Origin: an uncultured Actinomycetes bacterium
GTDB taxonomy: Bacteria; Actinomycetota; UBA4738; HRBIN12
Assembly (NCBI GenBank): GCA_963794065.1
Contig: CAWCDA010000042.1
Span: 143,861 to 207,860 of the forward strand
Length of the DNA: 64,000 nt
Direction of reading: 5' to 3'
The translations under genes were made by a program, and so were the position numbers. How positions within the stretch are numbered: the stretch's first letter is position 1; every line of letters begins with the position of its first letter. A model generated the notes under the pieces. It was not told the DNA's origin. It made no database searches and saw nothing but the letters and a program-made list of their open reading frames with translations. This document shows positions 1 to 64,000 of the stretch, piece by piece.

Positions 1-1078
1 GCTCCAGGACGGTGACCGACGGCGAGCCCCGCAGGTCGTCGACGCCCGCCTTGAATGCCACGCCGATCCCGAGCACGCGCGAGCCGTTGACCGCCTTGCC
101 CGCACGATTGAGGGCCTCCGCGACCCGTGTCGCCACGTACTCGGGCATGCGGTTGTTCACCTCGTTCGCATGCTCGATGAACCCAACCCGGTAGCCGAGC
201 TGCTGCCCCGCGCGCCAGGACAGGTAGGTCGGGTCGATCGCGATGCAGTGGCCGCCCACGCCCGGTCCGGGCCAGAACGCCTGGTACCCGAATGGCTTGG
301 TGGCCGCCGCGTGCAGGGCCTCCCAGATGTCGACCCCGAGGTCTTTGGCCATCACCGCCAGCTCGTTGACGAGCGCGATGTTCACCTGACGGTACGTGTT
401 CTCGATCAGCTTCGCCATCTCGGCCTCGCGCGGGCTCGAGGTGACCGCGATCGAGTGCACGATCGGCGCGTAGAACGACACCGCCAGGTCGCGACAGCGC
501 TCGGTCAGCCCACTCACGATCTTCGGTGTGTCCTGGATCTGATGGTGGCTCTGGCCGGGGTCGATGCGCTCGGGGGAGTAGCCGAGTGCGAAGTCGACGC
601 CCGCCACGAGTCCGCCGGTTTCGAGGATCGGGCGCAGATACTCCTCCGTCGTGCCCGGCCATGTCGTGGACTCGAGGATGACGAGCATCCCGGGGCGCAG
701 CTGCGCGGCGACGGCGGCCGCGGCGTCGCCGACCATCGATAGGTCGGGAGCGCCATCGGCCAACGGCGTCGGCAGGCAGAGCACGACGATGTCCGCGGCT
801 GCCAGGGCTCGTGGATCCTCCGCATACGTGACTCGATCGAGCGAGGTCAGTTCCGAGGCAAGGATGTCGGCCAGATAGGAGCGCCCGGCGCGGAGCGCGG
901 CGATCTTGTCCGCGTCGGTGTCGAATCCGATCGCCGGGTACCCGGCGCGTCGGATCGCGACGAGCAACGGCAGGCCGACGTAGCCCAACCCAACCACCGC
1001 GACGACGGCTTCGCGCTCGCGGATCGTGCCTGCGAGCCGTTCGAGTGGATCGAGGTCTGGTGGGGAAACGAGGTCCAT
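1..1078 (-). CDS. nucleotide-sugar dehydrogenase (UDP-glucose/GDP-mannose dehydrogenase family); C-terminus lies outside the window
   Basis: My translation of the minus strand from ATG 1078-1076 gives MDLVSPP...AVVGLGYVGLPLLV (Rossmann GxGxxG), ...ESTTWPGTTEE..., ...PGPGVGGHCIAIDPTYL (catalytic Cys motif). It stays open to position 1. It is absent from the ORF track because it runs off the window. Confidence 0.8.
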   Translation of the reverse strand, partial: MDLVSPPDLDPLERLAGTIREREAVVAVVGLGYVGLPLLVAIRRAGYPAIGFDTDADKIAALRAGRSYLADILASELTSLDRVTYAEDPRALAAADIVVLCLPTPLADGAPDLSMVGDAAAAVAAQLRPGMLVILESTTWPGTTEEYLRPILETGGLVAGVDFALGYSPERIDPGQSHHQIQDTPKIVSGLTERCRDLAVSFYAPIVHSIAVTSSPREAEMAKLIENTYRQVNIALVNELAVMAKDLGVDIWEALHAAATKPFGYQAFWPGPGVGGHCIAIDPTYLSWRAGQQLGYRVGFIEHANEVNNRMPEYVATRVAEALNRAGKAVNGSRVLGIGVAFKAGVDDLRGSPSVTVLE

Positions 1079-1100
1079 CGGGCTCCAGCCGGTCGGACGG

Positions 1101-2126
1101 TCAGGGTACCGCCGGCGTCGCCGGCGCCGCAACGGGGTCGGCGAGCCAGGCATCGATCGCCTGGCCCAGCTCCCGCCGCAACGCCTCCTCGGCGAAGCTG
1201 GCATCGACCGCGGCGCGCGCGATCGCCGCGAGGTCGTTGTCGTCCAGCGACCATGCCCCGCGCGCCGCGACGTACACCTCGGTGAGCCACCCACCGAACA
1301 TCTCGGGATCGTCGCTGTTGAGGGTGACGACGACGTCCGCGTCGCGAAGCGCGGGGAAGGGATGGGACGCCAGGTCCGGATACGAGCCCGTTGCCACATT
1401 CGAGATCGGGCTGACCTCCAGCGGCACGCGTCGTCGCGCGAGCTCTGTGACGAGGGCCGGGTCCTCGATCGCACGGACCCCGTGGCCGATCCGATCCGGC
1501 CGGTAGTGCTCCAGGGTGGCCCACACGTTGTCAGGCCCCGCCCATTCGCCCGCGTGTGGCACGCTCTTCAGCCCGGCGGCAGCGGCTGCGCGGAAGTGCC
1601 GTGCGAACGGTTCGATGCCTGTGCGCTCGCTGCCGGCGCAACCCAGCGCGACCACGCCGCGGCCCGCATACCGAAGTGCGACCTCCAGCGTGCGGTCGGC
1701 GTCGTCCATCCCGGCGTCGCGCACGATGTCGGGGCACAGCCGCACCGTGACGCCGTGCGCGCGTTCGCCGGCCGCGAGCCCGTCCAGGACCGCCTCGATC
1801 GGACCGTGCCAATCGCCGCCCAATCGCCGCGCGTGGTTCCCGGGACTGAACACGGCCTCCGCGTAGCGGACACCCGTCGCGGCCAGGTCGCCGCAGAACT
1901 CGTCGGCGATCCGCCGGAAGTCTTCGAGCGAGGTGAGCAGGCGACAGAGCTCGAGGTAGTTGCCGATGAAGTCCAGCGGTCCCTCGAACGTCCAGCGGTC
2001 CTGCCCCAGGCCGTGCGGCAACGGCGTACCGTCGCGGGCGGCGAGCTCCCTGAGGGTGTCGATCCGCACGCTGCCCTCCAGGTGGATGTGCAGCTCCGCC
2101 TTCGGCAGGGATCGGAGATCGCGCAT
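1101..2126 (-). CDS. add: adenosine deaminase
   Basis: Internal Met (residue 127) of ORF 1101..2504 starts MRDLRSLPKAELHIHLEGSVRIDTL, which carries the HxH metal motif of the adenosine deaminase family. The 342 aa length is typical. The upstream 126 codons are Arg-rich read-through. Confidence 0.85.
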   Translation of the reverse strand: MRDLRSLPKAELHIHLEGSVRIDTLRELAARDGTPLPHGLGQDRWTFEGPLDFIGNYLELCRLLTSLEDFRRIADEFCGDLAATGVRYAEAVFSPGNHARRLGGDWHGPIEAVLDGLAAGERAHGVTVRLCPDIVRDAGMDDADRTLEVALRYAGRGVVALGCAGSERTGIEPFARHFRAAAAAGLKSVPHAGEWAGPDNVWATLEHYRPDRIGHGVRAIEDPALVTELARRRVPLEVSPISNVATGSYPDLASHPFPALRDADVVVTLNSDDPEMFGGWLTEVYVAARGAWSLDDNDLAAIARAAVDASFAEEALRRELGQAIDAWLADPVAAPATPAVP

Positions 2127-2165
2127 CCCTCGATGGTAGTCGCGCCGGCCGCGTAGCCTGGATCG

Positions 2166-2927
2166 ATGGCTCGCTACACGTACGGCGATTCGGTGTTGGC
2201 GGGCGATCGCCTGGCGCTGGTGGCCCGGCTGTTCGCTCCGACCAGCGAGGCGTTCCTGCGAGCGGCGGCGCCGAGCGAGCCCGAGGTGGCGATCGACCTT
2301 GGCTGCGGGCCGGGGCGCACGACGCAGCTCGTGCATGAAACAGCACGGGCGCGACGCACGATCGGCATCGACCGCTCTGAGGTCTTCGCGCGGCGGGCGC
2401 ACGGCGACGTGCCCGGTCTCGCGTTCGTCACGGCAGATGTCGCGACGGGGTCGTTGCCGGTCGCACGGGCCGACCTTGTCTACGCGCGGCTCCTGCTGGC
2501 CCACCTCGTCGAACCGATCGCGGTCGTGGGCCGATGGTCAACCATAGTGACCATCGGCGGTCGCGTCCTGGTTGACGACCTCGAGGCGATCGACACCGAC
2601 GACGATGTCTTCCGGGAGTATCTCGATGACGTGGCCCTCGCGGTGATCCGCGCGCAGGGGGGCGCGCTCTTCGTCGGGCCGCCGCTGCACGAGGCGCCCG
2701 ATCCCCCCGGCGTCGAGCGCGTGCACGATCGGGTGGCGGCCTTCACGCCACCCGCGATCGAGACCGCGCGGGTGTTCGCGATGAACCTGGCGGTGCTGGC
2801 CGATCGTGGCGAGGTCGCCGCGTGCCCCTCGCTCGCGGCCGCCCTGGATGCGATCGCGACCGGGACTCGCGCGGCCGAGCCCGTGCGCTGGCGCGTGCGG
2901 CAGCTGGCGTGGGAGCGGAGCCGCTAG
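2166..2927 (+). CDS. class I SAM-dependent methyltransferase
   Basis: ORF 2166..2927 carries motif I, VAIDLGCGPGRTT, followed by the acidic loop GIDRS. Confidence 0.7.
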   Translation: MARYTYGDSVLAGDRLALVARLFAPTSEAFLRAAAPSEPEVAIDLGCGPGRTTQLVHETARARRTIGIDRSEVFARRAHGDVPGLAFVTADVATGSLPVARADLVYARLLLAHLVEPIAVVGRWSTIVTIGGRVLVDDLEAIDTDDDVFREYLDDVALAVIRAQGGALFVGPPLHEAPDPPGVERVHDRVAAFTPPAIETARVFAMNLAVLADRGEVAACPSLAAALDAIATGTRAAEPVRWRVRQLAWERSR

Positions 2928-2936
2928 GCTCCGGCG

Positions 2937-4368
2937 ATGCACGCAAACCTGATCGCGGGCGACTGGGTCGAGGCCCCCGCCGCCGTCGAGGATCGCAATC
3001 CCTCCGATCTATCCGACGTGATCGGTGAGTACGCGTCGGCCGACGCCGCGCAGACCGACGCCGCGATCGATGCCGCCGTCGCGGCGGCGCCGGGCTGGGC
3101 CGCGGCGACACCGCAGGAACGGAGCGCGGCGCTTGGAGACCGTCGGGCTCGAGCTCGCCGCGAGGGCCGAGGAGCTCGGGGAGCAACTCTCTCGGGAGGA
3201 AGGGAAGCCGCGGGCCGAGGGGATCGGGGAGGTGCAACGCGCGTCCCAGATCTTCCGGTTCTTCGCGGGCGAGGCGCTCCGCGTGCCGGGCGAGCACGTC
3301 CGCAGCGTGCGCCCGGGCGTCGACGTCGACATCCTGCGCGAGCCGCTCGGGGTGGTCGGCATCATCACGCCGTGGAACTTCCCGATCGCGATCCCGGCGT
3401 GGAAGATCGCACCTGCGCTGGCGTACGGGTGCACGGTCGTGTGCAAGCCCGCCGAACTGGTCCCCGCAAGCGCGTGGTCCCTGGCCGAGATCATCTCGCG
3501 CTCCGGCGCGCCCGAGGGCGTGTGCAACCTGGTGATCGGGCCGGGCCGGGTGGTCGGCGAGCGGCTGGTGCACGATCCGCGCGTGCGCGGCGTCACGTTC
3601 ACCGGCTCTCAGGCTGTCGGCGCCGGCGTCGCGACGGGGCTGGCCGCGCGGTTCGGTCGCGCCCAGCTCGAGATGGGCGGCAAGAATCCGCTCGTGATCC
3701 TCGACGACGCCGACCTCGACGTCGCGGTGGACTGCGCGATCCAGGGGGCGTTCTATCAGACCGGACAGCGGTGCACGGCGAGCAGCCGGCTGATCGCGAC
3801 GTCGGGCATCCACGATCGCTTCGTGGAGGCGACCGTCGAGCGCATGCGCGCGCTCCAGGTGGGTCACGCCCTCGCGCCGGGCACGCAGATCGGTCCGGTG
3901 GTCTCGGCCGACCAGCTCGCGCAGGATGAGGACTACCTCGCGGTGGGGGCCGAGGAGGGCGCCGAGCTCGCGTTCGGCGGGCGGCGACTCGAGCGCGATA
4001 CCGAGGGCTATTACCTGGAGCCCGCGCTGCTCGTCGAGACGCGCAACGACATGCGTGTGAATCGCGAGGAGATCTTCGGGCCGATCGCGACCGTCGTGCG
4101 CGCCGAGGATCCCGAGCACGCCCTCGCGCTCGCCAACGACACCGAGTTCGGATTGTCGGCCGGCGTGTGCACGACCTCGTTGCGGCACGCCGCACGCTTC
4201 CGCGACGCCTTGCAGGCCGGGATCGTGACGGTCAACCTGCCGACCGCGGGGGTGGACTACCACGTGCCGTTCGGCGGCACGAAGGGGTCCTCGAGCGGCA
4301 CGCGGGAGCAGGGCCGCTACGCGGTCGAGTTCTTCACGACGGTCAAGACGGCCTACGTGCGGCCGTGA
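2937..4368 (+). CDS. NAD(P)-dependent aldehyde dehydrogenase with an apparent 1-nt frameshift near 3133-3136
   Basis: The N-terminus in the 2937 frame reads MHANLIAGDWVEAP...PQERSAAL. The rest lies in ORF 3025..4368: LETVGLELAARAEEL..., ITPWNFP, ELGGKNP-like LEMGGKNP, QRCTASSRL (catalytic Cys), EEIFGP. The two parts join if one base is removed at CTTGG, 3132-3136. Confidence 0.8.
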
Positions 4369-4380
4369 GTGCCTGGGACG

Positions 4381-4410
4381 TTGACCCCGTCCGCAAGCCC
4401 CGGGTAGCCT
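4381..4410 (+). promoter_or_regulatory. putative sigma70-type promoter of the redox operon
   Basis: TTGACC (4381-4386), an 18-nt spacer, then TAGCCT (4405-4410), 10 nt upstream of the GTG start at 4421. This fits a short-leader or leaderless transcript. Sequence pattern only. Confidence 0.3.
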
Positions 4411-4420
4411 GCGGCGCGTC

Positions 4421-5071
4421 GTGACCGTCGACGCCCTCGCGCCCGTCGTCTTCCTCGCCGCAGCCCTCCTCGTGCTCGCCGGTGTGGTCAAGGTGGTCCG
4501 CCCGCGCGCGACCGCGCAGGCGCTCCTGGATGCGGGATTGCCGGGGTCACGCGCGGTCGCGCGCGGGATCGGGGCCGTGGAGATCGCCACGGGTGTCTGG
4601 GCGGTCGCGGCGCCGGCCGCAGGGGGCGCGCTCGCGCTCGGGGTCGTGTACCTATCGTTCGCGGGTTTCCTGGGCTACGTGTTGGGCGTGCATCCCGAGG
4701 CCGGGTCGTGCGGGTGCGCCGGCCCGACCCCCGTGCCACCGAGCCGCCTCCATCTCGTGCTGAACGTCCTCGCGGGCGTGGCGGGTCTGGCGTATGCGAC
4801 GACCATGGCGCCATCCCTCGGCGCATGGGTCGGGACGTTGGACTGGGCCGCCGCGCCGATCGTGGCCGGGCTCGCGCTCGCCGGGTGGCTCGCGGTAGTG
4901 GCGGTCACCGAGGCGCCGGCCGCGTTCCGTTCTTGGGAGCGCCCGACGCACGATCACGACGCGGAACCGCATGGCCATGATCACGCCGTCGCGGACCACG
5001 AGCTTGCGACCGCCGGCATCGGCCCCGGGCACCCGAGCCTGTGGCCGGGCACGAAGCCGGAGCCCGAGTGA
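4421..5071 (+). CDS. MauE/DoxX-family redox-associated membrane protein with a His/Asp-rich C-terminal tail
   Basis: ORF 4421..5071 has four or more hydrophobic helices, a conserved-looking SCGCAG segment, and the tail THDHDAEPHGHDHAVADHE. The family call comes from memory of the MauE architecture plus the MauD-like and MauA-like neighbours. Confidence 0.6.
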   Translation: MTVDALAPVVFLAAALLVLAGVVKVVRPRATAQALLDAGLPGSRAVARGIGAVEIATGVWAVAAPAAGGALALGVVYLSFAGFLGYVLGVHPEAGSCGCAGPTPVPPSRLHLVLNVLAGVAGLAYATTMAPSLGAWVGTLDWAAAPIVAGLALAGWLAVVAVTEAPAAFRSWERPTHDHDAEPHGHDHAVADHELATAGIGPGHPSLWPGTKPEPE

Positions 5072-5640
5072 GCGCGGTTCTCGACCTGGCGACGCGCGCC
5101 GTCTCGCCACGCGCGACGCGCCGCGGCAGGGTCGCCGAGGCCGCCAGCGCCCTCGCGGTCGCGCCGATCCGGTTCGCGACGCGACCGGTTTCGGCGGATG
5201 CCGTCGTGCGGAAGAGCTGCGCGAGCTGTCCGGGGGGCAGCCGCTGCTGTGGCTCCTACACCGCGTTCTGCTGCACGCTGCCCGGTGGCGACAACTTCGG
5301 ATGCCCGCCGAACACGTTCGTCGGCGGTTGGTGGCAGTGCAACTACGGCGGCACGAACCTCTGCAGCACGACGAACATGCGCTACTACCTGGATTGCTCG
5401 ATCAACCCGGGCGCGTCCTGCCCCGGCGGGTGCCACTGCGGCAACGACGACTGCACGAACTTCAAGACCTGTTGCGTCGTATTCCGCTACGGACAGTGCA
5501 ACACGGACATCCCGTACGTGACGCCGATCCAATGCCGCTTGATCACGTGCGTGATCCCGTGTCGGATCGACTGCCTAGACTGCGACTGCTCCTCGGCCGT
5601 CGATCAGCACACGTGCCTGCACGAGGCGGGATGTCTGTGA
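5068..5640 (+). CDS. secreted cysteine-rich protein (25 Cys) resembling the methylamine dehydrogenase light chain (MauA)
   Basis: Start at GTG 5068, overlapping the upstream stop (GTGA). The N-terminus RATRRGRVAEAASALAVAP is signal-like. The mature part CCTLPGGDNFGCPPNTFVGGWWQCNY...YYLDCS resembles, from memory, MauA CDCSGGSLTNCPPGT...ASWVASCYNP...YRDCC. Confidence 0.55.
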   Translation: MSAVLDLATRAVSPRATRRGRVAEAASALAVAPIRFATRPVSADAVVRKSCASCPGGSRCCGSYTAFCCTLPGGDNFGCPPNTFVGGWWQCNYGGTNLCSTTNMRYYLDCSINPGASCPGGCHCGNDDCTNFKTCCVVFRYGQCNTDIPYVTPIQCRLITCVIPCRIDCLDCDCSSAVDQHTCLHEAGCL

Positions 5641-6290
5641 GCGTCGGCGCCCTGACCGCGCTGGTGATCGTGGAGACGATCGTGCTCGCGCTGCTCGCCG
5701 TCGTGGTCGTATCGCTCTTGCGGAGTCACGCCGAGCTGTTGCGGCGCCTTCCCGCACCCGATGACGAGCAGGAACATCACGCGCACGGCGCGGCCGTGCC
5801 GATCGAACGGACGCCGACGCTGTCCGCCTCCATTCCGGCTCCGAAGCGACAGGCATCCGAGGCGCATGACGTGGTCGGCACGACGCTCGGCGGCGACCAG
5901 GTGGTCGTCTCGGCCGCGTCCGGCAGCGACACGTTGTTCGCCTTCCTGTCGACGGGGTGCCTGACGTGTCAGACGTTCTGGGATGGACTGCGTCCGGGCG
6001 TCCGGCGACCGATGCCGGGAGACGCGCGGGTGATCGTCGTGGTCAAGGACCCGGCGTTCGAGTCGCCGTCGAAACTCGCGACGCTCGCGCCTCCCGACGT
6101 GCCCGTGATCCAGTCATCGCAGGCGTGGGAGGACTTCGGCGTCCAGATGTCGCCGTATTTCTGTTTCGTCGACGGACGCTCGGGCTCGGTCCGGTCGGAG
6201 GGCGCGGCGATGAGCTGGGAGCAGGTGTCGTCGCTGCTGACTGACGCGTTGTTTGACGAAGCGGCCGCGCGCGCCAAGGGGAGCGGATGA
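5631..6290 (+). CDS. membrane-anchored thioredoxin-fold protein (MauD/TlpA-like), CxxC = CLTC
   Basis: Internal Met 221 of ORF 4971..6290 starts MSVSVGALTALVIVETIVLALLAVVVVSLL (TM anchor). It continues ...LFAFLSTGCLTCQTFW...MSPYFCFVDGRSGSV. It overlaps the upstream stop by 10 nt. Confidence 0.75.
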   Translation: MSVSVGALTALVIVETIVLALLAVVVVSLLRSHAELLRRLPAPDDEQEHHAHGAAVPIERTPTLSASIPAPKRQASEAHDVVGTTLGGDQVVVSAASGSDTLFAFLSTGCLTCQTFWDGLRPGVRRPMPGDARVIVVVKDPAFESPSKLATLAPPDVPVIQSSQAWEDFGVQMSPYFCFVDGRSGSVRSEGAAMSWEQVSSLLTDALFDEAAARAKGSG

Positions 6291-6961
6291 GTCCGGTCGT
6301 CGCCGTGGGGCTCGGGGTCGCGATCGTGGCCGGCCTCCGATCGACCTGGTCCCCGTGAGGCGTGTCGATGCTGGGGAGCATCACTCCGCTCGGGGAGCGG
6401 AGCCGCGGATCGAGGTGGTGGGTGACCGCGACGGCCTACCTCGTCGGGTCATCGGTCGGCGGCGCGCTGTTCGGCGGGATCGTGGCAGCGATCGGGGTGG
6501 CGATCGGCGTCGCGGGCTGGGCGACGAGCGCGCGGCTCGCGACGATCGCGCTCGCCTTGGTGATCGGTCTCGCGCTCGACCTCGGCGTCGGCGGTCTCCG
6601 ACTGCCGAGCGTCCGCCGACAGGTCGACGAGGAGTGGCGCGGCCGCTACCGCGGCTGGGTCTGGGGGCTCGCGTTCGGGTTCCAGCTGGCCCTCGGTGTG
6701 GTCACGATCGTGACGACGTCGACCGTCTACGTCACGTGGCTGGCGGCGTTGCTGAGCGGATCGGTGGCGGGAGGAATCGCGATCGGCGCCCTGTTCGGGT
6801 TCGCACGGGCCGTGCCCGTGTTTGCGGTCGCGGGCGTGCACACCCCGCGACAGTTGCTCGGGGTGGATACGACGCTGCGGCGCTGGGCCCGCCCCGCGCG
6901 ATCGGCCGCGTACGCGGCGGCGGGCGCGCTCGCAGGGGTCGCCGCGGCGGTGGCGCGATGA
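6287..6961 (+). CDS. polytopic membrane protein with an in-frame TGA at 6356-6358 (candidate Sec or Cys position in an xSP[C/U] motif)
   Basis: ATG 6287 overlaps the upstream TGA (ATGA). There are 23 codons, MSPVVAVGLGVAIVAGLRSTWSP, then TGA, then the same frame continues as ORF 6362..6961 (about 6 TM segments, no Cys). If the TGA is a true stop, the CDS is 6362..6961. Confidence 0.5.
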
Positions 6962-7410
6962 CGCAGCTGCGTGGCCACGGGCTCGCCTTGACCGTGCGCC
7001 GGGGATGGGAGGCACGGATCTGGCTGCCCGATGCGCCGCCGCCCGCGGAGAACCGTCCGGTGATGCGCCTCGCGAACTTCGCGCTGCCGTCCACGAAGGA
7101 CACGTACGCCGAGAACGTCGCCGACGAGCTTCGGCGGGGGCAGGTCGTCGCATCGCTGGTGGAGTTCGCGCCGCGGCTCGCCGATCGCGGGCTCTACGCG
7201 CCGCAGGGCGTGCCCGCGTTCGACCTTGAAGATCTCGATCCGCGCGCGGTGCAGCGTCACCTGCCGGGACGATCGGGGCTGCAGCGGTTCTTCTCCGTGC
7301 GCGGGCGTGCGTTCAGTCTGTACGTGATCGCCCGCGACGGCGACGGCTTGCGCGCCACGTTGCGGGAGCTCCATACGCAGCTGCTCGCCCTGGTGGTGGA
7401 GCCTGCGTGA
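6958..7410 (+). CDS. hypothetical protein within the redox operon
   Basis: ATG 6958 overlaps the upstream stop (ATGA). The C-terminal 150 aa of ORF 6253..7410, MTQLRGHGLALTVRRGWEARIWLPD..., has ordinary amino-acid composition. I recognise no family. Confidence 0.5.
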   Translation: MTQLRGHGLALTVRRGWEARIWLPDAPPPAENRPVMRLANFALPSTKDTYAENVADELRRGQVVASLVEFAPRLADRGLYAPQGVPAFDLEDLDPRAVQRHLPGRSGLQRFFSVRGRAFSLYVIARDGDGLRATLRELHTQLLALVVEPA

Positions 7411-8003
7411 GCGCGGCCGGCTGGATCGTGGCGGCGGTGCTCGGCGCTGCGCTCGTGTGGCTCGGTCTCGCGTTGTCGGGCGCGGTGCGAGAGCTCGCCA
7501 CGCTTCGGGAACGGGTCGACGCGCTCGAAGGAGTCGTCGCCCCGATCCATCTCGATGGGGGGCTCCCGATCGGCAGCGCCGAACCGGCCTGGTCGCTGAC
7601 CGCACCCGACGGGGCCGTGGTGCCGTCGTCGCTGCTCGAGGGCAGGCGACACCTCGTGCTGTTCGCGGACGCCGAGTGTCGCGCGTGTGACGAGGTCGTG
7701 CCCGATGTGGTCCGGGCGGCCGCGGCAGGCACGCTGCCCCCACTCGCCCTGGTCGGCCGCGGCCGCCCGGACGCGACGCCCGCGGCCTGGCGCGCCGACG
7801 ACCGTGCGCGCGTGGTGGCCGGCGTCGAGCGGGACCGCGACGTGAGCGACGCGTTTCGCGTCGAGGTGAGCCCGCACGTGTTCGTGATCGACGAGGGCGA
7901 CGCGGTGGTGGCCCAGGGCAGCGCCGCGACGCTCGCCGACGTCGAGGCGCTCGTGCGTGGCGCACAGGGCATCCGCATCGTTCCGGGAGCCACCGGTGGC
8001 TGA
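7407..8003 (+). CDS. membrane-anchored thioredoxin-fold protein, MauD-like, CxxC = CRAC
   Basis: ORF 7407..8003 starts at a GTG overlapping the upstream TGA. It has a TM anchor, then RELATLRERV, GLPIGSAEPAWSL, LVLFADAECRAC and VSPHVFVIDEGDAVV. This matches the MauD layout recalled from Paracoccus MauD. Confidence 0.7.
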   Translation: MSAAGWIVAAVLGAALVWLGLALSGAVRELATLRERVDALEGVVAPIHLDGGLPIGSAEPAWSLTAPDGAVVPSSLLEGRRHLVLFADAECRACDEVVPDVVRAAAAGTLPPLALVGRGRPDATPAAWRADDRARVVAGVERDRDVSDAFRVEVSPHVFVIDEGDAVVAQGSAATLADVEALVRGAQGIRIVPGATGG

Positions 8004-8262
8004 CCCGATCACGCGCCGCGGTTTCGTCACGAGGGCGACCGGCCTTGCGCTCGCGAGCGTAGGGGTTGCCGCCGGGCTCGGCCGCGACCGGGCGTTCGCC
8101 CATGTGAAGCCGTCGCCGTGCCGGGTGCGTTGCGAGCCGATCAGCCGAACCGGCTGTCTGTGCGGCGGCAACCTCTACCGCTGCTCCGGGTGCGGGGATA
8201 CCTTCCACGCGTGCATCGACCGGGACCGGTTCGGCTGGTTCTGTCTTCGTCGGGCGTGCTAG
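7996..8262 (+). CDS. small Tat-signal cysteine-rich secreted protein (10 Cys in about 53 mature residues)
   Basis: GTG 7996, in the frame of ORF 7957..8262, gives VADPITRRGFVTRATGLALASVGVAAGLGRDRAFA (twin-arginine signal). The mature part is HVKPSPCRVRCEPISRTGCLCGGNLYRCSGCGDTFHACIDRDRFGWFCLRRAC. Confidence 0.6.
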   Translation: MADPITRRGFVTRATGLALASVGVAAGLGRDRAFAHVKPSPCRVRCEPISRTGCLCGGNLYRCSGCGDTFHACIDRDRFGWFCLRRAC

Positions 8263-8263
8263 C

Positions 8264-9572
8264 TCAGATCGAGGAGCGCAGCCACACCGCGTAGTTGCTG
8301 AACGAGGGCTGGTACCGATCGAACGCGACCCGCCGCCTCGAGCCGGTGAGCGCGAGCGACGGTTCGTCGTTGGTACGGAACCTGCCGCGCGTCGCGTCGG
8401 TAAGACGCGCCGGCGCATGCCACGTCGTGCCGCCGTCGGGGGACTCGACGTACAGGATGTCGATACGAGCGCCCGCGGCGAACGGATCGCAGGCGTGCTT
8501 GGCGAGCGTGTTCCGACGGCAGCCCGCAGCGGCGACAGCGATGCCAGTGGACTCGAGCGGCAGTACCGCCGGCCCGTAGCCGTCGTCGAACCGGGTTCCG
8601 GCGATCGTGGTCTGCCACGTGAACACGGTCGACGGCGCGCCGAGCGTGACCCCGTCGAAGGTGCGCACCTCGAGGCTCGTAGCGGTGGAGTAGGCGATCG
8701 CCACGCGCGGGTCGGCCGGGTCGGCGGCGCCGCCGACGGCGGGGTAGTGCTGCCGATCGTTCGGGCTGCGGCCCGTCAGTTGGATCGGTGTCGCGCCGAT
8801 GAGATCGTCTCCCCCGACCGACGACGTCAACGCCCGTTGGATGCCCGTGTCGGTGGCGATCCACGCGATCGCCACGTCGGCGCCGCTGACGCCGATGTCG
8901 GGCAGCCCCGCATAGCCTTCGCCGGCGCCGAAGGGTTTCGACGTCGTCTGCCCGATCGTGGCCTTCGTCCAGCGCCGACCGCCGTTGTCGCTGTGGGCGA
9001 TGCGGATCCCGCCGTTGTCCGCCGAGGTCCACACCGCGAACAACCGACCCTCACCGATCGCGACACGCGGATAGTCGACGCGGCCGTTGGTCGGGGACAG
9101 ACGCTTGCGCGCCGACCATGTCTTCCCCTGGTTGCGGCTGACGCGTATCCACAACACCCTCGGCGCGCCCGCGGCGGTATCGGCCGTAGCTGCGCTGGGT
9201 CACCCAGCTCGCGATGACCGTGTTGCCGTCGGCGGCGATCGATACGCGTTCCGCGTGGGTCGAGGTGGGACTCAGCCGCCGCGGCTTGCTCCACGACGGG
9301 GGATCCGCTCCTGCAGGGGAACGCTGCACGAACACGCCCATGTGCGGTCCATCGTCGCTCGCGCACTTCTCGGACGGCGGCGGGCAGTCGCTCGCCCAGA
9401 TCGACAGCAGCTTCGAGCCCGTGGCGGCGAGCGACTTACCGGGGTTCCAGGCATAGGCGGCCGAGGCGCGGTGCGGAGCGCCGAACGTCGCCGCGAGCGA
9501 GGGCGCCGTCGTCGCCAACGCCGCCGTCACCACGGAGCCGACGACGAGCAGGCGCAGACCCCGGCGTGTCAT
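8264..9572 (-). CDS. secreted BNR-repeat (sialidase-like / exo-alpha-sialidase fold) protein with an apparent frameshift near 9160-9190
   Basis: The N-terminus from Met50 of ORF 9051..9719 is MTRRGLRLLVVGSVVTAALATTAPSLA (signal peptide). The body is ORF 8264..9157, with SxDxGxTW-type BNR motifs SRNQGKTW, SDNGGRRW and SPDGGTTW. Confidence 0.7.
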
Positions 9573-9607
9573 GGCTCGGCATCGTACCCGGGGTAGCATC
9601 CCCGCAG

Positions 9608-9690
9608 GCCCGGGTGCCGGAACGGTAGACGGAGGCGCCTTAAAAGCGCTCGCTCGAAAGAGCGTGTGGGTTCGACTCCCACCCCGGGCA
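9608..9690 (+). tRNA. tRNA-Leu (anticodon UAA), 83 nt, no encoded CCA
   Basis: Manual cloverleaf. The acceptor stem GCCCGGG pairs with CCCGGGC. The anticodon stem is GGCGC/GCGCT with loop CTTAAAA. There is a long variable arm CGCTCGAAAGAGCG. The T arm is GTGGG-TTCGACT-CCCAC and the discriminator is A. Confidence 0.9.
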
Positions 9691-9761
9691 CGGAACACGT
9701 ACGCGGGTCGGCACCGCAAGGGTTGAGCCAGGCTCCCGTCGTTCCTCGGTAGGCTGGCGCC

Positions 9762-10618
9762 GTGACCGCCGACAGGCTGCGTTCCTTGTGGGACTTCGAC
9801 GATCTCGGGGTGACCGAGACGCGCCTGCGAGCGCAGCTGGACGACGAGACCACCGATGCCGGGCGCGCCGAGGTCCTGAGCCAGCTCGCGCGGGTCGAGG
9901 GGTTGCGAGGCGCGTTCGACGCCGCCGATCGGCTGCTCGACGACGCGGTGGCGCTTGCGGGCGACGACGAGGTCGCCGGGGCGCGGATCGATCTCGAGCG
10001 GGGGCGCACCCGCCGGTCGAGCGGCGATCCGGAGGCCGCGCGCCCGCTATTCGACGCCGCGTTCGCGGCCACGATCGACGCCGGCCAGACCTTCATCGCG
10101 GTCGATGCGGCGCACATGGCAGCGCTCGTCGCACCCGACCGCGACGGGTTCGTCGCGTGGACCGAGCGGGGATCGAGCTGGCCGGCGGCGAACGAGGATG
10201 CCCGCTCCTGGCTCGGCCCGCTCTTCAACAACATCGGATGGGAGTACTACGAGGCGGGGGAGTTCGAGGAGGCGCTCACGGCGTTCCGGCGAGGGCTTGC
10301 GGTCCGCGAGGAGGCGTCGGAAGAAGGGCAGTCCGTCGAGATCGCCCGATATGCGGTCGGGAAGGCCCTGCGCGCTCTCGGAAGGTCCGACGAGGCGGTA
10401 CCGCTGCTCGAGAGGGCTCTCGCGTGGACCGAGGCGGCGGCGCACCCGACGGCTGGTTCCACGAGGAGCTTGCCCTGGAGTACGCGGCGCTCGGTCGCGA
10501 TACGGACGCAGCGTTGCAGGCGCGTGCGGCGATCCCTTTGCTCGAACGCGACGATCCCGACTTCGCGTCGGACGATGAGCGGAGCGGCGAACTCAGGAAG
10601 ATCGCAGCGGCCGAGTAG
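9762..10618 (+). CDS. TPR-like repeat protein with an apparent frameshift near 10440
   Basis: ORF 9762..10670 is plausible up to ...LERALAWTEAA. It then continues in the frame of ORF 9788..10618 as APDGWFHEELALEYAALGRDTDAALQARAAIPLLERDDPDF.... It has a helical-repeat composition (NIGWEYYEAGEFEEALTAFRRGL). Confidence 0.5.
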
Positions 10619-10722
10619 CCGTGTTGGGCGCCGGTTCCCGCTCGACGTGACCTCAGAAACGCTGTCGTGACGAACGCTGCGCGGCGTTTGACCGCGGGGG
10701 TGCCCAAGAGCACAATCCGCCG

Positions 10723-12966
10723 ATGGGAGGAACACCTGCCCGTATCCAGCGGGTCAGTGCCCTCGTCGCGATCGGAGCCGTCGCGTGCGCGATGGCGCTC
10801 GCGTTCGGGCGGATCCTGCAGGGACGGACGCCGACATACCGGCTGCTGTGCGTTGGGCTCCTCTCCGGCGTTGTCGCTTGGGCGGCCGAGCGCCGGGGGA
10901 TGCTGCTCGCCACGCTTCTCAGCGCGATCGGCCTCCTGCTCGTGCTCGGCTGGGTCGTCGCGCCGCGCACACTGTGGCTCGGACTGCCGACGGTTGAAAC
11001 GGTGCGCACCTTCGGCCCGCTCGCCACGCAGATCGGTGCGCAGGCGCGCGAGTACGTGTCCCCCGCCCCGGCGACACCGGCATTGCTGCTTGCGGGTGCG
11101 ATCGCGGTCTGGGCGGCGATCTTCTCGTGCTACGCACTGGCCTTCCGCGCGCAGAGTCCGCTCCTGGCGCTCGTCCCGCCGCTCGCGTTGGTGGTGTTCG
11201 CCGACGGGGTCTTGGACCAGTTCTCCCGGCCGGTGTACGGCATCGGTTTCCTGGTCGCCGCCCTCGCCGTGCTGTTCGCGGACTCGGTGCGACGGCTGCG
11301 ATCGTGGGGGCCCGTGTGGGGACAGGCCGGGGACGCGCGCGATCGGCTCTGGCCGGTGACCGGGCGGAACGCGCGACGTGTCGGGCTCACGGTGCTCGCG
11401 GTTGCGGTGGTCGTCCCGTGGGCCGTGCCCGGGTTCGGCGGCAGCGCGGGTCTCGGTCTCTTCTCCGTCGGCGGCGGCGGCGGTGGGATCGGGGTGAGCC
11501 CGTTCGCCTCGATCGGCGCGGTGCTCAACGATCCGTCGAGCTCGACCACGCCCGTGTTCTCGATCCGGGCGACGCGTGGTTCGTACTGGCGGATGCTGGC
11601 TCTCGACCAGTTCGACGGCACGACGTGGGGGGCCACCCCCAGCGAAGGGGCATCGATCCCACCCGGTGGTGTCATCCCCAGCCTTGCACCGGGTGGACAC
11701 GAGCTCACGCAGCACGTGACGGTCGAGGGCGATTTCACCTCCCCGTGGCTCGTCGCGGCGGCGGAGCCGACCTCGATCCACGTCCACGGGAGCGTCAGCT
11801 GGCACCCCGCGTCCTCGTCGGTACAGGTCGACCCGTGGCCCGATCCCGGCGACGGCTACGTCGTCACATCCGCGCAGGAGCTGCCGACCGATGACGACCT
11901 TCGGAGCCTAGACATCATCCCCCCGAATCCGGCACTGAGTGTGCTGCCGCCCGGCATCCCATCGGCGGTGGCCGACACCGCGCACGCATGGACGGACGGC
12001 CAGCCGACGACGTTCGACGAAGTCATGTCGATCGAGCGACACCTGCGCAGCTCGCCCTTCTACTACGATCCGACGGCGTCATACCCCAACGATCCCCAGA
12101 GCTTTGCGGACGTCTTGACCACGCACGCCGGGTTCTGTCAGCACTTCGCGAGCTTGATGGCGGTGATGCTTCGCGAGCTCGACATCCCGGCGAGGGTCGG
12201 CTACGGATTCACCCCTGGGACGCACGTCGGAGATACCTGGACCGTGATGCTGTCGAACCTGCACACCTGGGTGGAGGTGTTATTCCCCGGCTATGGCTGG
12301 CTGACGTTCGAACCCACGCCTGGTGGTGGTTTCGGCGACCCCTCGGCAGCCTCATACGACCACATCGCCACAGGTCCTGGCCCGGGGGACACCTGCAAGA
12401 AACCGGGCGGATGCGGCCCCGGGGGTGGGAGTGTCACGCCGACCCCGCCCCCGATTGAGACTCCGACTCCCACCCAGTCCGTGTCTGTGAACGGCGGGGA
12501 GGACGAGACGGGATCCGGCTCGCAGGCTCCCGGCCCTGGGTCTCGATCCGGCGGCGGGATCCGTTCGGCGCTCGGCGTGGCGATCCTCCTCGTTGCCATC
12601 GCGATCGGCATCCCGCTCCTTCGTCAGGCGCGCCGCGATCGCCGCCTTCGCGGCGCACGTGACCCGCGGAGCTCGATCTTGGTCACATACGAGATCTTCG
12701 CGGAACGAGCCGGAGCACTCGGCTGGCGTCGAAAACCGCACGAGACCGTCGATGAGTTCCGCCGCCGCCTCGCGGGGCGAGTGTTGGGGAGCGATCGCGA
12801 TCCCGCGATGGATGTCCTCGCCGCCACCGTGGTGAAGGCGGCCTACGGGCGACGCGCGCCCGACAGCGACGACGCGCTTGTGGTGGCGGCCAGCGCCTCC
12901 TCGGTATTGGCGCGGCTTCGCGACGCGACGTCGTGGCCTCGACGCCTCCTCGGCGCGTACCGCTGA
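10723..12966 (+). CDS. transglutaminase-family membrane protein (TgpA-like: DUF3488 N-domain, transglutaminase core, C-terminal TM/DUF4129-like)
   Basis: Intact 747-aa ORF with multiple N-terminal TM helices. The core motif is GFCQHFASLMAVMLRELDIPARVGYGF...HTWVEVLFPGYGWLTFEPTP (Cys-His-Asp core). Confidence 0.85.
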   Translation: MGGTPARIQRVSALVAIGAVACAMALAFGRILQGRTPTYRLLCVGLLSGVVAWAAERRGMLLATLLSAIGLLLVLGWVVAPRTLWLGLPTVETVRTFGPLATQIGAQAREYVSPAPATPALLLAGAIAVWAAIFSCYALAFRAQSPLLALVPPLALVVFADGVLDQFSRPVYGIGFLVAALAVLFADSVRRLRSWGPVWGQAGDARDRLWPVTGRNARRVGLTVLAVAVVVPWAVPGFGGSAGLGLFSVGGGGGGIGVSPFASIGAVLNDPSSSTTPVFSIRATRGSYWRMLALDQFDGTTWGATPSEGASIPPGGVIPSLAPGGHELTQHVTVEGDFTSPWLVAAAEPTSIHVHGSVSWHPASSSVQVDPWPDPGDGYVVTSAQELPTDDDLRSLDIIPPNPALSVLPPGIPSAVADTAHAWTDGQPTTFDEVMSIERHLRSSPFYYDPTASYPNDPQSFADVLTTHAGFCQHFASLMAVMLRELDIPARVGYGFTPGTHVGDTWTVMLSNLHTWVEVLFPGYGWLTFEPTPGGGFGDPSAASYDHIATGPGPGDTCKKPGGCGPGGGSVTPTPPPIETPTPTQSVSVNGGEDETGSGSQAPGPGSRSGGGIRSALGVAILLVAIAIGIPLLRQARRDRRLRGARDPRSSILVTYEIFAERAGALGWRRKPHETVDEFRRRLAGRVLGSDRDPAMDVLAATVVKAAYGRRAPDSDDALVVAASASSVLARLRDATSWPRRLLGAYR

Positions 12967-12992
12967 TCGCGATCCGTCGGCACGGGTCAGGG

Positions 12993-13283
12993 CTAGACGT
13001 CGTTGACGGGCGGGACGTCGATCACGATCCGCTCGGCCTGTCCACCGTCGAGCTCCCAGTCGCGCAACGCCTCGACGGCTTTGATCACGAGCGCGGCGCC
13101 GCCGAGCGCCTCGAGCCAGCGGAACAGCGGGTGCCGGCGCAGAAGGGGGATCCGGAACAAGAGCGGCACCGAGATGATCACACCGGTCGCCAGCAGCCGG
13201 CGGAATCGCGCTCCCGCCGGCGACGCCAGGAACGCACGCGCCTGATCCCGGGTCAGCACGACCTTCGGTCCGATCGTTCCCAT
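12993..13283 (-). CDS. small hypothetical membrane-associated protein
   Basis: 96-aa ORF with one hydrophobic stretch (LLATGVIISVPLLF). It is convergent with the transglutaminase gene. No family recognised. Confidence 0.35.
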   Translation of the reverse strand: MGTIGPKVVLTRDQARAFLASPAGARFRRLLATGVIISVPLLFRIPLLRRHPLFRWLEALGGAALVIKAVEALRDWELDGGQAERIVIDVPPVNDV

Positions 13284-13540
13284 GGCCCGAGTCTACGGTT
13301 GCCGGCCGGAACGCAGCCCGCCTGGGGCCTATCGGTCGTAGGTCCGTCGGATGCGCCGGCACCTCGCGCGGCGGACGCCCGAAGACTCGGATCCGCTCGC
13401 CCGACGCCGACGTCCGGGCCCCGTCAGGGGGGCATGGATTGTGCCCAATCCGCCCGATTCCCACGTGACTACAGCGGCGGATACTCCATCGAACAACGCC
13501 TGTTCCTGGAGAGGCCGGCGGTCCGAGGAGAGGTATCACG

Positions 13541-15066
13541 ATGAGGCGAACGTTCCGCAGATGTATCGGCTCGTCCGTCGTCGTCATGCTCGTGACGGCC
13601 ACCACGGCGCTGGTCATGGCCGCTCCGGCCGCAGCGACCGACTCCTACGATCCCGCGGCCGACGTCAACTCGATGAGCCGCACCACCGCCTACACCGGCG
13701 TCACGGACTGGTGGGACGCGGGCTTGACCGGCGCTGGCGTCGACGTCGCCGTGATCGACACGGGCGTGATGCCGGTCGACGGTCTCGCGACGCCCGGCAA
13801 GATCGTCTACGGGCCCGACCTCTCGCTCGACTCGCAGGACTCGGAGCTGCGCAACCTCGATGCGAACGGGCACGGAACGTTCATGGCCGGCATCATCGCC
13901 GGCAACGGGGATTCGTTCCTCGGTGTCGCGCCGGACGCCAGGATCGTGAGCGTCAAGGTGGGCACCGCCAACGGCAGCGTCGACGTGTCGCAGGTGATCG
14001 CGGCGATCGACTGGGTCGTGCAACACCGCCAGGACAACGGACTGAACATCCGGGTGCTCAACCTGTCGTACGGGACGGACTCCACGCAGCCCTACACGGT
14101 TGACCCGCTGGCCTTCGCGGTCGAGCAGGCATGGAAGGCGGGCATCTTCGTGGTGGCCGCTACGGGCAACGAGGGCTACGTGTTCAAGACGGGCACGCTG
14201 ACCAACCCTGCCTTCGATCCGAAGATCTTCGCCGTCGGCGCATCCGATTCGATGGGCACAGCCAAGATGGGCGACGACACGGTCGCTCCGTTCTCTTCGA
14301 CCGGGAGCAACGCCCGCTACGTCGACGTCGTGGCGCCCGGCGCGCACGTCGTCAGCCTGCGGGTGCCGGGCTCCTACATCGATCAGGCGTACGGATCGAC
14401 CGGGTACGTCAGCGACACGCTGTTCCGCGGCAGTGGCACGAGCGAGGCGGCCGCCTTCACGTCGGGCGAGGCGGCACTCGCGATCCAGCAGCGTCCCGGG
14501 ATCACTCCCGACAAGCTGAAGAAGCTGTTCCTGAGCAACACGCGCTCGCTCACCGGCTTCTCCTCGATCCAACAGGGTCAGGGCTTGGTCGACATGTCGG
14601 CGATGCTGAACGCCCGCGCCTGTAACGCCCCGAAGCAGTGGAACACGATCGACTGGTCGACCGGGACGGGCTCGCTCGAGCTCTCCCGGGGCACCGAACA
14701 CCTGACGGACGGTGGCCTGCCACTCATCGGTGAGTTCGACATCTTCGGTCACGGGTTCGACTCGCGGCAGATGGCGGCCGCGGAAGCTGCACAGTCGTCG
14801 TGGGTTGAGGGCGATTGGAACGGCAGCACGTGGTCGCGGCAGCACCTGGAGTGGCAACACGTGGTCCGGGAGCACGTGGTCCGGGCAGCACCTGGAGTGG
14901 CAACACGTGGTCCGGCAGCACGTGGTCCGGCAACACCTGGAGCGGCAACACGTGGTCCGGCAGCACGTGGTCCGGCAACACTTGGAGTGGCAACACGTGG
15001 TCGGGCAACACCTGGAGCGGCAACAGTTGGTCGGGCGACTCCTGGCTGGGCGCGACCTGGCGCTGA
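13541..15066 (+). CDS. secreted S8 subtilisin-family serine protease with a C-terminal Trp-rich pentapeptide-repeat tail; two apparent +1 insertions inside the repeat
   Basis: Signal peptide [32 protein letters not shown]. Catalytic triad contexts VAVIDTGV (Asp), [13 protein letters not shown] (His) and [11 protein letters not shown] (Ser). The tail is read across frames 2, then 0, then 1 (extra C at 14837, extra G in GGG at 14883-14885). It ends at TGA 15064-15066. Confidence 0.8.
14822..15060 (+). repeat. 15-nt tandem coding repeat, 16 units, encoding G-(N/S)-T-W-S
   Basis: Units GGCAGCACGTGGTCG / GGCAACACCTGGAGC and similar, read directly from the sequence. Peptides: [80 protein letters not shown]. 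Confidence 0.9.
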
Positions 15067-15092
15067 TCGCGATCCGACGTACAGGCGGAAGG

Positions 15093-17735
15093 ATGCAGAT
15101 GGGATCCGTGGTCTCGACGAGGGAGCGACGAGCATCGATCCTCGGCTCGGGGGTCGTGCGCGTCTGGTGCTTCATCGCCGTCATCGCGCTCGCATCCGCG
15201 GGGGTCTGGGCGTTCAACCTGTCGCACTTCGGCACGCTGAGCACACCGGGCGCGAACGCCCTTCCCTGGCCGCTGCTCGCCGTCGTCTTCTACCTCGCGG
15301 AGACCTACGTCGTGCACCTGCAGTTCCGCAAGCAGGCCCACACGCTCTCGGCCTCCGAGATCGGTCTGACCGTCGGCCTGTTCTTCGTCTCGCCGATCGG
15401 TCTGCTCGTGGCCCAACTGGTCGGCACGGGCATCGCGATCGTCGTGCATCGGCGGCAGAAGGCGATCAAGCTCTGGTTCAACCTGGCCGAGGTCTCGCTC
15501 GCCTGCGGTCTCGGGCTGCTGGTGTTCCGGTCCTCGTCGACGGAGGGAGCATGGGTCCCCAGGCGTGGGCGGCCGCCCTGCTCGCGGCCGGCGGTCGCGC
15601 ACACGTGCGGCGTGCTCTTGGTGACGGCCGTGATCGCGGTGGCGGAGGGGCGTCTGGTCGCACCGCAGCTGCCGCGCACGCTGGCCGTGTCGTTGGTCGG
15701 GGCGCTGTCGGCCTGCTGTCTCGGTCTCCTCGTGGTCGAGCTGGTCGTGAAGGATCCGCCTGCGCTGCTGTTGGTGGCGCTCCCGTTGCTCGCGTGCGGG
15801 GTGTCGTTCCGTGCGTACATGATGCAGCGCGAGCAACGGGAGCGTGTCGAGTTCCTGTACGAGTCGATGCGCGCGACGCAGGGCGCGCCCGAGTTCGGGC
15901 TTGCGGTCGGCGAGCTGTTGGTCGCGGCGCGCCGGCTCCTCCGCGCGGAGTACGCGGAGATCCTCCTGCTGTCGCCGATCGCCGGCGAGCCGGCGCTGCG
16001 CAGCACCAGCGGGCCGGAGGGGGAGGTCCTGATGCGGCGGGAGAGCCTGACGCGCGGCGACGACCTCGCGCTCGAGGTGGCGTCCGGCGCCTCGCGCCCG
16101 GTGTTGTTGCCGCGGCGTCGCGCTCCACACCCGCTCGACAGGCTGCTCACGTCGCGCGGCCTCGAGGACGCGATCGTTTGCACGCTGAACGATGAGGATC
16201 GGGTGTTCGGCCTGCTGCTCGTCGGCGACCGGGTCGGGGACGTCAGCACGTTCGCCGATGAAGACCTCGGCCTCTGCGAGACGTTCGCGGGCCATGCGAG
16301 CGTGCTGCTGGAGAACGGTCGTCTCGAGCGTTCGCTCGCCCAGGTGACCGAGCTCACCGAAGAGCTGCACCACCAGGCCTATACCGACGCGTTGACCCAA
16401 CTCCCGAACCGGTTGCTGTTCGCGGAGCGCCTGGGCGAGACGCTCGAAGGCGGCGATCGGCGCACGCACGCGGTGCTGTTCCTCGATCTCGACCGGTTCA
16501 AGGTCGTGAACGACAGCTGGGGGCATGCCGCCGGCGACGACCTCCTCGTGCAGGTCGCGCAGCGGATCCAGGGCGCCGTCCGCCCACAGGACACGCCCGC
16601 CCGCCTGGGCGGCGACGAGTTCGCCGTCCTCATGCGCGACACGGATGCCGCCGGCGCGATCCACGCGACCGAGCGCCTGATCGATCTCATCAACGCCCCG
16701 ATCTCGTTGTCTTCCGGCCACCAGGCGACGGTGCACGCGAGCGTCGGCGTCGCCGTCACCGGCCCCGACGCCTCGACCCCCGAGGAGTTGCTTCGCAACG
16801 CCGACCTCGCGATGTACACGGCAAAGACCGAGGAGCGCCCCTACGCGCTCTTCGAGCCCGCCTTGCACCACCGCATCCGCGATCGCCGATCGCTCGCCCT
16901 GGAGCTCGAGCAGGCCGCGGAACGGGGCGAGTTCGTCGCCTACTACCAGCCGGTGGTCTCGCTGGTCGATGGCACGATCCAGGCGTTCGAGGCGCTCGCT
17001 CGCTGGCAGCACCCCGAGCGAGGGCTGCTCGAGCCGGCCGAGTTCCTGAGCGTGGCGGAGGAGACCGGATTGATCTTCGAGGTCGGCGCCAGCGTGCGGT
17101 CGCAGGCGCTGCGGTCCGCGGGCCGCTGGCCCGACGCACACGCCGAAGCCGGGAACCTCGGCCTCTGGCTCAACGTCGCCCCCGGTGAGCTCACCGACGA
17201 TCGTCTGGTTGAAGACCTGGCGCTCGCGATGACGCGCTCCCATGTCGACGCCCGACGCGTCACGGTTGAGATCACGGAGTCGACCGTCATCCGGGACGAG
17301 TCCGGCGCCTTGCGCGCGATGCATCGGCTGCGCGACCTGGGATTGCAGCTGTCGATCGATGACTTCGGCACCGGCTACTCGTCGCTGTCGCGTCTCGCGG
17401 AGTTCCCGATCGAGCTCCTGAAGATCCCGAAGCCGTTCGTCGACCGCCTTGTCGGCCCCGATGCCGACCAGACGTTCGTCGATGCCATCCTGCGGCTCGC
17501 GGGATCGCTCGGTCTCGTCTCGACGAGCGAGGGCGTCGAGCACGTCGGTCAGGCGCGCGCGTTGCGCGATCTCGGATGCGGGCTCGCGCAGGGATTCCTG
17601 TTCGCTGAACCGATGACCGGCGAGAGCGTGTTCCGTCTCCTGCGGAGCAGCGCAGCGCATCGGGGAGCGCCCACGCTTCCCGCCGCGCGCTCGTTCGCGC
17701 GGTCCTACGAGCCGTCCGCCGTCGCGTCGTCCTAG
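15093..17735 (+). CDS. membrane-bound GAF-like / GGDEF / EAL protein (c-di-GMP synthesis and hydrolysis)
   Basis: ATG 15093 ([11 protein letters not shown]) lies in the frame of ORF 14712..17735 and is preceded by AGGCGGAAGG. It has about 8 TM helices, an intact GGDEF (RLGGDEFAV) and EAL motifs ([20 protein letters not shown]). Confidence 0.85.
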
Positions 17736-20542
17736 CCGGTCGTGACGCTCAGTTGGGGGCGGGTCCCGATCGCGCCCTCGCGCGATCCGAAATCGGCGCC
17801 ATCGGCGTTCGTGGTCACGATCCGCAGCGTGTACGTGCCATCGCCGTGGACGATCGATGAGAGATCGATCGTATAGGTGGTGCCGGCGACCACCTTGCCG
17901 AGGGTCGCGACCGTCGCGCCCGCGGCCGGAGCCGTGTTCCAGGTGACCGTGCTCTCCGTCCAGTCGTTCGAGGCGGCGACCGTGAACAGGCCGCCGCTCG
18001 GCGAGGCGTCGATGCACGACACCCGGAGGCTCGCCGCCGTCACCGTCCGGGTGCCGACGCCGCTCACGGTGAAGCGGATCAGGTACTGCTTCACCGGGCT
18101 GTTGTCCGTCTCGAGCTTCACCGAGGCGCCGTAGTTCGTCGTCGGAGACGCCGCGTACAGCGAGGCGTCGGCATCGGGGGCGAACGTCAGGACCGTCGCC
18201 TGTGGCACCGTCGCCTGCACGGGCGATGACATCGGCGACGGGTTGCCCGCCGTGTCGTATGCCGAAACCGTGTACGTGTACGTGGCGCCCGAGGCGACGG
18301 ATGGATCGGAGAAGGTGGTCGCGGCGGTCGAGGCCACATACAGACCGTCCCGGAAGACCGCGTAGTTCCGGATACCTGCGTCGTCGCTGCTGGCCGTCCA
18401 CGACAGGTCGACGCGCCCGGGCGTCGAGGTCGCGGCGATCAACGCGGTCGGTTGACTCGGCGGCGTTCGGTCGGCGAGGGGCGTCGCGCCGGCGACGATC
18501 GCGAAGGAGTCCTGCAACGTGCCGTCGATCTTCGTGAACGCGGCGTCGATGCGATCGGCGGTGACGGTGTACTGCATGAAGCCGTGGCTCGACGTATCCA
18601 GCTTCACGAAGTAGGGCGACTCGGGGTCGGCGGGGTAGGTGTTGTAGAGGCCCTGGCCGAACGTGCCGGCGATCACATCGACCGACCCCGCCCCCTTGGG
18701 ATAGATGCCGTCCAGGCCGTCGTCGGCCACACAACCGGCGACGTAGCCGGTCCCGGGGATGCTCGGACACGTCGTGGGATCGAGCGCCAGCTGCTTGCTC
18801 CGCTGGTAGCTGTGCTCGTGCCCGTGCAGGATCAGGTCGACGTGCTTGGCCACGAGCAGGTTCATCAGCTGCGGGCCCGCGGCGCAGGTGTACTGGCCCG
18901 CGGACAGGCACGGGAAGTGCATCCCGACGATCACCCACGGGATCCCGGCATCGTGGGCGGCATCGATCGTGCTCGCCAGCCAGTCGTAGTGCGGGTTGCC
19001 CGGCACGTAGTGGTAGTTGGTGCCGGCCACGGTCAGCTCCGGCGAGAGCATGATGAACCGCGCGAGCGGTGCGCCGGCGGGGTAGTCGAACGCGTACTCG
19101 GCGCCGTAGACCGAGCCGGGGCCGATCGACGCACCGAGGCGATCGGGCAGGCAGGCGGCGTGGTTCAGGATCGAGCCGTTCGCCCCGAAATCGTCCTCGT
19201 GGTTGCCGGACACGACCTCGAACGGGAACCCCACACCCTTCGTCGGCAGGTTCGCGTGCACGTAGTCGCACCACGCGGCGTCGGTGAGGGTCTGGTCGTA
19301 ATCCATGTCGCCGAGCGCGAGGTAGAACGCGGCCGGAGACGCGTCGAGGGCGGCGAGGCTCGCGGTCGCCTTCGCGTTCGCACCGTGATCCCCGGCGGCC
19401 GCGAACGTGAAGCTGCTGGGCGCCGTGGGGGTCGCCGCCGTCACCGACGCCGGCGCCGACCGGTTGCCCGTGGGGTCGATCGCCGTCACCTCGTAGACGA
19501 CCGTGCTCCCCTGGAGAATGGTCGTGTCGATGTACCCGGGCACCGCGACGTCACCCTGGACGATGCCGTCGCGCTGGACCTCGTAGGTCGCCACCGCCAC
19601 ATCGTCGGTCGAGGCCGTCCAGGACAGGGTGACCCGTCGAGGGCCCTCGACCGTCGCCAGGAGATCCGACGGCGGACTCGGTGGAGTCATGTCGGTCGCG
19701 TTCGCCACCGTCACCGCGACCGCGGTGGAGGTCGCGGCATGTCCGGCCGCGTCGTGGGCGATCGCCGTGATCGTGTGCGCGCCGTTCGCCGCGAGGAGTG
19801 TGTTCCAGCTCACCGCGTAGGGCTCGCTCGTGTCCGATCCGATCACCATTCCGTCGACGGCGACGTCGACGGCGGTCACGGCGGTGTCGTCGTGGGCGGT
19901 CGCCTCGACCGGCACCGTGCCGGCGACCATCGACCCGAACACGGGGCCGGTTACCGCCACCGTCGGCGACGTGGTGTCGGGCGGCGGGGTCGCGGTGATG
20001 ACGATCTGGGGCCGTTGCGAGGCCGTGGCCTCGCGGGACGCGTAGTCCACGCCGTCGGCCGAGCTCGAGGTGATCCGGACGGAGTACGTGCCGTCGCCTG
20101 CGACGAGGGGCGTCAGGTTGAAGGTCACCCACGACCCCACGACCGCCTTGCCGGCCGGAGAGGAGATCGGCGTCGGGTCGGCCGCTGGCGCGTTCGTCCA
20201 CGTCACGTTCTCACTCCAGGTTTGTGACGCCACCCGGTAGGCGGTACCCGCGACGGGCGACGCGTTCGTCACGTAGAGCCGAAGGCTCGCGGCGGCCACG
20301 ACGTCGGTCCCCACGCCGCTGACCGAGAAGCGGAGCAACGTGTGTTCGGTCGGCGAGTTGTCGGCGGTGAACGAGGTGGTCGTGCCGTAGGAGCGGGTTG
20401 GCTTGTCCGAACGGACCGTCGTGTCCGCGACCGCCCCGAACGTCAAGGTGCGCGTCGCGCCCGATGCGGCGCCGGCGGACAGGAATGTGGCGAGCAGCGC
20501 GACAACGGCGATGCACACGGGGAAGCGATGCGCGGACCGCAT
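17732..20542 (-). CDS. large secreted metallophosphoesterase with N- and C-terminal DNRLRE-type domains plus Ig-like and FN3 domains
   Basis: Intact 936-aa ORF with signal peptide MRSAHRFPVCIAVVALLATFLSAGAASG. The segment NSPTEHTLLRFSVSGVG...SQTWSENVTWTNAP is repeated near the C-terminus (NSPVKQYLIRFTVSGVG...NDWTESTVTWNTAP). Calcineurin-like motifs are GDMDYD, GNHED and HGHEHSYQRS. Confidence 0.8.
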   Translation of the reverse strand: MRSAHRFPVCIAVVALLATFLSAGAASGATRTLTFGAVADTTVRSDKPTRSYGTTTSFTADNSPTEHTLLRFSVSGVGTDVVAAASLRLYVTNASPVAGTAYRVASQTWSENVTWTNAPAADPTPISSPAGKAVVGSWVTFNLTPLVAGDGTYSVRITSSSADGVDYASREATASQRPQIVITATPPPDTTSPTVAVTGPVFGSMVAGTVPVEATAHDDTAVTAVDVAVDGMVIGSDTSEPYAVSWNTLLAANGAHTITAIAHDAAGHAATSTAVAVTVANATDMTPPSPPSDLLATVEGPRRVTLSWTASTDDVAVATYEVQRDGIVQGDVAVPGYIDTTILQGSTVVYEVTAIDPTGNRSAPASVTAATPTAPSSFTFAAAGDHGANAKATASLAALDASPAAFYLALGDMDYDQTLTDAAWCDYVHANLPTKGVGFPFEVVSGNHEDDFGANGSILNHAACLPDRLGASIGPGSVYGAEYAFDYPAGAPLARFIMLSPELTVAGTNYHYVPGNPHYDWLASTIDAAHDAGIPWVIVGMHFPCLSAGQYTCAAGPQLMNLLVAKHVDLILHGHEHSYQRSKQLALDPTTCPSIPGTGYVAGCVADDGLDGIYPKGAGSVDVIAGTFGQGLYNTYPADPESPYFVKLDTSSHGFMQYTVTADRIDAAFTKIDGTLQDSFAIVAGATPLADRTPPSQPTALIAATSTPGRVDLSWTASSDDAGIRNYAVFRDGLYVASTAATTFSDPSVASGATYTYTVSAYDTAGNPSPMSSPVQATVPQATVLTFAPDADASLYAASPTTNYGASVKLETDNSPVKQYLIRFTVSGVGTRTVTAASLRVSCIDASPSGGLFTVAASNDWTESTVTWNTAPAAGATVATLGKVVAGTTYTIDLSSIVHGDGTYTLRIVTTNADGADFGSREGAIGTRPQLSVTTG

Positions 20543-20623
20543 CGGAGCTCCCCCTCCCCCGTTGGACCTACGGACGTTGACGGGTCACCCTATCCCTGTG
20601 ACGCAACCGACGCAACGACCCGC

Positions 20624-21097
20624 TCACGCAGCAGGGGAGGGCGTCTTCCCCGCCGCGACGGTCGCGGTCGCGGTCGTGGGCGCACTCGTTTGGAACGTGA
20701 ACGACAGGGTCACCGTCGCGCCGGGGGCGAGGGCCGGGGTGATGCCCAGCAGCACGATGTGCGGCCCGCCGGGTCCGAAGAACACGACTTTGTCCGGGGG
20801 CAGCGGGATGCCCGAGACCGGACCGGTGTCGCCGGCCGCCGACCCGCCGTGGATCTCGGCGGCCGTCGCGCACGTGCACGACACCCCAAGCAGCCGGTCG
20901 CGGGTGGTCCCCGCGTTGTGAAGTCCGAGCGCGACGTCGGCTGAATCGGTCCCCCCGAGGGTCACGACGGGGGCGAGTGCGTGCACCTCCGACGCCGACA
21001 CTGCCGCATCCGGGGTGCTCGAGCTCGGTCCCGACCCGCGACAGGCGGCGAGCAGCCAGACGAGCCCAAGGATCGCGAGCCATCGTGATCCCTTCAC
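20624..21097 (-). CDS. PCu(A)C-like (DUF461) lipoprotein, variant lacking the usual Met ligands
   Basis: GTG 21097 overlaps the lacI stop (GTGA). The lipobox is WLLAAC. The body LGLHNAGTTRDRLLGVSCTCATAAEIHGG...FFGPGGPHIVLLGITPALAPGATVTLSFTF follows the PCuAC pattern as I recall it. Confidence 0.6.
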   Translation of the reverse strand: MKGSRWLAILGLVWLLAACRGSGPSSSTPDAAVSASEVHALAPVVTLGGTDSADVALGLHNAGTTRDRLLGVSCTCATAAEIHGGSAAGDTGPVSGIPLPPDKVVFFGPGGPHIVLLGITPALAPGATVTLSFTFQTSAPTTATATVAAGKTPSPAA

Positions 21098-22113
21098 CGT
21101 GCAGTGCTCGCCCTCGGCACCAGGGTGGTCGGCACGACCTCCTCGCACGGCGGGACGCGGACGCCCTCGATCACATCGAGCAGCATCGCTGCCGCGCGTC
21201 GACCGAGCTCCGCGTAGTTCCATTCGAGCGAGGTCAGCGACGGCGTGGTCTCCACGCCGCGACCGACGTCGTGCGTCGTCGCGAGCATGAGATCCTCCGG
21301 CACCCCGACACCTCGGGCGGCGAGCTCGCCCAGCACCATGACGCCGGCGAGCTCGATCGGCACGAACAGCGCGTCGGGCGTCGGACGCCTCGCCAACAGT
21401 CGATCGAGCGCGGCTTGGTACGAGGCCTCAGGATCACGTGTGAGGTCGGCCATGCCGACCACCTCAAGCAGGGGCGGCCGCCCCACCGAGGTGCACCACC
21501 GTCGGTAGGTCTCGGCGCAGTCCCGGGTGAAGGCGTTCAGCGGCGGCGGCGCGAGCATGGCGATCCGTTCGCCACCGGCCGTCGCCAGGTGATCGAGGAC
21601 GCGCACCGTGCCGTCGCGGTCGTCGGAACGCACGATGGCATCGGCCCCGCCGCCCGCGGGGTCGACGGAGATCGTCACGAACGGTATGCCTCGGCGGCGA
21701 AGGTCGGGCAACGCGGGCTCGCCCACGACGGGCTCGATCACGATCACGCCGTCCAACGGCACGCGATCCCAGATGAACCAGTCGGCGCCCGGCGGGGACA
21801 CGACGAGCGCTTGGTCGCGGCCGACGGCCACACCGGTGGCCGCCGTGATGAGCTCCGAGAAGAACCCGAACTCCGTGAACTCGAAACGAAGCTCGCGGGG
21901 GAGGGACGGGATCGCAGCGATCAGCCCGGTGTGACCGGACACCAGGGAGCGGGCGGCCGGATTGGGTCGATACCCGAGGCGATCGGCCACCTCGCGGACG
22001 CGCTTGCGCGTGTCGGCGTTCAGCCGGCCCTTCCCGTTGAGGGCGTGGGAGACGGTGGTGACGGACACGCCCGCCTCACGGGCGACATCCCGGATGCTCA
22101 CTCGCCCCGTCAT
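21094..22113 (-). CDS. LacI-family transcriptional regulator
   Basis: The N-terminal HTH is SIRDVAREAGVSVTTVSHALNGKGRLNADTRKRVREVADRLGYRPNPAARSL. It is followed by a periplasmic-binding-fold C-domain. Confidence 0.9.
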   Translation of the reverse strand: MTGRVSIRDVAREAGVSVTTVSHALNGKGRLNADTRKRVREVADRLGYRPNPAARSLVSGHTGLIAAIPSLPRELRFEFTEFGFFSELITAATGVAVGRDQALVVSPPGADWFIWDRVPLDGVIVIEPVVGEPALPDLRRRGIPFVTISVDPAGGGADAIVRSDDRDGTVRVLDHLATAGGERIAMLAPPPLNAFTRDCAETYRRWCTSVGRPPLLEVVGMADLTRDPEASYQAALDRLLARRPTPDALFVPIELAGVMVLGELAARGVGVPEDLMLATTHDVGRGVETTPSLTSLEWNYAELGRRAAAMLLDVIEGVRVPPCEEVVPTTLVPRASTAR

Positions 22114-22184
22114 CGCAGCCGGAGCCTATCGCCACGGGTTGCTCGGTCACCACACCCTCGGCCGTGGTGCGCGAACGCTGGTGG

Positions 22185-22844
22185 CTACGCCGCCGCTTCG
22201 ATCCCGAGAAGGGTCTTGGCGCGGCTCACCGCCTTGGGCGCGTCCGGCGCGAAGCCGTCGGCCCCGATCTCCGTCGCCCACTCCTGCGTGACGGGGGCGC
22301 CGCCCACCATCACCTTGATCGAGTCGAACAGGCCCTCCTTCTTGAGGGCCTCGATCACGACCTTCTGCTGGGGGACCGTCGTGGTGAGCAGCGCCGACAT
22401 GCCGAGGATGTCGGGCTGCAGCTCGCGCACCGCGGTCAGGATCTTCTCCAGGGGGGTGTCCTTGCCGAGGTCGGTTACCTCGAAGCCCGCGGTCTTCAGC
22501 ATCGCGCCGACCATGTTCTTGCCGAGGTCGTGCAGGTCACCTTTCACGGTGCACAGGATCACCTTGCCGGTGATCTGCTTCTCGCCGCCGGCCGCCAGGA
22601 GCGCGGGCTCCACGAGGTCGTTGCACATCTTGAACAGCGTGGCCGAGGCAACCACCTCGGGCAGGAACACCTCGCCTCGCGACCACATCGCGCCCAAGGT
22701 GAACATCGCCGTGGCCATCGCGTCCTGCAGGATGATCACCGGATCGGCGCCCTCGTCCAGCAGCGCCTGCGTTGCCTCGACCCCTTCGTCGCGCTTCGCG
22801 CCGATCAGTGACTGGCGAAGCTTCTCCATGTTCTCTTCAGACAT
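22185..22844 (-). CDS. corrinoid (B12)-binding protein of a methyltransferase system (MttC/MtgC-like)
   Basis: B12-binding signature GDLHDLGKN (DxHxxG), then MSALLTTT (SxL), then MVGGAP (GG). An N-terminal helical cap domain is present. 219 aa. Confidence 0.85.
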   Translation of the reverse strand: MSEENMEKLRQSLIGAKRDEGVEATQALLDEGADPVIILQDAMATAMFTLGAMWSRGEVFLPEVVASATLFKMCNDLVEPALLAAGGEKQITGKVILCTVKGDLHDLGKNMVGAMLKTAGFEVTDLGKDTPLEKILTAVRELQPDILGMSALLTTTVPQQKVVIEALKKEGLFDSIKVMVGGAPVTQEWATEIGADGFAPDAPKAVSRAKTLLGIEAAA

Positions 22845-22927
22845 CTGCGTTCTCCTCAGATGGGGCCGGCGAGCCGACCGCGTTTGAATGGCCGTTCAAT
22901 ATACCGTGTCGCAGGTCGCGGGGGTAC

Positions 22928-24403
22928 TCAGGCGGCCTCGACGTGCTCCTGCTCGAACCGTTCCACGATGCCGCGGATCTCGTCTGCCGCGCCGTCGGGC
23001 AGCGGGTAGGGCTCATGGGACTCCAGGATCTCGTTGGCGCGCGCGATCGCCTTCGTCTTGGAGATCGGACGGCCGTTGGCCTCCCAGTCCTCCCAGTTGC
23101 CTCGATCGAACATCTTGGACTGCCAGACCTCGCGCATGTGCGTCAGCGTGTGGTCCTGATCGAGGAAGTGTCCTCCGGGCTGCACGGCGTCGATCACGTC
23201 GACCGCAAGCGACTCCGCGTCCCAGCTCTGGATGCCCTCCGACGTGGAGCAGATCAGGTCCCAGACCTCGGCGTCCAACACGAGTTGCGCGGCGCTGAAC
23301 ACCCGGGCCGCGTACAGCAGACCCGCTCCGCTTGCCATGTCGACCCCGGCGATCCAACTCGCGAACCCCGACAGCGCGTTCTCGACGCCGCCCTGCCAGT
23401 CGCTCGTCTTCGATCCGGTCGCGAACGTGCCCACCATCGACTTCAAGCCGTATGCGCGCGCGAGCTGGGCGTTGGACATCTGGAACACGAGGTCCTCCGG
23501 TCCGCCGCAGTTGGCCGCGCCCGACCACAGGTCCATCGTCGTGACCGCGCTGGCGTAGAACGTGCGAGCGCCCGGGGCGAGGAGCTGATGGGCGATGACC
23601 CCGCCGATCACCTCGGCGTTGTTGACCACCATGGTGCCGGCGCGGGTGATCGGCGAGGTTGCACCGAGGATCGGCATCACCATGAAGCCGCTCGGCACGT
23701 CGGCCTTCGCAAACTCCACGGCCGCGGCGAGTGGGCCGCCGTCGTAGACGAGCGGCGACACGCTGCACTGGAACGCCGACAGGATCGGCCGGTCGCGAAG
23801 CGCTTGTTCGCCGCCGACCGCAACCGCGGCCATCTCGGCGCTCGCAACCGCCTGCTCCGGGGTGACGGCGGTCATCATCACGATGTGCTTGCCGGTGTTG
23901 TTCAGATTCGCCTCGAGGTTGTGCAGCGGCTCGGAGGGCACCGGCATCTCGCGGCTCACCGCCGGCTGCCAGACGTAGCCGATCTGCGGGAGCGCGTCGC
24001 CGATCCTCGTGCCGGCGGCCACGTCCGCCTTTGTCGAGGCCCGGCGCAGGTCGGTTTCGAGGTCGACGACCTCGGCCGCGTTCCCATCGACGCCGAGATA
24101 CCCGCGTGTGCCGTCCAGGATGAGGTCCAGGCCCGGTTCGCGGGAGGCCAGCGGCAGGTCGCCGGGCACGGTCGCGAGCGCCCCCGCCTGCACGTCCTTC
24201 GGGAAGCGAGCCCGGCTGTCCTCCTCATCGATCACGGCGCCCGCGGCGCCGAGCTGCGCCAGGAGGCTGTCCGAGCGCACCTGGATGCCCGTGCGCCACA
24301 GGACCTCGGCAGTTGCCTCCCTGATGGCCTCCACGGCCTCCTCGGGGAGGATGTCGACGGGCGTCGACCGGTGATGGACGTAGCGGATCTCGCGCTCTGC
24401 CAT
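22928..24403 (-). CDS. MttB-superfamily (trimethylamine methyltransferase family) protein, non-pyrrolysine type; probable quaternary-amine:corrinoid methyltransferase
   Basis: ATG 24403 (MAEREIRYVHHRSTPVDILPEEAVEAIREA...) has GAGGAGA upstream. The product is 491 aa. It is uninterrupted, with no in-frame TAG. The rest of ORF 22928..25741 is antisense read-through of the next gene. Confidence 0.8.
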   Translation of the reverse strand: MAEREIRYVHHRSTPVDILPEEAVEAIREATAEVLWRTGIQVRSDSLLAQLGAAGAVIDEEDSRARFPKDVQAGALATVPGDLPLASREPGLDLILDGTRGYLGVDGNAAEVVDLETDLRRASTKADVAAGTRIGDALPQIGYVWQPAVSREMPVPSEPLHNLEANLNNTGKHIVMMTAVTPEQAVASAEMAAVAVGGEQALRDRPILSAFQCSVSPLVYDGGPLAAAVEFAKADVPSGFMVMPILGATSPITRAGTMVVNNAEVIGGVIAHQLLAPGARTFYASAVTTMDLWSGAANCGGPEDLVFQMSNAQLARAYGLKSMVGTFATGSKTSDWQGGVENALSGFASWIAGVDMASGAGLLYAARVFSAAQLVLDAEVWDLICSTSEGIQSWDAESLAVDVIDAVQPGGHFLDQDHTLTHMREVWQSKMFDRGNWEDWEANGRPISKTKAIARANEILESHEPYPLPDGAADEIRGIVERFEQEHVEAA

Positions 24404-24501
24404 GAAGGGGTCTCTCCTCGAAGTCGTCGGCGTTGGAACAGGGCTCGGGCGAATCGTCGATGCACGGTGCCACGAGCGGGGGTCGTCCGGAACCGTTCGG
24501 A

Positions 24502-24516
24502 CTGACCGTGGGTCAG
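24502..24516. promoter_or_regulatory. perfect inverted repeat CTGACC-GTG-GGTCAG in the mttB / kinase divergent intergenic region (candidate operator)
   Basis: Read directly. It lies about 100 nt upstream of the mttB start. A LacI-family regulator is encoded in the same operon. No experimental or consensus support. Confidence 0.25.
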
Positions 24517-24553
24517 AACCGGCCGCTCCATGCGCCATCCGTAGACTCCCGCC

Positions 24554-25837
24554 GTGGAGGAGCGGGACGTCCGAGGAGCGATCGAAGATGCCGGCGTCCA
24601 GATCTGGCTGCCCGCCCATTTCGAGGGGTCGCTCCCCGCGGGCATCGTCCTGGACGACGTGATCCCAACGGGAAGCGGCTGGATCGCGATCGGATCCCTC
24701 GGCGAGGACGTGGTCGTGACACCTATCGCGACCGGCGACGGCCGGGTTCGTCGAGCGGCCGCGGGCGATGGAGTCTTCGCGTCCCTGCTGGCGCTCGTGG
24801 CCGCGGGCCCGACGGGCTCGCTGACGGCCGATCGGTACGCCGCGACGATCCCCGTCGGCGGATCGGAGCGCGCGATCGGCGTCGACCAGTCGAACGAATC
24901 GGTCGTGGTGGGTGAGCGCGCCGTCGTCAAGCTCTTCCCGCGCACGCGACCGGGCCGGCAGCCCGGTTTGGATCTGCCCGCGCATCTCGCGTCCGTGGGC
25001 TTCGAGGAGATCCCAGGACCGATCGGCGCCATCGTGTGGCGCGGGGAGACGCTCGTCGCGAGCATCGCATCGTTCGTGCCCGGCGCCCGCGATGGTTGGG
25101 CCTGGTATGTCAAGGCCGTCGTTGACGCCTGCCTCCGGGATGACTGGACGGCGGCGGATGGGCACGCCGGCGCGATCGGCGGCCTGGTCGCCCGGCTCCA
25201 TCGCGCGTTGGCGACGCCCTCGGCGGTGTTCCCGGTGCCGGTCGCCGAGGCGCGCGCGGATCTCGTCGACGGCTGGCGAGTCGACGCAGAGGCGAGGCTC
25301 GACGAGGCGCTCTCCGTCACGACCGGCTCGGCGGGCGATCGCCTCCGGGAACTCATCGCCGCCGCGCGGGCCGCCATCGGTTCGCTTTCCGAGATCGATG
25401 GCACGCCGGTCATGCGGATCCACGGCGATCTCCACGTCGGGCAGGTGTTGCGAAGCCCGAGCGGCAGGCTGTACGTGAACGACTTCGACGGCGATCCGCT
25501 CGCCGCCGACCGGACGGCGGCGGATGCCCCGGCGCGCGACGTGGCCTCGATGACCTGTGCGATCGACCACGTCGGCCGGGTGGTGGCGCGCCGGCACCCC
25601 GAGCACGCCGCGGCGGCGTCCGCGTGGTCGGAGCGTTCGCGTCGGACGTTCCTCGATGGATACCGGAGTGGTCTCGGCGACCGGCGTGCGCTCTTCGACG
25701 ATCGTCTCCTTGCGCCGTTCGAGGTCGCGCAGGAGGCGCACGAGTTCGTCTACGCGGCTCGCTACCTGCCCAGATGGACCTACGTGCCCGATGCCGCGAT
25801 GCCCGCCGTGCTCGACCGTTGGGGGTTCGGGCGATGA
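24554..25837 (+). CDS. maltokinase (Mak/Pep2)-like aminoglycoside-phosphotransferase-fold kinase
   Basis: IGVDQSNESVVVGERAVVKLFPR (Mak N-lobe motif), RIHGDLHVGQVLR and VNDFDGDP (catalytic loop and DFG-like motif). Confidence 0.65.
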   Translation: MEERDVRGAIEDAGVQIWLPAHFEGSLPAGIVLDDVIPTGSGWIAIGSLGEDVVVTPIATGDGRVRRAAAGDGVFASLLALVAAGPTGSLTADRYAATIPVGGSERAIGVDQSNESVVVGERAVVKLFPRTRPGRQPGLDLPAHLASVGFEEIPGPIGAIVWRGETLVASIASFVPGARDGWAWYVKAVVDACLRDDWTAADGHAGAIGGLVARLHRALATPSAVFPVPVAEARADLVDGWRVDAEARLDEALSVTTGSAGDRLRELIAAARAAIGSLSEIDGTPVMRIHGDLHVGQVLRSPSGRLYVNDFDGDPLAADRTAADAPARDVASMTCAIDHVGRVVARRHPEHAAAASAWSERSRRTFLDGYRSGLGDRRALFDDRLLAPFEVAQEAHEFVYAARYLPRWTYVPDAAMPAVLDRWGFGR

Positions 25838-26784
25838 CCTGGCAACCCGACCCCGACGCCTTCGTCCGGGACCTCGAGGCGAAACCCGCAGCGCTCCGGG
25901 CGCTCGCCGACGACGTGGCGGCGGACCCGTGGCGGGATGTGGGGGACCGGCGGCGTGTCGTGATCATCGGGATGGGCTCGTCCCGGTTCGCGGCGAAGCC
26001 GGTGGCCGGGCGGCTGCGCGCCCGCGGCGTGGATGCGGTGGCGGAGTTCGCGTCCTCGACCGTGCCACAGTCGGGTGGGCCGGGAACGCTCGCGATCGGG
26101 GTATCCGCCGGCGGCGAGACGCCCGAGACCGTGGAGGCCATACAACGCCACCGCGTCGCGGGATCGATGACCGTCGCCGTCACGAACACGTCCGGCGGTC
26201 CGCTGGTCGAGGCCTCGGAGCGCCACCTGCCGATGCTGGCGGGGGAGGAGACCGGGGGCGTCGCCTGCCGCTCGTTCCAGCACACGATCGCCCTGCTGCT
26301 TGCGATGATGGACGGCCTACCGGTCGCTGATGCCATCCGCCGCGCAGCGGAGGCGACGGAGGATCTCCTCGCCCGGCGCGATGCCTGGCTCCCGGACGCG
26401 GCCGAGCTGCTCGGCCCGACGGGTCGACAGTTCGTGCTCGCGCCCGATGCGCGAAGCAGCTCGGCCGCGCAGGGAGCACTGATGTTCCGCGAGGGCCCAC
26501 GGTCGCATGCCGATGCATGCGAGACCGGCGACTGGCTCCATGTGGACGTGTACCTGACGAAGTCGCTGGACTATCGCGCCCTGCTGTTCGCGGGCACGCG
26601 TTTCGACGCGGAGGTCCTTCGATGGCTCGCGGATCGTGGCGGGCAGGCACTGGTGGTCGGCGGCGGCATCGTGGGCGCAGCGCTCACCCTGCGATACCGG
26701 CACGACGAGGACGAGATCGTGGCGATGCTCACCGAGACGCTCGTCGCGGAGGTGGTGGCCGCGGAGTTGTGGCGGTTGGCGTAG
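25834..26784 (+). CDS. SIS-domain sugar-phosphate isomerase/binding protein
   Basis: Met71 of ORF 25624..26784; its ATG overlaps the kinase stop (ATGA). Motifs are VVIIGMGSSRFAA, then GVSAGGETPET, then VTNTSGGPL. Confidence 0.7.
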   Translation: MTWQPDPDAFVRDLEAKPAALRALADDVAADPWRDVGDRRRVVIIGMGSSRFAAKPVAGRLRARGVDAVAEFASSTVPQSGGPGTLAIGVSAGGETPETVEAIQRHRVAGSMTVAVTNTSGGPLVEASERHLPMLAGEETGGVACRSFQHTIALLLAMMDGLPVADAIRRAAEATEDLLARRDAWLPDAAELLGPTGRQFVLAPDARSSSAAQGALMFREGPRSHADACETGDWLHVDVYLTKSLDYRALLFAGTRFDAEVLRWLADRGGQALVVGGGIVGAALTLRYRHDEDEIVAMLTETLVAEVVAAELWRLA

Positions 26785-26793
26785 CATCGATCG

Positions 26794-27309
26794 ATGACCG
26801 ACGGCGTGCCAAGCCGGACCGAGGCGATCCGTCTCCTCCGCGAGGATCGCGTGCGAACGAGCGCGTTGCTCGACCGGTTGTCGTCCGACGCGTTCGTGAC
26901 GACGGGGCTCGGGGGTGGCACCTGGTCGCCAAAGGATCTGGTCGGGCATCTCGAGACATGGGAGCAGTTCGCCATCGACGCGCTCGAGGCCATCGAGCGC
27001 GGCGAGCCCGCCCCGATCTCGCAGGAGCTGCTCGACACCGACGCCCTCAATCGCCGGGAGGTGGAGGGCAAGGCGGGCCGCGGCGAGACGGAGGCCCGCG
27101 CGTCTGCGAGCGCCACGTACGAACGGCTGCTCGCGGCTATCGACGCGCTTCCCGACGCACGTTGGGCCGCGCCCGAGGGCGAGGGCACGGATCGGACGGT
27201 CGGGGATCGTCTCGGGTCGATCCTCGGGGGATCGCTCGGGCTGTTCCGCCACGACCCCGACCACTGGCAGGATCTCGAGACGTTCGCCGAGGTGCCGCCT
27301 CCGGGCTGA
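26794..27309 (+). CDS. DinB-superfamily protein
   Basis: 171-aa ORF; the WSPKDLVGHLETWEQFAIDAL and FRHDPDHWQDL His-containing helices are typical of the DinB fold. Confidence 0.55.
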   Translation: MTDGVPSRTEAIRLLREDRVRTSALLDRLSSDAFVTTGLGGGTWSPKDLVGHLETWEQFAIDALEAIERGEPAPISQELLDTDALNRREVEGKAGRGETEARASASATYERLLAAIDALPDARWAAPEGEGTDRTVGDRLGSILGGSLGLFRHDPDHWQDLETFAEVPPPG

Positions 27310-27317
27310 GCCCGACC

Positions 27318-28217
27318 TCAGGCGTGGATCAGGACCGGCGTGCCGAGCCGCAGGAGCGGCTTGAACCGATCAAGCGCCCATTCGCTCACGCGCACGCAGC
27401 CGGCCGACGCATTCGTGCCGATCGAGGCAGGGTTGTCGGTGCCGTGGATCGCAAGCTGGTCGCCGCCGCTCCATCCGGCCGGAAGCCGCGGCTGGATCCC
27501 ACTGATCCCGAACGCGAACGTGCCGAGCGCGCCGCCGGACGGGAAGGGCACGCGGTCGGTCACCACGTACGCGCCGGTCGGCGTCGGTGTCGACCAGGCC
27601 CCGGTCGCGCCGGCGACGGAGTAGAGGCGCTCGTCGCGTTTGAACACCCGCACGCGGTGCTCGGACAGGTCGACGTCCACGTGGACGAAGGTCGTCTCTC
27701 GTGTGAGCCCCGTCAACCGGATCCACCCGTCGACCCGGGGCCACACATAGGGAAGCTCGACGCGACCCCAGGTTCCCTTCGCGTTGGTCGCCTCGACCCA
27801 CAGGACGATCGGGACGCGGTAGTACTTCGACGCGGACGCGACCGTGCTCAACGCCGGGGCCGATGTCCACGGGTTGCGCCTGGCGATGATGCCACCGGCC
27901 GGGATGTGCACCAGCGTGCTCGGCTCGCTCCATCGAGCGTCGGCCGACCGGCGGTGATGCCTGCGCCCGGCGGCGGCCGAGGGGCGCCGGTCGGACCGCT
28001 TGGCTCCTTCGGCCGCGAGCACCTCCGTGCGCACCGCCGTGTGTTGGGCGCCCGGGTGAGTGCGCGCGGCCGCGATGACCACCACGCTCCCCGAGGTCGG
28101 CGCCGCGGCCGCCGCCCCTGCCATCGAGGCGGCCGCCGGCAGCGAGACGCTCAGCGCGGCAGCCAACGACACGGTGAGCCACGAGGCACGCAGCGCGGAT
28201 CGAACCCCTTGCAGCAT
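27318..28217 (-). CDS. L,D-transpeptidase (YkuD family)
   Basis: Signal peptide, then the C-terminal catalytic motif LAIHGTDNPASIGTNASAGCVRVSEW (HxxxxxxS.GC[IV]R). Confidence 0.85.
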   Translation of the reverse strand: MLQGVRSALRASWLTVSLAAALSVSLPAAASMAGAAAAAPTSGSVVVIAAARTHPGAQHTAVRTEVLAAEGAKRSDRRPSAAAGRRHHRRSADARWSEPSTLVHIPAGGIIARRNPWTSAPALSTVASASKYYRVPIVLWVEATNAKGTWGRVELPYVWPRVDGWIRLTGLTRETTFVHVDVDLSEHRVRVFKRDERLYSVAGATGAWSTPTPTGAYVVTDRVPFPSGGALGTFAFGISGIQPRLPAGWSGGDQLAIHGTDNPASIGTNASAGCVRVSEWALDRFKPLLRLGTPVLIHA

Positions 28218-28357
28218 GAACCCTGCATCGGCGCCCGCGCCTGGAACCCTGAGGGTGGTTCATCGTCGTGGTCGGGGGACACCCGAACGCACTACGCTGC
28301 GGAGATCCACTGGTAGCGAGGCCGGGACCCCCACGCCCGGAGGAGGGACACGCACCG

Positions 28358-29372
28358 ATGAACGACGCGATGCGCACCACCGCCACCGAACTGGTCGCGC
28401 CCGGCAAGGGCATCCTGGCCGCCGACGAATCGACCGGCACGATCAAGAAGCGGTTCGATTCGATCGGTGTCCCCAACACGGAGGAGAACCGACAGGCGTA
28501 CCGGCAGCTGCTGTTCACCACCCCGGCGCTGGGGGAGCACATCAGCGGCGCGATCCTGTTCGACGAGACGATCCGGCAGTCGACGGACGACGGGGTCTCC
28601 TTCGTGAAGGTCTTGGAAGGGGCGGGCGTGATCCCGGGGATCAAGGTCGACACCGGCGCGAAGCCGCTGGCGCTGTTCCCGAACGAGACGGTCACCGAAG
28701 GCCTCGACGGCCTTCGCGAGCGGCTGGCCGAGTATCGCGTGCTGGGCGCACGCTTCGCGAAATGGCGCGCGACGATCATCATCGGCGACGGGCACACCCA
28801 GCAATTTCGCGATCGACGCGAACGCACACGCGATGGCGCGCTACGCCGCCCTCTGCCAGGAGGCCGACGTCGTCCCGATCGTCGAGCCCGAGATCCTGAT
28901 GGACGGCGACCACGACCTCGCCGCCTGCGAGGAGGCGACGGGCCGCACGCTCGGCGCGCTGTATCGGCAGCTCGCCGCGCACCGGGTCGAGCTGCCCGGT
29001 TCGCTGCTGAAGGTGAACATGATCGTGCCGGGCGCCGGCAACGCGATCCAGGACGACGATCGAACGATCGCCGAGGCGACGATCCGGTGCCTGACGCAGC
29101 AGGTGCCGCCCGACGTCCCCGGGGTGGTGTTCCTGTCCGGCGGGATGAGCGACGAGCAGGCGACCAGCCGCCTGAACGAGATGAATCGGATCGGCGGCTT
29201 TCCCTGGCAGCTGTCCTTCTCCTACGGACGGGCGCTGCAGGCGCCGGCGATCAAGGCGTGGGGTGGCGACCCTGCGCACGTTGCGGCGGCGCAGCGAGCG
29301 CTCGCGCACCGCGCGAAGATGAACGGTCTCGCGCGCGCCGGCGCGTACGACCCGTCGATGGAGGCCGCGTGA
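28358..29372 (+). CDS. class I fructose-bisphosphate aldolase with an apparent 1-nt insertion in GGG at 28790-28792
   Basis: MNDAMRTTATELVAPGKGILAADESTGTIKKRF...KWRATIIIGDG (frame of ORF 28268..29404). It then continues TPSNFAIDANAHAMARYAALCQEADVVPIVEPEILMDGDH...LSFSYGRALQ (frame of ORF 28833..29372). GGAGGAGGG lies upstream of the ATG. Confidence 0.85.
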
Positions 29373-30546
29373 CATCGTCGCCGCGGACCGTCGCCGCGAG
29401 GTAGAGCGCGATCACGACGAACGCGGCGGCCTCCACGAGATAGACCGTCCGGAAGCTGACGAAGCCAACGATCAGCGCCCCGAACGCGAGCGAGAGCGCG
29501 AAGGGCACCGTGAATGCGGCGTCGATCGCGGCCATCACCCGTCCTTGCATCGCGACGTCGGTTCGGCGCTGCACGAGCGTGACGAACGCGACGTTGTAGA
29601 ACGACACCGCGATCCCGACGAACGCTGCCGACGCAAGCACCAGCCAGAGCTCGGCGGTCGCGAGCAGTCCGACGCCGACGCCCGCCGCGATCAGCGCCCA
29701 CGCGATCGTCGGGAGCTCGCCGATCCGGCGGATCGCGGCACCGACGATGACGCCGCCCACCACCGCGCCGACCCCCTGCGCGGTCGACAGCACGCCGAGG
29801 AACTCGGGCGGCTTGTGCAGTCCCACGTCGATCAAGGCGAAGATCATGACCTCCATCACGCCCGCGGCGAGCGTGACGAACAGGGTCGCGACCGTGAGCC
29901 GACGGACATCGGTCGTGTGGACGATGTGCCGAAGCCCGGCGCGGAGCTCGGCCCAGAAGTCGTTCTCCTCGGTGCGCTCGATCGTGGGCGCGGCCACGCC
30001 GAGGAGGAACAGTGCGGAGACCACGAAGGTGATCGCGTCGAGACCGGCGACCGCTTGCCCGCCGAAGATCGCGAACAGCGCCGCCCCTGCGAGCGGCGCC
30101 AGCAGCCGCATCGCCTGGTTCGTCGACTGGAGGAGGCCGTTGGCGTCTCCGAGCTCGTCGCCGGGGATCAAGCTGACCAGCAGACCCGCTCGTGCTGCGT
30201 CGTAGACGACGGTGGCGAGACCGAGGAGGAACGAGGTGACGTAGATCAGCCAGATGTCGCCGGCGTCGTGCACGCCGAGCAGCGGCAGGAGGCTCAGCGC
30301 CGCCGCGAGGTCGGTGCCGATCATGACCCGGCGTCGTGAAAAGCGGTCGACGTAGACACCGAGCGCCGGTCCGAACAGACTCGGCAGCACGAACGGCAGG
30401 ATCGCGAGACCAGCCTTCGCGTTGGATCCGGTCAGCGCCTTCACCCACACCGCCAGCGCGAGGAACATGGCGTGATCGCCGAAGGCCGACAGCGTCTGGC
30501 CGATCAGCAGGCGACGGTACGCGCGGTCGCGGAGGAGTGCCCGCAT
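29251..30546 (-). CDS. MFS transporter
   Basis: Met54 of ORF 29251..30705 starts MRALLRDRAYRRLLIGQTLSAFGDHAMFLALAVWV.... It has about 12 TM segments. The Arg-rich last 40 or so codons overlap the aldolase 3' end, so the true stop may be earlier. Confidence 0.75.
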   Translation of the reverse strand: MRALLRDRAYRRLLIGQTLSAFGDHAMFLALAVWVKALTGSNAKAGLAILPFVLPSLFGPALGVYVDRFSRRRVMIGTDLAAALSLLPLLGVHDAGDIWLIYVTSFLLGLATVVYDAARAGLLVSLIPGDELGDANGLLQSTNQAMRLLAPLAGAALFAIFGGQAVAGLDAITFVVSALFLLGVAAPTIERTEENDFWAELRAGLRHIVHTTDVRRLTVATLFVTLAAGVMEVMIFALIDVGLHKPPEFLGVLSTAQGVGAVVGGVIVGAAIRRIGELPTIAWALIAAGVGVGLLATAELWLVLASAAFVGIAVSFYNVAFVTLVQRRTDVAMQGRVMAAIDAAFTVPFALSLAFGALIVGFVSFRTVYLVEAAAFVVIALYLAATVRGDDVTRPPSTGRTRRRARDRSSSRGARALAAPPQRAQGRHPTP

Positions 30547-30548
30547 GC

Positions 30549-31352
30549 CTATCGCTTCGACGTCGCGACGCGAGTGATGTCGACGTCGCCGGAGACCGTG
30601 TTCACGGTGAGCTCCAGCTGTGGATCGCCGTCCGACGCTTCGCCGCGTGGGGCGGGGTCGAGCCCGCTGTGGACGTCGCCGCTGGTGGAGGACACGTCCA
30701 TCCACACCCCCATGCCTTCGCGCACGCCCACCTGCACATCACCGGAGATCGCTCGCACGTTGACCGACCCGGCGCCCACCTCTCGGAGCTCGACGTCGCC
30801 TGACCCGACGGTGATCGTGGAGGGTCCGTCGAGCCGTCGGATCTGGAGATCGCCCGACGCGCTCCGGATCAGGGCCCCGCCACCGATCGAGCCGATGTCG
30901 AGATCGCCCGAGGCCCCTTTGAACGAGAAGTGCCCGCCGATCGCACGGCCGCTGACGTCGCCGCTGGCACAGGAGATCTGCACGTCGCCGCTGATCTCAT
31001 CGAACGCGACCTCACCGGAGCCGGTCCGGAACGCGAGCGATCCGAGCGCGCCGCGCACTTCCAGCTCGGCAGAGCCAGTGGCGCCGTCGATCCTGCTGCC
31101 GGTCGGGACCGTCAGCTCGAACGTAGGGCCACGACCGAAGGAGAACCCCCAACCGCGCTTCGATCGATGCTCGATCGTCACCCGGTAGCCGTCGCCGACG
31201 GGCTCACAGCTGACGCTTGGCGGCGTCGCCTTGTCATAGCCGGAGATCTCGATCGAGGTCCGTTCCGTGTCGGTCGCATGCACGGTGACGTCGCCACTCG
31301 CGATCTGCAGCGCCACCGTGACCTCTCCCGGTGTGTCGTAGGTCTGTTGCAT
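30549..31352 (-). CDS. DUF4097-family beta-repeat protein (SGDV repeats)
   Basis: 267-aa ORF with iterated (A/G)SGD(V/L) strands: SGDVTVH, SGEVAFDEISGDVQISCASGDVSG, SGDLDIG, SGDLQIRR, SGDVELRE, SGDVQVGV, SGDVHSG, SGDVDITR. Confidence 0.8.
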   Translation of the reverse strand: MQQTYDTPGEVTVALQIASGDVTVHATDTERTSIEISGYDKATPPSVSCEPVGDGYRVTIEHRSKRGWGFSFGRGPTFELTVPTGSRIDGATGSAELEVRGALGSLAFRTGSGEVAFDEISGDVQISCASGDVSGRAIGGHFSFKGASGDLDIGSIGGGALIRSASGDLQIRRLDGPSTITVGSGDVELREVGAGSVNVRAISGDVQVGVREGMGVWMDVSSTSGDVHSGLDPAPRGEASDGDPQLELTVNTVSGDVDITRVATSKR

Positions 31353-31363
31353 CGTGTTCCTCC

Positions 31364-31831
31364 TCAGCTCCGGGCGTACCCGGAGATCCGATTGCCGGTG
31401 GCCGGGCGTCGTCGTTCTTCCGTCATCTTTCCGACTGCCGTCTGTGCGGACTGGACGAGCAGCGCGTTAACCGACACGCCGATCGTCTCGGCCGCCTCCT
31501 CGAGCGTCGCCTTGAGCGCATCGGGCATCCGAAGCGTGACGCGGGCGGTGGTGCCGTCGTCATCCGGCGACGTTGCGGGGACGGGGGCATCGGGAGCGTC
31601 GACGTAGATCAGGCTGGCGTCCTTGCCCGACACCCGAACCTCGGCGTGACCGGTCGAGAGTTGCTCGGTCAATTCGAGGGCGGCGTCGGCGAGGACGTCG
31701 AGGAGCCGGAGGTGGAGCGACGCCTCGAGCGGCCGGGCCATGCGTTCCAGCGCCGCAGCGAGCGAGTCGTCCGAACCGAGCGACGACTCCAGGTCGCCGC
31801 GGATGGCCTCGAGGTGCGGGGTGAGATCCAT
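31364..31831 (-). CDS. ribbon-helix-helix (HicB/CopG-like) protein preceding the DUF4097 gene
   Basis: Met40 of ORF 31364..31948, with GGAAGGA upstream. The C-terminal segment ARVTLRMPDALKATLEEAAETIGVSVNALLVQS is a typical RHH motif. Confidence 0.6.
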   Translation of the reverse strand: MDLTPHLEAIRGDLESSLGSDDSLAAALERMARPLEASLHLRLLDVLADAALELTEQLSTGHAEVRVSGKDASLIYVDAPDAPVPATSPDDDGTTARVTLRMPDALKATLEEAAETIGVSVNALLVQSAQTAVGKMTEERRRPATGNRISGYARS

Positions 31832-31882
31832 AGGACCGTCCTTCCGTCTGGGAGCCGTACCATATGCCGTCACCAACCTTCC

Positions 31883-31943
31883 GTCATCGTGACGTCGCAT
31901 CTGACGTATTGATGACGTCATGATGACGTCAATCACGACGTCT
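31883..31943. promoter_or_regulatory. array of five TGACGTC(A)-type sites spaced 11-12 bp in a divergent promoter region
   Basis: TGACGTC 31890, TGACGTA 31902, TGACGTCA 31913, TGACGTCA 31924, CGACGTC 31936. The segment is locally AT-richer. It lies between the RHH gene start (31831, minus) and the SDR gene start (31987, plus). Confidence 0.5.
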
Positions 31944-31986
31944 GTCAACCGGGCCCGATATCACCTGCCTGGGATAGGGTCCGAGG

Positions 31987-32986
31987 ATGAGGATCTGCAC
32001 GATCGGCGGCACGAATTTCTCGGGCAGGGCCTTCACCGGCCTCGCGCTCGAGGCGGGTCACGACGTCACGGTGTTCCACCGCGGACGAGGGGACGACCCG
32101 TGGCCGGAGGCCGAGCACATCCACGCCGATCGCGAGGGAGGTCTCGGCGCCCTTTCGGGCCGTTCATTCGATCTGATCGTCGACTTCTGCGCCTATGTGC
32201 CCCGGCAGGTCGACGAGGCGACGGCGGCGCTCCCGGACGGGCGCTATGTCTTCATCTCCTCGGTCTCCGCACACGTCGAGCAGGTGCGGGCCGGCGCCAC
32301 AGAGGTCGACGACGTCTACGGCCCGCCGTTCCCCGAAACGGAGGACGTCACGTGGGAAACCTATGGGCCGCTGAAGGTCGCCTGCGAGCAGGGCGCTGCT
32401 GACAGCGCGCGGCGACGGCGCCACGATCGTTCGGCCGCACTACATCGTCGGTCCCTACGACCCCACCGATCGATTCACCTACTGGGTCCGTCGAGCGTCG
32501 GTCGGTGGGCGCATGCTCGCGCCGGCGCCGGCCGACCAGCCGCTGCAGTGGATCGACGCGCGCGATCTCGCAGCGTTCGTCCTGCGTGTCGGGGTCGACG
32601 ACATCGCCGGCACCTTCAACGTCGCGGTCCCGCCGGGGCGCCATTCGCTCGGCGAACTCATCGAGACCGCCGCGGAGGCCGCGGGCTCTTCGGTCGAGGT
32701 CGCCTGGTGTGACCCGGAGTTCGTGGCTGCGAACGAGCTGCTCGTCTCGGAGACGAGCGACCCGTTCCCGCTGATCACGCCCGACGAGCCGAACGCCCAT
32801 GCGTTCGACACGTCGCACGCGGTCGCCAACGGGCTCACGTTCCGAACCCTGGAGTCCACCGTGACCGATACCCTCGTCTGGGACCGCGCGCGAGAGCTGC
32901 CGGAGCTGAGTGCTGGCCTTGCGGCGCAACGGGAAGCGGAGCTTCTCGCCGCATGGGAGGCGCCGCCGGGGCCGGTTGCTCCCTGA
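31987..32986 (+). CDS. NAD-dependent epimerase/dehydratase (SDR family) with an apparent frameshift near 32395-32410
   Basis: MRICTIGGTNFSGRAFTGLALEAGHDVTVFHRG (Rossmann)...GPLKVACEQ. It then continues in the frame of ORF 32513..32986: GATIVRPHYIVGPYDPTDRFTYWVRRA...MLAPAPADQPLQWIDARDLAAFV. Confidence 0.7.
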
Positions 32987-33068
32987 CCCATGGTTCGCGC
33001 CGACGTTCACCCCGGCGCCCCGGCCTCCGATACCGTGGTGAGCACCTAACCGATCAGGAGCACAGCCG

Positions 33069-34284
33069 ATGCAACGCACGAGCGCACCGCTTGACCTCGC
33101 GGCCGTCGAGCGGGTCCTGCAACCCTACGACCGGGCCCTCACGCTTCCAGGCGAGGCATACGGATCCCCCGACGTCTTTGCGTGGGAGCAGGCGCACCTG
33201 TTCGAGGGATCGTGGTCCTGTCTGGGGCGTACCGCGGACCTCGGTCTGGAGACGCCGGGGGACCAGGTCGCGCTGCAGGTCGGTCGTCAGAGCTTCCTCC
33301 TCGTGCGCGGCGACGACATGGTCGTGCGCGTGTTCCACAACATCTGCCGCCATCGAGGGCACGAGCTGCTCGGCGTCGGCGAGCATCGCAACCAACGGGG
33401 CATCCGGTGCCCCTACCACGCATGGGTGTACGGGCTCGGCGGCGATCTGCGTGCAACGCCGCGGTTCAACATGGACTCGCTGGACAAGGCCGACTTCCCG
33501 CTCGTCGAGGCGCGATCGGCGGAGTGGCACGGGTGGCTGTTCGTCAACGCGAGCGGCGACGCGCCGGACCTGACGGAGCACCTGGGAAACCTCGACATCG
33601 TCGTCGACGGCTATGCGCCGGAGGCGCTCCGGCTGGGTGCCATGCACGAATACGAGCTTGCGGCGAACTGGAAGATCGCCGTCGAGAACTACTGCGAGTG
33701 CTACCACTGTTCGGAGATCCATCCTGAGTTGTGCCGCGTGACGCCACCCGACTCCGATCTCGCCTACCCCGAGCGCTCGACGGGCGTCTGGCTCGGCGGA
33801 CCGATGGATCTCCTGGATCACGCGGTGACGATGTCGTTGACCGGCGCATCCGACGGCGTGCTCATCCCGGGCTTGCCCGAGGAGAAGCGTCGGCAGGTCG
33901 GCTACTCCGTCGTGTTCCCGAACCTGCTGATCAGCCCACACCCCGACTACGTGATGACGCATCGCCTGGTGCCGCTGGCCGCGGACCGAACGTGGGTCGA
34001 GTGCGCGTGGTACTTCCCTGAGGAGGCGTTCGCAAAGCCCGGATTTCTCCCCGGCGTACGCGACCGAGTTCTGGGACATCACGAACCGCGAGGATTGGGC
34101 CGCCTGCGAGTCCGTGCAACGCAACGTCACCTCGCCGGGATATCGACCCGGGCCGTTCTCGTACTGGGAGGTTGACGTGTTCCGCACGCAGGCCACGATC
34201 GCACGCGCATACCTGGAAGGGCATCTGTCGCCGCCCGAGCACGGGTACGTCGACGGTGTCGGGCGGGGTCTGACCGGCTTCTGA
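33069..34284 (+). CDS. Rieske [2Fe-2S] non-heme-iron oxygenase alpha subunit with an apparent frameshift near 34040
   Basis: Rieske motif CRHRGHEL...CPYHAWVY and mononuclear iron region NYCECYHCSEIHPEL. The C-terminus continues in the +1 frame (SPAYATEFWDITNREDWAACESVQRNVTSPGYRPGPFS...) to TGA 34282-34284. Confidence 0.75.
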
Positions 34285-34319
34285 TCGCATCTCCGGCCGA
34301 CGGCTAGGATGCCGCGGAC

Positions 34320-35480
34320 ATGACCCCCGGAAGGACCCTTGTCACCGTCGCGCTCGCCGGCGTGCTGCTGTCGGCGTGCACGGGCTCGACCGCGACGACC
34401 TCGGCGGCCGACGACCGCACCGCCGTCGACGACGACGAGCGCAACGCCGACCCCGTCCGAGCCGAAAACCGGCACCATCGTGGCCCAACCGGTCGCCACC
34501 GACCTCGATCATCCGGCCACGTTCGTCTTCGACGACAGTGGCGCGCTCTTCTACGGGGAGCGCCTGACGGCGAGATCCGCAGGATCGATCCGACGACCGG
34601 GAAGGACACGTCGGTGTTCACCGTCCCTCATGTCGTCGGCGACGTCGCGAACGAGCAAGGCCTCGTCGGGCTCGCCCTCGCCCCGGATTTCCCGCACAAC
34701 CCGTGGCTGTACGCGTACGCGACCCGCCTGGTCGGTGGAGTCGCGCACGACCAGATCGTTCGGCTCCGCGTCGACGGCACGCGCGGATCATCGATGCAAC
34801 TCGTGCTCGACGTGCAGGTCGCGGGCGAACGCCACAACGGGGGCCGCATGTTGTTCGGGCCCGACGGGATGCTCTACGTGGTCGTGGGCGAGACCTACGA
34901 CTCGGCGCTCGCGCAGGATCGGTCGGTCAACGGCGGCAAAGTGCTTCGCATGACCCCCACCGGCGGCATCCCGGCGGACAACCCCTTCCCGGGCAGCCGG
35001 ATCTACTCCTACGGGAACCGCAACTCGTTCGGTCTGGCGTTCGACCCGAACACGGACGACCTCTGGGAGACCGAGAACGGCCCGGAGTGCAACGACGAGC
35101 TCAACCGGATCCAGCCCGGTCGCAACTACGGCTGGGGCCCGTCGGAGAGCTGCAAGGGGAAGGCGCCCGGCAACACGAACGCCGACGGGCCGAAACCGGT
35201 TGCGCCGCTCCTGTTCTACCCGACGACGATCGGGCCGACCGGCATCGCGTTCTGCAACGGCTGCGGGCTTGGCACGGCGCGGGACGGCGATCTGTTCTTC
35301 GGCTCGTTCAACACCGGCGACATCCACGAGGTGACGCTCGACGCCGATCGCACCGGTGTGGCGCGCGACGCCACGCCGTTCAACCACGGCAACCTCGTGC
35401 TCTCGATCGAGACAGGACCGGACAACGCGCTCTACTTCAGCGACGGCGTGGGCATCTTCCGGCTGGCGCTCGAGGGCTGA
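34320..35480 (+). CDS. PQQ-dependent sugar dehydrogenase (soluble glucose/sorbosone dehydrogenase family) lipoprotein; an internal segment of about 120 nt is out of frame
   Basis: Lipobox LLSAC; GLVGLALAPDF, ERHNGGRMLFGPDGMLYVVVGE, SYGNRNSFGLAFDP, NDELNRIQPGRNYGWG. Residues of about 40-80 only make sense in the frame of ORF 34339..34953 (TGTIVAQPVATDLDHPATFVFDDSGALFYGER). Confidence 0.8.
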   Translation: MTPGRTLVTVALAGVLLSACTGSTATTSAADDRTAVDDDERNADPVRAENRHHRGPTGRHRPRSSGHVRLRRQWRALLRGAPDGEIRRIDPTTGKDTSVFTVPHVVGDVANEQGLVGLALAPDFPHNPWLYAYATRLVGGVAHDQIVRLRVDGTRGSSMQLVLDVQVAGERHNGGRMLFGPDGMLYVVVGETYDSALAQDRSVNGGKVLRMTPTGGIPADNPFPGSRIYSYGNRNSFGLAFDPNTDDLWETENGPECNDELNRIQPGRNYGWGPSESCKGKAPGNTNADGPKPVAPLLFYPTTIGPTGIAFCNGCGLGTARDGDLFFGSFNTGDIHEVTLDADRTGVARDATPFNHGNLVLSIETGPDNALYFSDGVGIFRLALEG

Positions 35481-36377
35481 GCGTCACCCCACGGGAGGTG
35501 CGCCCGATGAGCCCGGGCCCGCTCCATCCGGCGGAACACCACCACCGCCACCACGATGACGATCGTCGAGGTGACGAGCATCAGCGTGCCGATCGCATTG
35601 GCGGCCGGCGTCGGCGCCGTCCGGGCGGCGCTGTAGATCGCCATCGACACCGTCTGCGTCGTGGCGTCCAGGGACAGCTGGTTCGCGATCACGAAGTCGT
35701 CCAGTGCGAGCGCGAACACGATCGCGGCGCTGGCGAAGATCGACGGCCCCAGCAACGGGAGCGTGACGCGCCGAAGCGTCTGACCGGGCGACGCGCCGAG
35801 GTCCTGGGCCGCCTCCTCGTAGGAGGGCCCGAGCGATGAGCAGACGCGCGCGGACGATCACGACGGGATAGGCCACGGACAGGACGATCAACCCGGTCGC
35901 CTGCGCGGTGGTGCCGTACCCGATCGCCCGGAACGCCTGGTTGAACAGCAGGAAGAGCGCGACGGCCAGGATCAGCTCGGGCGTCACGAACGAGAACATC
36001 ATCATGAAGTTGGACGACCGCGACGAGACGCCCCGCCAGCGATGCAGGCCGATCGCGAACAGCACGCCCAGCGGCACCGCGATCACCGCGGTGAGCAGCG
36101 ACAGCTTCAGCGTCTGGATCACGGCATGTTGCAGTGCCGGGTCGTGCAGCACCGACGCGTCCGGATCGGTGATGTACCAGCGGAGCGAGAACCCCTGCCA
36201 CTGCGTGATCGATCGGCCACCGTTGAACGAGAAGATCACGGCCTGCACCACCGGCACGAAGACCACACGACGTAGGCGATCGCCAACACCCACAGGAACC
36301 GCGTCTTGCCCCAGGGGTTCGCCAGCCAGTCGCGGAACCCGATGCTGCGGCCGCGGCGGAGCGACGAGCACGCTCAT
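35432..36377 (-). pseudogene. ABC transporter permease, PotC-like (polyamine/opine type), three or more frameshifts
   Basis: Fragments lie in different frames. They are MSVLVA.., RRGRSIGFRDWLANPWGKTRFLWVLAIAYVVWS, VPVVQAVIFSFNGGRSITQWQGFSLRWY...AYPVVIVRARLL, and LGPSIFASAAIVFALALDDFVIANQL...VVVFRR. Confidence 0.65.
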
Positions 36378-37242
36378 GCAGCACCCACCTGTGTCGCCGC
36401 GCGCTGCGTGCTGCGCAGGTAGTACAGGATCGGGATGATCAGCAACACGAGCAGGACCAGGATCAGCGCGGCACCCTGCGGCACGAAGATCGGGGTGGTC
36501 AGCGCCTCGACGATCGCGTTGCCGATCATCCGCGTGCTGGCTCGTCTCCGCCAGCAGCTGCTGGGTGAAGTAGTCGCCGAACATCGGCAGCGCGCAGATC
36601 ACGAACCCGGCGAGGATCCCCTGCCGCGACTGCGGGAGCGTGACGCGCCAGAACGTCTGCGCGGGGCTCGCGCCGAGGTCACGACCCGCCTCGAGCGATC
36701 GAGGGATGGATCCGATCGAGCGTGGCGAACAGCGGGAGCACCATGAACGGCACGTAGCCGTAGACGAGGCCGATGATCAACGTCGCGGGCTTGCCGGCGA
36801 GCCACGGGTAGGGGCTGCTGGATGATCCCGAGCCGTCTGCAGGACCGAGTTGATCAGCCCGTCGTCTTCCAGCAGCGAGATCCACGCCAGCATCCGCAGC
36901 ATGTAGGAGATCCAGAACGGGGCGAAGAACAACGCGATGAACAGCCCCCGCCACCGCCCGGCGTGCCGCGCCAGGAAGTACGCGAACGGGTAGCCGACGA
37001 GCAGGCACAGGAACGTCGCGATCCCCGACGAACAGGAACGTCCGCACGAACGCCGCGTGGTACAGCCCGTCGACATGCGTCATGTTCGACAGCGTGAACG
37101 TGAGCACCGCCGGGTCCCACCGCAGCGGGTTCCACGCCGGCACGGGCTGCCGCAGGATGTGGTCGACGCCGCCGAAGGTCACCGCCAGCACGACGAAGAA
37201 CGGGAACACGAAGAACACGAGCAGGAAGACCGTCGCCGGCAT
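36374..37242 (-). pseudogene. ABC transporter permease, PotB-like, four or more frameshifts (start may lie upstream, up to about 37339)
   Basis: Fragments are MPATVFLLVFFVFPFFVVLAVTFGG, IATFLCLLVGYPFAYFLARHAGRWRGLFIALFFAPFWISYMLRMLAWISLLEDDGLIN, and PWLAGKPATLIIGLVYGYVPFMVLPLFATLDRI. A further fragment is VICALPMFGDYFTQQLL. Its stop overlaps the potC-like ATG (ATGA). Confidence 0.6.
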
Positions 37243-37442
37243 GGCGAACGACGGCCAGAACCACCGCGGGTACCAGGCCCGGTCGCCGGAGGTCGCTGTT
37301 CAGACACCCGCCGTCAGCTCGGCGTACGCGGCCTGCCACAGGGCGTCCGCGGTCGCCGGCAACTCGAGCTCCCTCGAGCCCTGGTCCATGTCGCTCTCCA
37401 CGATGTAGACGTTCGCAAGGTGCTCGGGCACGAGCCCGCTGC

Positions 37443-38624
37443 TCACGAGCGCATCCGGGTCATCGCCTTGATCGGCATCTGGTAGCCGGTCGGTGTCTCG
37501 AAGTTCGTCGATCGAGTTCTGCGGAGTCGAGGATATAGTTCGCCAGCAGGTGCGCGAGCACCGGCGCCTTGCCCGTGTTGAGCAGGACGAGCGTGTCGTT
37601 GTCGACGTTGCCCGGCGTGGCCGCTCTCGACCGGCCAGAGTAGGACAGGTTGTCGGCCTGCTCGCCCGATGGCAGGAACACGAAGGCGTCGCTGACGTTG
37701 CCCGACCACGACTGGTGCAGGTACGCCTGCCCGCGGGGACGTCGGTGTAGTCGACGTGGTCGAACGAGGCGTTCGTCGCGTTGACGATCTGCGGCGATCG
37801 CGTCCTTCGCTGAGCTGATCGTCGCCTGATCGGTGACGTTCACGTCGGTGAGGCCCTCGCGGAACATCGCCATCGACAGGACGTCCTGCGCGTTGGCGAG
37901 CAGGTGCGGTCTTGTCCATCGGCGCGCCGTCCCAGAAGATGTCGTAGGGGTTCGCCATGCCGGCGATGTCGGCGCTGATCTTGTCGTTGCGCCAGAAGAT
38001 CCCGGTGCTCCACACCGAATACGGCAGCGTGTAGTGCGAGTCGACGTCGTAGAACGGGCTCTGGAACGTGTCCCAACAGTTGGCCGGGAGGTTGGGGATG
38101 TAGTCCAGGTTGATCGGACGCAGCAGCCCCGCCGCGATCGAGCGACCGACGGCCCAGACGTTCATGCCGACCAGCAGGTCGAAGTCGCCCTGGCCCGTGT
38201 TGATCTTCGCGAGACCCTTGTCCATGTCGGCGAACTCGGTTTGCTCGACCGTGCAGCTGTACTTCTTCTCGAACGACTTGATCACCGAGGGAGCCAGGTA
38301 GTACGGCCAGCGGAGGATCTTCACGGTGGCGTTCTCCTCCGGCGGGAGGTCGCTCGCGATCAGCTCGGTGTCATCGACGTTCCAGGTGACGGGCGCGTCG
38401 GGACGCGCCAGGGGATAGGCCGCGCCGGAGATGCCGCCGGTGCCGAACTGGCTGCCGCTGCCACCGGAGGCCGCGGACGTCGCCACGCTGCTCTGCGCAC
38501 CGCTGCCGCACGCGGCGAGGATCGCCGACAGGCTGGGGACTGCGATGCCGGCGAGCGCTGCCCGCTGGAGAAACGCGCGACGACTGTAGAGCTGACGTTC
38601 TTTCGGGTGCAGCGGTCGGACCAT
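37443..38624 (-). pseudogene. ABC substrate-binding lipoprotein, PotD/PotF-like, about 6 frameshifts in the last 470 nt
   Basis: The Tat/lipoprotein signal is RRAFLQRAALAGIAVPSLSAILAAC. The gene is intact to ...DIFWDGAPMDKTA at about 37916. After that it alternates frames, through LLANAQDVLSMAMFREGLTDVNVTDQATISSAKDAIAAD / IVNATNASFDHVDYTDV / RGQAYLHQSWSGNVSDAFVFLPSGEQADNLSY. It continues through WPVESGHAG / NVDNDTLVLLNTGKAPVLAHLLANYILDSAEL / STNFETPTGYQMPIKAMTRMRS. Confidence 0.7.
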
Positions 38625-38734
38625 GCTGAGCTCCTCCTCCGGGGTGCGCGGATGCGTTGGTGCGCTTCGTACACCGGAATACGGTGCCGACGCAAACTCC
38701 GGCTTGGGTTGCGGGTCATCTCTACACTGCAGGC

Positions 38735-40567
38735 ATGCCCAGCAGAGACGACATCCGCAACGTGGCCATCGTGGCCCACGTCGATCATGGCAAGACCACC
38801 CTGGTGGACGCCATGTTGTGGCAGTCCGGCGCGTTCCGGGCCAATCAGGACGTGGCCGAGCGGGTGATGGACTCCATGGATCTCGAGCGGGAGAAGGGCA
38901 TCACGATCCTGGCCAAGAACACGGCCGTGCGATTCGGCGACATCAAGATCAACATCGTCGACACCCCCGGGCACGCCGACTTCGGGGGAGAGGTGGAGCG
39001 GGCGCTCACGATGGTCGACGGGGTCCTGCTGCTGGTCGACGCGTCCGAGGGTCCGTTGCCGCAGACGAGGTTCGTGTTGCGGAAGGCGCTCGAATCGAGG
39101 TTGCCCGTCGTCCTGGTGGTCAACAAGGTTGACCGTCCTGACGCCCGAGTGGAGGAGGTCGTCCACGAGGTCGAGGAGCTGTTCTTGGACCTCGACGCCG
39201 ACGAGCACCAGATCGATTTCCCGATCCTGTACGCGAACGCCCGGGACGGTCACTGCGGGCGAGCGCCCGACGCGTTGGAGGACTCGCTCCGGCCGCTGTT
39301 CGACACGTTGCTCGCGCACGTGCCCGCGCCGACGTACGAGCAGGATGCGCCGCTCCAGGCGCTGGTGACCAACCTGGACGCCTCCCCGTACCTCGGTCGG
39401 CTTGCGCTGTGCCGGGTCCGCAACGGGACGATCCGTCGCGGGCAACAGGTGGCGTGGTGCCGCGCGGACGGCACGATCGAGCGGGCCAAGATCATCGAGC
39501 TGTACGTGACCGATGCCCTCGATCGGGTCGAGGCCGAGGAGGCTGGCCCCGGGGAGATCTGCGCGATCGCCGGGATCGCGGACGTGACGATCGGCGAGAC
39601 GCTCGCCGACCCCGACGACCCACACCCGCTCCCGGTCGTCCGCGTCGACGAGCCCTCGTTGTCGATGACGATGGGGATCAACACGTCGCCGCTGTCCGGT
39701 CATGACGGCACGAAGGTCACCGCTCGGCTCGTCAAGGCCCGGTTGGACCAAGAGGTCATCGGGAACGTCTCGATCCGCGTGCTCGACACCGAGCGGCCCG
39801 AAACGTGGGAAGTCCAGGGCCGCGGCGAGCTCCAACTGGCGATCCTGGTCGAGGTGATGCGCCGCGAGGGGTTCGAGCTGACGGTCGGCAAGCCGCAGGT
39901 CGTGACGAAGACGGTCGACGGGAAGCTGCTCGAGCCGATGGAGCGCGTGGCGATCGACGCGCCCGAGGACTACCTCGGCGTGATCAGCCAGCTCCTCGCC
40001 TTGCGGAAGGGCCGCATGGAGCAGGTCGTGAACCACGGCACCGGATGGATCCGCATGGAGTACATCGTGCCCTCGCGCGGGCTGATCGGGTTCCGCACGG
40101 AGTTCATGACCGAGACGCGCGGCACCGGCCAGCTGCACCACGTGTTCGACGGCTACGAGCCCTGGCACGGCGAGCTGCGGACGCGTCCCTCGGGTTCGCT
40201 GGTCGCGGATCGACGCGGGCCGACCACCAACTTCGCGCTGCTCAACCTCCAGGAACGCGGCGTCATGTTCGTCGGGCCCGGGGAAGAGGTCTACGAGGGG
40301 ATGATCGTCGGCGAGAACGCCCGCGCCGACGACATGGACGTGAACCCCACGAAGGAGAAGCAGCTGACCAACATGCGAAAGGCCAACGCCGAGGAGCTCG
40401 TGCGGCTGATCCCGAGGACCCTGCTGTCCCTGGAGCAGGCGCTGGAGTTCATCCGCGAGGACGAGTGCGTCGAGGTCACGCCGAAGAACGTGCGACTGCG
40501 CAAGGTGTTGCTCGGTGCGAACGACCGCGTTCGCGCGTCGCGCCGCGGGCGGCCCGCGAAGGACTAG
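38735..40567 (+). CDS. typA: translational GTPase TypA/BipA
   Basis: Met27 of ORF 38657..40567 starts [28 protein letters not shown] (G1). It has [14 protein letters not shown] (G3) and NKVD (G4). 610 aa, intact. Confidence 0.95.
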
Positions 40568-41369
40568 GGTCGGCTTGTCGCTGCGTCACGCACCGGGAGG
40601 TCCGTGTGGTCGGGCATCCATCGGTCGAAGTCGGTCGCGCCGTCGAGCCCCACAAGCTGCCGCTGCGATGGCGTCAAGCGTTCGAAGACGGTCGCATCCA
40701 GGTGGAGATCGTCACGCGGCCTGATCCATCGGTATGTATACGCGAAGAACAACGCCTTGCGGACCCGCTCGGATCGGTTCGGACCGCGCATGTGCCAGAG
40801 CCGGCGGTCGAACACGACCGCATCGCCGGGCGCGGCGAGGATCGGGATGGCGGCCGGCGGGTTGTCGTCGCTCTGCCGCTCGATGGCGTTGTCCAGGTGT
40901 GACCCCGGCACCACCAAGAAGTTCCCGCGGTCGGGACTCCGCAGATCCGTGAGGAAGAACGCGACCTTCAAGGAGAGCCGAGGGCGGGGATCCGTCTCGA
41001 GATCCCGATTCTGGATCCCGCCGTCTTGATGCCACCGCCACCTGCGCGGCGGCTCGTCCTCGGGCGGATGGACGTCGAGGTGGCAGTGGTACATGAAGAT
41101 GTTCGGCCCCAGGACGTCCACGATCGTCGCGAGCGTGCGGGGGTGATCCAGCAGATCGAGGAACCGCGGATCCTCGTTGAGGAACGCCAGGAGGTGCAGC
41201 GGCACCGCGCCCGGGCGGGGAGGCTCGTCGCGATGCCGACGCCACACCTCGTCCACGGTCAAGCAGAGGTCGGCCACCTCCTCGGGGGAAGGACGCCGCG
41301 CAGCAACGCGTATCCGTCGGTCTCGAGTTGCGTGACGGTGTCGATCGACGGCTCGGTGAGGGTGTGCAC
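40564..41369 (-). CDS. phytanoyl-CoA dioxygenase (PhyH) family Fe(II)/2-oxoglutarate oxygenase with an apparent frameshift in a G5/C5 run at 41284-41288
   Basis: The N-terminus from GTG 41369 (AGGAGG upstream) is [28 protein letters not shown]. It then runs into ORF 40564..41277 as [14 protein letters not shown]...WHQDGG...VPGSHL...RLWH. Confidence 0.7.
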
Positions 41370-41434
41370 GGCTGACCTCCTGCTCGGCCTACCCCTCAAA
41401 GACCGGTGCGGGTCCGGGAAAGTTCCCGCGCGAG

Positions 41435-43454
41435 CTACGTGGAGGGCGCGGGCACGACGTCGGCCGTGCCGAGCGCGTCTCCCTCCGGTGCTTCGACCGT
41501 CGAGCGGCCGATCTTCCGGGCGCCGAATACCCACGCCAGCATGTAGAGGATCGCGGCGATCACGAGCAACCCGCGGTAGCCGGTGATCAGCGAGAGGTAC
41601 TCCAGCACTCCGCCGAGCATCGCGCCGAGGAGGTTCGCGCCGAACGCCGTGGTCGGGTCGGCGGTGTCGCGGAAGCGTTCGGCGAAAACGAGGTTCGCGA
41701 TGAAGACCGGGAAGAAGGCGAGCGCGGAGGCGGCCAGGAAGCGCGGGGCCGTCGCGAGCGACAGCAGCCACGAGCCCGGCACGAGACCGGCCACCAGCAG
41801 TCCGCCGAACAACAACGAGAACAACAGCCCCGGCCGTTTGATCCGCGTTCGACGCTCGACCTCGATCGCGGCCAGGATCACGAGCAGGATACCGGCGAAC
41901 ACGAGCGCGTTGACGAACCACGTCGTGCCGAACAGCAGCGCGAACTGCACCACGGACTTGGTCTCGAGCAGCAGGAAGCCCGCGCCCATGAAGAAGAGGT
42001 CGAGGTAGCCGCGCATCGCGCCGAACTTGCCCCCCGCGAGGCGCACGCCGACCGCGGACACGATCAGGATCAAGCCGAGCGTCCAGAGATAGCGCGAGGG
42101 GATCGAGGGGGTCTTGAGGTAGACGAACGGCCGATCGTCGGTCGCGGGAGGAACGACCTCACCGGTCGCCGCCCAGGTGGCATCGCACACGGTGTCCGCC
42201 TCGTCGAGCCCGACGCGTGAGCATCGAGAACGTGCCGACCTGGGATCCCCCTGTCCCGCCCTTGTCCAGACACGGGGCGTGCCCGTAGACCTCGTTCAGA
42301 CCGCCGGCCAGTCGGTCGAGGAGCCACGGCTCGCGATAGAAGTTGTACATCGAGAACGCGCCGCCGGGGTTCAGGTGATCGCGCGCCGCCTCCATCGCCT
42401 CTTTGGTGAAGAGGAAGCTCTCGAGGCGCACCGCCGACTGTCCGCTGACCAGCGTGAGCGAATCGGGGAGCGCGAAGATGATGAGGTCGTACTTCGTGTC
42501 GGTCTGCTGCAGGAACGCGCGACCATCGTTCGTGATCCGTGTGACCCGCGGATCGTCGTAGGGGTGATCGGGATGGTACGTGGCACCCAGATCCTGGAGC
42601 TCGGGGTCGATCTCGACCGCATCGATGTGTTCCGCGCCCGCAGCAAGCGCGCCGGCGACGTCGTTGCCGTTTCCGGCGCCCACGATTAACACGTTCTTGG
42701 CCGGCGTCGCCAGTCGCTGGTACGGAACCTGGTAGATCGTACCGGTCGTTGCGATGTCGACCATCGCCTGGTGCGGGATCCCGTTCACGCTGATCTGTCG
42801 ATCCTCGGCGAAGTACTGCACGCGGTAGTACTGCGACCAGATCGTCAGCCCGGCGCCGGCGCCGACGACCGCGATCAAGACGATCGCGACCGCCGCCACG
42901 AAGTCGAGCGCTCGCGGCCGCCACGTCAGCACGATGATGGTGATGGCGATTATGATCATCCAGCCGACCGGCGGCACGCGGAAATACGCGAGCGCGGAGT
43001 ACGCGATGATCCCGGAAAGGGATCCGATGATGTCGAGGCGATACGCCTCGAGCGCCGTGAACTTCTGGAACCGCTGAGCGACGCCGTGGGCGATCATCAT
43101 CATGATGGCGGCCACCGCGAGGAACACGAATGGCAGCATCACCCACGTCGGCAAGCCTTTCGTTTCGAGGGATCCGAAATAGATCAGGTCGCCGCCAGTA
43201 CGGTCGATCTGCACCGGGAACGCCTTCACGATGCCCAGGAACAGCGCCAGCGCGAACGGAGCCCACCGGAACAGATCCGGTCCCCGGTGCGCGCGGAGGA
43301 AGCCCAGCCCGATCCCTAGGAAACTCCCGAGCAGCACGAAGTTCGAGAAATAGGACAGGTAGACGATGTACGCCCCCGCCCAACGGATCAACACGAGCTC
43401 CATGAAGAGCATCAGGAAGCTGGCGAGCAGCAACTGCACCCGGTCGTTGCGCAT
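41435..43454 (-). CDS. membrane-embedded spermidine-synthase-like (polyamine aminopropyltransferase fold) protein with an apparent frameshift near 42190-42230
   Basis: Met44 of ORF 42159..43583 (MRNDRVQLLLASFLMLFMELVLIRWAG) starts about 7 TM segments. The methyltransferase-fold core is VLIVGAGNGNDVAGAL...AVEIDPEL...DLIIFALPDS. The C-terminal TM domain is in ORF 41435..42190. Confidence 0.7.
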
Positions 43455-43473
43455 CAGCGGAGTGTAGGGGAGG

Positions 43474-44374
43474 TCATGAGGCTGTGGCTGGACCTTGGCC
43501 GGCCTCTTTGACGGCCCGCAGCACCGTATCGCCGATCTCGGCCGGGTTGCGGACGACCCGGTGGCCCAGTCCTTCGATCGCATCGAGCTTCGCGGCGGCG
43601 GTGTCGGCGTCGCCCGCGATCACCGCGCCGGCGTGGCCCATCCGGCGTCCGCGGGGCGCGGACATGCCCGCGATGAAGCAGACGAGCGGTTTCGCCATGT
43701 ACTGCGACGCCCACGTGGCCGCCTCGACCTCCTGCTGCCCGCCGATCTCGCCGATCATCACGACCACGTCGGTCTCGTCGTCGTTCTCGAACGCCTGCAG
43801 CACGGTCTTGAAGTCGGTGCCGTTGACAGGGTCGCCCCCGATCCCGACGCAGCTCGATTGTCCGAGTCCGAGCGCGGTCATCTGGCTGACCGCCTCGTAG
43901 TTGAGGGTGCCGGACCTCGACACGACTCCGACGCGGCCCGGCAGGTAGATGTGGCTCGGCATGATCCCGACCTTGCATTCGCCCGGTGTGATGATGCCCG
44001 GCGAGTTCGGGCCGATGATCGTCGTCGAGCGGCCGGCCAGGTAGCGCTTCGTGCGGACCATGTCCTGGACGGGCACGCCGTCCGCGATGATCACGGCGAT
44101 CTGGATGCCGGCCTCGACCGCCTCCAAGCAGCGAGTCGGTCGCGATCGCGGGCGGCACGAAGATCCCGCTCACCGTCGCGCCTGTCTCCTCGACGGCCTC
44201 GGCGACCGAGTTGAATACCGGCAGCCCGAGATGCGTCCTGCCGCCCTTCCCGGGCGTGACGCCGCCCACGACCTTCGTGCCGAACCGGATCGACTCCTCG
44301 GCATGGAACGTCGCGTGCTGGCCGGTGAAGCCCTGGATGATCACCTTCGAGTCTTTGTCGACGAACACGCTCAT
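43474..44374 (-). CDS. sucD: succinate/malate--CoA ligase alpha subunit (SucD/MtkB family) with an apparent frameshift near 44130-44150
   Basis: [45 protein letters not shown]...GIFVPP. It then continues in ORF 43474..44127: [14 protein letters not shown]...[10 protein letters not shown]...MGHAGAVI (phospho-His loop). The ATG overlaps the sucC stop (ATGA). Confidence 0.85.
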
Positions 44375-45540
44375 GCGGCCGCCTCCGAGACGGCAGCAAC
44401 GGCCTTCGCCGCCGCATCGTCGAGGTCGTCGGCCTGGATCACGGCCAAGCCGGATTCCGTCAGGATGCGACGGCCTTCCTCGACGTTCGTGCCGGCGAGG
44501 CGCGCGATGACCGGTACGTCGATCTGCTGATCGCGGGTCGCCTGCACGATGCCCTGCGCGATCCAGTCGCAGCGGTTGATGCCGGCGAAGATGTTGACCA
44601 GGATCGCCTCGACGTTCGGGTCGGTCAGCACGATCCGGAACGCGTTCGCGATCTTCTCCGGGCTCGCGCCGCCCCCCACATCGAGGAAGTTCGCGGGGCG
44701 CCCGCCGTGATGCACGATCGCATCCATCGTCCCCATCGCGAGCCCGGCGCCGTTGACGATGCATCCCACGTTGCCGTCGAGCGCGACGTAATTCAGCCCG
44801 TGCCCCGACGCGTCGACCTCCTTCGGGTCTTCTTCGTCGAAGTCGCGCAGTTCGGCCACCGGGGCCTGCCGGTACAGCGCGTTGTCGTCGAACTGCATCT
44901 TGCAGTCCAGGGCGATCAGATCCCCGTCCTCCGTGACGATGAACGGGTTGATCTCGAGCAGCAGGCAATCCTTGTCGCGGAACAGCCGGTAGATCCGCTT
45001 CAACAGCCTGGTGAACGACGACGCGCGGTTCGCAAGGCCGATCGATGTTGCGATCTTGCGGCACTGGAAGTCGAGCAACCCGACGCCGGGATCCACGTAC
45101 TCGGTGTGGATCAGCTCCGGGCGTTCGGCGGCGACCTCCTCGATCTCGACGCCTCCTTCCGCGGAGACGATCACGACGATCTTCTGCGAGGTGCGGTCGA
45201 CGATCATGCTGAGGTAGAACTCGCGATCGATCCGACTGGCGCGCTCCACCAACACGCGGTGGACCCGTTTGCCCTCGGGCCCCGTCTGCGCCGTGCTCAG
45301 GGTCGAACCGATCATCTGGTCGGCGACCTCAGCCACCTTCTCCACCGAGTTGGCGACCTTGACGCCCCCGCCCTTCCCCCGGCCCCCGGCGTGGATCTGC
45401 GCCTTGACCACCCATCGGACGCCGCCGAGTTCCTCCGCCACCCGAGCCGCCGCGCGGTCGCTGTAGACGACCTCACCGGCGGGCACAGGCACGCCGTAGC
45501 TCTTGAGCAGTTCCTTCGCTTGATACTCGTGGATGTTCAT
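44371..45540 (-). CDS. sucC: succinate/malate--CoA ligase beta subunit (SucC/MtkA family, ADP-forming)
   Basis: Intact 389-aa [28 protein letters not shown]...[16 protein letters not shown]...[11 protein letters not shown]...NIFAGI. Gene context suggests a malate thiokinase (see findings). Confidence 0.9.
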
Positions 45541-45561
45541 CCGTCCTCGCCTCCGCGCCCG

Positions 45562-46527
45562 TCAGCGGGCGCGCATCTGCTCGACCTTGGTGATCAGGTT
45601 CTGCGCCATGCGGATCGATGCGGCGTCGATCAGGCGGCCGTCGAGCGAGACTGCCCCCTTGCCCTGCTTGGCACCGTCCTCCATCGCCTGGAGGATGCGG
45701 TGTGCGCGTTCGACCTCGGCGGCGGCCGGCGTGAAAACCTCGTTCGCGAGCGCGATCTGAGATGGATGGATCGCCCACTTGCCCTCGCATCCGAGCGCGG
45801 CAGCGCGCCGCGCCGCGCTCCGATAGCCGTCCGCGTCGTTGAGGTCGCCGAACGGTCCGTCGATCGGCCGCAACCCCTCCGCGCGACAGGCGGCGACCAT
45901 TCGCGAGATGCCGAAGTGCCATTGGTCGCCCCAGTGCGTCTCGCGTGCACCGGTCGCGTCGACATCGGTCAGCACGGCGTAGTCGGGATTCGCGCCGCCG
46001 ATGTTCGTCGTTCGCGCCTGCACGCTGGCCGCGTAGTCGGCGACGCCGAAGACCATCGCCTCGAGCCGGTCGGGCCGTGCGCGCGCGATCGACTCGACAT
46101 TGGCCATGCCTTTGGCGGTTTCGATCAGGATGTGGATGCCGATCCGACCGGGCTCCCACCCGTTGCGCTGCTCGATCTGATCCAACAGGGTCGCGACGAA
46201 CGCCACGTCGGATGCCGACCCCACTTTCGGGACGAGCACGGTGTCGAGGACGTCGCCGTGTGCCTCGACGACGTCGACGATATCCCGATAGCACCAGTGG
46301 GTGTCGAGGCCGTTGACGCGCACGCTGATCGCCGTCGCTGCCCAGTCCTGCGTGCCGAACGCGGCGATCACGTTGGCGCGGGCCTGCTCCTTGTCATCGG
46401 GCGCGACCGCGTCCTCCAGGTCCAGGAAGACGAGGTCCGCGCCGAGGGTGGGCGCCTTCTCGATCGCGCGCACGTTGGTGCCGGGCACGGCGAGCTCGCT
46501 GCGGTGCAGCCGGGCCTTGTCGCTCAT
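45562..46527 (-). CDS. HpcH/HpaI-CitE-family CoA-ester lyase, malyl-CoA lyase-like
   Basis: 321-aa ORF: RSELAVPGTNVRAIEKAPTLGADLVFLDLEDAVAPDDK...LVPKVGSASDV...IETAKGMANVESIA...VFGVADYAAS. The length and motifs match my recollection of L-malyl-CoA/beta-methylmalyl-CoA lyases. Confidence 0.7.
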   Translation of the reverse strand: MSDKARLHRSELAVPGTNVRAIEKAPTLGADLVFLDLEDAVAPDDKEQARANVIAAFGTQDWAATAISVRVNGLDTHWCYRDIVDVVEAHGDVLDTVLVPKVGSASDVAFVATLLDQIEQRNGWEPGRIGIHILIETAKGMANVESIARARPDRLEAMVFGVADYAASVQARTTNIGGANPDYAVLTDVDATGARETHWGDQWHFGISRMVAACRAEGLRPIDGPFGDLNDADGYRSAARRAAALGCEGKWAIHPSQIALANEVFTPAAAEVERAHRILQAMEDGAKQGKGAVSLDGRLIDAASIRMAQNLITKVEQMRAR

Positions 46528-46533
46528 GGCGGC

Positions 46534-47671
46534 TCAGCGTGGCAGGACGGCGTCGAAGGCGCCAAGGACGCGATCGGCGGCCCCGCGGGTCGCGTTCACG
46601 CCCATCAGGCCGACACGCCAGATCGGCGGAGCCTTCGGACCGAGCCCGCCGCCGACCTCGAGGTTGAACTCGCGCAGGAAGCGTCCCTGCACCTCCTTGC
46701 CGTCGACGCCCTCGGGCACCTTGACGGCGGTGAGCTCGACCAGCTGGTGGTCGCCGTCGGCGAGCAATTCGAAGCCGCGGGCCGTGATCTGCTCCTGGAA
46801 GTAGCGACCGGCGTCGGTGTGACGAGCCCAGCGGTTCTCGAGGCCCTCCTCGAGCGCCAGGCGGATCCCGGTATACAGGGCGTAGTACTGCAGGATCGGC
46901 ATGGTGTGGTGGTAGGCGATCGGGCGGTCGATCCAGTACTTCGCCAGCTCCTCGAAGTCGTAGTAGTAGGGGACCGGGCTCGTGTGCGCCTTCATGACTT
47001 CGATCGCGCGATCGCTGATCGTGACCGGCGCGATGCCGGGCGGACACCCGAGGGCCTTCTGCGAGCAGGAGTAGCCGTAGTCGATGCCCCATGCGTCGGC
47101 CTCGACGCGTTGGCCGCCGAGCGACGTCACGCAGTCCGCGTAGAGCAGCGCGTCAGAACCGCTCGCCCGCATCGCCTCGGCGAACTCCTGCAGCGGGAAC
47201 TCCACACCCGGTCGACGTCTCGGCGTGCACGACCGAGACGACCTTCGTGGCGGGGTTGGCTTCGAGCGTCGCCATGATCCGGTCGACCGGGACGAGCTGA
47301 CCGAAATCCGCGGTGAGCTCGATGACCTCGGCGCCGACCCGGTGCGCGAAGTCGTTCAACCGCGAGCCGAAGAATCCCCAGTGACAGCTGATGACCGTGT
47401 CGCCGGGCTCGATCAGGTTCATGAGGCCCGCCTCCATCGCCGATGTGCCCGAGGACGACAGGCAGATCGACAGTCCGTGCGGGGAACGCCAGAGCGCCTG
47501 CAGGCCTGACACGAGGTCGACGAGGATGTCCCAGAAGTCGGGGTCGAGATGCCCGTTCATCGGCAGGCGCATCGATTCCAGGACGTCCGGGTGCACGTTC
47601 GAGGGGCCGGGACCACAGAGCAGTCGCTCGCCGGGGTCCAATGTGGGGATCGAGGTCGCCAGGTCGGCCAT
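46534..47671 (-). CDS. class V aminotransferase (serine--glyoxylate / alanine--glyoxylate aminotransferase type) with an apparent frameshift near 47205-47215
   Basis: Met23 of ORF 47153..47737 (GGAAGGAAG upstream) starts MADLATSIPTLDPGERLLCGPGPSNVHPDVL...SSSGTSAMEAGL...VVHAETSTG. It then runs into ORF 46534..47205: ...ALLYADCVTSLGG...YSCSQKALG (PLP-Lys). Confidence 0.8.
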
Positions 47672-47731
47672 GGCTCTTCCTTCCTTTCGAGTCCCGGTCG
47701 GTCCGCCGGCCGGGATGAGGGGCGGAGCATA

Positions 47732-47765
47732 GGGCACCCGTTCCGACAGGAGGTAGCGGGTGCCC
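47732..47765 (-). other. intercistronic stem-loop (9-bp perfect stem) between the reductase and aminotransferase genes
   Basis: GGGCACCCG (47732-47740), a 16-nt loop, then CGGGTGCCC (47757-47765). No U-tract follows. Function unknown (attenuator, processing or stability element). Confidence 0.3.
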
Positions 47766-47822
47766 TTGAACGCCGGTCAGTGGTCGGCGGTCATCCCGTG
47801 TTCTGCAGCCCCGTCGCCACCG

Positions 47823-48803
47823 CTACACGAACGCTTCGGGATTGAGGAGCGTGGGCGGTCGGGCGCCGTCGAGCGCTGCGAAGACGTTGTCGACCGCGAG
47901 GTTGCCCATCGCCTCGCGCGTATCGATCGTCGCGCTGCCCAGATGGGGGATCACGACCGCGCGCTCCAGCTCCAACAGCTTGGCGGTGACCTCCGGCTCC
48001 CGCTCGAAGACGTCGAGGCCGGCGGCGAACAGTTCCCCGGCCTCCAGCGCATCGGCGAGTGCGGCCTCGTCCACGACCGGCCCGCGCGACGTGTTGACGA
48101 GCACGGCGTTCGGCTTCATCCGGCGGAACTCCTCGGCGCTGAACAGGTGGCGTGTCTCGGGCGTGAGGTTGGTGTGGATCGAGATGAAGTCCGCCACCGA
48201 GAGCAGCTCGTCGAGCTCGACCCGGCGCGCGGCGGTCTCGGCCTCGACCTCCGCGGGCAGCGCCACTGCGTCGCTGTACAGGACGGTCATACCGAACCCC
48301 TTCGCCCGGCGAGCGACCGCCTGCCCGATCCGCCCGAAGCCGACGATGCCGATCGTCTTGTGATGGACGTCCTGGCCCAGCATCATCAATGGACCCCAGA
48401 TCCACGGCGTCCGGGCACGCAGGAGGCGTTCGCCTTCGCCGATCCGCCGAGCGCCCGCCAACAGGAGGGCGAACGCCGTGTCGGCCGTGGTCTCCGTCAA
48501 CACGTCGGGTGTATTGCTGGCGAGCACCCCCGCGTCGGTGCACGCGGCGATGTCGACGTTGTCGAACCCGACCGCGTGGTTCGCCACGATCCTCAGCTGC
48601 GGCCCGGCGGCGCCGAGCAACTCCGCATCGACGCGCTCGGTGAGCATCGTGATCAACGCGTCGCGGCCCGCAACGACCCGCAAGAGTTCATCGCGCGGGA
48701 TCCCGAACTCGTTCTCGTGCACGGTCACGTCGCATCGCTCTCGCAGACGAGCGAGCGGCTCATCCATGATCGGGCGGGTCACCAGCACGTTCGGTCGACT
48801 CAC
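47823..48803 (-). CDS. D-isomer-specific 2-hydroxyacid dehydrogenase (glyoxylate/hydroxypyruvate reductase type)
   Basis: GTG 48803 (GAGGAG 8 nt upstream) starts VSRPNVLVTRPIMDEPLARL.... NAD motif IGIVGFGRIGQAVARRA. Catalytic R/E/H contexts NTSRGPVVDE and VIPHLGSAT. The upstream part of ORF 47823..49115 is Arg-rich read-through. Confidence 0.8.
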   Translation of the reverse strand: MSRPNVLVTRPIMDEPLARLRERCDVTVHENEFGIPRDELLRVVAGRDALITMLTERVDAELLGAAGPQLRIVANHAVGFDNVDIAACTDAGVLASNTPDVLTETTADTAFALLLAGARRIGEGERLLRARTPWIWGPLMMLGQDVHHKTIGIVGFGRIGQAVARRAKGFGMTVLYSDAVALPAEVEAETAARRVELDELLSVADFISIHTNLTPETRHLFSAEEFRRMKPNAVLVNTSRGPVVDEAALADALEAGELFAAGLDVFEREPEVTAKLLELERAVVIPHLGSATIDTREAMGNLAVDNVFAALDGARPPTLLNPEAFV

Positions 48804-48895
48804 GGGTTTCGCTCCTCGCGACAGGGAAACGCGGAGCTTGGCACGGGGAGGCAGGCGAGCGGTAGTCACGGTCACCGGCCGGCGGTCATGCGACG

Positions 48896-49411
48896 ATGAC
48901 GCTCGTGACCTGGCATGTGGAGACCGAACGGCTGCGGCTGCGGCCGATGTCGCTTGACGACCTCGACGCGTTCGCCGCGGTCGTGGGCGACCCCGAGTCG
49001 ATGCGCTTCTACCCTCGGCCGTTCGACCGGTCGATGGCTCGCGCGTGGATCGAACGGGTCGGGGAACGGTACGAACGCGACGGGTTCGGACTCCTCGCGG
49101 TGGTCGAGCGCGCAACCGGCGACATGATCGGCGACTGCGGACCGATGCTGCAGGAAACCGGCCACGGGTCGTTCGTCGAACTCGGATGGCACATCCGTCG
49201 CGACCGACAGGGCTTGGGGTTCGCGACCGAGGCGGGCGCCGCGTGTCGCGATCGAGCGTGGGCCGAGCTCGACACCGACCGACTGATCAGCATCATCCGA
49301 CCGGAGAACGTACCGAGTTGGTCGGTCGCCCGCGCCCTCGGATTCCGGCCGTGGCGCGGCGACGTCCGCGCCGGCATGGCGCACATCCTGTGGACGATCG
49401 AACGCCCCTGA
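48896..49411 (+). CDS. GNAT-family N-acetyltransferase (RimJ/RimL-like)
   Basis: 171-aa ORF: ETERLRLRPMSLDDLDAF...RRDRQGLGFATEAGAA (acetyl-CoA Q/RxxGxG/A motif). Confidence 0.8.
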   Translation: MTLVTWHVETERLRLRPMSLDDLDAFAAVVGDPESMRFYPRPFDRSMARAWIERVGERYERDGFGLLAVVERATGDMIGDCGPMLQETGHGSFVELGWHIRRDRQGLGFATEAGAACRDRAWAELDTDRLISIIRPENVPSWSVARALGFRPWRGDVRAGMAHILWTIERP

Positions 49412-49414
49412 ACG

Positions 49415-49923
49415 TCAGTCGACGATGTCGATTCGTTCGATCACAACGTCGTCCACCGGGCGATCGTTCCCTCCGGTGGCGAGACCCGCGATCGACTCCA
49501 CGACGTCGTAGCCCTCGGTCACCTGGCCGAAGATGGTGTGCCGGCCGTTGAGCCACGGCGTCTCCGCCACCGTCACGAAGAACTGGCAGCCGTTCGTTCC
49601 GGGGCCCGCATTTGCCATCGCCAACCGGCCCACCTGGTTGAACGTTGGTCCGTCCGCCGGGCACTCGTCGTCGAACGTGTAGCCCGGCCCGCCGGATCCG
49701 TGCCGGTCGGGTCGCCGCCCTGGATCATGAAGCCGCCGATCACGCGATGGAACACCGTCCCCGGGTAGAGCGCGCCCGTCTGTGCCGATCCATCACGCGG
49801 GTCGGTCCAAGGCTTCGCACCGGTCGCAAGCCCGACGAAGTTCTCGACGGTCTTTGGAGCGTGGTCGGGCATGAGCGACACGGTGAACGTGCCCTTGTTG
49901 GTGACGAACGTGGCGTTCGGCAT
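49415..49923 (-). CDS. cyclophilin-type peptidyl-prolyl cis-trans isomerase with an apparent 1-nt deletion near 49695
   Basis: [32 protein letters not shown]...[18 protein letters not shown]. Restoring one G (ACGGATCC to ACGGGATCC) continues it as [41 protein letters not shown].... Confidence 0.85.
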
Positions 49924-50018
49924 GGATGACTCCTCTCCTCCGAGGCTGTCAGCCTACGGGTTCGCGTCGGCGACGTCGGGTCGTTGCTGGCGACCCCGTG
50001 CGCACCTACGCTGCCGGC

Positions 50019-51170
50019 GTGTCCACGGCTTCTGTGCTCACACCCGCTCGTCGCCTCGGGACCCCCGAGTTGTTGCCACTGTCGCTGATCGTGCTGATGT
50101 GGGCGGTCATGCTCGTGTGGATGCCGGCAGACGCTCTGCGCGGGGACGTCCTGCGGTTCTGGGAAATCGCGCATGCAGGGGGTCGACCCTACGTCGACTT
50201 CCCCGTCGAGTACCCGCCTCTCGAGACTTTCGTCGTCGTACTCGTCGGCCGCGGATCCGTGACGGCGATCGCGTACAAACTCGCGATCATCAACGGGGTA
50301 TCGACCCTGGCGTGTTGGTGGCTCCTTCGGCGGCACTGGTCCGTGAAGGTGTCGACGCTGTTCGTGTGGTTCGCGTTGCCACTCCAAGTCTTCATGCCGT
50401 TCCGGATCGACGCGCTCGTCCTCGTTGCCGTGATCGGCGCGGTCGTGTTGGCCGATCGAGACCGGGAGCTCGTGGCCGGCGTGTTGATGGCAGCCTCGAT
50501 CCTCTTCAAGCTCTGGCCTATCGTGATCCTGCCGGTGTTCGCGATCCGCGCGCAGCGGCGCACGGTCTTCGTCACCGTCGCGGCCTGCGTCATCGGGGCG
50601 GCTGTGTGGGTGGGAGCAAGCAGCGTCGACGCCGTGCACCAGGTGGTGTCCTATCGGGACGCGACGGGGTGGCAGATCGAGAGCGTGTTCGGGATCGTCG
50701 TCAACGCCGTATCCGATGCGCAGCCTCGGATCGAGGCGGGAGCGTCCCGGATCGGGGTCATGGCACCCTGGGAGGTCACGGCGGCTCGTCTGCTGACACT
50801 TCTGCTCGTGTCGGCCGCTTGGATACTCGCCGTCAAGCGGCGGTCCGACTCGATGGGCGCGCCGTCGCTCGCTGCGCTTGCATCGCTCATCTTGTTATCG
50901 CCCGTCGCGTCACCTCAGTACGTCGTCTGGCTGCTGCCGTTCGCAGCGATCACGGCTGCACACCGGCGAGAGTCGGATGTGCGGATCCTCATGATCGGTG
51001 CGGGCGTATTCGCGTCCGCCGTGTTCTCGGTGTACTGGGGCTTCCGCGACTTGTTCGTGCTGCAGGTGATCGCCACCGGGCGCGCGCTCTGCCTCCTGGG
51101 GCTGGTCGTTGTCGGCTTCGCTGAGTCATACCGGGGCGGGATCCCGAAGACCGTTGAGGGCGCCGGGTAG
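50019..51170 (+). CDS. GT87/DUF2029-family polytopic membrane glycosyltransferase (start uncertain: 49926, 50019 or 50097)
   Basis: The PYVDFPVEYPPL, LFKLWPIVILP and SPQYVVWLLPF motifs are characteristic of DUF2029 mannosyltransferase-like proteins. More than 9 TM segments. Confidence 0.65.
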   Translation: MSTASVLTPARRLGTPELLPLSLIVLMWAVMLVWMPADALRGDVLRFWEIAHAGGRPYVDFPVEYPPLETFVVVLVGRGSVTAIAYKLAIINGVSTLACWWLLRRHWSVKVSTLFVWFALPLQVFMPFRIDALVLVAVIGAVVLADRDRELVAGVLMAASILFKLWPIVILPVFAIRAQRRTVFVTVAACVIGAAVWVGASSVDAVHQVVSYRDATGWQIESVFGIVVNAVSDAQPRIEAGASRIGVMAPWEVTAARLLTLLLVSAAWILAVKRRSDSMGAPSLAALASLILLSPVASPQYVVWLLPFAAITAAHRRESDVRILMIGAGVFASAVFSVYWGFRDLFVLQVIATGRALCLLGLVVVGFAESYRGGIPKTVEGAG

Positions 51171-52355
51171 GCGGGCGCTGACACCATCGGTTGGCATCGG
51201 ATCGCGCATCCACTCCGCCACGCAGCGCAGCAACAGGAGTGCCCGGATGATGATGATGATCGAGAGCACGCCGTACGAAGGGCCTGCACCACCTCCGAGC
51301 GTCTCGAAGAAGAGGAACCGAACCATGAACTCCAACACCTCAGCAAGCTGATACTCGACGAACGTGATGGTGCGTACCCGCGTCATGGCGAACCACGGCA
51401 GGAGCCACAGCGAGTACTGCGGCGACCAGACCTTGCTCGTCATGAGGAGCATCGCAAGGAGCGGGAAGGTGAGCATCCAACGGGGGACGTCGGGAGCACG
51501 ATGCGTCACGCGACGCCAGATCCAAGCGGTGACCGCCGCCGCGATCAGCAGCGAGGCGATGTTGACGACGCGCGTCGGCACGCAGAATGCCGCCCGGCAG
51601 AGGACCCACCAAAGGCTGTCGTAGTCGGGGAGCCGATCACCGCTGAATCGGAGGAAGACCATCCAGCCGTCGAATGCCATGATCGCGAAGGGGATGTTCG
51701 CCGCGAACCACGTGGCACCTGTGGCCAGCAGCAACCGGATCGCGCTGCCCTGATTCGATCGCCGCCGCTCCTCAGCGGCGGATGGAAGGGCGAGTAGCGC
51801 GGGGTACAGCTTCGCGGCGGCCCCGATCCCCCAGAGGATGCCGGCGAGCACGGGGCGGCGTCGCACGTAGGCGAGGAACCCGAGCGTCGCAAGCGCCACG
51901 GGAACGAGGTCCCAATTCACGGACCCCGCGAGCGCGAGTACCGGCGAGGCGGCGAACATGAGGGTCCGCCCTCCGAGCCGCTCCAGCGCCCACGTCGTCG
52001 CGAGGGCCGCGGCCAGCAACACCGTCATCGACCACCAGAAGAACGGCCCGTAGGGGTTGGAACCGTGCCCGGACACCCAGGCAACCGCGCGCATCAGATA
52101 CATGGTTCCAACCGGGTACTCGTCGCACGCGCGCGCCGATGGTGTGCATGGATCGAGATACGGCAATCGATCACCGAGGAGCTGCTCCCAGGAACGAAGG
52201 TTGACGATGTCCGAATCGCAGGACCAACGGATGGGTTGCCGATCCTCCACCCACGACACTGTCGCGCACGGGGCCTTCTGCGCCGCACCTACGAGGAAGA
52301 CGGCGGCGGTCGTCACCAACATGACGACCAGGTGGGAAGCGAGGACACGCCGCAC
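51126..52355 (-). CDS. GT87/DUF2029-family polytopic membrane glycosyltransferase (second copy; start uncertain)
   Basis: CDEYPVGTMYLMR, AAKLYPALLALP and SPQYSLWLLPWF motifs. Multiple TM segments. Its 3' end overlaps the convergent paralogue by 45 nt. GTG 52355 was chosen from ORF 51126..52556. Confidence 0.6.
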   Translation of the reverse strand: MRRVLASHLVVMLVTTAAVFLVGAAQKAPCATVSWVEDRQPIRWSCDSDIVNLRSWEQLLGDRLPYLDPCTPSARACDEYPVGTMYLMRAVAWVSGHGSNPYGPFFWWSMTVLLAAALATTWALERLGGRTLMFAASPVLALAGSVNWDLVPVALATLGFLAYVRRRPVLAGILWGIGAAAKLYPALLALPSAAEERRRSNQGSAIRLLLATGATWFAANIPFAIMAFDGWMVFLRFSGDRLPDYDSLWWVLCRAAFCVPTRVVNIASLLIAAAVTAWIWRRVTHRAPDVPRWMLTFPLLAMLLMTSKVWSPQYSLWLLPWFAMTRVRTITFVEYQLAEVLEFMVRFLFFETLGGGAGPSYGVLSIIIIIRALLLLRCVAEWMRDPMPTDGVSARLPGALNGLRDPAPV

Positions 52356-52421
52356 GCGGGCATCGTAGCCCTCGACCTCCTGCCTTCCGCTTATCTGGAG
52401 GCTTCGCTGCGTCGATGGATA

Positions 52422-53231
52422 ATGCCGGAGGTGGAGATCACGCTCGAGCGCAGACTTCGGCTTGCCCAGAATCCCGATGGCGGGTTCGGGAGCGTGCCCG
52501 GCGTTGCCTCGGAACCGGAACCGACAGCAATGGCCGCGCTCGCGCTTCGGGACCAACGTGCCGTGGACTGGCTCATCGATGCGCAGCGAACCGACGGGGC
52601 TTTCGGCATGCAGGCGGGGTCAGTTCTGTCCGACGACACCGCGGTCGTCTGTGTGGGATTGCCCACAGGAACGGCGCGTGAGCGCGCGCTCGATCATCTG
52701 GAGCGGATCGCCGGCGCGAACGCGGTGGCAGATCCGGGTGCGCCTCCCTACGGCTGGCCGTGGACGCAGGGTGCTCACGGATGGATCGAGCCGACCGCGT
52801 GGGGGATGTTGGCGCTCCGTGCCGGCCGCCCTCAGGCGGCCGCTCGTATCGCTGACGGACTGGCGGTGCTCCGCGATCAAGAGTGCGTTGGTGGAGGCTG
52901 GAACTACGGCACGAGAGAGGGGTTCGGCGTGGACCAGCCTCCCTTCGTGCAGACGACGGCGGTCGCCGTGCTGGCGGTCGCCGGTCTGGACGAGGCCCTC
53001 CGCAGGCGCGGACAAGTCGTCTTGGAGCGTCGGTGGCCGGTGGAAGAGGCCGGACTCCTGTCGGTGGCGAGCGCGGCCGCCTCGCTGGCTGCGCTGGGGT
53101 CTTCGCAAGCGGCCCACGCCAGGGAGGCGATGATCGCGACGGCCGAGCGCACGGTGGCCGCGGATACGGTCGCGCTCGCGTGGGCATCGCTGGCGGAGCA
53201 GGGTCGCGGCCCCGTTGAGGTGCACGGATGA
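52422..53231 (+). CDS. prenyltransferase / squalene-oxidase-repeat (alpha-alpha toroid) protein
   Basis: Met120 of ORF 52065..53231. It has repeats QNPDGGFG, AQRTDGAFG and DQECVGGGWNYG, typical of terpene-cyclase/prenyltransferase beta-subunit repeats. Confidence 0.65.
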   Translation: MPEVEITLERRLRLAQNPDGGFGSVPGVASEPEPTAMAALALRDQRAVDWLIDAQRTDGAFGMQAGSVLSDDTAVVCVGLPTGTARERALDHLERIAGANAVADPGAPPYGWPWTQGAHGWIEPTAWGMLALRAGRPQAAARIADGLAVLRDQECVGGGWNYGTREGFGVDQPPFVQTTAVAVLAVAGLDEALRRRGQVVLERRWPVEEAGLLSVASAAASLAALGSSQAAHAREAMIATAERTVAADTVALAWASLAEQGRGPVEVHG

Positions 53232-54268
53232 GCGAGCGGGAGTTCTCACACAAGCACGCCGTCCCGCGACGTACCTTCCTTCGAGGTGCGGCGGCGGTGG
53301 GCGCGTTCGCAGCGGCCGGGGCCATCGGCGTCCGACTGCGTCAACCGGCGGAACCCGAGCCGTGGGATCACGCCGTCTTCTCGCCACCCGGGGGTGCGCG
53401 GGTCTCTGTGCTTCGGGCGCCGACGTACGAGGGCGACCTGTCCGGCATCGTCCTGGATGGCTTGCGATCGATCGGTGCCGATGTGCGAGGTGCCTCGGTC
53501 CTGCTCAAACCGAACATGGTGGAGTTCGACCGTGGCGCGGCGATCAACACGGACCCCAGGCTGATCGCCGCCGCGGTCGTTGCGTTTCGACGATTGGGCG
53601 CGAGGCGCGTCGTCGTCGGCGAGGCGCCGGGCCACCGTCGAGACACCGGCTATCTCGTTCGGGCGTCGGGTCTGGCCGAATCATTGGCGGAGGTCGACAC
53701 GTCGTTCGTCGACATGAACGTCTCCGCCGCGTCGGAGGTCCCGCTCCACAGCTCCTACACGAAGCTGGGGTCGCTCTGGTTGCCCGACGCGATCACGGAT
53801 GCCGACGTCGTGGTGTCGATGCCCAAGATGAAGACCCACCATTGGGCGGGCGTCACCCTCTCGCTCAAGAACTGCTTCGGCTGTCTACCGGGCCGTGTCT
53901 ACGGATGGCCGAAGAACGCGCTGCATTGGCAGGGGATCGACGGGTCGATCCTCGACATCGCCGGCGTCGTAAGGCCGGCGTACGCGATCGTCGATGGCAT
54001 CGTGGCGATGGAGGGAAACGGACCGATCGACGGCACACCGAAGCCCGTTGGTCTTGTCGTTGTGGGGGACGACCCGGTCGCGGTTGACGCCACCACAGCC
54101 ACGCTGATGGGCTTCGACCCTCGCGGGATCGCCCACATCGCCGAGGCCGGTCGCTACCTCGGGCAGGCGGACCTGGCTCGGATCGAACAGCGGGGGGAGG
54201 ACGTCACCTCGTCCGTCAACGCGTTCGCGCCCGCCCCCGGTTTCGACGGGCTGCCCGTCGCTCAGTAG
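53228..54268 (+). CDS. Tat-signal DUF362-domain protein
   Basis: The ATG overlaps the upstream stop (ATGA). Twin-arginine signal VPRRTFLRGAAAVGAFAAAGA. DUF362-like motifs LLKPNMVE, KMKTHHWAGVTLSLKNCFG and DGIVAMEGNGP. Confidence 0.7.
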   Translation: MSEREFSHKHAVPRRTFLRGAAAVGAFAAAGAIGVRLRQPAEPEPWDHAVFSPPGGARVSVLRAPTYEGDLSGIVLDGLRSIGADVRGASVLLKPNMVEFDRGAAINTDPRLIAAAVVAFRRLGARRVVVGEAPGHRRDTGYLVRASGLAESLAEVDTSFVDMNVSAASEVPLHSSYTKLGSLWLPDAITDADVVVSMPKMKTHHWAGVTLSLKNCFGCLPGRVYGWPKNALHWQGIDGSILDIAGVVRPAYAIVDGIVAMEGNGPIDGTPKPVGLVVVGDDPVAVDATTATLMGFDPRGIAHIAEAGRYLGQADLARIEQRGEDVTSSVNAFAPAPGFDGLPVAQ

Positions 54269-55467
54269 ATGTGTCGATAGTGCATGAACAGCAGCGCGTG
54301 CCAGAGCGCCGCTGGGATCGAAATGATCAGCCAGGTTGCCAGCACCGCCGGCCGTCTGGTCCAGCGCGCCATGCCCCAGAACGCCGGAAACGCGACGAGC
54401 GCGAAACGTGACATCGAGGTCAGATCTCGCCCCGGATAGGGGAAGCACAACGGAACGGCCAGTGCGAGCGCTCCAAACAGCACCAAGCTCGGCGCCGCCC
54501 GTCGCCAGATCGCGATCAACCCGCCGATCGCGATGCAGGAAAGCACCGCGTCCGAGATCCAGTAGCCGCCGTCGGGAGCACCGACCACGTGGATCGCCTG
54601 GTAGAGGCCGCGCGCGAGGGTGACAAAGGGGAACTGGATCGTCCGCTTCCAGTGAGCCTGCACTTCGAGTGGCCGCAGCGCATCCCCCGCGTGCACCTGC
54701 CACCACCCGAGATAGAGGAGCGTCCCGACCACCACGAGCGCCGCGGCGATGAGGCCGCGGGTGCGTCCGCGTCCGGGCGGGCGTTTCCACGCCTCCCATG
54801 CGAGGGAGGGGGCGAGGATAAGACCGATCGACCTGGTCGCGGCGGCGGCGATCCCGGCCGCGGCGCCTGTTGCCCAGCGATTCGATCGAGCCGCCGCGAG
54901 TGCGACGACGGCCAAGAGCAGGAAGAGCGATTCACTGTAGGGCGCGAAGAGGAAGAAGGACGTGGGGAAGGCGAGGAGCAACACGGTCGTCCGTCGGGCA
55001 TCGCTTTCCGACAGCTCTCGTGTCGTCAGCACGTACAGCAGCACAAGCGCAAGCAGCAGCGCGAGATTCGAGATCAGCGCTGCGGCCGCAAACGTGCCAA
55101 GGCCTGGGATCGCAGACACGCCCCGTATCAGGACGGGATACAGCGGGAAGAAGGCAGCCGCGTTCCGATCGAAGTCATAGCCGCGATCCGCGATCGTTTC
55201 GAACCAGGCAGCGTCGAGCCGATCGGTCCCGTCCCACAGGTTGTGCCAACCTGCGGTCACGGGCGCCGATGTGCCCGGATCGAGGGGCAGCGGATTCGTG
55301 GTCAACGATCCGACCGCGAGTCCAAGGAGGCTCACCGCAAGTCGCGCGATCACGAAGGCGACGGCGCAGAAGCGCACCGCGCGTCGGGTGAGGTCGGCCG
55401 GACCGAGGAGTGTGCCAGCATGCTGCCGGGATCGATCGACTGTTTGTTGCACGCCTGTGTGTATCAC
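54262..55467 (-). CDS. PIG-V-like (GT76-type) membrane mannosyltransferase (start uncertain: 55467 or 55452)
   Basis: WDGTDRLDAAWFETIADRGYDFDRNAAAFFPLYPVLIRGV matches the PIG-V family signature as I recall it. About 9 TM segments. Confidence 0.6.
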   Translation of the reverse strand: MIHTGVQQTVDRSRQHAGTLLGPADLTRRAVRFCAVAFVIARLAVSLLGLAVGSLTTNPLPLDPGTSAPVTAGWHNLWDGTDRLDAAWFETIADRGYDFDRNAAAFFPLYPVLIRGVSAIPGLGTFAAAALISNLALLLALVLLYVLTTRELSESDARRTTVLLLAFPTSFFLFAPYSESLFLLLAVVALAAARSNRWATGAAAGIAAAATRSIGLILAPSLAWEAWKRPPGRGRTRGLIAAALVVVGTLLYLGWWQVHAGDALRPLEVQAHWKRTIQFPFVTLARGLYQAIHVVGAPDGGYWISDAVLSCIAIGGLIAIWRRAAPSLVLFGALALAVPLCFPYPGRDLTSMSRFALVAFPAFWGMARWTRRPAVLATWLIISIPAALWHALLFMHYRHIY

Positions 55468-55480
55468 GGCGCCCTGCGGA

Positions 55481-57532
55481 TCACGTGCTCGAGATGAGAT
55501 CCGCGAGATCGGAGGCCGACATGACCGGGCGATCGCAGACGAAGCCGCGACACACGTACGCCGTCGCAACACCGGCGATGGCCTTCCTGCCTTCGAGGAG
55601 CGGCACGCGGACGTCGCCGTCATCCGCGGACCCGTCAGCGAGCGCAACGACCGCGTTGGGTAGCAGACGAGCGCTCACGACCTCTCGAAGCAAGGCACGG
55701 AACCCCTCGTCGTCTCGGTGCCCGACGATCGCGATCTCGTATAGGGGACCGCGCAGCAGATCGGCGACACACAGTGTCTGGCCGAACGCCGCTGGAGCGC
55801 GTTCTGCGAGCTTGAGCACGGATCCGATCGCGCTCATCGCAACCTGGGTGTATCGGTGTTCGCCGGTGAGCGCGCCGAGACGTGCAAGCAATTCGGCCGC
55901 GGCCGCGTTCCCGCTGGGTACGGCGTCGTCCGCAAGGTCCTTGGCCCTCGTCAGCAGCGCGGGCGCATCGGCGCCGGTCTGGAAGAATCCTGCGCCTTCG
56001 CGATCGGCGAAGAGCTCGAGCAGCTGGTCTGCGAGCCATCGCGCTCGCTCGAACCACACGACCTCTCCGGTGGCCCGATAGAGCGCTTCGAACGCAAGAC
56101 CCAGGGCCGCGTGGTCATCCGCGAAGGCGAGGACGTCGGCCACGCCTGCCCGCCAGACGCGTAGGAGCCGACCGTCGCCCCGACGAAGATTGGCCCAGAG
56201 GAAGGTCGCACATCCCGCCGCGGCTTCGAGCCACCGGCGTTGGTCAAAGGCGAGCCCCGCGACACAGAGCGAACGGATCGCCAACGCGTTCCAGGCTGTC
56301 AACACCTTGTCGTCGGTGGCGGGCGGAACCCGGTCGTTCCGGATCGCGCGCAAGATCGGTCGGGCGTTCACCACGGCGCGCTCGAGGTCTCGCGTGGAGA
56401 GGTCATGCCGCCGCGCCACGGTGGCGAGCGGTTCGGGCCGCCACAAGACGTTCGTGCCCTCCCAGTTGCCGGCGGCAGTCGCCCCGAGGGCGTCGGCAAC
56501 GGGCGCGCCCACGGCGGCGGTCAACTCGTCCCAGGTCCACGTGGCGAAGCGGCCCTCGACCCCTTCGCTGTCCGCGTCCTGGGAGGTCGCGAACCCGCCG
56601 TCGGGCAGCCGCATGTCACCGAGCAGGTACTCCGCCACACCGGCCGCGACGTCGCGGTACCGGACCTCTCTGGTCAGTAGCCAAGCCTCCGCGTACACCT
56701 GGAGCAGGAGCGCGTTGTCCGAGAGCATCTTCTCGAAGTGGGGCACGTGCCATCGATCGTCGGTGCTGTAGCGCGCGAACCCGCCATCGACGTGATCGTG
56801 GATCCCGCCGTTGGCCATGCCGTCGAGCGCGCGACGAGCGATGGCTTCCGCGTCCGCCCGTCCACGAAGTGCCTGGCGAAGCAACCAAGACACGATCATC
56901 GGTTGGGGAAACTTCGGGGCTCCCAGGCTGCCGCCCCATCTCGGATCGCTTTGGTCCTCGAGCGCCCGGAACGGTCGGTCTCCGTAGGAATCGGGGATCT
57001 CGTCTGCGTCCCCGAGCGGGATCGATCGAGAGATCGCCGCCGTCAGGCCTGATGCTTGCGCATCCACCTCTGTGCGCCGGTGTTCCCAGGCGTCGCTGAT
57101 CCCGGTCAATACCTGTCGGAACGACGGGAGACCGTGACGAGGCCGATCGGGGAAATAGGTGCCTCCATAGAACGGTTCCCCATCTGGGGTGAGGAACACC
57201 GACATCGGCCAACCGCCCGAACCGGTGAGCGCCTGGACCGCCTGCATGTAGATCGCATCGACGTCCGGTCGCTCCTCGCGATCCACCTTGACCGAGATGA
57301 ACCCTCGTAACAGCATCGAGGCGGTCTCGGCGTCTTCGAACGATTCCCGCTCCATCACGTGGCACCAATGGCAGGCCGCGTAGCCGATCGACAGGAAGAT
57401 CGGTTTGTCGCCCCTGCGGGCGGCTGTGAACGCCTCTTCGGACCACGGATACCAATCAACTGGATTGTGTGCGTGCTGGAGGAGATAGGGGCTGTTCGCA
57501 CGGATCAGCCTGTTGGGTTTCGTCGCGGTCAT
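55481..57532 (-). CDS. thioredoxin-domain protein of the DUF255/YyaL family (N-terminal thioredoxin fold plus six-hairpin glycosidase-like domain)
   Basis: Intact 683-aa [64 protein letters not shown]. Confidence 0.85.
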
Positions 57533-57589
57533 TCGACCCAGTGTCGGCCTTTAGGTCCCGAGGCACCAGTGCCGATGCTCTGGTGAGGA

Positions 57590-58246
57590 ATGAGTATCGA
57601 CGTTCGCGTTCTCGTGCTGGAACAGGGCCTCGGCCTGACGCATGCCCTCACCGTGGCGTGTCGGCGCTCCGGCGTGTCCGTGGTCGGACCGGCTCGGGAT
57701 GTCGCCGAGGCCGCGGTTGCGGCCAACGAGCTGCCGGTCGACGTCCTCGTCGTCGAGCTGACGGGATCATCGGTGCAGCCGGTCCAGGAGGCGTCGGCCG
57801 TGCTCGGCGGCGTTCGGATCCTCGCGATCGCCCAGGACCCGGACCCCGAGACGGGAGCATCGGTCATCGCGGCCGGCGCCGCGGGCCTGATGGAACGCTC
57901 CCTCGCGGGACGCGCTGTGCCCGAGACGCTTCGTCGTGCCGCGGCCGGCGAGTTGATCTTGCCCGACTCACACCTTTCTGCCCTCGTCGAGCTTGTGCGC
58001 GCCGCGCATCTCGATCGGGTCGACGGGAATCGGATCGACACGCTGACGCGTCGCGAGCATGAGGTGCTCGCCTTGCTCGCGGACGGGCGGACGACGCTCG
58101 AGGTCTCCCAGGCCCTGTCGATCTCGGTGATGACGGTGCAGAGCCACGTCAAGAACGTCTTGTCGAAACTCGGTGTGCACTCGAAAGTCGAGGCCATCCG
58201 ATTCGCCTGGCGCTCCGGCGCGCTGTCGATGCCTGTGGGCGCGTGA
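57590..58246 (+). CDS. LuxR/NarL-family regulator with an atypical (probably non-phosphorylatable) receiver domain
   Basis: The C-terminal HTH is LTRREHEVLALLADGRTTLEVSQALSISVMTVQSHVKNVLSKLGV. The receiver has VLVLEQG instead of the acidic DD pair. It has VLVVELT where the phospho-Asp is expected. Confidence 0.75.
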   Translation: MSIDVRVLVLEQGLGLTHALTVACRRSGVSVVGPARDVAEAAVAANELPVDVLVVELTGSSVQPVQEASAVLGGVRILAIAQDPDPETGASVIAAGAAGLMERSLAGRAVPETLRRAAAGELILPDSHLSALVELVRAAHLDRVDGNRIDTLTRREHEVLALLADGRTTLEVSQALSISVMTVQSHVKNVLSKLGVHSKVEAIRFAWRSGALSMPVGA

Positions 58247-58949
58247 TGCTGGCGGCGCGCGAGGGTGCGGCGAGCCAAAGCGCCATCGTGTGGAATCAGC
58301 CGGTCAGGATCGTCGTGTGCGCGGCCCATCCCGTGATCGAGGGTGTGGTTCGACTCGCCGCCGGCGCGACGTTTGGTGAGTCCGACGTCGCTCCGTCGAT
58401 GTGTCTTCGCTGACTGGTCGTTGGATCGGTTCGAGCCGCGCTTGCCGTCGTCGACATCGACGAGCAACGGATGGATCGGTTCGAGACGGTTCGCTCGATC
58501 CGCACCACCGCGCCCGAGGTGCCCGTGATCGTCTTGGCTGAAGGTGACCGAGGTGCGGATATCCTCGAGGGGCTGCGTCTCGGCATCCGGGCATACCTCC
58601 GGAAGCCCGAGGGTCTGTCGAATGATCGGATCGGTGATGGCGCGCGTGCTCACCGGCGAAGGTTGTTATCGATCCCCACCTCGAGGACGTCGCCGTCCAG
58701 GAGCTCGGCAGGTTCGCGAGACAGACGCGGGAGGGTGCGATGGTCGGCGGCGCCCTCACCCCTCGGGAGCGCGAGATCTTGGATCTGCTGGCCGAGGGAT
58801 TCACCATGCGCCAGATCGGCCGGCGCCTCGGCATCTCGACACGTACGGTCGAGACGCATGTTGCCAAGATCTATCGCAAGCTGTCGGTACGTTCTCGCGT
58901 GCAAGCTGTCTCACGGGCCGCGGCGCTCGGTCTGATCGAGCTTCGGTGA
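58246..58949 (+). pseudogene. LuxR/NarL-family response regulator paralogue, with an in-frame TGA (58411-58413) plus two or more frameshifts
   Basis: PVRIVVCAAHPVIEGVVRL..., then TGA, then LAVVDIDEQRMDRFETVRSIRTTAPEVPVIVLAEGDRGADILEGLRLGIRAYLRKP. It shifts frame near 58620 and 58660. The HTH is LTPREREILDLLAEGFTMRQIGRRLGISTRTVETHVAKIYRKL (ORF 58740..58949). Confidence 0.6.
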
Positions 58950-59047
58950 GCCACCCTTACCCTCCCTGATCGCGATGCCGATAGACGAGGAGTCCTCGCG
59001 CCGGAGTCCCTGAACCGTCGCCCGGTCGTCTAGTGGGAGCGTCCCCG

Positions 59048-59758
59048 ATGAGTAGGCCGCAGGCCAACGAAGGATCCGCCGCAGGTCAACGGCCCGTGGG
59101 AGTCGCGGTCGTGGATCCGCTCCCCGTCGTTCGTGCGGGTCTGGCGCTGCTGATCGACGGACAGCCGGATATGGAGGTGGTGGCGCAAGCCCACGACTGC
59201 CGACGACGCGCTTCGCGCGATCGCCCGCGCTCGGCGGACGCGGATCGTTGTCCTCATCGGCCTCGGGTTGGAGGGGGAACACGATGGCCCGTGGTTGATC
59301 CGATCGCTCCGCGAGCGCTATCCGTTCGCTGGCAATCTTGGCCATGGGCGCGAATGCGGATCCCGACGACGATCAGCAGATCGCTGTTCGTCGGCGCCGA
59401 CGGATTCGTCGACAAGAATGTCGATCCCGCCGCGTTCATCGTCGCTCATTCGAGAAGGCCGGTGACGCGAGATGGTGCTGGTCGGCCCGACCCGAGTGAA
59501 CCGTCGGGACCGATCGCCGAGGGCATCGAGCGAGGGCGTCGACCTCGACGCCTAGCTCACGCGCGCGAGCGAGAGGTGCTCGCCGTCGCAGCCGAAGGGT
59601 TGACCGCGCGAGAGATCGCGGTCCGGTTGGGCGTCCGCGAGCGCACGATCACGACACACCTCGCCCGGATCTACGGCAAGCTCGGCGTCGGCAGCAGGCT
59701 GGCCGCGGTGCGTATCGCCGCCCGCTCCGGGCTCGTGAGCGTCGGCGCACCCGAGTGA
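59048..59758 (+). pseudogene. LuxR/NarL-family regulator paralogue with an atypical receiver and two or more frameshifts
   Basis: MSRPQANEG...VGVAVVDPLPVVRAGLALLIDGQPDMEVVAQA. The middle part lies in other frames (DDALRAIARARRTRIVVLIGLGLEGEHDGPWLIRSLRERYP...). The HTH is REREVLAVAAEGLTAREIAVRLGVRERTITTHLARIYGKLGV. Confidence 0.6.
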
Positions 59759-59762
59759 TCGC

Positions 59763-61234
59763 TCAGGTGCGCACGAACACCGCGCCATCGTCGTCCTCGT
59801 AGACCTCTTGCCACCCGGGATCCGCTGCGGAGGTAGGGCAGCAGGTCCCAGTCCGCCTTGACGCGACGATCGCCTGCACGTCCCACCGATCGAGGACCTC
59901 CTTCCATCCGGCTCCCGAGAAGCCGACCTGGCCGTAGTCGTGCCACACATGGGGCGGGCAAGATCTCGATCCGCGAGTCGACGAAGACGGGCTTGTCCGG
60001 CAGCCGCGAACTCGAACCAGCTGCCCCACGGTCTGCGCGGACGAGCGGCGGGTTCCCGGGGGCAGCGCCTGCGGCGGCCTCGTGATCCCGGGAGGGGCAT
60101 CGAACAGGAGTGAGTCGTCGTACGGCGACCGCGCCACCACGGGGAGCAGCCACGATCGCGGCCGACGAGAGCGTCCGCGATCAGTAGGCCGGACGCGGGC
60201 AGCGGCACTCCCTCGTGTCGCGCGATCCTTTCTGCGGAGGCCGCAACAAGCCCGCGACGACGACCGGGCGCCACCATCGCCCACCAGACGATCCCGCGTT
60301 GCGCCGACAGGGCGAGCAGGAAGAACAGGCCGAGGGCCACAGGAGGTCGATCCACGGGACCGCAGTCCGCCGGCGTGCCAGGTACGCGACGACCGCGAAC
60401 ATCGATGCGATCACGAGCCAGCCCGGAACGGCCGCGAGGGACAGGGGCGCCCACTCGGTGATGGGCGTCCGGATCACCGGGTTGGTCGACAGGTCGTACG
60501 CGTAGAGCCAGACGCCGAGCGCCGAACGGGTTCGGCGAGGGTCGCCGCGGCCGCGGCCACGAGCGCGATCAGCAGGGTGCGCTTCCCGAGCGCGTCTCTC
60601 TGTGTCGCGATCCTCGAGCCAGCGCCAGGCCGACGACGCCGGGAACAGCACGAAGCTGCCGTGGATGTTGGCGCACAGCGCGGCGAAGACGGGCAGCGAG
60701 CCAGAGCCGCCCGGGATGCTGCCTGCTCGGCATCACGGCCCAGAGACCCGCCGCGAAGAACGGCAGGGCGAGGAGTCTGCGGGCGCATCGCGAGCGCGCG
60801 GGCGAGGCGACGACGAAGCCGCGACGCGAGGAGCGGCCGGTCCGCGGCGCTGGCGCCCGTGCGCGGGCGGCCAGGTACGACGAGCGCAGAACGTGACTCC
60901 CACTGAGGACCGCCTGCACGGCAACGAGCGAGGGCCAGCCACCCAACCGATGGATGAACGCGCAGGAATGACCTGCGCGAGCCATTGCTGATCGAGCCAC
61001 GCGGTGCCCGGGACGGTGAACGTCTAGGTGTCCGACCCGTGGGATGTTGCCCGTGCAGCACATCCTCTCCGGCCCGGAGTGGTACGCCAGGTCGATCGCG
61101 CCCATCTTCGAGAAGCAGCGAGCACGATCGAGGGGATCGAGGAAGGCAGGCTCGCCCAGGCGATGTCGATGCGGGTCGCGTCGGGCGGCTCGAGTCCCAG
61201 CTGATTTCCACGGCGGCAGGCTAGCCGGTACCAT
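59763..61234 (-). pseudogene. polytopic membrane protein (GT-C / O-antigen-polymerase-like), many frameshifts; boundaries approximate
   Basis: TM-like fragments are scattered over all three minus frames. They include LLALPFFAAGLWAVMP, VFAALCANIHGSFVLFPASSAWRWL, LGVWLYAYDLSTNPVIRTPITEWAPLSLAAVPGWLVIASMFAVVAYLARR and LGLFFLLALSAQRGIVWWAMVAP. The C-terminal soluble part is PVFVDSRIEIL...HVWHDYGQVGFSGAGWKEVLDRWDVQAIVAS...DPGWQEVYEDDDGAVFVRT. Confidence 0.4.
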
Positions 61235-61415
61235 CGCTGCCGCTGGGAGGCGTAGCCGCGGGTACGTACGTAGCTTTACGTAGACACCATGCGTGAGTTT
61301 CGGGATTCCGTAGCCGTTCGGCTCCTTCTACTCTCTCTGCGGGCGAGCTACATTTCGCCCCCGGGTCCGTCGATAACGGACCTGGAGCAGTGGCTCGGAG
61401 GAAGGAGGTGACAGG

Positions 61416-61622
61416 ATGTTCCTTCGTCTCTACACGGGTGTCACCACCTGGTGGAACGACCTGAAGGGGCGTGCTGCCGAGGAAGGTGGTGCGACCGCAG
61501 TGGAGTACGCACTGATGGTTGCCTTGATCGCGGTCGTGATCATCGCCGCGGTGGCGTTCATCGGTCGGTCCGCATCTAGCCAGTTCAACTCGGTCGGCTC
61601 AGCCGTCAACAACCCGAGTTAA
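61416..61622 (+). CDS. flp: Flp-family type IVb pilin
   Basis: 68-aa ORF with GGAGGAAGGAGG upstream. The prepilin motif is EEGG/ATAVEYALMVALIAVVIIAAVAF (G/xxxxEY processing site). Confidence 0.85.
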   Translation: MFLRLYTGVTTWWNDLKGRAAEEGGATAVEYALMVALIAVVIIAAVAFIGRSASSQFNSVGSAVNNPS

Positions 61623-61637
61623 CGGGCAGCAGCAACA

Positions 61638-61661
61638 GAGCGACCGGCCCGCCGGTCGCTC
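61638..61661 (+). terminator. 10-bp perfect GC-rich hairpin directly after flp (terminator/attenuator), followed by a second hairpin to 61688
   Basis: GAGCGACCGG-CCCG-CCGGTCGCTC at 61638-61661, then CACTTCC...GGAAGTG at 61661-61688. No U-tract. Confidence 0.45.
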
Positions 61662-61708
61662 ACTTCCCCGGGGAGGGCCGAGGAAGTGAGGGACCGGCGG
61701 ACGAGAGG

Positions 61709-62207
61709 TTGATGGAGATGAACATCACAGCGCGGGCCCACGGCGAAGAGGGCGCCGCAGCGGTCGAGTTCGCCCTGATCGTGGGCGTGCTCGCGATGCT
61801 CATCTTCGGCATGCTCCAGTTCGGCCTGGCGTTCTTCCAGCTCCAGAACCTGCGGGCGGCGACCCGAGAGGGCGCTCGGGTCGGCGCCGTCGACGGACCG
61901 GTGACCGACATCCAGGCGCGGGTGCAGCAGCGCGTCCGGCATCAGCGCGCCGTCCTCGGGAGTTCACTGTACATCGAGTCGGTCAACCGGCGGCTCGGCG
62001 ACCACGGTCTCGAGTACGCCGACGACGACAGCCCTGCGCCACGGTGAACGGGACCGACGCCCGACTCGGTGATCGCCGGGGTCGATCTCGACGACCCGTC
62101 GCTGCCGCCGGCGCTGCAGAACATCTTCACCGTCGACATCCCGCTGCTGCCGACCGATCGCTCTCCGATCTGCGCAGGTCTAGGGGGAGTTCCGATGCGA
62201 AAGCTGA
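61709..62207 (+). pseudogene. TadE-like pseudopilin, with an in-frame TGA at 62045 and frameshift(s) near the 3' end
   Basis: The N-terminus EEGAAAVEFALIVGVLAMLIFGMLQFGLAFFQLQNLRAATREGAR is the TadE signature. After TGA 62045 the same frame continues sensibly (DSVIAGVDLDDPSLPPALQNIFTVDIPLLP). The end is approximate. Confidence 0.6.
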
Positions 62208-63210
62208 TCAGTACGCCGGCTGCACGGTGACGAGAGCGGCGTCACGATGGTCATCGTTGCGCTGTGCTCGATCGCGCTGATCGGGATGATCGTCTTGGTG
62301 GTCGACGTCGGCGGCCTGTTGCTGGAACCGCCGCGCGATGGTGAACGCTTCGGATGCGGCCGCCCTGTCTGCGGCCAAGTCGTGCATCTTGCCTCCATCG
62401 ATGGATCCCGCAGACGCCGGAACAGGCCGCCGACGCGTTGGCGGCTTCGACAACTCCGGCGCCGCGGACGTCTCGAACCCCGAGCAACATCATCGCAGAG
62501 CTCCGGGCTGCGACACCGCAGACACCGGGTACGTGACCGTCCAGTACGGCGCGAACCAACAGCTCTTCTTCGCCGGGATCTTCGGCGCAGGGACAAGGGC
62601 ACGTGACGACCACAGGCGACGGCGATCTGGGGCCCGGCGGGCGCGGTCGAACCCGATGCCGATCGTGATCTACCAGGATTCGTTCCAGAACTGCCAGTTC
62701 GACGCGATCGACCCGACCAAGACGTGTTACGTCTGGGAGGACAACAACAACGTCAACGGAGCCCAGAGCGCGTTCGGACTGCTCGACCTCCGCACCGACA
62801 ACCCGTCGGCCGTACGGGTGGAACTCGGACGCCGGCGCCGGCGTGCTCCGCCCCGGCGGTAACGATCGACAGTGGATCACAACTACCCCGATCCCTCGGT
62901 CGGCGACCTGACCGCTGAACTACCCGAACCCGACGTACGTGTGCAGGGTCAACGGGTCATCGAACCGCGGAGACGTGCTGGACCGACTATCGATGACAAC
63001 GACGTCGTCGACCAGAACGACGACAGACGCCTGTTCTTCCCGATCAACCGTTGTGACGAACGTCGTGCCGCGGCAACCTCGGTGGGCAATTGCTCACCGA
63101 ACAGTACGTCGCCGAGGCGGCCTGCTCGGCGACGCCGGGTCAATACGACATCATCGGGTACTTCGCGCGTGAAGCTCGAGGCCGTGTACGAGCCGAACGA
63201 TCCGGCGTGA
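62195..63210 (+). pseudogene. TadG-like (Flp pilus assembly, Tad N-terminal domain) protein, multiple frameshifts
   Basis: GDESGVTMVIVALCSIALIGMIVLVVDVGGLLL / RRAMVNASDAAALSAAKSC (TadG N-terminal motif). Later fragments are TGYVTVQYGANQQLFFAGIFG, PIVIYQDSFQNC...CYVWEDNNNVNGAQSAFGLLDLRTDNPSA and GQYDIIGYFA.KLEAVYEPNDPA. Confidence 0.5.
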
Positions 63211-63782
63211 AGCGGTGCATCGGGCCATGTGCTCGACCGTTCGACGCTCGGCCCGAACAGCCGGTAATCTCTGGCGAGGTCGGCCAGCTCGATGTGCAAC
63301 GCAGTCGGCCGTGCTGCCACCGCCAGCGCTCCGGACCAGATCACGAACGTGATCGGTCGGCGAAGGTGAAGAACAAGCGACCCGGGCCTGCACCCGTGCT
63401 AAGGCGGTCGACTACACCGTGCGACTACTCGAGACCCGTCCGATCCGCAGGTCACGTGGATCGACCCGCGGACCCGGAACAGCACGGACCAGACGTACAA
63501 GATCACGTTCGATTGGTCGACAACGCGGCAGTGTGCGGGATCCCGCCTCGGGCAACAACTCGGGCACACTGCCTCGATCTCTGCACCGGTCGACGTGAAG
63601 ATCGGCGGCAGCCACCCGGGCGGGGGTACTGGCGGACTCGAATGTCCGCGCGCTACAAGTTGTGCGAATCCGAGGTCCCGGGCTCATGCGACCCGGTGAA
63701 CGTGCCGAATCCCTCAGGACTTGCCGGCTCAGCGCCGGCGCGACAAGTGCATAGGCTACGCGAGAAGGAGAGAGGCGGATGA
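63207..63782 (+). pseudogene. hypothetical Tad-locus protein, frameshifted
   Basis: GTG 63207 overlaps the upstream TGA and TGA 63780-63782 overlaps the cpaB ATG, so gene boundaries are suggested. The protein-like text lies partly in another frame (DPQVTWIDPRTRNSTDQTYKITFDWSTTRQCAGSRLGQ...SISAPVDVKIGGSHPGGG). Confidence 0.3.
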
Positions 63783-64000
63783 GGTCGCGAGGTCTGGTGG
63801 TTGCTATCGCCGTGGTCTTGGCGGTGCTGGCAGCCGTAGGGGTCATCGTGTACACGAGCAGCGTTCGTGAGAAGGCGGTCGACGAGACACACGCAGCGGT
63901 CATCGCTCGACGCAGGACATCCCGGCGAACACGCCGCTGGATCCGCTGATCGCTCAGGGCGTGTTCAAGCCATCCGGTGCCGAACACGCGCGTCGTGCCG
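63779..64000 (+). CDS. cpaB: Flp pilus assembly protein CpaB/RcpC-like, 5' part only, with an apparent frameshift near 63895
   Basis: ATG 63779 (GAAGGAGAGAGG upstream) starts MRSRGLVVAIAVVLAVLAAVGVIVYTSSVREKAVDETH. It then continues in the next frame as VVIASQDIPANTPLDPLIAQGVFKPSG, typical of the CpaB N-terminus. It runs off the window. Confidence 0.6.

Follow-up and report, generated by a model that had tools for sequence, protein, structure and literature searches.

The closest described relatives of the operon analysed here (genes g1 to g7, listed below) are the mau clusters of Paracoccus denitrificans and Methylobacterium extorquens (mauFBEDACJGMN). Four of their genes have homologues in it: MauE (PF07291), MauD-like thioredoxins, MauF (34% identity, with the WSP-C/U-G motif in common) and a Cys-rich protein that resembles the light chain and has a homologous long RR leader; in both cases the client gene is flanked by accessory genes. 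Unlike the mau clusters, the operon is devoid of MauB, the MauG di-haem enzyme, MauJ and MauM/N, its client has no second TTQ Trp and is not matched by PF02975, its MauF is read with Sec in place of Cys, and an additional conserved protein of 150 aa (g5) is encoded. In addition, the client relatives are fused to cell-wall-binding modules and the host belongs to a high-GC Gram-positive-type lineage.

MauE has been described as a DsbB-like disulfide generator with the CXC motif as its active site: it complements E. coli dsbB, with the CXC motif required, and was proposed as a generalist disulfide former mostly found without MauA; MauF and selenium are not mentioned (Gonzalez et al., bioRxiv 2026, 10.64898/2026.03.05.709764). 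The g1 protein belongs to the same family, with a CGC loop between segments 3 and 4 and a thioredoxin-fold partner encoded beside it, whereas the generalist DsbB replacement of that pathway appears here locked to a specific client and to a Sec-containing MauF. CcdA and DsbD use two Cys, in TM1 and TM4. Like g4, these proteins are polytopic, have an SPC-like motif with a redox-type residue in their first TM segment and are each partnered with an extracytoplasmic thioredoxin-fold protein; unlike them, g4 and MauF have one such residue. In known bacterial thiol-oxidoreductase selenoproteins (DsbA-like, DsbG-like, Prx/Trx-like and the rhodanese/DsbD fusion-like TsoB), as in g4, Sec replaces a redox Cys, an in-coding hairpin follows the UGA and Cys-containing homologues exist, but the putative Sec of g4 stands alone in a predicted TM segment and not in a UxxC/CxxU motif. 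Finally, the megaplasmid of Thermomicrobium roseum DSM 5159 (NC_011961, ~474-490 kb) encodes a MauE fusion and a redoxin together with a MauF-like gene that has the same in-frame TGA (LWSP*GYSM) and is annotated only from a downstream start. T. roseum belongs to another phylum and its clients, one of which is unannotated, differ in being bona fide light-chain-like proteins of PF02975.

The features are listed below; the window is the whole 64-kb stretch of DNA that was analysed, and positions are counted from its first nucleotide.

4421-5071, + strand: g1, MauE-like membrane protein, 216 aa
4709-4717, + strand: CGC active-site motif of g1 (aa 97-99), between hydrophobic segments 3 and 4
5068-5640, + strand: g2, 190 aa, 25 Cys, long RR-containing leader; candidate client
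5631-6290, + strand: g3, 219 aa, thioredoxin fold, N-terminal membrane anchor, MauD-like
5958-5969, + strand: CLTC, CxxC motif of g3 (aa 110-113)
6287-6961, + strand: g4, MauF homologue, polytopic membrane protein, 224 codons, in-frame UGA
6356-6358, + strand: UGA read as selenocysteine (STWSP-U-G), first hydrophobic segment of g4
6367-6401, + strand: candidate bacterial SECIS, two hairpins, RNAalifold consensus
6367-6382, + strand: SECIS hairpin H1, GAUGCU-GGGG-AGCAUC
6385-6401, + strand: SECIS hairpin H2, UCCGCU-CGGGG-AGCGGA
6958-7410, + strand: g5, conserved 150-aa protein; no Cys, TM segment or signal peptide
7407-8003, + strand: g6, second membrane-anchored thioredoxin-fold protein, 198 aa
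7677-7688, + strand: CRAC, CxxC motif of g6 (aa 91-94)
7996-8262, + strand: g7, 88-aa mini-protein, twin-arginine motif, 9 Cys
8011-8025, + strand: TRRGF twin-arginine motif of g7 (TAT_signal_seq under its cut-off)
8264 to ~9575, - strand: secreted BNR/Asp-box beta-propeller-like gene, ~435 aa, adjacent and convergent

The original prediction of one coupled operon (MauE, two MauD-like thioredoxins, Cys-rich exported proteins) was upheld, and its seven + strand ORFs and six overlapping junctions were all confirmed: GTGA at 5068-5071 (g1/g2), ATG 5631 against stop 5640 with 10 nt shared (g2/g3), ATGA at 6287-6290 (g3/g4), ATGA at 6958-6961 (g4/g5), GTGA at 7407-7410 (g5/g6) and GTG 7996 against stop 8003 with 8 nt shared (g6/g7). 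The ordinary stop codon of g1-g6 is TGA. Two details were corrected: the earlier start at 4381 (TTG) is in the wrong frame and meets a stop, so that g1 covers 4421-5071, and g7 contains 9 Cys rather than 10; the count of 25 Cys for g2 agreed.

The gene-neighbourhood survey placed the locus in a large family. Among the 83 related loci examined (uncultured Thermoleophilia/Actinomycetota MAGs), the g1-g5 order was kept wherever sufficient DNA was available, with g2 co-linear with g1, g3, g4 and g5 down to 45% identity, and the same five components, rearranged, also surround a g2-LGFP-CWB2 fusion gene. The arrangement is not rare: the g2 family was found in 277 species genomes and comprises 499 clusters at 50% identity. 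The proposed duplication of the accessory functions (g6 and g7) is an addition of one subclade: g3 was found at all loci, g6 is restricted to a subclade also having g7, and the conserved core is g1-g5. Homologues of MauB, MauG, MauJ, MauM and MauN were absent from the 64-kb window and from the 10 kb on either side of 84 related loci, as noted earlier for MauB and MauG, and a motif scan of the operon's products agreed that none has CxxCH. The reported absence of amicyanin holds for most loci, amicyanin-like cupredoxin genes occurring near 5 of the 84 (within 10 kb). With cupredoxins at so few loci and none of these five Mau proteins, the locus does not qualify as a conventional amine dehydrogenase cluster. 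The operon is real and widely conserved in actinobacteria, and it is probably a mau-type extracytoplasmic maturation module.

Of the families expected, PF07291 was matched by g1 (47.5 bits, Pfam cut-off 27) and PF02975 was not matched by g2; no Pfam or NCBIfam family was obtained for g2, g5 or g7. About five hydrophobic segments were seen in the hydropathy profile of g1, and its CXC motif is followed by Ala (CGCAG) and not by the usual Phe. The assignment of g1 as a MauE-family membrane protein, with its CGC placed like the active site of DsbB-like MauE, is well supported at the sequence level. Equally well supported are g3 and g6 as predicted membrane-anchored MauD-like CxxC thioredoxin-fold proteins: g3, with a single hydrophobic segment (aa 11-29), gave a weak Pfam match to Thioredoxin_2 and a BLASTP E-value of 2e-6 against P. 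denitrificans MauD, and g6 resembles MauD more closely than g3 does (184 aa aligned, E 3e-8), with only 33 bits against the NCBIfam model TIGR02661 MauD (cut-off 188).

The g2 product is well supported as a predicted exported 25-Cys protein; its leader and the leader of the methylamine dehydrogenase light chain are homologous. The earlier description of g2 as MauA-like holds as probable remote homology: the g2 and MauA families aligned by HHalign (96.5%, E 8e-10, 121 columns), mostly through the leader (94%), whereas the mature domain alone gave 31% (E 5e-4). Similarity of mature g2 to MauA was not detected with PF02975, a PDB profile search or Foldseek (poor model, pLDDT 52). The core retains CPPxT, a Trp aligned to TTQ Trp57 and an Asp aligned to Asp76; the C-terminal half did not align to MauA and no residue of g2 was found that would correspond to Trp108, the second Trp of TTQ. 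Three motifs are invariant: GWW.C (nt 5323-5340), RYYxDC (nt 5380-5397) and FRYGQCN (nt 5482-5502). Fusion proteins of MauE with g2 occur, and the domains in 101 long family members were LGFP (33), CWB2 (7), SLH (3), FG-GAP (5) and a few lectin domains; these frequent fusions to cell-wall-binding modules suggest that g2 acts at the cell surface.

For g5, the AF2 model (pLDDT 92) weakly resembles Mog1/PsbP/EagT6, the best Foldseek PDB match (EagT6, E 4e-3, TM 0.3) being not significant; g5 may serve the g2 precursor as a cytoplasmic chaperone. The 9 Cys of g7 lie in a mature part of ~50 aa, with the pattern CRVRCEP..GCxCGGxLYRCxGCG..FHAC..FCLRRxC in 37 loci, and no link of g7 to MauA or g2 was found. 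The gene directly preceding the operon, here and at the most closely related loci, encodes an aldehyde dehydrogenase. The noted absence of a beta-propeller heavy chain is true for MauB, but the secreted BNR-like propeller gene abuts the operon. Its start at ~9575 was estimated from the signal-peptide Met, its frame is broken in the window by a 1-nt insertion near 9160 (by comparison with locus L004) and its BNR_2/BNR matches were all under the Pfam cut-offs. This gene adjoins the operon, on either side, in 32 of the 38 loci with g6 and g7, and its product is a candidate partner of the operon.

The polytopic protein had been flagged for its TGA, but its identity had been missed: BLASTP aligned g4 to P. 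denitrificans MauF over 207 aa at 34% identity (E 3e-13), which identifies it as a homologue, and the TGA is a conserved codon best read as selenocysteine. With C replacing the TGA, g4 scored 24.5 bits against PF13386 DsbD_2, just under the cut-off (24.9). No Cys is present outside the recoded position; with only one redox-capable residue, g4 cannot work like the two-Cys CcdA/DsbD. We read g4 as a selenoprotein that always uses selenocysteine. The competing reading, in which the TGA genuinely terminates translation or reflects a pseudogene lesion or a sequencing error, and the product starts at GTG 6362, agrees with the annotation by gene callers and RefSeq, which start after the TGA at every locus, T. 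roseum included, and with at least one probable indel error nearby in the window. It is nevertheless extremely improbable: the codon is kept in 84/84 actinobacterial sequences and, once L086 and T. roseum (L085) are added, in 86/86, a set spanning two phyla; the same column is Cys in Paracoccus MauF (STWSPCG); the codons upstream vary in a coding pattern (0.70/0.45/1.22 by codon position), with a start codon at least 20 codons upstream in 82/83 loci. Downstream, the structure is conserved: the candidate SECIS had 99% of cells paired and 3 pairs with compensatory change, a result reached by 0/500 shuffles, with 39-59% paired in slid controls; the MFE of the folded segment was -26.4 kcal/mol (z -1.8). 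Moreover, selD-selA-selB-tRNA-Sec lies directly upstream of the operon in one related MAG (L069); no Sec machinery was found within the 64 kb of this genome.

Helix 1 of the SECIS candidate is nearly invariant, and coding constraint could be part of the cause. An annotated selA is present on a plasmid of cultured Thermoleophilia. Neither MauF nor a CcdA-like protein gave a keyword match in the 2026 selenoproteome review (PMC13188914) or in the papers on BSepDB and deep-Sep.

A probability of about 70% is given to the reading of the operon as a dedicated mau-type extracytoplasmic maturation system encoded with its client proteins. The original idea of a private oxidative-folding system agrees with the strict synteny, the existence of MauE-g2 fusions and the 2026 DsbB-like MauE result, and we infer a route of the following kind. 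The g2 protein would be synthesised with a long twin-arginine leader and might be kept in the cytoplasm by g5 pending export; g3 would then form or shuffle its many disulfides outside the membrane, and g1 would re-oxidise g3, passing electrons to the membrane quinone. The g4 selenol, buried in the first TM segment of a CcdA/DsbD_2-like protein, could be a second, fast thiol/selenol-exchange station, most likely giving reducing equivalents for isomerisation or resolving mixed disulfides, and g6 with g7 would be an extra thioredoxin-plus-client pair in the subclade. Both the pairing of thioredoxins with clients and the direction taken by the electrons are guesses.

An unlikely alternative is that g2 is the catalytic subunit, and bears the cofactor, of a new protein-derived-quinone (TTQ/CTQ-like) oxidoreductase with a propeller as its MauB, the operon being a cofactor-biogenesis cluster and not merely a folding kit. 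The propeller would be BNR-like here and PD40/TolB-like in the other subclade, or else a propeller/lectin domain fused in cis, and indeed propeller genes are adjacent in 32/38 and ~22/38 loci although the side changes, and FG-GAP or lectin-like propeller repeats occur in cis in some family members. Within g2, W89 aligns to TTQ Trp57 and D109 (RYYLDC) to the catalytic Asp76 (AYRDCC); the near-invariance of the non-Cys residues of GWW, RYY.D and FRYGQ.N over hundreds of clusters suggests an active site; and the odd Cys counts (25 and 9) leave one unpaired Cys. The upstream aldehyde dehydrogenase gene and the cupredoxin genes near 5 loci point the same way. The missing Trp108 equivalent and the unaligned C-terminal half of g2 argue against such an enzyme, as does the absence from every locus of a MauG, LodB/QhpG-type flavoprotein or radical-SAM gene; the propeller families differ by subclade, lie on the opposite strand and are missing from many loci, and the aldehyde dehydrogenase linkage is confined to close relatives and so may be inherited synteny.

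It is distinctly unlikely that g4 is instead a small-solute or metal/chalcogen transporter (LysE/DsbD_2 superfamily) with Sec/Cys as a pore ligand, even though its fold family would suit a transporter equally well. Its sole family match is the borderline one to DsbD_2, a model of the transporter-rich Pfam clan CL0292; g4 has one Sec and no partner Cys, and the function of MauF is undefined in the literature found. A redox role is favoured by the constant linkage to MauE, a thioredoxin and a Cys-rich client, and by the SPC of the first TM segment, which resembles that of CcdA. Sec-for-Cys exchange is also typical of redox-active sites (PMC13188914). Very unlikely, lastly, is a general housekeeping disulfide system (the MauE pathway) that happens to lie beside Cys-rich genes: MauE was proposed as a generalist mostly found without MauA, and a Gram-positive-like host needs some oxidative-folding pathway, but g2 stays co-linear with its four neighbours at the 83 loci where DNA suffices, the set of genes is kept although the order changes, the junctions are translationally coupled, and MauE and g2 can even form a single fusion protein.

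The operon comprises seven open reading frames (g1 to g7) that span 4421-8262 in a window of approximately 71% G+C. An Rfam scan of the window gave no match.

Features of the operon and its surroundings (window coordinates)
3025-4368, + strand: aldehyde dehydrogenase gene (PF00171, 475 bits)
4421-5071, + strand: g1, MauE-like membrane protein
5068-5640, + strand: g2, Cys-rich exported protein (the putative client)
5631-6290, + strand: g3, MauD-like thioredoxin
6287-6961, + strand: g4, MauF homologue, an ORF only with read-through of the in-frame TGA at 6356-6358
6367-6382 and 6385-6401: two hairpins 3' of the g4 TGA, candidate SECIS
6958-7410, + strand: g5, protein of 150 aa
7407-8003, + strand: g6, MauD-like thioredoxin
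7996-8262, + strand: g7, Cys-rich mini-protein
8264 to ~9575, - strand: secreted BNR/Asp-box propeller-like gene
9608-9691: tRNA-Leu(taa)
10723-12966, + strand: TgpA-type transglutaminase-like membrane protein (TgpA_N, Transglut_core, DUF4129)
13541-16195, + strand: long ORF, N-terminal half subtilisin-like
16955-17046: tRNA-Ser(cga)

All six junctions overlap, as the original prediction had it: GTGA at 5068, ATG at 5631 against the stop at 5640, ATGA at 6287 and at 6958, GTGA at 7407, and GTG at 7996 against the stop at 8003. The start at 4381 proposed there for the first gene is out of frame and was rejected in favour of 4421; the count of 25 Cys in g2 was correct, and that of 10 in g7 was corrected to 9.

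The assignment of g1 to the MauE/DoxX type was upheld by profile search: the match with MauE (PF07291, MauE/DoxX redox-associated membrane protein) scored 47.5 bits against a curated cut-off of 27 and covered profile positions 9-124 of 128. The CGC of g1 (a CXC motif, aa 97-99) lies between its hydrophobic segments 3 (70-88) and 4 (110-128). MauE proteins have their active site, a CXC, at the same place, in the TM3-TM4 loop; they can stand in for DsbB in E. coli, with quinone as the probable electron acceptor (bioRxiv 10.64898/2026.03.05.709764). Disulfide generation by g1 is predicted from this correspondence.

Each of g3 and g6 has one N-terminal hydrophobic segment, with CLTC in g3 and CRAC in g6. 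Neither reached the cut-off of the MauD equivalog model TIGR02661 (188.6 bits): g6 gave a weak match (33.4 bits), and g3 gave none, its only profile match being a weak thioredoxin-like one in Pfam. Compared by BLASTP with MauD of P. denitrificans, g3 gave E 2e-6 and g6 E 3e-8. Pfam and NCBIfam hold no family for g5 or g7. The g5 product, conserved in all loci, is free of Cys, TM segments and signal peptide; its AF2 model is an alpha/beta sandwich (pLDDT 92), for which Foldseek against the PDB returned only sub-threshold neighbours (EagT6-type chaperones and Mog1/PsbP/DcrB-like proteins), and our guess is that it might act as a cytoplasmic chaperone of the g2 precursor. The conserved mini-protein g7 carries a twin-arginine motif, and no relation was found between it and either MauA, the light chain of methylamine dehydrogenase (MADH), or g2.

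The g4 product is polytopic. When the TGA was translated as Cys, the profile search matched DsbD_2 (PF13386) at 24.5 bits against a cut-off of 24.9; no MauF-specific model in Pfam or NCBIfam matched g4 or P. denitrificans MauF. By BLASTP, g4 and P. denitrificans MauF are 34% identical over 207 aa (E 3e-13), with a Cys opposite the TGA: the MauF of the mau cluster sequence reads ...GGLLSTWSPCGYSS..., where the Cys at this site is Cys79, and STWSP-UGA-G of g4 is aligned to STWSPCG of MauF in the first hydrophobic segment, selenocysteine (Sec) standing for Cys. Since g4 contains no Cys, Sec would be its sole redox-capable residue, which excludes a CcdA-like two-Cys relay; g4 lacks the two Cys in separate TM segments of CcdA/DsbD proteins, and its PF13386 score falls just short. 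P. denitrificans MauF likewise has a single conserved Cys and no second partner. In mau genetics papers of the 1990s MauF is reportedly needed for MADH formation, and no description of a biochemical role for MauF was found in the literature.

In every homologous locus, gene callers place the g4 start approximately 75 nt after the end of g3, and present gene calling truncates g4 in all genomes examined. Translation of this gap gave the same result in each locus: a conserved hydrophobic segment whose last residues are WSP, followed by TGA and by G-x-S-M-L-x-S-I-T-P-L-G-E-R. TGA occupies the site in all 84 actinobacterial sequences, in a locus where g2 is fused to LGFP and CWB2 modules (L086) and in Thermomicrobium roseum (86 of 86 in total). 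No Cys codon occurs there among the sequences of the actinobacterial clade, and the Cys homologue is a single example, P. denitrificans MauF. Entropy by codon position was 0.70/0.45/1.22 in the 15 codons before the TGA and 0.84/0.73/1.12 downstream, a coding pattern on both sides, and an in-frame start is present at least 20 codons upstream of the TGA in all loci except one. A frameshift or pseudogene was rejected on account of the conserved TGA and the coding pattern upstream, and genome-wide reassignment of TGA was rejected because TGA is the normal stop of g1 to g6.

Of the two hairpins, each of 6 bp, the first begins 8 nt and the second 26 nt past the UGA. A comparison of 41 distinct sequences found 99% of cells paired, with compensatory change in three pairs of the second helix, in some cases at the cost of amino acids (P-L-G-E-R to W-L-G-E-S); none of 500 shuffles reached these values, and slid registers paired at 39-59% only. 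The pair is a candidate SECIS just downstream of the UGA and a putative SelB-binding site. In the 64-kb window, selA, selB, selC and selD were not found. In a Solirubrobacterales MAG (L069), the Sec machinery is physically linked to the Sec-MauF operon: a block of selD (- strand), selA, selB and tRNA-Sec(tca) at 4483-8552 ends approximately 880 nt before the MauE-like gene. An annotated selA is also present in one cultured member of the class Thermoleophilia.

A second phylum is represented by the T. roseum megaplasmid (NC_011961; positions here are those of locus L085), on which MauA-like genes are clustered with a MauE fusion, a redoxin and a MauF-like gene. The last of these (10681-11349) shares the in-frame TGA (LWSP*GYSM), and its annotation begins only after that codon, at 10756. 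Beside the MauE fusion gene of this megaplasmid, a second MauA-like ORF (~7850-8330) is missing from the PLSDB gene table, which describes itself as incomplete, and three neighbouring proteins of 400-456 aa labelled 'hypothetical' have no Pfam match.

Taken together, the evidence for g4 amounts to what is usually required in silico of a bacterial selenoprotein, and g4 is probably one, the Sec genes being seen in L069 and not in the window. A probable new family, with Sec in a predicted transmembrane segment, would thereby be added to the bacterial list. When the BSepDB and deep-Sep papers and a 2026 review with a table of prokaryotic selenoprotein families were searched by keyword, MauF, methylamine and CcdA did not come up, and a literature search found no paper linking MauF, CcdA or Thermoleophilia with selenocysteine. 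An obligatory exchange of Cys for Sec at the one conserved Cys of MauF, in two phyla, would mark this residue as a redox catalyst, and the function of MauF thereby becomes a testable question.

For g2, profile searches of Pfam and NCBIfam gave no family. Of the claim that it is MauA-like, the direct check failed: PF02975 was matched neither by g2 nor by the 35 family members searched, with the threshold relaxed to E<=10, in the same tool that scored P. denitrificans MauA at 180 bits and the T. roseum MauA-like protein at 36 bits. What remains is a candidate remote relationship at family level, mostly a leader signal. HHalign of the g2 family against the family of full-length MauA precursors gave 96.5% probability (E 8e-10, 121 columns); the leader alone gave 94% (E 1e-7), the mature core alone a weak 31% (E 5e-4), and a single mature MauA sequence 1%, the link being seen only with the family alignment of full-length precursors. 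The leaders align as D..E.lsR..A..tSRR against l.r...l.RR.SRR. In the core, CPPxT is aligned, g2 W89 stands opposite Trp57 of the tryptophan tryptophylquinone (TTQ), and RYYLDC of g2 aligns with AYRDCC of MauA, which places D109 opposite Asp76. Asp76 of the MADH light chain is the catalytic base. The C-terminal half is unaligned, leaving MauA Trp108 without a counterpart; the only invariant Trp of g2 are the adjacent W88 and W89, and of the two Trp that TTQ requires (Trp57 and Trp108) only the former is matched, by W89. A sequence-profile search of the PDB with the g2 family returned a chance match only (7arc_R, E 0.24). Foldseek of the AF2 model against the PDB was empty, which says nothing on the fold because the model reached a pLDDT of only 52. 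The alignments suggest that g2 is a remote relative of the MADH light chain lying outside PF02975, in which TTQ would be speculative, and the relationship is independently supported by the genomic company of MauE, MauD-like proteins and MauF. The Cys total is odd in each of the two exported clients, g2 and g7, so that at least one Cys per protein lies outside intramolecular disulfides and may instead be free, cross-linked or bonded to another molecule.

More than 220 relatives of the g2 product stand in the databases, every one labelled 'hypothetical', and relatives are encoded in 277 genomes (scan of one genome per species), the best 80 of which are all uncultured Actinomycetota MAGs (Thermoleophilia, Gaiellales or Solirubrobacterales). 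In the synteny set (the best 80 loci and three others), g1-g2-g3-g4-g5 follow one another in this order in every locus with sufficient DNA, down to 45% g2 identity; the closest copy (L004) is 98% identical to the window, and g6 and g7 co-occur and are restricted to a closer subclade. An exhaustive profile search gave 499 clusters at 50% identity, many of them proteins of 400-740 aa with the g2 domain followed by other modules: among 101 long members were 33 with LGFP, 7 with CW_binding_2, 3 with SLH and 5 with FG-GAP modules, a few with DUF4214 or lectin modules, and 3 MauE-g2 fusions. The family was absent from PLSDB plasmids. At the LGFP/CWB2 fusion locus the same five components are reordered (MauE, Trx, MauF-like, g5-like, g2 fusion); from this recurrence in another order and from the module fusions, the five-component set is taken to be a functional unit whose client acts at the cell surface. 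A TatA/B/E gene (3551-3868 of L086) lies approximately 1.5 kb upstream of the MauE-like gene at that locus.

A tblastn search with P. denitrificans MauB (the MADH heavy chain, PF06433), MauG (the di-haem enzyme), MauJ, MauM and MauN had no match, either in the 64-kb window or in the 10 kb on each side of 84 loci, and a conventional MADH cluster was therefore rejected. The absence of MauB and MauG was thus borne out, as was that of CxxCH from the operon products. The accompanying statement that no beta-propeller heavy chain is present holds for MauB and does not extend to propellers in general: the secreted BNR/Asp-box propeller-like gene abuts the operon, ending 1 nt after g7. Comparison with L004, whose 98%-related copy is intact, shows this gene broken by a 1-nt insertion near 9160 in a G/C run, either an assembly error or a recent pseudogene; on the - strand at 8264-9719 it is read as two ORFs in two frames (8264-9157 and 9051-9719). 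A BNR-like gene adjoins the operon in 32 of the 38 loci with g6 and g7, where it lies either downstream (convergent) or upstream (divergent) and its identity falls as low as 41%; its position is filled in the other subclade by a PD40/TolB-like propeller (~22 of 38 loci), and some further loci have neither type. The aldehyde dehydrogenase gene, like g1 on the + strand, stops 52 nt short of g1 and may be co-transcribed with the operon, a linkage kept only in the closest ~14 loci. Five of 84 loci have an amicyanin-like cupredoxin gene at a distance of 2-6 kb from the operon (L003, ~16816-17082; L068, ~16574-16840; L044, L046 and L048, ~7150-7425), and three of these five have no BNR-like propeller neighbour.

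The reading favoured here, at a probability of about 0.7, is a client-dedicated oxidative-folding and maturation module. MauE (g1) would generate disulfides, the anchored thioredoxin would hand them to the exported Cys-rich MauA-like protein, Sec-MauF would serve as a second exchange station for isomerisation or resolution, and g6 and g7 would be an added pair. In abundant soil Actinomycetota, the newly recognised MauE disulfide pathway would then take the form of a five-gene module of fixed composition, with a client dedicated to it. A housekeeping Dsb system is improbable beside the recurrent five-component set with its own surface client. That MauF is instead a transporter is unlikely. Least credible by far is a true stop at the g4 TGA: current annotations start g4 beyond it, and the reading frame upstream carries the coding pattern and the TGA is invariant.

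The main rival, that g2 is a new cofactor enzyme using a propeller other than MauB, is doubtful and would add to the folding and maturation module rather than replace it; the aldehyde dehydrogenase and cupredoxin neighbours are leads for a quinoprotein, not evidence. In its fullest and equally speculative form, this rival would make the g2 family a new enzyme class exposed at the surface, sharing ancestry with the MADH light chain and bearing either a protein-derived quinone or some other cross-linked Trp cofactor. The place of MauB would be taken by beta-propellers of unrelated kinds (BNR-like, TolB-like, or fused FG-GAP/lectin), and a MauE-MauD-MauF relay, dependent on selenocysteine in MauF, would carry out maturation with no need of MauG. 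MauF would in that case be the long-missing redox catalyst of light-chain maturation. What is probably new is a mau-type system without dehydrogenase genes, a selenoprotein form of MauF and a large, uncharacterised MauA-related family of Cys-rich surface domains. The invariant Trp-Trp, Asp and Arg-Tyr motifs of these domains are a reason to look for a new cofactor or activity.

Downstream of the operon, the TgpA-type gene is followed by the long subtilisin-like ORF, the C-terminal part of which is a low-complexity Arg/Ala/Gly-rich repeat and may reflect a frame problem. The tRNA-Leu gene is just past the point where the BNR-like gene probably starts, and the only part of that ORF it overlaps is a spurious 5' extension.

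Follow-up and report, generated by a model that had tools for sequence, protein, structure and literature searches.

A 25-cysteine Tat-signal protein in a five-gene mau-like cassette of Actinomycetota, a probable and strongly diverged relative of the TTQ small subunit MauA

In a 64,000-nucleotide stretch of DNA from an uncultured actinomycete (the window), we find a gene for an exported protein with 25 cysteines. With a probability of about 0.7, this protein is a strongly diverged member of the TTQ-small-subunit lineage, to which the methylamine dehydrogenase (MADH) light chain MauA belongs, and is the disulfide-rigid, TTQ-free cargo of a five-gene cassette. Indirect evidence favours this kinship with MauA, which would be distant. 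An earlier note on the same DNA had proposed a MauA-related protein unable to make TTQ; the neighbouring mauE, mauD and mauF homologues and a likeness to proteins of Thermomicrobium roseum speak for that proposal, whereas the PF02975 and Foldseek searches speak against it. The cassette consists of a MauE-family protein, the cargo, a membrane thioredoxin, a MauF homologue and a 150-residue protein, and recurs at about 80 genome loci, with altered gene order in Egicoccus and Euzebya. In the window, these genes and two that follow them are arranged as listed here.

4421 to 5071, + strand: MauE-family membrane protein (PF07291, E 2.8e-12, 47.5 bits against a cut-off of 27)
4709 to 4717, + strand: CGC active-site motif of MauE, placed by sequence position
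5068 to 5640, + strand: gene of the 25-Cys protein, a 190-residue precursor at the MauA position and the cassette cargo (translation, homologues, AlphaFold)
5631 to 6290, + strand: membrane-anchored thioredoxin-fold protein, a MauD-like partner, with CLTC at 5958 to 5969
6287 to 6961, + strand: MauF homologue, 224 residues, read through an in-frame TGA
6356 to 6358, + strand: the TGA codon, inside a WSP-U-G motif at 6347 to 6361
6958 to 7410, + strand: 150-residue protein, fifth member of the cassette, without a signal peptide
7407 to 8003, + strand: second MauD-like thioredoxin, with CRAC at 7677 to 7688 (TIGR02661 MauD, E 2.9e-8, below cut-off)
7996 to 8262, + strand: 10-Cys mini-protein with a Tat signal, an addition confined to the window's clade

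The open reading frame of the cargo starts with GTG and overlaps the MauE stop codon as GTGA. Judged by homologue counts and conservation, the gene is real: the single sequence retrieves 220 homologues at E<=1e-3, a profile search retrieves 1068, cluster representatives number 508, and individual residues are conserved. Carriers make up 31 of 401 sampled Actinomycetota genomes, and the cassette occurs in several hundred Actinomycetota from soil, among which Egicoccus and Euzebya are genera in culture. On the strength of these searches the family is large and previously unannotated; no Pfam or NCBIfam model matches the protein or its profile, and a PDB sequence search returned nothing relevant. 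Relatives are named in databases as 'twin-arginine translocation signal domain-containing protein'.

All 25 cysteines fall within the ~145 residues after a probable leader cleavage between ADA and VV (positions 51, 54, 60, 61, 68, 69, 79, 91, 99, 110, 118, 122, 124, 129, 135, 136, 144, 156, 161, 165, 169, 172, 174, 183 and 189), as the earlier note had described for the mature region, and the CC pairs and CxC elements that it named are present as RCCG, FCC, TCC and CHC. Sixteen of the cysteines are family-wide and nine clade-specific. The count of 25, which characterises the window's clade and was seen in 54 sequences, is odd, so one Cys is left without a partner. A comparison with 137 representatives at 32-55% identity to the window protein (138 sequences with it) shows 86-100% conservation for the sixteen Cys, W88/W89, R105, D109, F139-R-Y-G-Q143, R157 and H185. 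Gains and losses of the variable Cys occur strictly in pairs, with phi of 0.97 for 91-183, 0.98 for 165-174 and 0.79 for 118-135, which indicates disulfides. AlphaFold models the protein with a pLDDT of 86.9 (mature domain ~95) from an input of 111 sequences that included Nitriliruptoria fusions; with 24 sequences the pLDDT was 48 and the model unusable. Within the precursor, the following features bear on its origin.

5068 to 5202, + strand: leader of ~45 residues, from the alignment consensus, with a putative cleavage site
5116 to 5127, + strand: twin-arginine motif TRRG, within the leader
5194 to 5202, + strand: ADA, with the probable cleavage site just after it
5227 to 5445, + strand: MauA-like part, residues 54-126 (hhalign to MauA 23-90; BLASTP and Smith-Waterman to the T. 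roseum type)
5329 to 5334, + strand: W88-W89 pair, near-invariant (96% and 100% of 138), aligning with the quinone-forming Trp57 of MauA
5392 to 5394, + strand: Asp109, 99% conserved, aligning with Asp76 of the MauA YRDCC motif
5482 to 5505, + strand: F139-R-Y-G-Q-C144-N-T, the most conserved non-Cys motif, without Trp (conservation and alignment)

The leader has a weakly to moderately hydrophobic h-region and a conserved AVAPxRYxxRP segment. Against the family consensus SRRGxLARxAxAGSAxAVAPVRYLxRP, the window protein reads TRRG...AASALAVAPI...ADA, so that twin-arginine motif, h-region and AxA site are all present. The precursor is likely a Tat substrate, as predicted from these elements.

The similarity to the MADH light chain claimed in the earlier note did not surface in direct searches with established models. 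The protein gave no PF02975 match even at E<=1 (gathering score 25 bits), while MauA of Paracoccus denitrificans scored 181 bits and T. roseum open reading frames 24-41 bits. Even at E<=10, Foldseek listed no MADH light chain for the confident model, and at E<1 it gave no match in the PDB or BFVD; a family profile search of the PDB recovered no MADH chain. When three alignments of the family were compared by hhalign with three of MauA (8, 10 and 79 sequences), exactly the segment that the note had likened to MauA was selected each time, but at P of only 0.002-0.02 and a probability of 3-12%, never above 12%. Scored against shuffled MauA sequences, the family HMM gave P of 0.005-0.33, and Smith-Waterman comparison of the window protein with canonical MauA gave P of about 0.03.

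The layout of the MauA-like part is C54, C60, C68/C69, GG, C79-P-P-x-T, W88-W89 and C91, followed by R-Y-Y-L-D109-C110 and C118-P-G-G-C122-H-C124. W88/W89 align with Trp57, after CPPGT, in all hhalign and pairwise alignments, and about 9-10 of the 12 Cys of MauA appear to have collinear counterparts when the alignments are read by eye. Asp76 is the catalytic base in MADH. The first two thirds of the cargo would keep the MauA order C...C...CC..GG..CPPxT..W..C..YxDC..CxC, including the positions of Trp57 and Asp76 (W88/W89 and D109), and the last third would differ, without an equivalent of Trp108. In a low-confidence part of the alignment, the FRYGQC region of the window protein occupies the place of NDIxW108-C109, and no second Trp corresponding to Trp108 (NDIxWC) is found. 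The adjacent pair is indeed the sole Trp of the window protein, as the earlier note had reported; its statement that no later Trp occurs holds for the window's clade but not for the family, in which position 165, Cys in the window protein, is Trp in 94 of 138 sequences. No alignment supports Trp165 as the Trp108 equivalent.

A closer connection runs through T. roseum, whose plasmid has five PF02975-positive open reading frames, including WP_143714793.1 and unannotated paralogues; proteins of this type exceed the PF02975 cut-off at 31-43 bits. In BLASTP, residues 54-126 of the window protein match them at E 6e-6, and the Smith-Waterman scores of 107-125 compare with 47-48 +/- 9 for shuffles (z 6.8-8.8); none of 5000 shuffles reached the real score, and reversed-sequence controls were near background. 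A clade HMM run over 4264 decoy open reading frames placed the T. roseum-type proteins as the top 6, and the other Cys-rich protein of the window operon, a negative control, scored at background. Distant family members such as that of Egicoccus scored much lower against the T. roseum proteins (68-74), and the family profile did not find the MauA-like genes on the T. roseum plasmid. Both types share GGxWWxC, RYLDC and CPxGCxC, at 33% identity over 70 residues, and the T. roseum-type genes adjoin the same neighbours as in the window, namely MauE, a CxxC membrane thioredoxin and a putative selenocysteine MauF homologue with WSP-TGA-G. The T. roseum proteins, however, are shorter (about 100 mature residues), pass PF02975 and retain NxNWC with Trp108, whereas the window protein does neither. 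T. roseum also has several paralogous proteins of 400-450 residues, possibly propeller-like and one of them fused to MauE, which are absent from the window cassette.

MauA and AauA (PF02975; PDB 2BBK chain L and 2AGL chain D) have in common with the 25-Cys protein a small exported domain dense in Cys and preceded by a long twin-arginine leader, genes set among mauE, mauD and mauF homologues, and the motif order C-x5-C, CC/CxC, GG, CPPxT, Trp, C, Y-x-D-C, CxC. They differ in having a single Trp57 in place of the WW pair and, for MauA, 12 Cys (six disulfides) against 16-25 in the 25-Cys family, and they lack its extra C-terminal ~60 residues (FRYGQCNT...H185). Neither a heavy chain nor MauG nor amicyanin accompanies the 25-Cys protein. 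PF02975 reached its cut-off in none of the 401 Actinomycetota genomes, the group in which the 25-Cys family occurs; that search gave two sub-threshold fragments and no intermediates.

The search for MauB (PF06433) matched the P. denitrificans plasmid, used as a positive control, but neither the protein's own genome, which is 77.5% complete, nor any of five carriers at 96-100% completeness. MauG-type di-haem enzymes (PF03150, matched in 4 of 14 named genomes) gave no match in the same own genome and five near-complete carriers. Without a heavy chain, MauG or a Trp108 equivalent, no canonical TTQ can form, which bears out the earlier note on this point; lacking heavy chain and MauG, the cargo is neither a TTQ maker nor an amine dehydrogenase. 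A search of 84 loci for a further conserved member, such as a heavy chain, an oxygenase or a cupredoxin, found none, the next commonest gene cluster near the cassette being present at no more than 25 of the 84.

Set against the P. denitrificans mau cluster, the cassette has homologues of MauF, MauE and MauD and lacks mauB, mauC, mauG, mauJ, mauM and mauN, and its 150-residue protein has no counterpart there. The membrane thioredoxin, present at 81 of 82 loci, is weakly similar to P. denitrificans MauD (phmmer 2.2e-6 in a 6-protein set) and matches Thioredoxin_2 weakly (E 0.098). With U replaced by C, the MauF homologue matches P. denitrificans MauF at 4.9e-26 and 80 bits by phmmer and at 34% identity over 207 residues by BLASTP. 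Its TGA, kept at six loci in three lineages, coincides with the Cys of TWSPCG in P. denitrificans MauF (SPC there, against the TGA-encoded residue here); the residue is predicted to be selenocysteine, and SelA was found in the protein's own genome. We rejected a reading of this DsbD_2-like membrane protein as Cys-less, and for that reason perhaps a metal transporter, because its in-frame TGA is conserved and it matches MauF. The 150-residue protein occurs at 76 of 82 loci, with Egicoccus and Euzebya copies at E 1e-21 and 6e-13, and has no Pfam, NCBIfam or PDB match. The second MauD-like thioredoxin is an add-on confined to the window's clade (28 of 82 loci). We also considered the 10-Cys mini-protein as a half-MauA and rejected this, as its scores equal those of shuffles; it is similar neither to MauA nor to the 25-Cys protein.

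An unlikely alternative to MauA descent is that an unrelated disulfide-knot domain uses the same MauE, thioredoxin and MauF module, and that its likeness to MauA reflects convergence of Cys-rich sequences with Tat leaders. The absent PF02975 and Foldseek matches and sub-threshold hhalign scores fit this account, and the window operon contains a second Cys-rich Tat cargo without MauA similarity. MauE is moreover widespread without MauA and currently regarded as a general oxidase; cargos with no common origin could therefore have the same helper genes. Convergence sits poorly, however, with a likeness to the PF02975-positive T. roseum type that lies far above shuffled and reversed controls, leads the decoy ranking and spans ~75 collinear residues including CPxxT, WW, YLDC and CPxGCxC; in addition, the MauF homologues met in this analysis occurred only in mau-type contexts.

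The earlier note had left three roles side by side, a cofactor-bearing subunit, a metal-binding or storage protein and a structural protein, and of these metal storage emerges as the least likely because the variable Cys appear and disappear two at a time. It appears quite improbable to us that the Trp pair, together with Trp165 in most members and with a Cys in the window's clade, is converted into a novel protein-derived cofactor for redox chemistry within a heavy-chain-free surface oxidoreductase of TTQ-small-subunit descent, free-standing or wall-anchored. Such a cofactor would be previously unknown and made without heavy chain or MauG, with redox chemistry supplied by the selenocysteine MauF, MauE and thioredoxin. 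The 96-100% conservation of W88/W89 and D109 at the Trp57 and Asp76 positions, the odd Cys count, the change of W165 to Cys in this clade and the combination of Tat export with a costly dedicated cassette including a selenoprotein would all suit a cofactor; yet the MauG/CCP family is missing from five near-complete carriers, no gene for an oxygenase, a radical-SAM enzyme or a flavoprotein is a conserved neighbour of the cassette, no alignment supports a Trp108 equivalent, and the conserved Trp and Asp could be purely structural. The gamma subunit of quinohemoprotein amine dehydrogenase, which is small, Cys-rich and exported and has CTQ and Cys-Asp/Glu thioether crosslinks, offers a conceptual model in which Cys and a nearby Trp yield a cofactor; we detected no sequence similarity between it and the 25-Cys protein, and the conserved neighbours at 84 loci include no counterpart of QhpD (radical-SAM) or QhpG (flavoprotein). 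That the Cys bind Cu, Zn or Fe-S, loaded ahead of Tat export, is very improbable. Proteins loaded with a cofactor are typically exported by Tat, the neighbouring MauE has a His/Asp-rich C-terminal tail, and MauF is a LysE/DsbD_2-type membrane protein with relatives that include metal transporters; against this stand the variable Cys, which are acquired and lost as pairs (phi 0.79-0.98), disulfide-forming partners (MauE with CXC, a CxxC thioredoxin), display on the cell wall of aerobes and a confident compact fold predicted without ligands.

For the preferred reading, a TTQ-free cargo of MauA descent, a working order can be proposed by analogy. MauE can replace DsbB, with its CXC essential (preprint 10.64898/2026.03.05.709764), a DsbB-like action demonstrated only recently. 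The precursor would be exported by Tat, and MauE, through its CGC, would pass electrons to quinone and re-oxidise the thioredoxin (CLTC), which in turn would introduce disulfides into the cargo. The selenocysteine MauF may form a second relay that fixes wrong pairings, probably by reduction or isomerisation, and the 150-residue protein could be a cytoplasmic escort of the precursor; we infer these roles of MauF, thioredoxin and the 150-residue protein from related systems. The mature domain would then reside at the cell surface, free here and wall-tethered in Nitriliruptoria, where the domain is fused to LGFP or CWB2 cell-wall modules, and would probably serve as a binding or catalytic head involving W88, W89, R105, D109, FRYGQ, R157 and H185. 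The displayed, highly conserved surface suggests a cell-envelope activity.

So read, the cassette would be a stripped-down natural mau system of three helper genes and one cargo, with selenocysteine at the single redox position of MauF and without heavy chain, MauG or electron acceptor. The cargo fold, as modelled, is confidently predicted and has no Foldseek-detectable neighbour among solved structures. With several hundred carriers, including the cultured Egicoccus and Euzebya, the roles of the helper proteins become testable on a simple substrate.

The cargo, as we call the 25-cysteine exported protein of the window, is encoded in a cassette of five genes whose junctions in the window are each overlapping or tight:

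4421-5071, MauE (PF07291, 47.5 bits), with a CGC motif
5068-5640, + strand, the cargo (190 aa), with a GTG start overlapping the upstream gene's stop as GTGA
5631-6290, membrane-anchored thioredoxin, with a CLTC motif
6287-6961, MauF homologue, a membrane protein with a TGA at 6356-6358 in WSP-U-G; the gene is annotated from 6362 and really starts at 6287
6958-7410, 150-aa protein that matches no known family

The translated cargo ORF contains exactly 25 Cys, and its only Trp residues are the adjacent W88 and W89 (precursor numbering), as the earlier note had described. Its N-terminus reads ...TRRGRVAEAASALAVAPIRFATRPVSADA, then VV, and the consensus among relatives, SRRGxLARxAxAGSAxAVAPVRYLxRP, describes a twin-arginine leader whose tail is unusually conserved; several sources name these relatives 'twin-arginine translocation signal domain-containing protein'.

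The cargo belongs to a real, large and unannotated family. Pfam, NCBIfam and PDB sequence searches with the cargo were empty, and no Pfam domain was found in the cargo region among the family members. A single-sequence search recovered 220 proteins, a 24-sequence profile 1068, and a profile run exhaustively over 1.84 billion cluster representatives 508, including 227 at E<=1e-30. Among 401 sampled Actinomycetota genomes the family occurs in 31 (22 of 248 genera), each with a single copy except G238, which gave an additional match to a short second fragment; named records come from Thermoleophilia (Solirubrobacterales, Gaiellales) and Nitriliruptoria. Across 137 representatives with 32-55% identity to the window protein, 86-100% conservation is seen at 16 Cys (54, 60, 68, 69, 79, 99, 110, 122, 124, 129, 136, 144, 156, 161, 172 and 189) and at N76, P80, G87, W88, W89, R105, Y106, D109, F139-R-Y-G-Q143, R157, P164 and H185.

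Of 82 loci examined with tblastn, 81 pair the cargo with the thioredoxin and 81 with the membrane protein; 76 also have the 150-aa protein, and at least 61 have MauE. The cultured Egicoccus halophilus and Euzebya rosea carry all five genes in a changed order with the cargo last, which rules out mere inherited synteny as the reason for the linkage. Clustering all ORFs of 84 loci revealed no sixth conserved cassette gene; the next clusters reach at most 25 of the 84, all in the window's own clade. Among them, and confined to this clade, are a second MauD-like thioredoxin (CRAC, 7407-8003) and a Tat-signal 10-Cys mini-protein (7996-8262), a module present in 24-28 of 82 loci; we found no similarity of the mini-protein to MauA or the cargo. 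A BNR/Asp-box repeat (sialidase-like propeller) protein convergent to the operon (8264-9719, - strand) is likewise cassette-adjacent only in this clade, at ~21 loci.

The membrane protein is a MauF homologue predicted to carry selenocysteine. An in-frame ...WSP-TGA-G-x-SM... precedes the annotated start in all six loci inspected (the window, two Thermoleophilia, Egicoccus, Euzebya and Thermomicrobium); the TGA is shared by Thermoleophilia, Nitriliruptoria and Thermomicrobium. The 224-aa read-through product (U replaced by C) matches Paracoccus denitrificans MauF (phmmer E 4.9e-26, 80 bits; BLASTP 34% identity over 207 aa), which reads TWSPCG and thus has Cys at the exact TGA position. SelA, the selenocysteine synthase, is present in the window's own genome, where its gene (PF03841; - strand of contig C45 at 280164-281238, beyond the window) falls into two adjacent pieces that lie in different frames and cover model positions 1-138 and 136-366, which suggests a frameshift or assembly error. 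With MauF, MauE and a MauD-like thioredoxin, the cassette therefore has homologues of all three mau genes of small-subunit maturation, mauF, mauE and mauD, to which mutant phenotypes reportedly tie them. The roles of MauE and MauD are summarised in a recent preprint, in which MauE substitutes for DsbB in E. coli and requires its CXC motif (10.64898/2026.03.05.709764).

MauA and AauA, the light (TTQ) subunits of methylamine and aromatic amine dehydrogenase, are the nearest known relatives of the cargo, and MauA-like proteins of Thermomicrobium roseum are nearer still. The cargo is not itself a TTQ subunit. It reads FRYGQC where MauA has NDIxW108-C109 and lacks a third Trp, in line with the earlier claim that Trp108 has no equivalent and canonical TTQ cannot form; neither MauB (PF06433) nor MauG/CCP (PF03150) is present in the window's own genome (77.5% complete) or in five carriers of 96-100% completeness, with working positive controls. 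These observations together exclude a role in a TTQ amine dehydrogenase. No protein in the 401 Actinomycetota genomes scored above the PF02975 cut-off. The statement that no later Trp exists holds for the cargo but not family-wide, as Trp occupies residue 165 in 94 of 138 sequences (the window protein and 137 cluster representatives); Cys at this position is confined to the window's clade.

Membership of the cargo in the MauA lineage, as a diverged form, has in our estimate a probability of about 0.75-0.8. Direct comparison gave little: the PF02975 HMM, proposed earlier as a check, did not match the cargo, and a family HMM tested against composition-matched shuffles gave P 0.005-0.33. The segment that had been likened to the MauA stretch around Trp57 was indeed the region hhalign always chose (cargo residues ~54-126 with MauA 23-90; P 0.002-0.02), but at a probability of 1-12%. 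The AlphaFold model, a confident one (pLDDT 86.9, near 95 in the domain; 111 sequences), had no match at E<1 in PDB or BFVD with Foldseek, which performs poorly on small irregular disulfide-rich folds.

Indirect evidence of kinship came through T. roseum. With MauA as tblastn query (its sequence matches PDB 2BBK chain L exactly) we reached a plasmid locus, and the plasmid has five PF02975-positive ORFs. These read ...CLCSCLGGSDSACPSGTQEGGAWWACYF...RYLDCCGPRDRRPACPSGCSC..., much closer to the cargo's ...FCCTLPGGDNFGCPPNTFVGGWWQCNY...RYYLDCSINPGASCPGGCHC... We compared the cargo with two of them, Tr1 and Tr2, and with a metagenomic relative, L102. BLASTP aligned Tr1 at 33% identity over 70 aa (E 6e-6). 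Smith-Waterman scores were 107, 93 and 125 for Tr1, Tr2 and L102, against 47-48 +/- 9 for shuffles (0, 2 and 0 of 5000 scoring at least as high as the real sequence) and 53-61 for reversed-sequence controls. L102 passes PF02975 at 31.5 bits and a related metagenomic sequence, L099, at 36.6 bits. With an HMM of the window's clade, T. roseum-type proteins took the first 6 places among 4264 decoy ORFs, and another Cys-rich protein of the cargo's operon, a negative control, scored at background. The T. roseum genes adjoin MauE, a CPPC membrane thioredoxin and the selenocysteine MauF, the best matches of the window's cassette proteins.

Helper genes of this kind were already known from mau clusters; new are the cargo family itself, its independence of heavy chain and MauG, the predicted selenocysteine form of MauF, the additional 150-aa partner and the wall-anchored variants of the cargo domain.

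The cargo cysteines are predicted to be disulfide partners, because their gain and loss is paired, as expected for disulfides but not for metal-ligand sets. Nine non-core positions are gained or lost jointly across 451 family sequences, with phi 0.97 for 91-183, 0.98 for 165-174 and 0.79 for 118-135. The most frequent Cys count is 18 (256 sequences), against 25 in the window's clade (54 sequences). With an odd total, one Cys must be unpaired or otherwise employed, possibly C169.

In Nitriliruptoria the cargo domain, its Tat leader retained, heads proteins of 440-780 aa with LGFP and/or CWB2 cell-wall-binding repeats (DUF4214 in one case). These fusions place the domain on the cell envelope, more likely as functional head than as anchor. 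From the observed gene content we infer each step of the most likely pathway. Tat would export the precursor, and MauE (CGC) and the CLTC thioredoxin would make 8 core disulfides, 12 in the window's clade. The selenocysteine MauF would form a second relay, probably reductive or isomerising, and the 150-aa protein might act as an escort in the cytoplasm. The mature domain would be a rigid surface module whose conserved aromatic and polar patch may serve binding or reaction.

Further features of related loci were seen. The T. roseum locus (L091; plasmid NC_011961.1, ~475-492 kb) holds the five small PF02975-positive ORFs, some unannotated (e.g. L091 around 5900-6340), the CPPC thioredoxin and selenocysteine MauF, three membrane-anchored paralogues (400-456 aa) that may be beta-propellers, and a MauE of 596 aa whose N-terminus is the domain of these paralogues; no MauG lies near the cluster. 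The window MauE ends in L-x-x-AGI-x-PG-x-P-x-L-[WY]-P (4990-5071), a motif that ends the membrane thioredoxin in Euzebya and Egicoccus (C-terminus of 3725-4489 in locus L095; 61% identity over 18 aa), and this conserved tail seems to have switched between the two cassette proteins. Two metagenomic cluster representatives, P0123 and P0128, are single ORFs of 377-387 aa with a MauE domain (CRCFG or CDCFG), a leader and a Cys-rich domain without a stop between them; they may be true MauE-cargo fusions or artefacts of gene calling at the overlapping GTGA junction, and if real they underline the physical coupling of MauE and cargo.

Follow-up and report, generated by a model that had tools for sequence, protein, structure and literature searches.

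The 64-kb stretch of Actinomycetota DNA analysed here (the window) carries, within an operon of thiol-redox genes, a reading frame interrupted by a TGA triplet, and the question raised by this locus is whether the triplet ends a protein or is read as selenocysteine (Sec). The frame opens at ATG 6287, runs for 23 codons (MSPVVAVGLGVAIVAGLRSTWSP, ending in WSP), meets TGA at 6356–6358 and goes on for 200 further codons, up to the stop at 6959–6961, in line with a preliminary description of the sequence. The ATG (6287–6289) overlaps the TGA stop (6288–6290) of the upstream thioredoxin-like gene, and the three more 4-nt junctions claimed for the operon are found at GTGA 5637, ATGA 6958 and GTGA 7407. 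The joined product has 224 residues and, as had also been stated, not a single Cys. The reading favoured here, to which we assign a probability of roughly 0.87, is that the gene encodes a polytopic 224-residue membrane selenoprotein with a redox role across the membrane, the UGA of which would be decoded by means of downstream hairpins. The features of the locus are collected in Table 1.

Table 1 Position of the predicted selenoprotein gene, its elements and its neighbours in the window.
Feature	Position	Strand	Remarks
MauE-like membrane protein	4421..5071	+	PF07291, E = 2.8e-12, 47.5 bits (cut-off 27); near the Sec gene in 54/82 loci
Cys-rich protein, presumed cassette substrate	5041..5640	+	present in 72/82 loci
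Membrane-anchored thioredoxin-like protein, CxxC = CLTC 5958-5969	5631..6290	+	weak Thioredoxin_2 match
Full predicted selenoprotein gene, 224 codons + stop, Sec = codon 24	6287..6961	+	distant DsbD_2 (PF13386) relative
N-terminal segment: start codon, first hydrophobic helix, R-S-T-W-S-P	6287..6355	+	overlooked by gene callers
UGA, predicted Sec codon	6356..6358	+	TGA in 83/83 distinct loci; TGC in Cys-form L086 and L087
Hairpin 1, GATGCT-GGGG-AGCATC, 6 bp, variable tetraloop	6367..6382	+	begins 8 nt past UGA
Hairpin 2, CTCCGCT-CGGGG-AGCGGAG, 7-8 bp, GGN loop 6392-6394	6384..6402	+	better SECIS candidate
150-aa protein, ATGA-coupled to the Sec gene	6958..7410	+	adjoins in 78/82 loci
Second membrane-anchored thioredoxin-like protein, CRAC motif, distantly MauD-like	7407..8003	+	13/82 loci, window's clade only
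Small Cys-rich protein, RR-containing hydrophobic N-terminus	7957..8262	+	11/82 loci, window's clade only

Homologues were sought with the 197-aa part of the window protein as query, and the 83 distinct loci compared represent about 80 species of Acidimicrobiia, Thermoleophilia and Actinomycetes, cultured Pedococcus, Kineosphaera and Angustibacter among them. At the predicted Sec codon TGA was found in every one of these loci, and TAA or TAG in none. Of 305 other stops in these operons, 271 are TGA (0.89), and with such a stop usage 83 TGA out of 83 would arise by chance with P ~5e-5, phylogeny being ignored in this estimate. The N-terminal extension was present in only two of 150 cluster representatives, P0240 and P0252, which read ...WSPCGESML... 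and ...WSPCGQSML...; the codon of these uninterrupted homologues (loci L086 and L087) that aligns with the TGA is TGC. Inspection of the aligned column, proposed beforehand as a check, thus returned TGA throughout the interrupted loci and Cys in the uninterrupted forms.

Coding conservation in one and the same frame was observed on either side of the UGA. In all loci a transmembrane helix and the motif R-S/A-T/S-W-S-P are encoded in frame 5' of the TGA, and the entropy of the third codon position in this segment is far above that of positions 1 and 2. The invariant Ser and Pro are each written with four codons (third-position entropy 1.75 and 1.65 bits, respectively) and the Trp is invariant, which shows coding selection in that frame. 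A start codon occurs 21–28 codons 5' of the TGA, sharing 4 nt with the stop of the preceding gene in 50 of 78 loci. Homologues that begin beyond the TGA and lack the N-terminal helix had been named as an observation that would speak against Sec. This is not what the homologous DNA contains, since helix and WSP are encoded upstream of the TGA and the start is coupled in those 50 loci.

The segment has been passed over in database annotation. Gene callers, RefSeq included, begin the protein at a Met four codons 3' of the TGA (the equivalent of 6368), and the annotated homologues are 195–200 aa long and devoid of the N-terminal segment; WP_140740063.1, WP_006591737.1 and WP_426563056.1 are such shortened entries. 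The called start is ATG or GTG in 85 of 86 sequences and CTG in the remaining one (L043), its Met occurs in the Cys forms too, and in the window the wrongly called ATG 6368–6370 sits inside the 5' arm of hairpin 1. The family extends to at least 572 species genomes in a genome scan and to over 2,000 clusters (90% identity) in a protein search, and its predicted members, spread over several hundred soil-dwelling Actinomycetota species, are annotated as shorter, selenium-free proteins. The annotations examined drop the first membrane helix together with the predicted catalytic residue, and many entries would need correction.

Both hairpins reported just 3' of the codon are present where they had been placed, and both belong to the minimum-free-energy and the centroid fold. 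By itself the fold of the window sequence is unexceptional (z = -1.43; 19 of 200 shuffles fold equally well), so that the case against chance is a comparative one. The consensus structure of the distinct loci consists of both hairpins. In hairpin 1, 99.2% of the cells are paired and no compensatory changes occur; its Ser codons are fixed (TCG in 82/83 and AGC in 83/83) and its loop positions vary. In hairpin 2 the codons CCG (83/83), CTC (74/76) and CGG (80/80) are fixed, and compensatory changes are found at pair 30–46 (CG 57, UG 14, UA 9) and at pair 34–42 (CG 76, UA 4, UG 1); the observed covariation was reached by none of 500 shuffles. Synonymous sites are variable in loops and flanks (1.4–1.8 bits) and frozen in the stems of both hairpins. 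Part of this conservation acts at the protein level, because the two hairpins overlap conserved codons. Hairpin 2 is disrupted in both Cys forms.

The earlier suggestion of a SECIS-like element is upheld as regards a conserved structure, and its preference for hairpin 1 is not: the comparison of loci speaks for hairpin 2, or for the two in combination, and makes hairpin 2 the likelier candidate for the SelB-binding element. The same suggestion had lengthened hairpin 1 by pairs around a bulged C; as the bases on the 3' side of these pairs vary (AC, AG, CA, AA, TC, GT), the longer form is rejected. A 4-bp helix closing both hairpins was likewise discarded; it appears in the minimum-free-energy fold of the window and is absent from the consensus structure. 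The bSECISearch model reportedly asks for a loop that begins with G at a distance of 16–37 nt from the UGA, and the GGN loop of hairpin 2 starts 33 nt past the UGA, within this spacing. No Rfam family was detected in the window at gathering thresholds, and a permissive scan of 6300–6480 gave chance-level matches, no SECIS model among them.

Within the 64-kb window there is no selA, selB, selD or tRNA-Sec. In related genomes selA, selB and selD lie at most 10 kb from the gene in nine of 80 species loci (L017, L031, L034, L039, L042, L056, L066, L067 and L073), which include one Solirubrobacterales genome and Pedococcus strains, and tRNA-Sec was detected in five loci with 65–82 bits (Rfam). A check of relatives for the decoding machinery therefore found tRNA-Sec, selA, selB and selD near the gene. 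A search with the SelA of L034 gave no match on long contigs of the window's clade; a search with the Pedococcus SelA confirmed Pedococcus contigs, and Angustibacter and Kineosphaera were not among the 120 matches listed. With the conserved TGA, the Cys homologues and the Sec machinery of relatives taken together, the original proposal that Sec is encoded where a membrane protein would have its Cys is sustained, and the assignment of 6356–6358 as a predicted Sec codon is strongly supported.

Other explanations of the TGA have to be weighed against this evidence. An ordinary gene break is the one that annotation implies: the TGA would be a true stop, and a 23–28-aa WSP peptide and a 197-aa protein, the latter made by ribosomes that restart at the ATG 9 nt on, would assemble in the membrane. 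It agrees with the 195–200-aa form given by all gene callers and RefSeq, with the ATG or GTG at nearly all called starts and with TGA being the usual stop of these genomes. However, it leaves unexplained why the break falls exactly where the uninterrupted homologues have their Cys codon, why TAA and TAG never occur there, why Sec-machinery genes stand beside the gene in nine genomes, and why the downstream stems combine synonymous constraint with compensatory changes. The presumed start, moreover, lies within the stem of hairpin 1, occurs in the Cys forms as well and is replaced by CTG in L043, and the family would be left without a redox residue inside an all-thiol-redox cassette. We consider this explanation improbable.

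Sec-independent readthrough, in which a near-cognate tRNA (for instance that of Trp or Cys), stimulated by the hairpins, would decode the UGA with some frequency, appears very improbable. A conserved downstream structure could in principle have such an effect, and the lack of Sec-machinery genes in the window would agree with it; on the other hand, relatives have selC, selA, selB and selD linked to the gene, the uninterrupted homologues have Cys and not Trp, and UGA terminates translation in the usual way where genes of this operon overlap. As for a pseudogene or a sequencing error, in which TGC or TGT was misread as TGA, comparison of the window with its closest relative does reveal at least one 1-nt indel, an aldehyde dehydrogenase frameshift near 3133. 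Yet the TGA recurs in 82 other independently assembled loci, isolate genomes included, and the gene, 88% identical to that of L006, otherwise reads intact; conservation of both the TGA and the upstream frame across loci practically refutes this last possibility.

The predicted selenoprotein gene belongs to a conserved cassette of five, the others coding for the MauE-like protein, the Cys-rich protein (of secreted type), the CxxC thioredoxin-like protein and the 150-aa protein, and this setting points to a function in transmembrane thiol/disulfide exchange. The upstream thioredoxin-like gene adjoins it in 78 of 82 loci and retains its CxxC in 76 of these 78. In the protein presumed to be the cassette substrate, the matched stretches contain 23 Cys in the median; the window copy (5041..5640) matched no Pfam family, and a PDB search with it gave chance hits only. 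The 150-aa protein encoded downstream has, in the window copy, no Cys and no evident transmembrane helix or signal peptide; it matched no Pfam or NCBIfam family, and its single-sequence structure prediction (pLDDT 36) was unusable. The second thioredoxin-like protein (7407..8003) matched TIGR02661 with E = 2.9e-8 and 33.4 bits, against a cut-off of 188.6, and Thioredoxin_2 with E = 6.7e-4.

The predicted selenoprotein itself appears to be a distant relative of DsbD/CcdA-type transporters. The preliminary description had drawn this link from an SPC motif; here it is suggested by a Pfam score just below the threshold: with U replaced by C, the window protein matched DsbD_2 with E = 2.9e-5 and 24.5 bits (cut-off 24.9), in an alignment that begins at residue 12, corresponding to profile position 2. 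Of the Cys forms, P0252 scored 18.8 bits with this profile and P0240 did not match it. Among the 120 homologues listed, 35 had precomputed PF13386 matches and one a PF02683 match. The Sec protein gave no NCBIfam match at E <= 0.1 and no PDB sequence match even at E <= 10, and a Foldseek search of the PDB with a model of the Cys form (pLDDT 91.5) yielded no match at E <= 0.001, CcdA not being retrieved. No Cys is conserved in the Sec protein, and 44 of 82 proteins have none at all. A metal transporter, to which the UniRef name 'UreH-like' alludes, was considered and found less likely, as conserved His, Cys or Met clusters are lacking and all identifiable neighbours are thiol-redox proteins.

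For the favoured selenoprotein the following mechanism can be envisaged. Initiation at ATG 6287 would be coupled to termination of the CxxC gene that precedes it, and SelB with Sec-tRNA(Sec) would decode the UGA as Sec under the direction of the two adjacent hairpins. SelB would more probably bind hairpin 2, with its conserved GGN loop, hairpin 1 being then placed at the mRNA channel entrance. The Sec, the only conserved redox residue, would lie just past the point at which Ser-Pro breaks the first membrane helix; by relaying reducing equivalents or exchanging disulfides, either across the membrane or within it, the protein could serve the folding of the Cys-rich protein, a selenenylsulfide with a CxxC partner taking the place of the Cys-Cys pair of CcdA. 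We infer the insertion of Sec, the SelB-binding hairpin, the membrane topology and the chemistry of the redox relay.

If so, the family would be a candidate reason why soil Actinomycetota retain selABCD. Tentatively, it may even be the main, perhaps the only, reason why many aerobic members of this phylum in soil, Gaiellales, Solirubrobacterales, Acidimicrobiia and Intrasporangiaceae among them, keep the Sec machinery, with its Sec working as a lone relay without a resolving Cys; this wider reading we judge rather unlikely. The lone Sec would then alternate between the selenolate and a selenenylsulfide with CxxC partners, for which sulfur would be a poor substitute, and the predominance of Sec forms over Cys forms by about 70:1 would follow from this poor replacement of selenium. 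The family is unusual in that its predicted Sec forms are far commoner than its Cys forms, and since it occurs in abundant soil lineages, estimates of selenium use in soil could change. Cultured carriers of the gene are Pedococcus bigeumensis S9.3A, P. ginsenosidimutans JCM 18961, Kineosphaera limosa NBRC 100340 and Angustibacter sp. McL0619 (NZ_CP188257.1).

Among known systems, the cassette resembles mau clusters in that a MauE-family protein and a distantly MauD-like protein are encoded beside a gene for a very Cys-rich protein, but Pfam and PDB searches identified no methylamine dehydrogenase subunit in the window. Streptomyces clusters with mauE and mauD have been suggested to modify precursors with at least eight Cys, in passages on these two genes that do not mention a selenoprotein (PMC7794033).

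A 2026 inventory lists 119 prokaryotic selenoprotein families, and the window family is absent from it (PMC13188914, its Table 1). The same table includes TsoB, a rhodanese/DsbD fusion-like selenoprotein (NF045694) with the motif UxxxxU. The two are alike in that TsoB, too, is a selenoprotein, and one described as DsbD-fusion-like; TsoB, however, has two Sec and a rhodanese domain, whereas the window protein has one predicted Sec, in W-S-P-U-G, no rhodanese domain and no NF045694 match. Further predicted membrane-transport selenoproteins in the inventory are MerT-like mercuric transport (PF02411), YeeE/YedE (PF04143, GUxSG) and SO_0444 Cu/Zn efflux (NF033936, UxC) proteins (PMC13188914). These share with the present case the replacement of Cys by Sec in a transport-type protein, but they are other families with other motifs, none of which the window protein matched, and the window family is without the metal-binding Cys/His clusters expected of metal transporters.

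A likeness by name exists as well, since TauE/SafE is a label that some sources give to the truncated homologues, and K07090 covers TauE/SafE-type membrane proteins. Selenoprotein candidates matching K07090 have been reported for Actinomarina, with no motif, SECIS, operon or distribution offered for them (bioRxiv 10.64898/2026.04.03.716425).

A further comparison is with CcdA/DsbD (PF02683, PF13386), which are likewise small, multi-pass membrane proteins with membrane-anchored, thioredoxin-like CxxC neighbours. In these proteins, as at the predicted Sec, a redox residue of the first membrane helix comes directly after a Pro; the redox centre of CcdA is a Cys-Cys pair. We know of no precedent to cite for a relay with a single redox residue, and a DsbD-like protein of this kind poses the question of how reducing power crosses the membrane. 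The MauE-like, Cys-rich and 150-aa partners of the window cassette differ from the partners of cytochrome c maturation. CcdA/DsbD have two redox Cys in separate helices, whereas the window family has one predicted Sec and no conserved second Cys, and a lone-Sec relay would accordingly differ from their two-Cys cascade.

In the window, the ATG of the candidate selenoprotein gene shares the tetranucleotide ATGA with the stop codon of the upstream gene, and it opens 23 codons, MSPVVAVGLGVAIVAGLRSTWSP, which are followed by an in-frame TGA, after which the frame stays open to the terminal stop codon. As the preliminary description stated, the joined product of 224 residues contains no Cys; with the candidate selenocysteine (Sec) read as Cys, it matches Pfam DsbD_2, beginning at residue 12 (E = 2.9e-5; 24.5 bits, threshold 24.9). 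A search of 5.8 billion proteins returned more than 2,000 relatives. The 120 listed are 179-202 aa long, nearly all of them 195-202 aa, and 14 of 15 inspected sequences begin with the strongly conserved MLGSITPLGER(G/S)RGSRW, a called start that corresponds to the Met four codons 3' of the window TGA. RefSeq entries from isolates are likewise short, namely WP_140740063.1 (Pedococcus bigeumensis) and WP_006591737.1 (Kineosphaera limosa), both named 'sulfite exporter TauE/SafE family protein', and WP_426563056.1 (Angustibacter sp. McL0619), a 'hypothetical protein'. When 1.84 billion cluster representatives were searched exhaustively, only two of the best 150 matches were extended at the N-terminus, by 28 and 29 residues. 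Two relatives look like assembly or indel artefacts of metagenomic contigs: P0121 (290 aa), in which about 95 residues are duplicated internally, and P0023 (198 aa), whose sequence departs abruptly, close to the C-terminus (RRARRSCSAWTRPCGAWPARRDRS), from a stretch conserved in its relatives.

Coordinates of features in the window and at homologous loci (L numbers)
Feature	Sequence	Coordinates	Strand
Candidate Sec gene	window	6287-6961	+
In-frame TGA	window	6356-6358	+
Terminal stop codon	window	6959-6961	+
Hairpin 1	window	6367-6382	
Hairpin 2	window	6384-6402	
Cys-rich protein	window	5041-5640	
Thioredoxin-like protein, upstream: N-terminal region	window	5631-5740	
Thioredoxin-like protein, other: N-terminal region	window	7407-7520	
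Extra base	window	near 3133	
Aldehyde dehydrogenase ORFs	window	2937-3929; 3025-4368	
tRNA-Leu(UAA)	window	9608-9691	
tRNA-Ser(CGA)	window	16955-17046	
Rearranged Cys-form cassette	L086	985-4552	
Masked N run	L045	about 9890-9983	
Cys-rich protein with LGFP repeats	L056	11139-12692	
selB-selA-selC / selD cluster	L056	12682-16661	

As annotated, the homologues thus appear to lack the N-terminal helix, which the preliminary description would have taken as evidence against its reading, but in the DNA this helix is encoded in frame 5' of the TGA. The comparison covered five metagenomic places and the best 80 of at least 572 species genomes encoding a relative, from Acidimicrobiia, Thermoleophilia (Gaiellales and Solirubrobacterales) and Actinomycetes, the last including the isolates P. 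ginsenosidimutans, P. bigeumensis, Pedococcus sp. 5OH_020, K. limosa and Angustibacter sp. McL0619. At every locus a stop lies four codons 5' of the called Met, and the same frame upstream of it encodes a hydrophobic helix and the motif R-(S/A)-(T/S/A)-W-S-P. The column aligned with the window TGA holds TGA in 86/86 sequences, representing 83 distinct loci; the remaining stops of the same operons are TGA in 271/305 cases, which gives a probability of about 5e-5 for 83/83, ignoring relatedness. Upstream of the TGA all four codons are used for the invariant Ser and for the invariant Pro (third-position entropy 1.75 and 1.65 bits) while positions 1 and 2 are fixed, the pattern expected if this segment is translated in frame. 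The start codon lies 21-28 codons 5' of the TGA; of 78 loci, 50 have it overlapping the upstream stop by 4 nt and a further 18 have it no more than 20 nt away.

Both extended representatives, ...FRSSWSPCGESMLASINP... and ...FRATWSPCGQSMLSSLTP..., have TGC (Cys) exactly at the TGA codon of the others. Since both Cys forms retain the Met at +4, this residue is internal and does not mark a start; its codon is CTG in L043. The cassette of the Cys-form locus L086 is rearranged, with an upstream 225-aa gene overlapping the Cys-form gene by 4 nt and downstream genes for a fasciclin-domain protein, a MauE-like protein and a 517-aa DUF346-repeat protein. In L045, from a Dermatophilaceae MAG, a masked N run abuts W-S-P-TGA upstream and makes the N-terminal segment unreadable. 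Typical actinobacterial gene copies were also present on L011 (JBLMXP010000087.1, labelled Planctomycetaceae), where the neighbouring genes are versions of the window's clade, and on L037 (CAXMPS010000438.1, labelled Gammaproteobacteria); both are probably mis-binned contigs and not evidence of the family beyond Actinomycetota.

The two perfect hairpins predicted downstream of the TGA were recovered in both the minimum-free-energy and the centroid fold. Given the high G+C content, the window fold by itself is unremarkable (z = -1.43; 19 of 200 shuffles equally stable) and the window hairpins had no Rfam match, so the question of chance was settled by comparison among genomes. A gap-free alignment of 69 nt from the TGA on, across 83 loci, gave the same two hairpins as RNAalifold consensus. 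In hairpin 1 (columns 12-17 with 22-27) there is hardly any variation: 99.2% of cells are paired, and the 83 loci show no compensatory change. Such changes are present in hairpin 2, at pairs 30-46 (CG 57, UG 14, UA 9), 34-42 (CG 76, UA 4, UG 1) and, outermost, 29-47 (CG 36, GC 18, unpaired 27); the change at 34-42 (L025, L051, L053, L072) combines Leu CTC to Phe TTC with synonymous GAG to GAA. None of 500 shuffles reached the observed covariation, and sliding the structure by 1-3 columns left 34-51% pairing.

As the hairpins lie within coding sequence, synonymous sites provide the stronger test. Stem codons are nearly fixed: Ser +3 is TCG in 82/83, Ser +7 AGC in 83/83, Pro +10 CCG in 83/83, Leu +11 CTC in 74 of 76 Leu codons and Arg +14 CGG in 80/80. 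Third-position entropy reaches 1.44 and 1.61 bits in the loops (Leu +5, Gly +12), and 1.78, 1.65 and 1.65 bits in the flanks (Gly +1, Arg +16, Arg +19). This contrast indicates that both hairpins are under selection as RNA. In the two Cys forms, only two cases, hairpin 2 is broken (CCGGTGACCGAACGG and CCGGTCGGCGAGCGC), and hairpin 1 is intact in one and has a central mismatch in the other. The hairpin 2 loop starts 33 nt 3' of the UGA and reads GGN in 82/83 sequences, presumably the better fit to bacterial SECIS models; that of hairpin 1 starts at 14 nt, with no conserved base, and hairpin 1 has the position of the minimal E. coli element. Either may be the SelB-binding candidate, and both may be needed.

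No tRNA-Sec, selA, selB or selD was found within the 64-kb window, the tRNA genes listed being those for Leu and Ser. ARAGORN located tRNA-Sec in the flanks of L017, L031, L042, L056 and L073, all five confirmed by Rfam (65-82 bits, threshold 47), and in P. bigeumensis S9.3A (L056), one of the aerobic Intrasporangiaceae, selB, selA, selC and selD lie directly 3' of the cassette. With the L056 sel proteins as tblastn queries, sel genes were found within 10 kb of the family gene at these five loci and at L034, L039, L066 and L067, spanning at least three separate lineages with differing arrangements; RefSeq names SelA on the same contigs of these Pedococcus genomes. This linkage is hard to account for unless the Sec gene is a client of the machinery. 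The compact cluster adjoining the cassette at L056 is seen also at L031, L042, L073 and L017, and SelD at L056 has Cys, not Sec, in its motif GGGCACK. A SelA protein search did not locate the machinery for the window's lineage, including L006, the window's closest relative (91% nucleotide identity over 16.9 kb). Here the evidence has its largest gap, and against it weighs the retention of TGA, helix and both hairpins in that lineage across proteins just 59-88% identical.

The selenocysteine interpretation is thus supported, and we regard the finding as real, with a probability of about 0.9 that this is a selenoprotein family; that the window copy is itself a selenoprotein is only marginally less certain. 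One extra base in the window (GCGCTTGGAG versus GCGC-TGGAG in L006) leaves the aldehyde dehydrogenase gene divided between two frames; it resembles a sequencing error in a homopolymer or a frameshift that arose recently, in line with the 1-nt indels noted elsewhere in the window.

The Sec gene is directly preceded by that of a membrane-anchored thioredoxin-like protein and directly followed by that of a 150-aa protein, each in 78 of 82 loci; a Cys-rich protein (72/82) and a MauE-family membrane protein (54/82) are encoded nearby, and a second, MauD-like thioredoxin (13/82) and a small Cys-rich protein (11/82) occur in the window's clade only. CxxC is retained by the upstream thioredoxin-like protein in 76 of 78 loci. 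Matched stretches of the Cys-rich protein contain a median of 23 Cys, and neither Pfam families nor PDB chains match it; the Pedococcus version carries a fusion to five LGFP repeats, a cell-wall-associated type of repeat, which would point to a disulfide-rich protein anchored in the wall outside the cytoplasm. No Cys is conserved in the Sec protein besides the Sec site (44 of 82 have none at all), and its family has no conserved His, Cys or Met cluster pointing to metal binding. In a confident AlphaFold model of the Cys form (pLDDT 91.5, pTM 0.86) the Cys starts a short helix right after the Ser-Pro break terminating the first helix; Foldseek gave no significant PDB match, so CcdA/DsbD homology is indicated by Pfam sequence matches alone. 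From this context, the Sec protein may be a transmembrane or intramembrane thiol/disulfide exchanger for folding of the Cys-rich protein, its single Sec forming a selenenylsulfide with CxxC partners. In both thioredoxin-like proteins an uncharged N-terminus leads into a single hydrophobic helix with an Arg cluster behind it; under the positive-inside rule the redox domains of both could lie on the cytoplasmic and not the outer side, which would alter the side from which the Sec protein receives electrons.

No description of the family was found in literature linking selenoproteins with MauE, TauE, DsbD or its taxa, and no NCBIfam model matched the window protein. The 119 prokaryotic selenoprotein families tabulated in a 2026 review include none with PF13386, PF02683 or a W-S-P-U motif, and the review text lacks 'sulfite', 'UreH' and 'Actinomycet' (PMC13188914). 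In Streptomyces, MauE/MauD homologues lie beside Cys-rich precursors, and the passages on these genes mention no selenoprotein (PMC7794033). Machine-predicted selenoprotein candidates matching K07090 in 49 Actinomarina genomes, which the preprint reporting them does not analyse further (bioRxiv 10.64898/2026.04.03.716425), may belong to this family or to a related one. The nearest entries of the review are TsoB (rhodanese/DsbD fusion-like, UxxxxU), MerT-like, YeeE/YedE and the SO_0444-type transporter (PMC13188914). The family is apparently a new, undescribed one within the well-known bacterial UGA/SECIS selenoproteins, unusual in its wide spread in aerobic soil Actinomycetota, in the large excess of Sec over Cys forms and in its single redox residue.

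Follow-up and report, generated by a model that had tools for sequence, protein, structure and literature searches.

We identify, in the genome of an uncultured soil actinobacterium (NCBI class Actinomycetes; 77.5% complete), a serine-cycle-type operon encoding a predicted malate thiokinase (MtkAB), malyl-CoA lyase (Mcl), AGXT-type aminotransferase and glyoxylate/hydroxypyruvate reductase (Hpr), which has lost its PEP carboxylase gene (ppc) and which, on balance, we think works as an open pathway.

Organization of the operon

The operon is encoded on the minus strand of the window, the 64,000-nucleotide stretch of DNA analyzed here (Table 1). The coordinates, spacers and family assignments that the initial annotation gave for its five genes, hpr, a class V glyoxylate aminotransferase gene, mcl and two CoA-ligase subunit genes, are all borne out. 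The spacers measure 151 nt (hpr/aminotransferase), 6 nt (aminotransferase/mcl) and 21 nt (mcl/ligase beta), and the mtkB start overlaps the mtkA stop by 4 nt (ATGA). The operon was described as uncommon in a high-GC Gram-positive-type genome; it is in fact not rare among public actinobacterial metagenome-assembled genomes (MAGs), and we find it in 21 of the 38 genomes of this uncultured genus. The corrinoid-dependent methyltransferase noted in the same window is confirmed as an MttB-family gene (22931-24502) with a corrinoid protein gene (22188-22895), about 20 kb away from the operon.

Table 1. Features of the operon, with positions in the window.
Feature	Position	Strand	Remarks
hpr, D-2-hydroxyacid dehydrogenase, glyoxylate/hydroxypyruvate reductase (GRHPR) family	47823..48803	-	326 aa, GTG start
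PEP carboxylase (ppc) gene scar	47791..47820	-	last 9 codons and stop, VATGLQNTG-stop; starts 2 nt past the hpr stop codon
Retained ppc-sga intergenic region, upstream of the aminotransferase gene	47672..47790	-	alignment with six congeners
Class V glyoxylate aminotransferase, AGXT type	46534..47671	-	378 aa after removing one extra base
mcl, predicted malyl-CoA lyase	45562..46527	-	321 aa
mtkA, predicted malate-CoA ligase (malate thiokinase) beta subunit	44371..45540	-	389 aa
mtkB, predicted malate-CoA ligase alpha subunit	43474..44374	-	299 aa after removing one extra base

The ligase groups with malate thiokinases

By every available sequence test, the apparent succinyl-CoA synthetase pair of the window is a malate thiokinase. 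In a tree of concatenated alpha and beta subunits, all mcl-linked ligases form one clade (100/99) that unites the window pair with the Mtk of Methylobacterium, Methylorubrum, Paracoccus and Aminobacter and with the Methylococcaceae mcl-mtkAB, and nine SucCD rows fall outside it. The Methylococcaceae are represented in the tree by family members other than Methylococcus capsulatus Bath, the species whose Mtk was characterised as 'SucCD-2'. Support for the Mtk grouping is 94/96 in the beta-only tree and weak (74/90) in the alpha-only tree. Eight clade-specific residues are present in 22/22 proteobacterial Mtk and 15/15 actinobacterial sequences and in 0/9 SucCD: P294, R302, A319, N322 and W326 of mtkA, which together make one motif of 11 letters, and D98, Y143 and Q214 of mtkB. 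The altered ligase residues sit in the NIFGGI..CD loop, where every mcl-linked ligase carries one 11-letter form. The best plasmid matches are all annotated by PGAP as 'malate--CoA ligase subunit beta' and lie within sga-mcl-mtkA-mtkB-hpr(-gck/ppc/glyA) clusters.

It is extremely unlikely that the ligase is instead an additional succinyl-CoA synthetase, or acts on some other dicarboxylate, and adjoins a CitE-family lyase only by chance. Model scores lean that way: the mtkA product exceeds the cut-off of the SucC NCBIfam model (556 bits against 370) and falls under that of the Mtk beta model NF010647 (563.7 against 604), and the mtkB product exceeds the SucD cut-off (425 bits against 336). E. 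coli SucC is also the top match among solved structures, there being no structure of an Mtk. Against these scores stand the tree and signature residues, the loop changes common to every mcl-linked ligase, and the mcl-mtkA-mtkB adjacency, which is kept across three phyla or classes. The genome also has a separate housekeeping sucCD of actinobacterial type on another contig (C15:46454-48495), grouping with Nonomuraea SucCD (100/97), so the window ligase is not the sole copy. The suggestion that this ligase is not housekeeping SucCD therefore holds. The Mtk of M. capsulatus, too, was initially labelled SucCD-2 (PMC6162302).

E. coli SucCD (1SCU/2SCU) and the C15 copy share the fold and two-subunit architecture of the window ligase. 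Identity of the window pair is 51-56% with E. coli SucC and SucD, but only 41-50% with the SucCD of its own genome. It differs from SucCD in falling into a separate clade, in signature substitutions within the NIFGGI loop and ITEGIP motif, and in its linkage to mcl rather than to TCA-cycle genes.

Lyase, aminotransferase and reductase

Structural matches make the lyase orthologous to Methylobacterium extorquens Mcl (PDB 5UGR, 419 bits, residues 5-318); next come R. sphaeroides Mcl1 (4L9Y, 301 bits) and the Chloroflexus protein (4L7Z, 195 bits). Citrate-lyase-like chains reach at most 136 bits, and we reject a CitE assignment, in agreement with the malyl-CoA lyase type originally proposed. The class V glyoxylate family assigned to the aminotransferase stands, but its type is AGXT and not methylotroph Sga: the best PDB match is the alanine-glyoxylate aminotransferase 1VJO (329 bits), with 244 bits to human AGXT, 137 bits to plant SGAT (6PK1) and only 25-33% identity to the Sga of methylotrophs. 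Hpr scores 343 bits against the NCBIfam glyoxylate reductase model; its highest PDB scores are to glyoxylate reductases from Pyrococcus (285-314 bits), with 227 bits to the D-glycerate dehydrogenase of Hyphomicrobium (1GDH).

A PEP carboxylase gene has been deleted from the operon

The 151-nt gap that separates hpr from the aminotransferase gene is more than a spacer: it contains a ppc 3′ remnant, which can be aligned with the ppc 3′ ends of congeners (G007, G006, G005, G001 and G046). In G001, G005, G006, G007, G015, G046, G049 and G034, this position within the operon is occupied by an entire ppc of about 2.6 kb. Many congeners thus retain the ancestral form of the operon, hpr-ppc-sga-mcl-mtkA-mtkB. 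The deletion junction is identical in the nearest congener, G048. Loss of ppc occurred at least twice, with differing junctions, which suggests that the module serves some role for which a complete cycle is not required. We found no PEP carboxylase elsewhere in this 77.5%-complete genome; with ppc deleted, a closed serine cycle via PEP carboxylase is not encoded.

The retained ppc-sga intergenic region contains two conserved blocks, GTGCCCTATGCT and CCGGCCGGCGGACCGACCGG, which are putative elements, and a ribosome-binding site, GGAAAGGA. A search of this region gave no Rfam family match and no consensus promoter.

The remaining genes are under purifying selection

Measured against G048, which shares the ppc deletion (dS 0.17-0.30), dN/dS is 0.13 for hpr, 0.12 for the aminotransferase gene, 0.07 for mcl, 0.05 for mtkA and 0.04 for mtkB. 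The five remaining genes have thus been under purifying selection since ppc was lost.

Two of them are not open as written, each carrying a one-base insertion that the initial annotation does not mention. In the 1138-nt aminotransferase gene, the extra base lies at 47206-47209 (GG to GGG relative to G048) and the frame switches between TSTG and VEFPL; in the 901-nt alpha-subunit gene, it lies at 44126-44128 and the frame switches between DSLL and EAVEAG. Together with the true deletion of ppc, frameshifts in two of five genes could indicate that the operon is decaying here, with the aminotransferase gene and mtkB as pseudogenes. We regard this as very unlikely, given the low dN/dS of all five genes since the split from G048. 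Both insertion sites are intact in G048 and G047, the aminotransferase gene is intact in G047, G044, G046, G007 and G001, and mtkB is intact in G048, G047, G046, G007 and G008. Frameshifts occur at a similar density in essential and housekeeping genes: in the window, those for aldolase, Rieske oxygenase and cyclophilin are each split over two frames, as are both housekeeping sucCD genes on C15. One of the insertions extends a G run, a typical long-read error. The congeners are Microflora Danica Nanopore MAGs (PMC12313526); those in few contigs have frameshifts at other positions, and those in many contigs are intact. Both frameshifts are most likely long-read assembly errors.

Comparison with known gene clusters

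The enzyme set of the operon is that of the serine-cycle clusters of alphaproteobacterial methylotrophs, which are ordered hpr ... mtkA-mtkB-ppc-mcl in Methylobacterium/Methylorubrum and sga-mcl-mtkA-mtkB-hpr-gck on Aminobacter aminovorans pAA01; Paracoccus aminovorans plasmid II provides another example. The core order sga-mcl-mtkA-mtkB is common to the window, Aminobacter and Sinorhizobium, and identities to these proteobacterial clusters are 59-65% (Mcl), 55-58% (MtkA) and 50-58% (MtkB). Unlike them, the window operon resides in a high-GC actinobacterium, has an AGXT-type aminotransferase, has its ppc deleted and includes neither mtdA nor fch; the glycerate kinase of the genome is unlinked and of PF02595 type rather than the DUF4147/MOFRL type of the alphaproteobacterial clusters.

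Outside the actinobacteria, Mcl, MtkA and MtkB all have their closest relatives in Gamma- and Betaproteobacteria (Methylococcaceae, including relatives of M. capsulatus, and Nitrotoga, Thiodiazotropha and Sedimenticolaceae), whose mcl-mtkA-mtkB clusters share the gene order and encode proteins that are 64-74% (Mcl), 61-66% (MtkA) and 64-73% (MtkB) identical. In the concatenated tree, the window clade joins the Methylococcaceae/Nitrotoga/Thiodiazotropha group as its sister (100/100). In the loci examined, the aminotransferase gene, hpr and ppc are not adjacent to these clusters. Thermoleophilia MAGs (Gaiellales, Solirubrobacterales) have, as in the window, an orthologous AGXT-type aminotransferase gene (53-63% identical) adjoining mcl (61-75%), but lack mtkAB beside mcl in those loci.

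A probable open pathway for glyoxylate and C1 units

Further pathway genes are found elsewhere in the genome: GlyA (SHMT), the glycerate kinase, FolD, formate-THF ligase (FtfL), isocitrate lyase (ICL) and at least four MttB paralogues, with a folate C1 cluster beside formate dehydrogenase on contig C36. The genome search recovered no ppc, MtdA, true fch or PQQ methanol dehydrogenase; an 'Fch-like' match is a formiminotransferase-cyclodeaminase. Pyruvate carboxylase, GTP-PEPCK and malic enzyme were also not found in this 77.5%-complete genome, so that, with no PEP carboxylase found either, a closed serine cycle would need PEPCK-ATP in reverse.

From this gene content we infer substrates, flux direction and a physiological role in C1 assimilation. 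MtkAB would convert malate to malyl-CoA using ATP, Mcl would convert malyl-CoA to acetyl-CoA and glyoxylate, and the aminotransferase would convert glyoxylate to glycine, with serine as the likely amino donor, giving hydroxypyruvate that Hpr would convert to glycerate. SHMT, glycerate kinase, FolD and formate-THF ligase would complete a route from C1-tetrahydrofolate and glycine to phosphoglycerate. ICL can regenerate glyoxylate from acetyl-CoA, and several MttB-type methyltransferases could supply the folate pool with methyl groups.

ADP-forming CoA ligases are reversible. Mcl and Mtk could therefore run backwards as an ATP-conserving substitute for malate synthase, in which ICL-derived glyoxylate and acetyl-CoA yield malyl-CoA and then malate and ATP; this would complete a glyoxylate shunt, permitting growth on C2 compounds, and leave the aminotransferase and Hpr as accessory enzymes balancing glyoxylate and glycine. 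ICL is present in 36/38 genomes of the genus and true malate synthase in only 4/38, this genome not among them; the lack of detected PEP carboxylase, pyruvate carboxylase and malic enzyme here, and repeated ppc loss with mcl and mtkAB under purifying selection, also fit. We nevertheless consider reversal rather unlikely. The ancestral ppc, hpr and glyoxylate aminotransferase gene would be needless for a malate synthase bypass and match the methylotroph clusters. Many congeners (e.g. G002, G016, G012 and G031) encode ICL yet lack both malate synthase and mcl, indicating that ICL in the genus does not depend on the Mcl-Mtk pair, and G046 and G013 have malate synthase as well as the operon.

The glyoxylate/C1 role proposed earlier in place of a TCA-cycle role is thus supported, and the ppc inside the same operon of congeners strengthens a serine-cycle reading. 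This genome and G048 belong to a lineage that deleted ppc while the other five genes stayed under purifying selection, and the module therefore probably acts here as an open pathway, from C4/C2 compounds to glyoxylate and, with C1 units, to C3 compounds. The carbon-assimilation cycle is probably not closed in this genome, and the operon would let methyl groups be used alongside other substrates instead of driving an autocatalytic cycle, unless an ATP-dependent PEPCK carboxylates PEP.

Operon structure and reading frames

Stop-to-stop ORFs and direct reading of the strand place five co-directional genes on the minus strand, with spacers of 151, 6 and 21 nt and a 4-nt ATGA overlap, exactly as the initial annotation had described; the 21-nt spacer lies between mcl and the downstream mtkA. 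Family scans bear out the gene-family labels given there. The operon thereby holds the serine-cycle signature genes sga, hpr, mcl and mtkAB together, and the coordinates of these and all other features are collected in the table.

Coordinates of the operon, of related genes in the same genome (C-numbers, other contigs) and of comparison loci in other genomes or plasmids (L-numbers)
Feature	Location	Strand	Remarks
hpr	window 47823-48803	minus	
conserved stretch upstream of sga	window 47672-47790	minus	
class V aminotransferase gene (sga)	window 46534-47671	minus	1138 nt
mcl	window 45562-46527	minus	
ligase beta subunit (mtkA)	window 44371-45540	minus	
ligase alpha subunit (mtkB)	window 43474-44374	minus	901 nt
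MttB-family methyltransferase and adjoining B12-binding corrinoid protein	window 22188-24502	minus	LacI regulator alongside
class I fructose-bisphosphate aldolase	window 28253-29369	plus	split in two frames, Pfam positions 3-142 and 142-334
Rieske ring-hydroxylating oxygenase alpha subunit	window 33048-34281	plus	split frames, Pfam positions 3-142 and 124-205
ABC importer permease and binding-protein genes	window 35522-38834	minus	split between reading frames
cyclophilin	window 49418-49950	minus	split frames, Pfam positions 4-61 and 66-157
second sucCD	C15:46454-48495		tblastn
GlyA	C31:151272-152507		
glycerate kinase	C43:79232-80179		PF02595
isocitrate lyase (ICL)	C45:80656-81891		
folate one-carbon cluster	C36:10418-21219		
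further MttB paralogue	C54:107997-109499		
further MttB paralogue	C42:23468-24925		
further MttB paralogue	C22:5520-6947		
site without ppc in the operon, congener G048	L121:9640-9855		
site without ppc in the operon, congener G047	L123:5780-5940		
site without ppc in the operon, congener G044	L124:9265-9440		
mcl-mtkA-mtkB, congener G045	L122:7725-10843		
mcl-mtkA-mtkB, congener G043	L125:5253-8282		
mcl and divergent ligase, MAG MFD09212.bin.1.234	L057:9153-11185		uncultured Actinomycetes
sga-mcl-mtkA-mtkB, Sinorhizobium sp. C101	L027:3835-9864		plasmid pC101c

Two of the five genes, those for the aminotransferase and the alpha subunit, are not open as written. The aminotransferase frame switches between AETSTG and VEFPLQ, where the window has one extra base at 47206-47209 (GG to GGG) relative to the nearest congener (G048), and the alpha-subunit frame switches between TDSLL and EAVEAG, with one extra base at 44126-44128 by the same comparison. 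The genome of the window is a 3.1-Mb MAG in 71 contigs whose completeness is only 77.5% despite contigs of up to 392 kb. Its housekeeping sucCD carries single-base indels in both genes, and the other split genes of the window (table) fit an indel problem that affects the whole assembly, at roughly one every few kilobases; the GC3/codon-score segmentation of genes is rough and served only to choose stretches for Pfam, not to count frameshifts genome-wide. Among congeners, few-contig genomes have the operon frameshifted at other positions (sga in G006; mcl in G005; sga and hpr in G048), and many-contig, short-read genomes have it intact. The named congeners belong to the Microflora Danica MAGs, a set obtained by Nanopore sequencing (PMC12313526). 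Given the split housekeeping genes, the congener pattern and this Nanopore origin, the two operon frameshifts are probably not biological. Frameshifts in this assembly are mostly technical and are not to be taken for pseudogenes.

Rfam, promoter and terminator scans of the operon gave no match. Upstream of the aminotransferase gene, a stretch with a homologue in six congeners contains the conserved blocks GTGCCCTATGCT and CCGGCCGGCGGACCGACCGG; the species that share these blocks differ otherwise at synonymous sites. No Rfam family matches this stretch, a candidate internal promoter or regulatory leader.

The CoA ligase groups with malate thiokinases

The initial annotation took the sucCD-like pair for a probable malate thiokinase (Mtk). 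The tree, signature residues, the adjoining mcl and a separate sucCD elsewhere in the genome all favor this assignment (malate-CoA ligase, EC 6.2.1.9); set against it is a missed cut-off. The window beta subunit scores 563.7 bits with the NCBIfam equivalog for the beta subunit of malate--CoA ligase (NF010647), below the cut-off of 604. Despite this, NF010647 is its top-scoring model (SucC model, 556 bits), and the housekeeping SucC reaches only 278 + 82 bits with it. The second, bona fide sucCD on contig C15 is only 41-50% identical to the window pair.

In a plasmid collection, the top matches to the beta subunit, at 56-58% identity, all carry the annotation malate-CoA ligase and sit within serine-cycle clusters. 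Among them are Aminobacter pAA01 (sga-mcl-mtkA-mtkB-hpr-gck) and Paracoccus aminovorans (sga-mtkA-mtkB-hpr-ppc-glyA, with mcl and gck nearby). Lower matches are proteobacterial and Bacillus SucC (50-54%) and actinobacterial SucC (41-43%). On a Sinorhizobium plasmid, sga-mcl-mtkA-mtkB is directly followed by a BCCT-family (betaine/choline/carnitine) transporter gene, a further hint of a link between the module and quaternary-amine catabolism.

We built a maximum-likelihood tree (LG+C20) of 46 concatenated beta and alpha pairs, including nine SucCD rows. All mcl-linked ligases form one clade (support 100/99) with all nine SucCD rows outside. Its members are Mtk of Alphaproteobacteria, Methylobacterium and Methylorubrum among them, pairs from Gamma- and Betaproteobacteria, Methylococcaceae among them, and the actinobacterial pairs. 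The Mtk references are congeners or family members of strains with characterized Mtk rather than those strains themselves. The window clade is sister to the gamma/beta group (100/100), and the C15 pair groups with Nonomuraea SucCD (100/97). Single-subunit trees agree with the Mtk grouping (beta only, 94/96), the alpha-only tree more weakly (74/90). The window ligase thus stands apart from the SucCD of its relatives and is not the sole copy in its genome. The closest non-actinobacterial relatives are the mcl-mtkAB clusters of Methylococcaceae, Nitrotoga and Thiodiazotropha; Thermoleophilia MAGs have sga-mcl pairs without mtkAB.

Eight alignment columns separate the groups, with the same residue in 22/22 proteobacterial Mtk and 15/15 actinobacterial sequences and in 0/9 SucCD. 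These are P294, R302, A319, N322 and W326 of the beta subunit and D98, Y143 and Q214 of the alpha subunit, a signature derived from our own alignment rather than from a published definition. It includes one loop of the beta subunit, NIFGGIxxCDx in SucC, that differs in the mcl-linked ligases and offers a simple discriminator. A precedent for the mislabeling of such enzymes is the Methylococcus capsulatus ligase with demonstrated malate thiokinase activity, which was first annotated as SucCD-2 (PMC6162302).

Lyase, aminotransferase and reductase

The lyase, assigned by its ladder of PDB scores and its identities to named loci, is of the malyl-CoA lyase type (EC 4.1.3.24), as initially proposed. 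It matches M. extorquens malyl-CoA lyase (5UGR) over its whole length with 419 bits, followed by R. sphaeroides Mcl1 (4L9Y, 301 bits) and the Chloroflexus enzyme (4L7Z, 195 bits). CitE-like chains score at most 136 bits (RipC 3QLL, 136; CLYBL, 111), which places it nearest to characterized Mcl and not with citrate lyase beta subunits, RipC or CLYBL. No NCBIfam equivalog cut-off was reached, the sole Mcl model in that library being haloarchaeal. E136 (the Glu of IETA) and D164 (the Asp of GVADY) are invariant in an alignment with proteobacterial Mcl; we take them to be the acidic metal-binding pair of the HpcH/CitE family. Mtk and Mcl of the window are both orthologs of known enzymes.

The aminotransferase is of the AGXT type, with 329 bits to Nostoc alanine-glyoxylate aminotransferase (1VJO), 244 bits to human AGXT and only 137 bits to plant serine-glyoxylate aminotransferase; its identity to the Sga proteins of Paracoccus and Aminobacter is 25-33%. 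Its family predicts action on glyoxylate, with serine as the putative amino donor. Hpr belongs to the glyoxylate/hydroxypyruvate reductase family.

An inherited deletion of ppc

A profile search of the 77.5% complete genome found no PEP carboxylase (PEPC; PF00311). This gene, ppc, lies between hpr and the aminotransferase gene in all congener contexts examined (G001, G005, G006, G007, G015, G046, G049 and G034), which gives hpr-ppc-sga-mcl-mtkA-mtkB as the ancestral operon and strengthens the serine-cycle reading for the genus. In the window, 2 nt after the hpr stop codon, comes GTGGCGACGGGGCTGCAGAACACGGGATGA, which translates to VATGLQNTG*, the C-terminal end of PEPC; the scar is followed by the same intergenic region that lies 3' of ppc in congeners. 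The nearest congener, an independent MAG with operon proteins 96-98% identical, has an identical junction, which argues that the deletion is real and inherited.

Like the nearest congener, two further species of the genus (G047 and G044) lack ppc in the operon. Their junctions differ from that of the window, pointing to at least one further independent loss and so to at least two in the genus. In G047 the 3' end of hpr is fused directly to the last codons of ppc. Since the split of the window genome from its nearest congener, dN/dS has been 0.04-0.13 (dS 0.17-0.30) for all five remaining genes; as these values follow the shared deletion, the ppc-less module has been kept by selection. At least two independent deletions, with purifying selection on the rest, amount to a natural experiment on how useful individual parts of the serine cycle are by themselves. 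Compared with known systems, what differs is the actinobacterial host, another aminotransferase subfamily and the selectively maintained ppc-less form.

The initial proposal of a serine-cycle-type module holds on gene set, order and phylogeny. In this genome, with ppc deleted, closure of the cycle through PEPC is not possible.

Pathway genes in the genome and the genus

Of the other pathway genes sought in the genome (gck, ppc, glyA, mtdA/fch and folD), glycerate kinase, GlyA (SHMT) and FolD were found; PEPC, MtdA and a methylotroph Fch were not. ICL offers a way to regenerate glyoxylate. Formate-THF ligase (FtfL) and PEPCK-ATP are present as well, and the latter might substitute for PEPC. In this 77.5% complete genome we did not find a MOFRL-type glycerate kinase, malate synthase, pyruvate carboxylase, GTP-PEPCK, malic enzyme, PQQ methanol dehydrogenase or MtdA, nor, for the ethylmalonyl-CoA pathway as another route to glyoxylate, a crotonyl-CoA carboxylase/reductase above cut-off. 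Two candidates were rejected. An aminotransferase/dehydrogenase pair on C31, considered as a second sga/hpr, consists of a 525-aa SerA with an ACT domain and a class V aminotransferase for serine biosynthesis, and an 'Fch-like' match on C36 is the cyclodeaminase half of formiminotransferase-cyclodeaminase. The latter belongs to a folate one-carbon cluster that also encodes 5-formyl-THF cyclo-ligase, a GcvT-like aminomethyltransferase, formiminotransferase, FdhD and, on the minus strand, formate-THF ligase; at the contig end a molybdopterin formate dehydrogenase begins.

The corrinoid-dependent methyltransferase noted initially in the window was recovered as an MttB-family gene with an adjoining corrinoid protein. 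The genome has at least four MttB-family genes, predicted candidates for C1 methyl transfer. Congeners have up to 15 PF06253 matches (G045), some of which may be pieces of frameshifted genes. From its gene content, the genus appears specialized in demethylating quaternary or methylated amines; its MAGs were recovered from soils and sediments.

In the 38 genomes of the genus, incomplete MAGs in which an absence means only that a gene was not found, we counted mcl in 21, ppc in 16, ICL in 36, malate synthase in 4, pyruvate carboxylase in 0, PEPCK-ATP in 37 and MttB in 28; GTP-PEPCK was not found in these incomplete genomes. Central metabolism in the genus is unusual, with near-universal ICL, rare true malate synthase and some genomes with neither mcl nor malate synthase. 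The idea that the genus has no gluconeogenic C4-to-C3 enzyme, which would make the module its only C3 route, was rejected on the PEPCK-ATP count.

At least two families of the order have orthologous operons. Two congeners (G045 and G043) have mcl-mtkA-mtkB, at more than 60% identity, without an adjoining aminotransferase gene or hpr, so within the genus the module also occurs as three genes alone. A further MAG of an uncultured Actinomycetes bacterium (L057) has an mcl with a 68% identical product, followed by a much more divergent two-subunit ligase (30% identical to the window pair in beta, 40% in alpha), which may be a different CoA ligase recruited beside Mcl.

A proposed open pathway for C1 co-assimilation

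With ppc gone, the module is most economically read as an open pathway. Glyoxylate would come from malate by way of Mtk and Mcl and from isocitrate by way of ICL, and the aminotransferase would convert it to glycine; SHMT would join glycine and a C1-THF unit into serine, and serine would pass through hydroxypyruvate and glycerate to phosphoglycerate. By such a pathway, the cell could assimilate C1 units from methyl groups alongside other substrates.

In the main rival reading, Mcl and Mtk would run in the reverse direction and, next to ICL, serve as a malate synthase that yields ATP. That malate synthase is nearly absent from the genus and that ppc was lost repeatedly both fit this scheme, which leaves unexplained how ppc, hpr and the aminotransferase gene came to be part of the operon and why many congeners have ICL with neither malate synthase nor mcl.

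Extended to the whole genus, the open pathway becomes part of a broader scenario that we offer tentatively, as possible but on balance doubtful. This uncultured, abundant soil genus of Actinomycetes would run a genuine one-operon serine cycle (hpr-ppc-sga-mcl-mtkAB) on methyl groups released by an expanded set of MttB paralogs from quaternary or methylated amines, and sub-lineages like that of the window would have repeatedly dropped ppc in favor of open co-assimilation of C1 and multi-carbon substrates. We know of no earlier case of serine-cycle methylotrophy among Gram-positive bacteria, of which this would be the first; the cultured Gram-positive methylotrophs that we know of use the RuMP pathway. 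Our literature searches found no paper describing this actinobacterial operon, though such a paper may exist.

Close metagenomic relatives of the beta subunit number in the thousands; the 120 listed are all at least 81% identical and mostly labeled succinyl-CoA synthetase. By our reading, the thousands of 'succinyl-CoA synthetase beta subunit' entries in this clade are malate thiokinases, so for these soil actinobacteria the TCA cycle and C1 assimilation are both miscounted in pathway reconstructions. If the broader scenario is true, the genus, with its operon-encoded serine cycle and its many MttB methyltransferases, would be a candidate sink for methylated amines.
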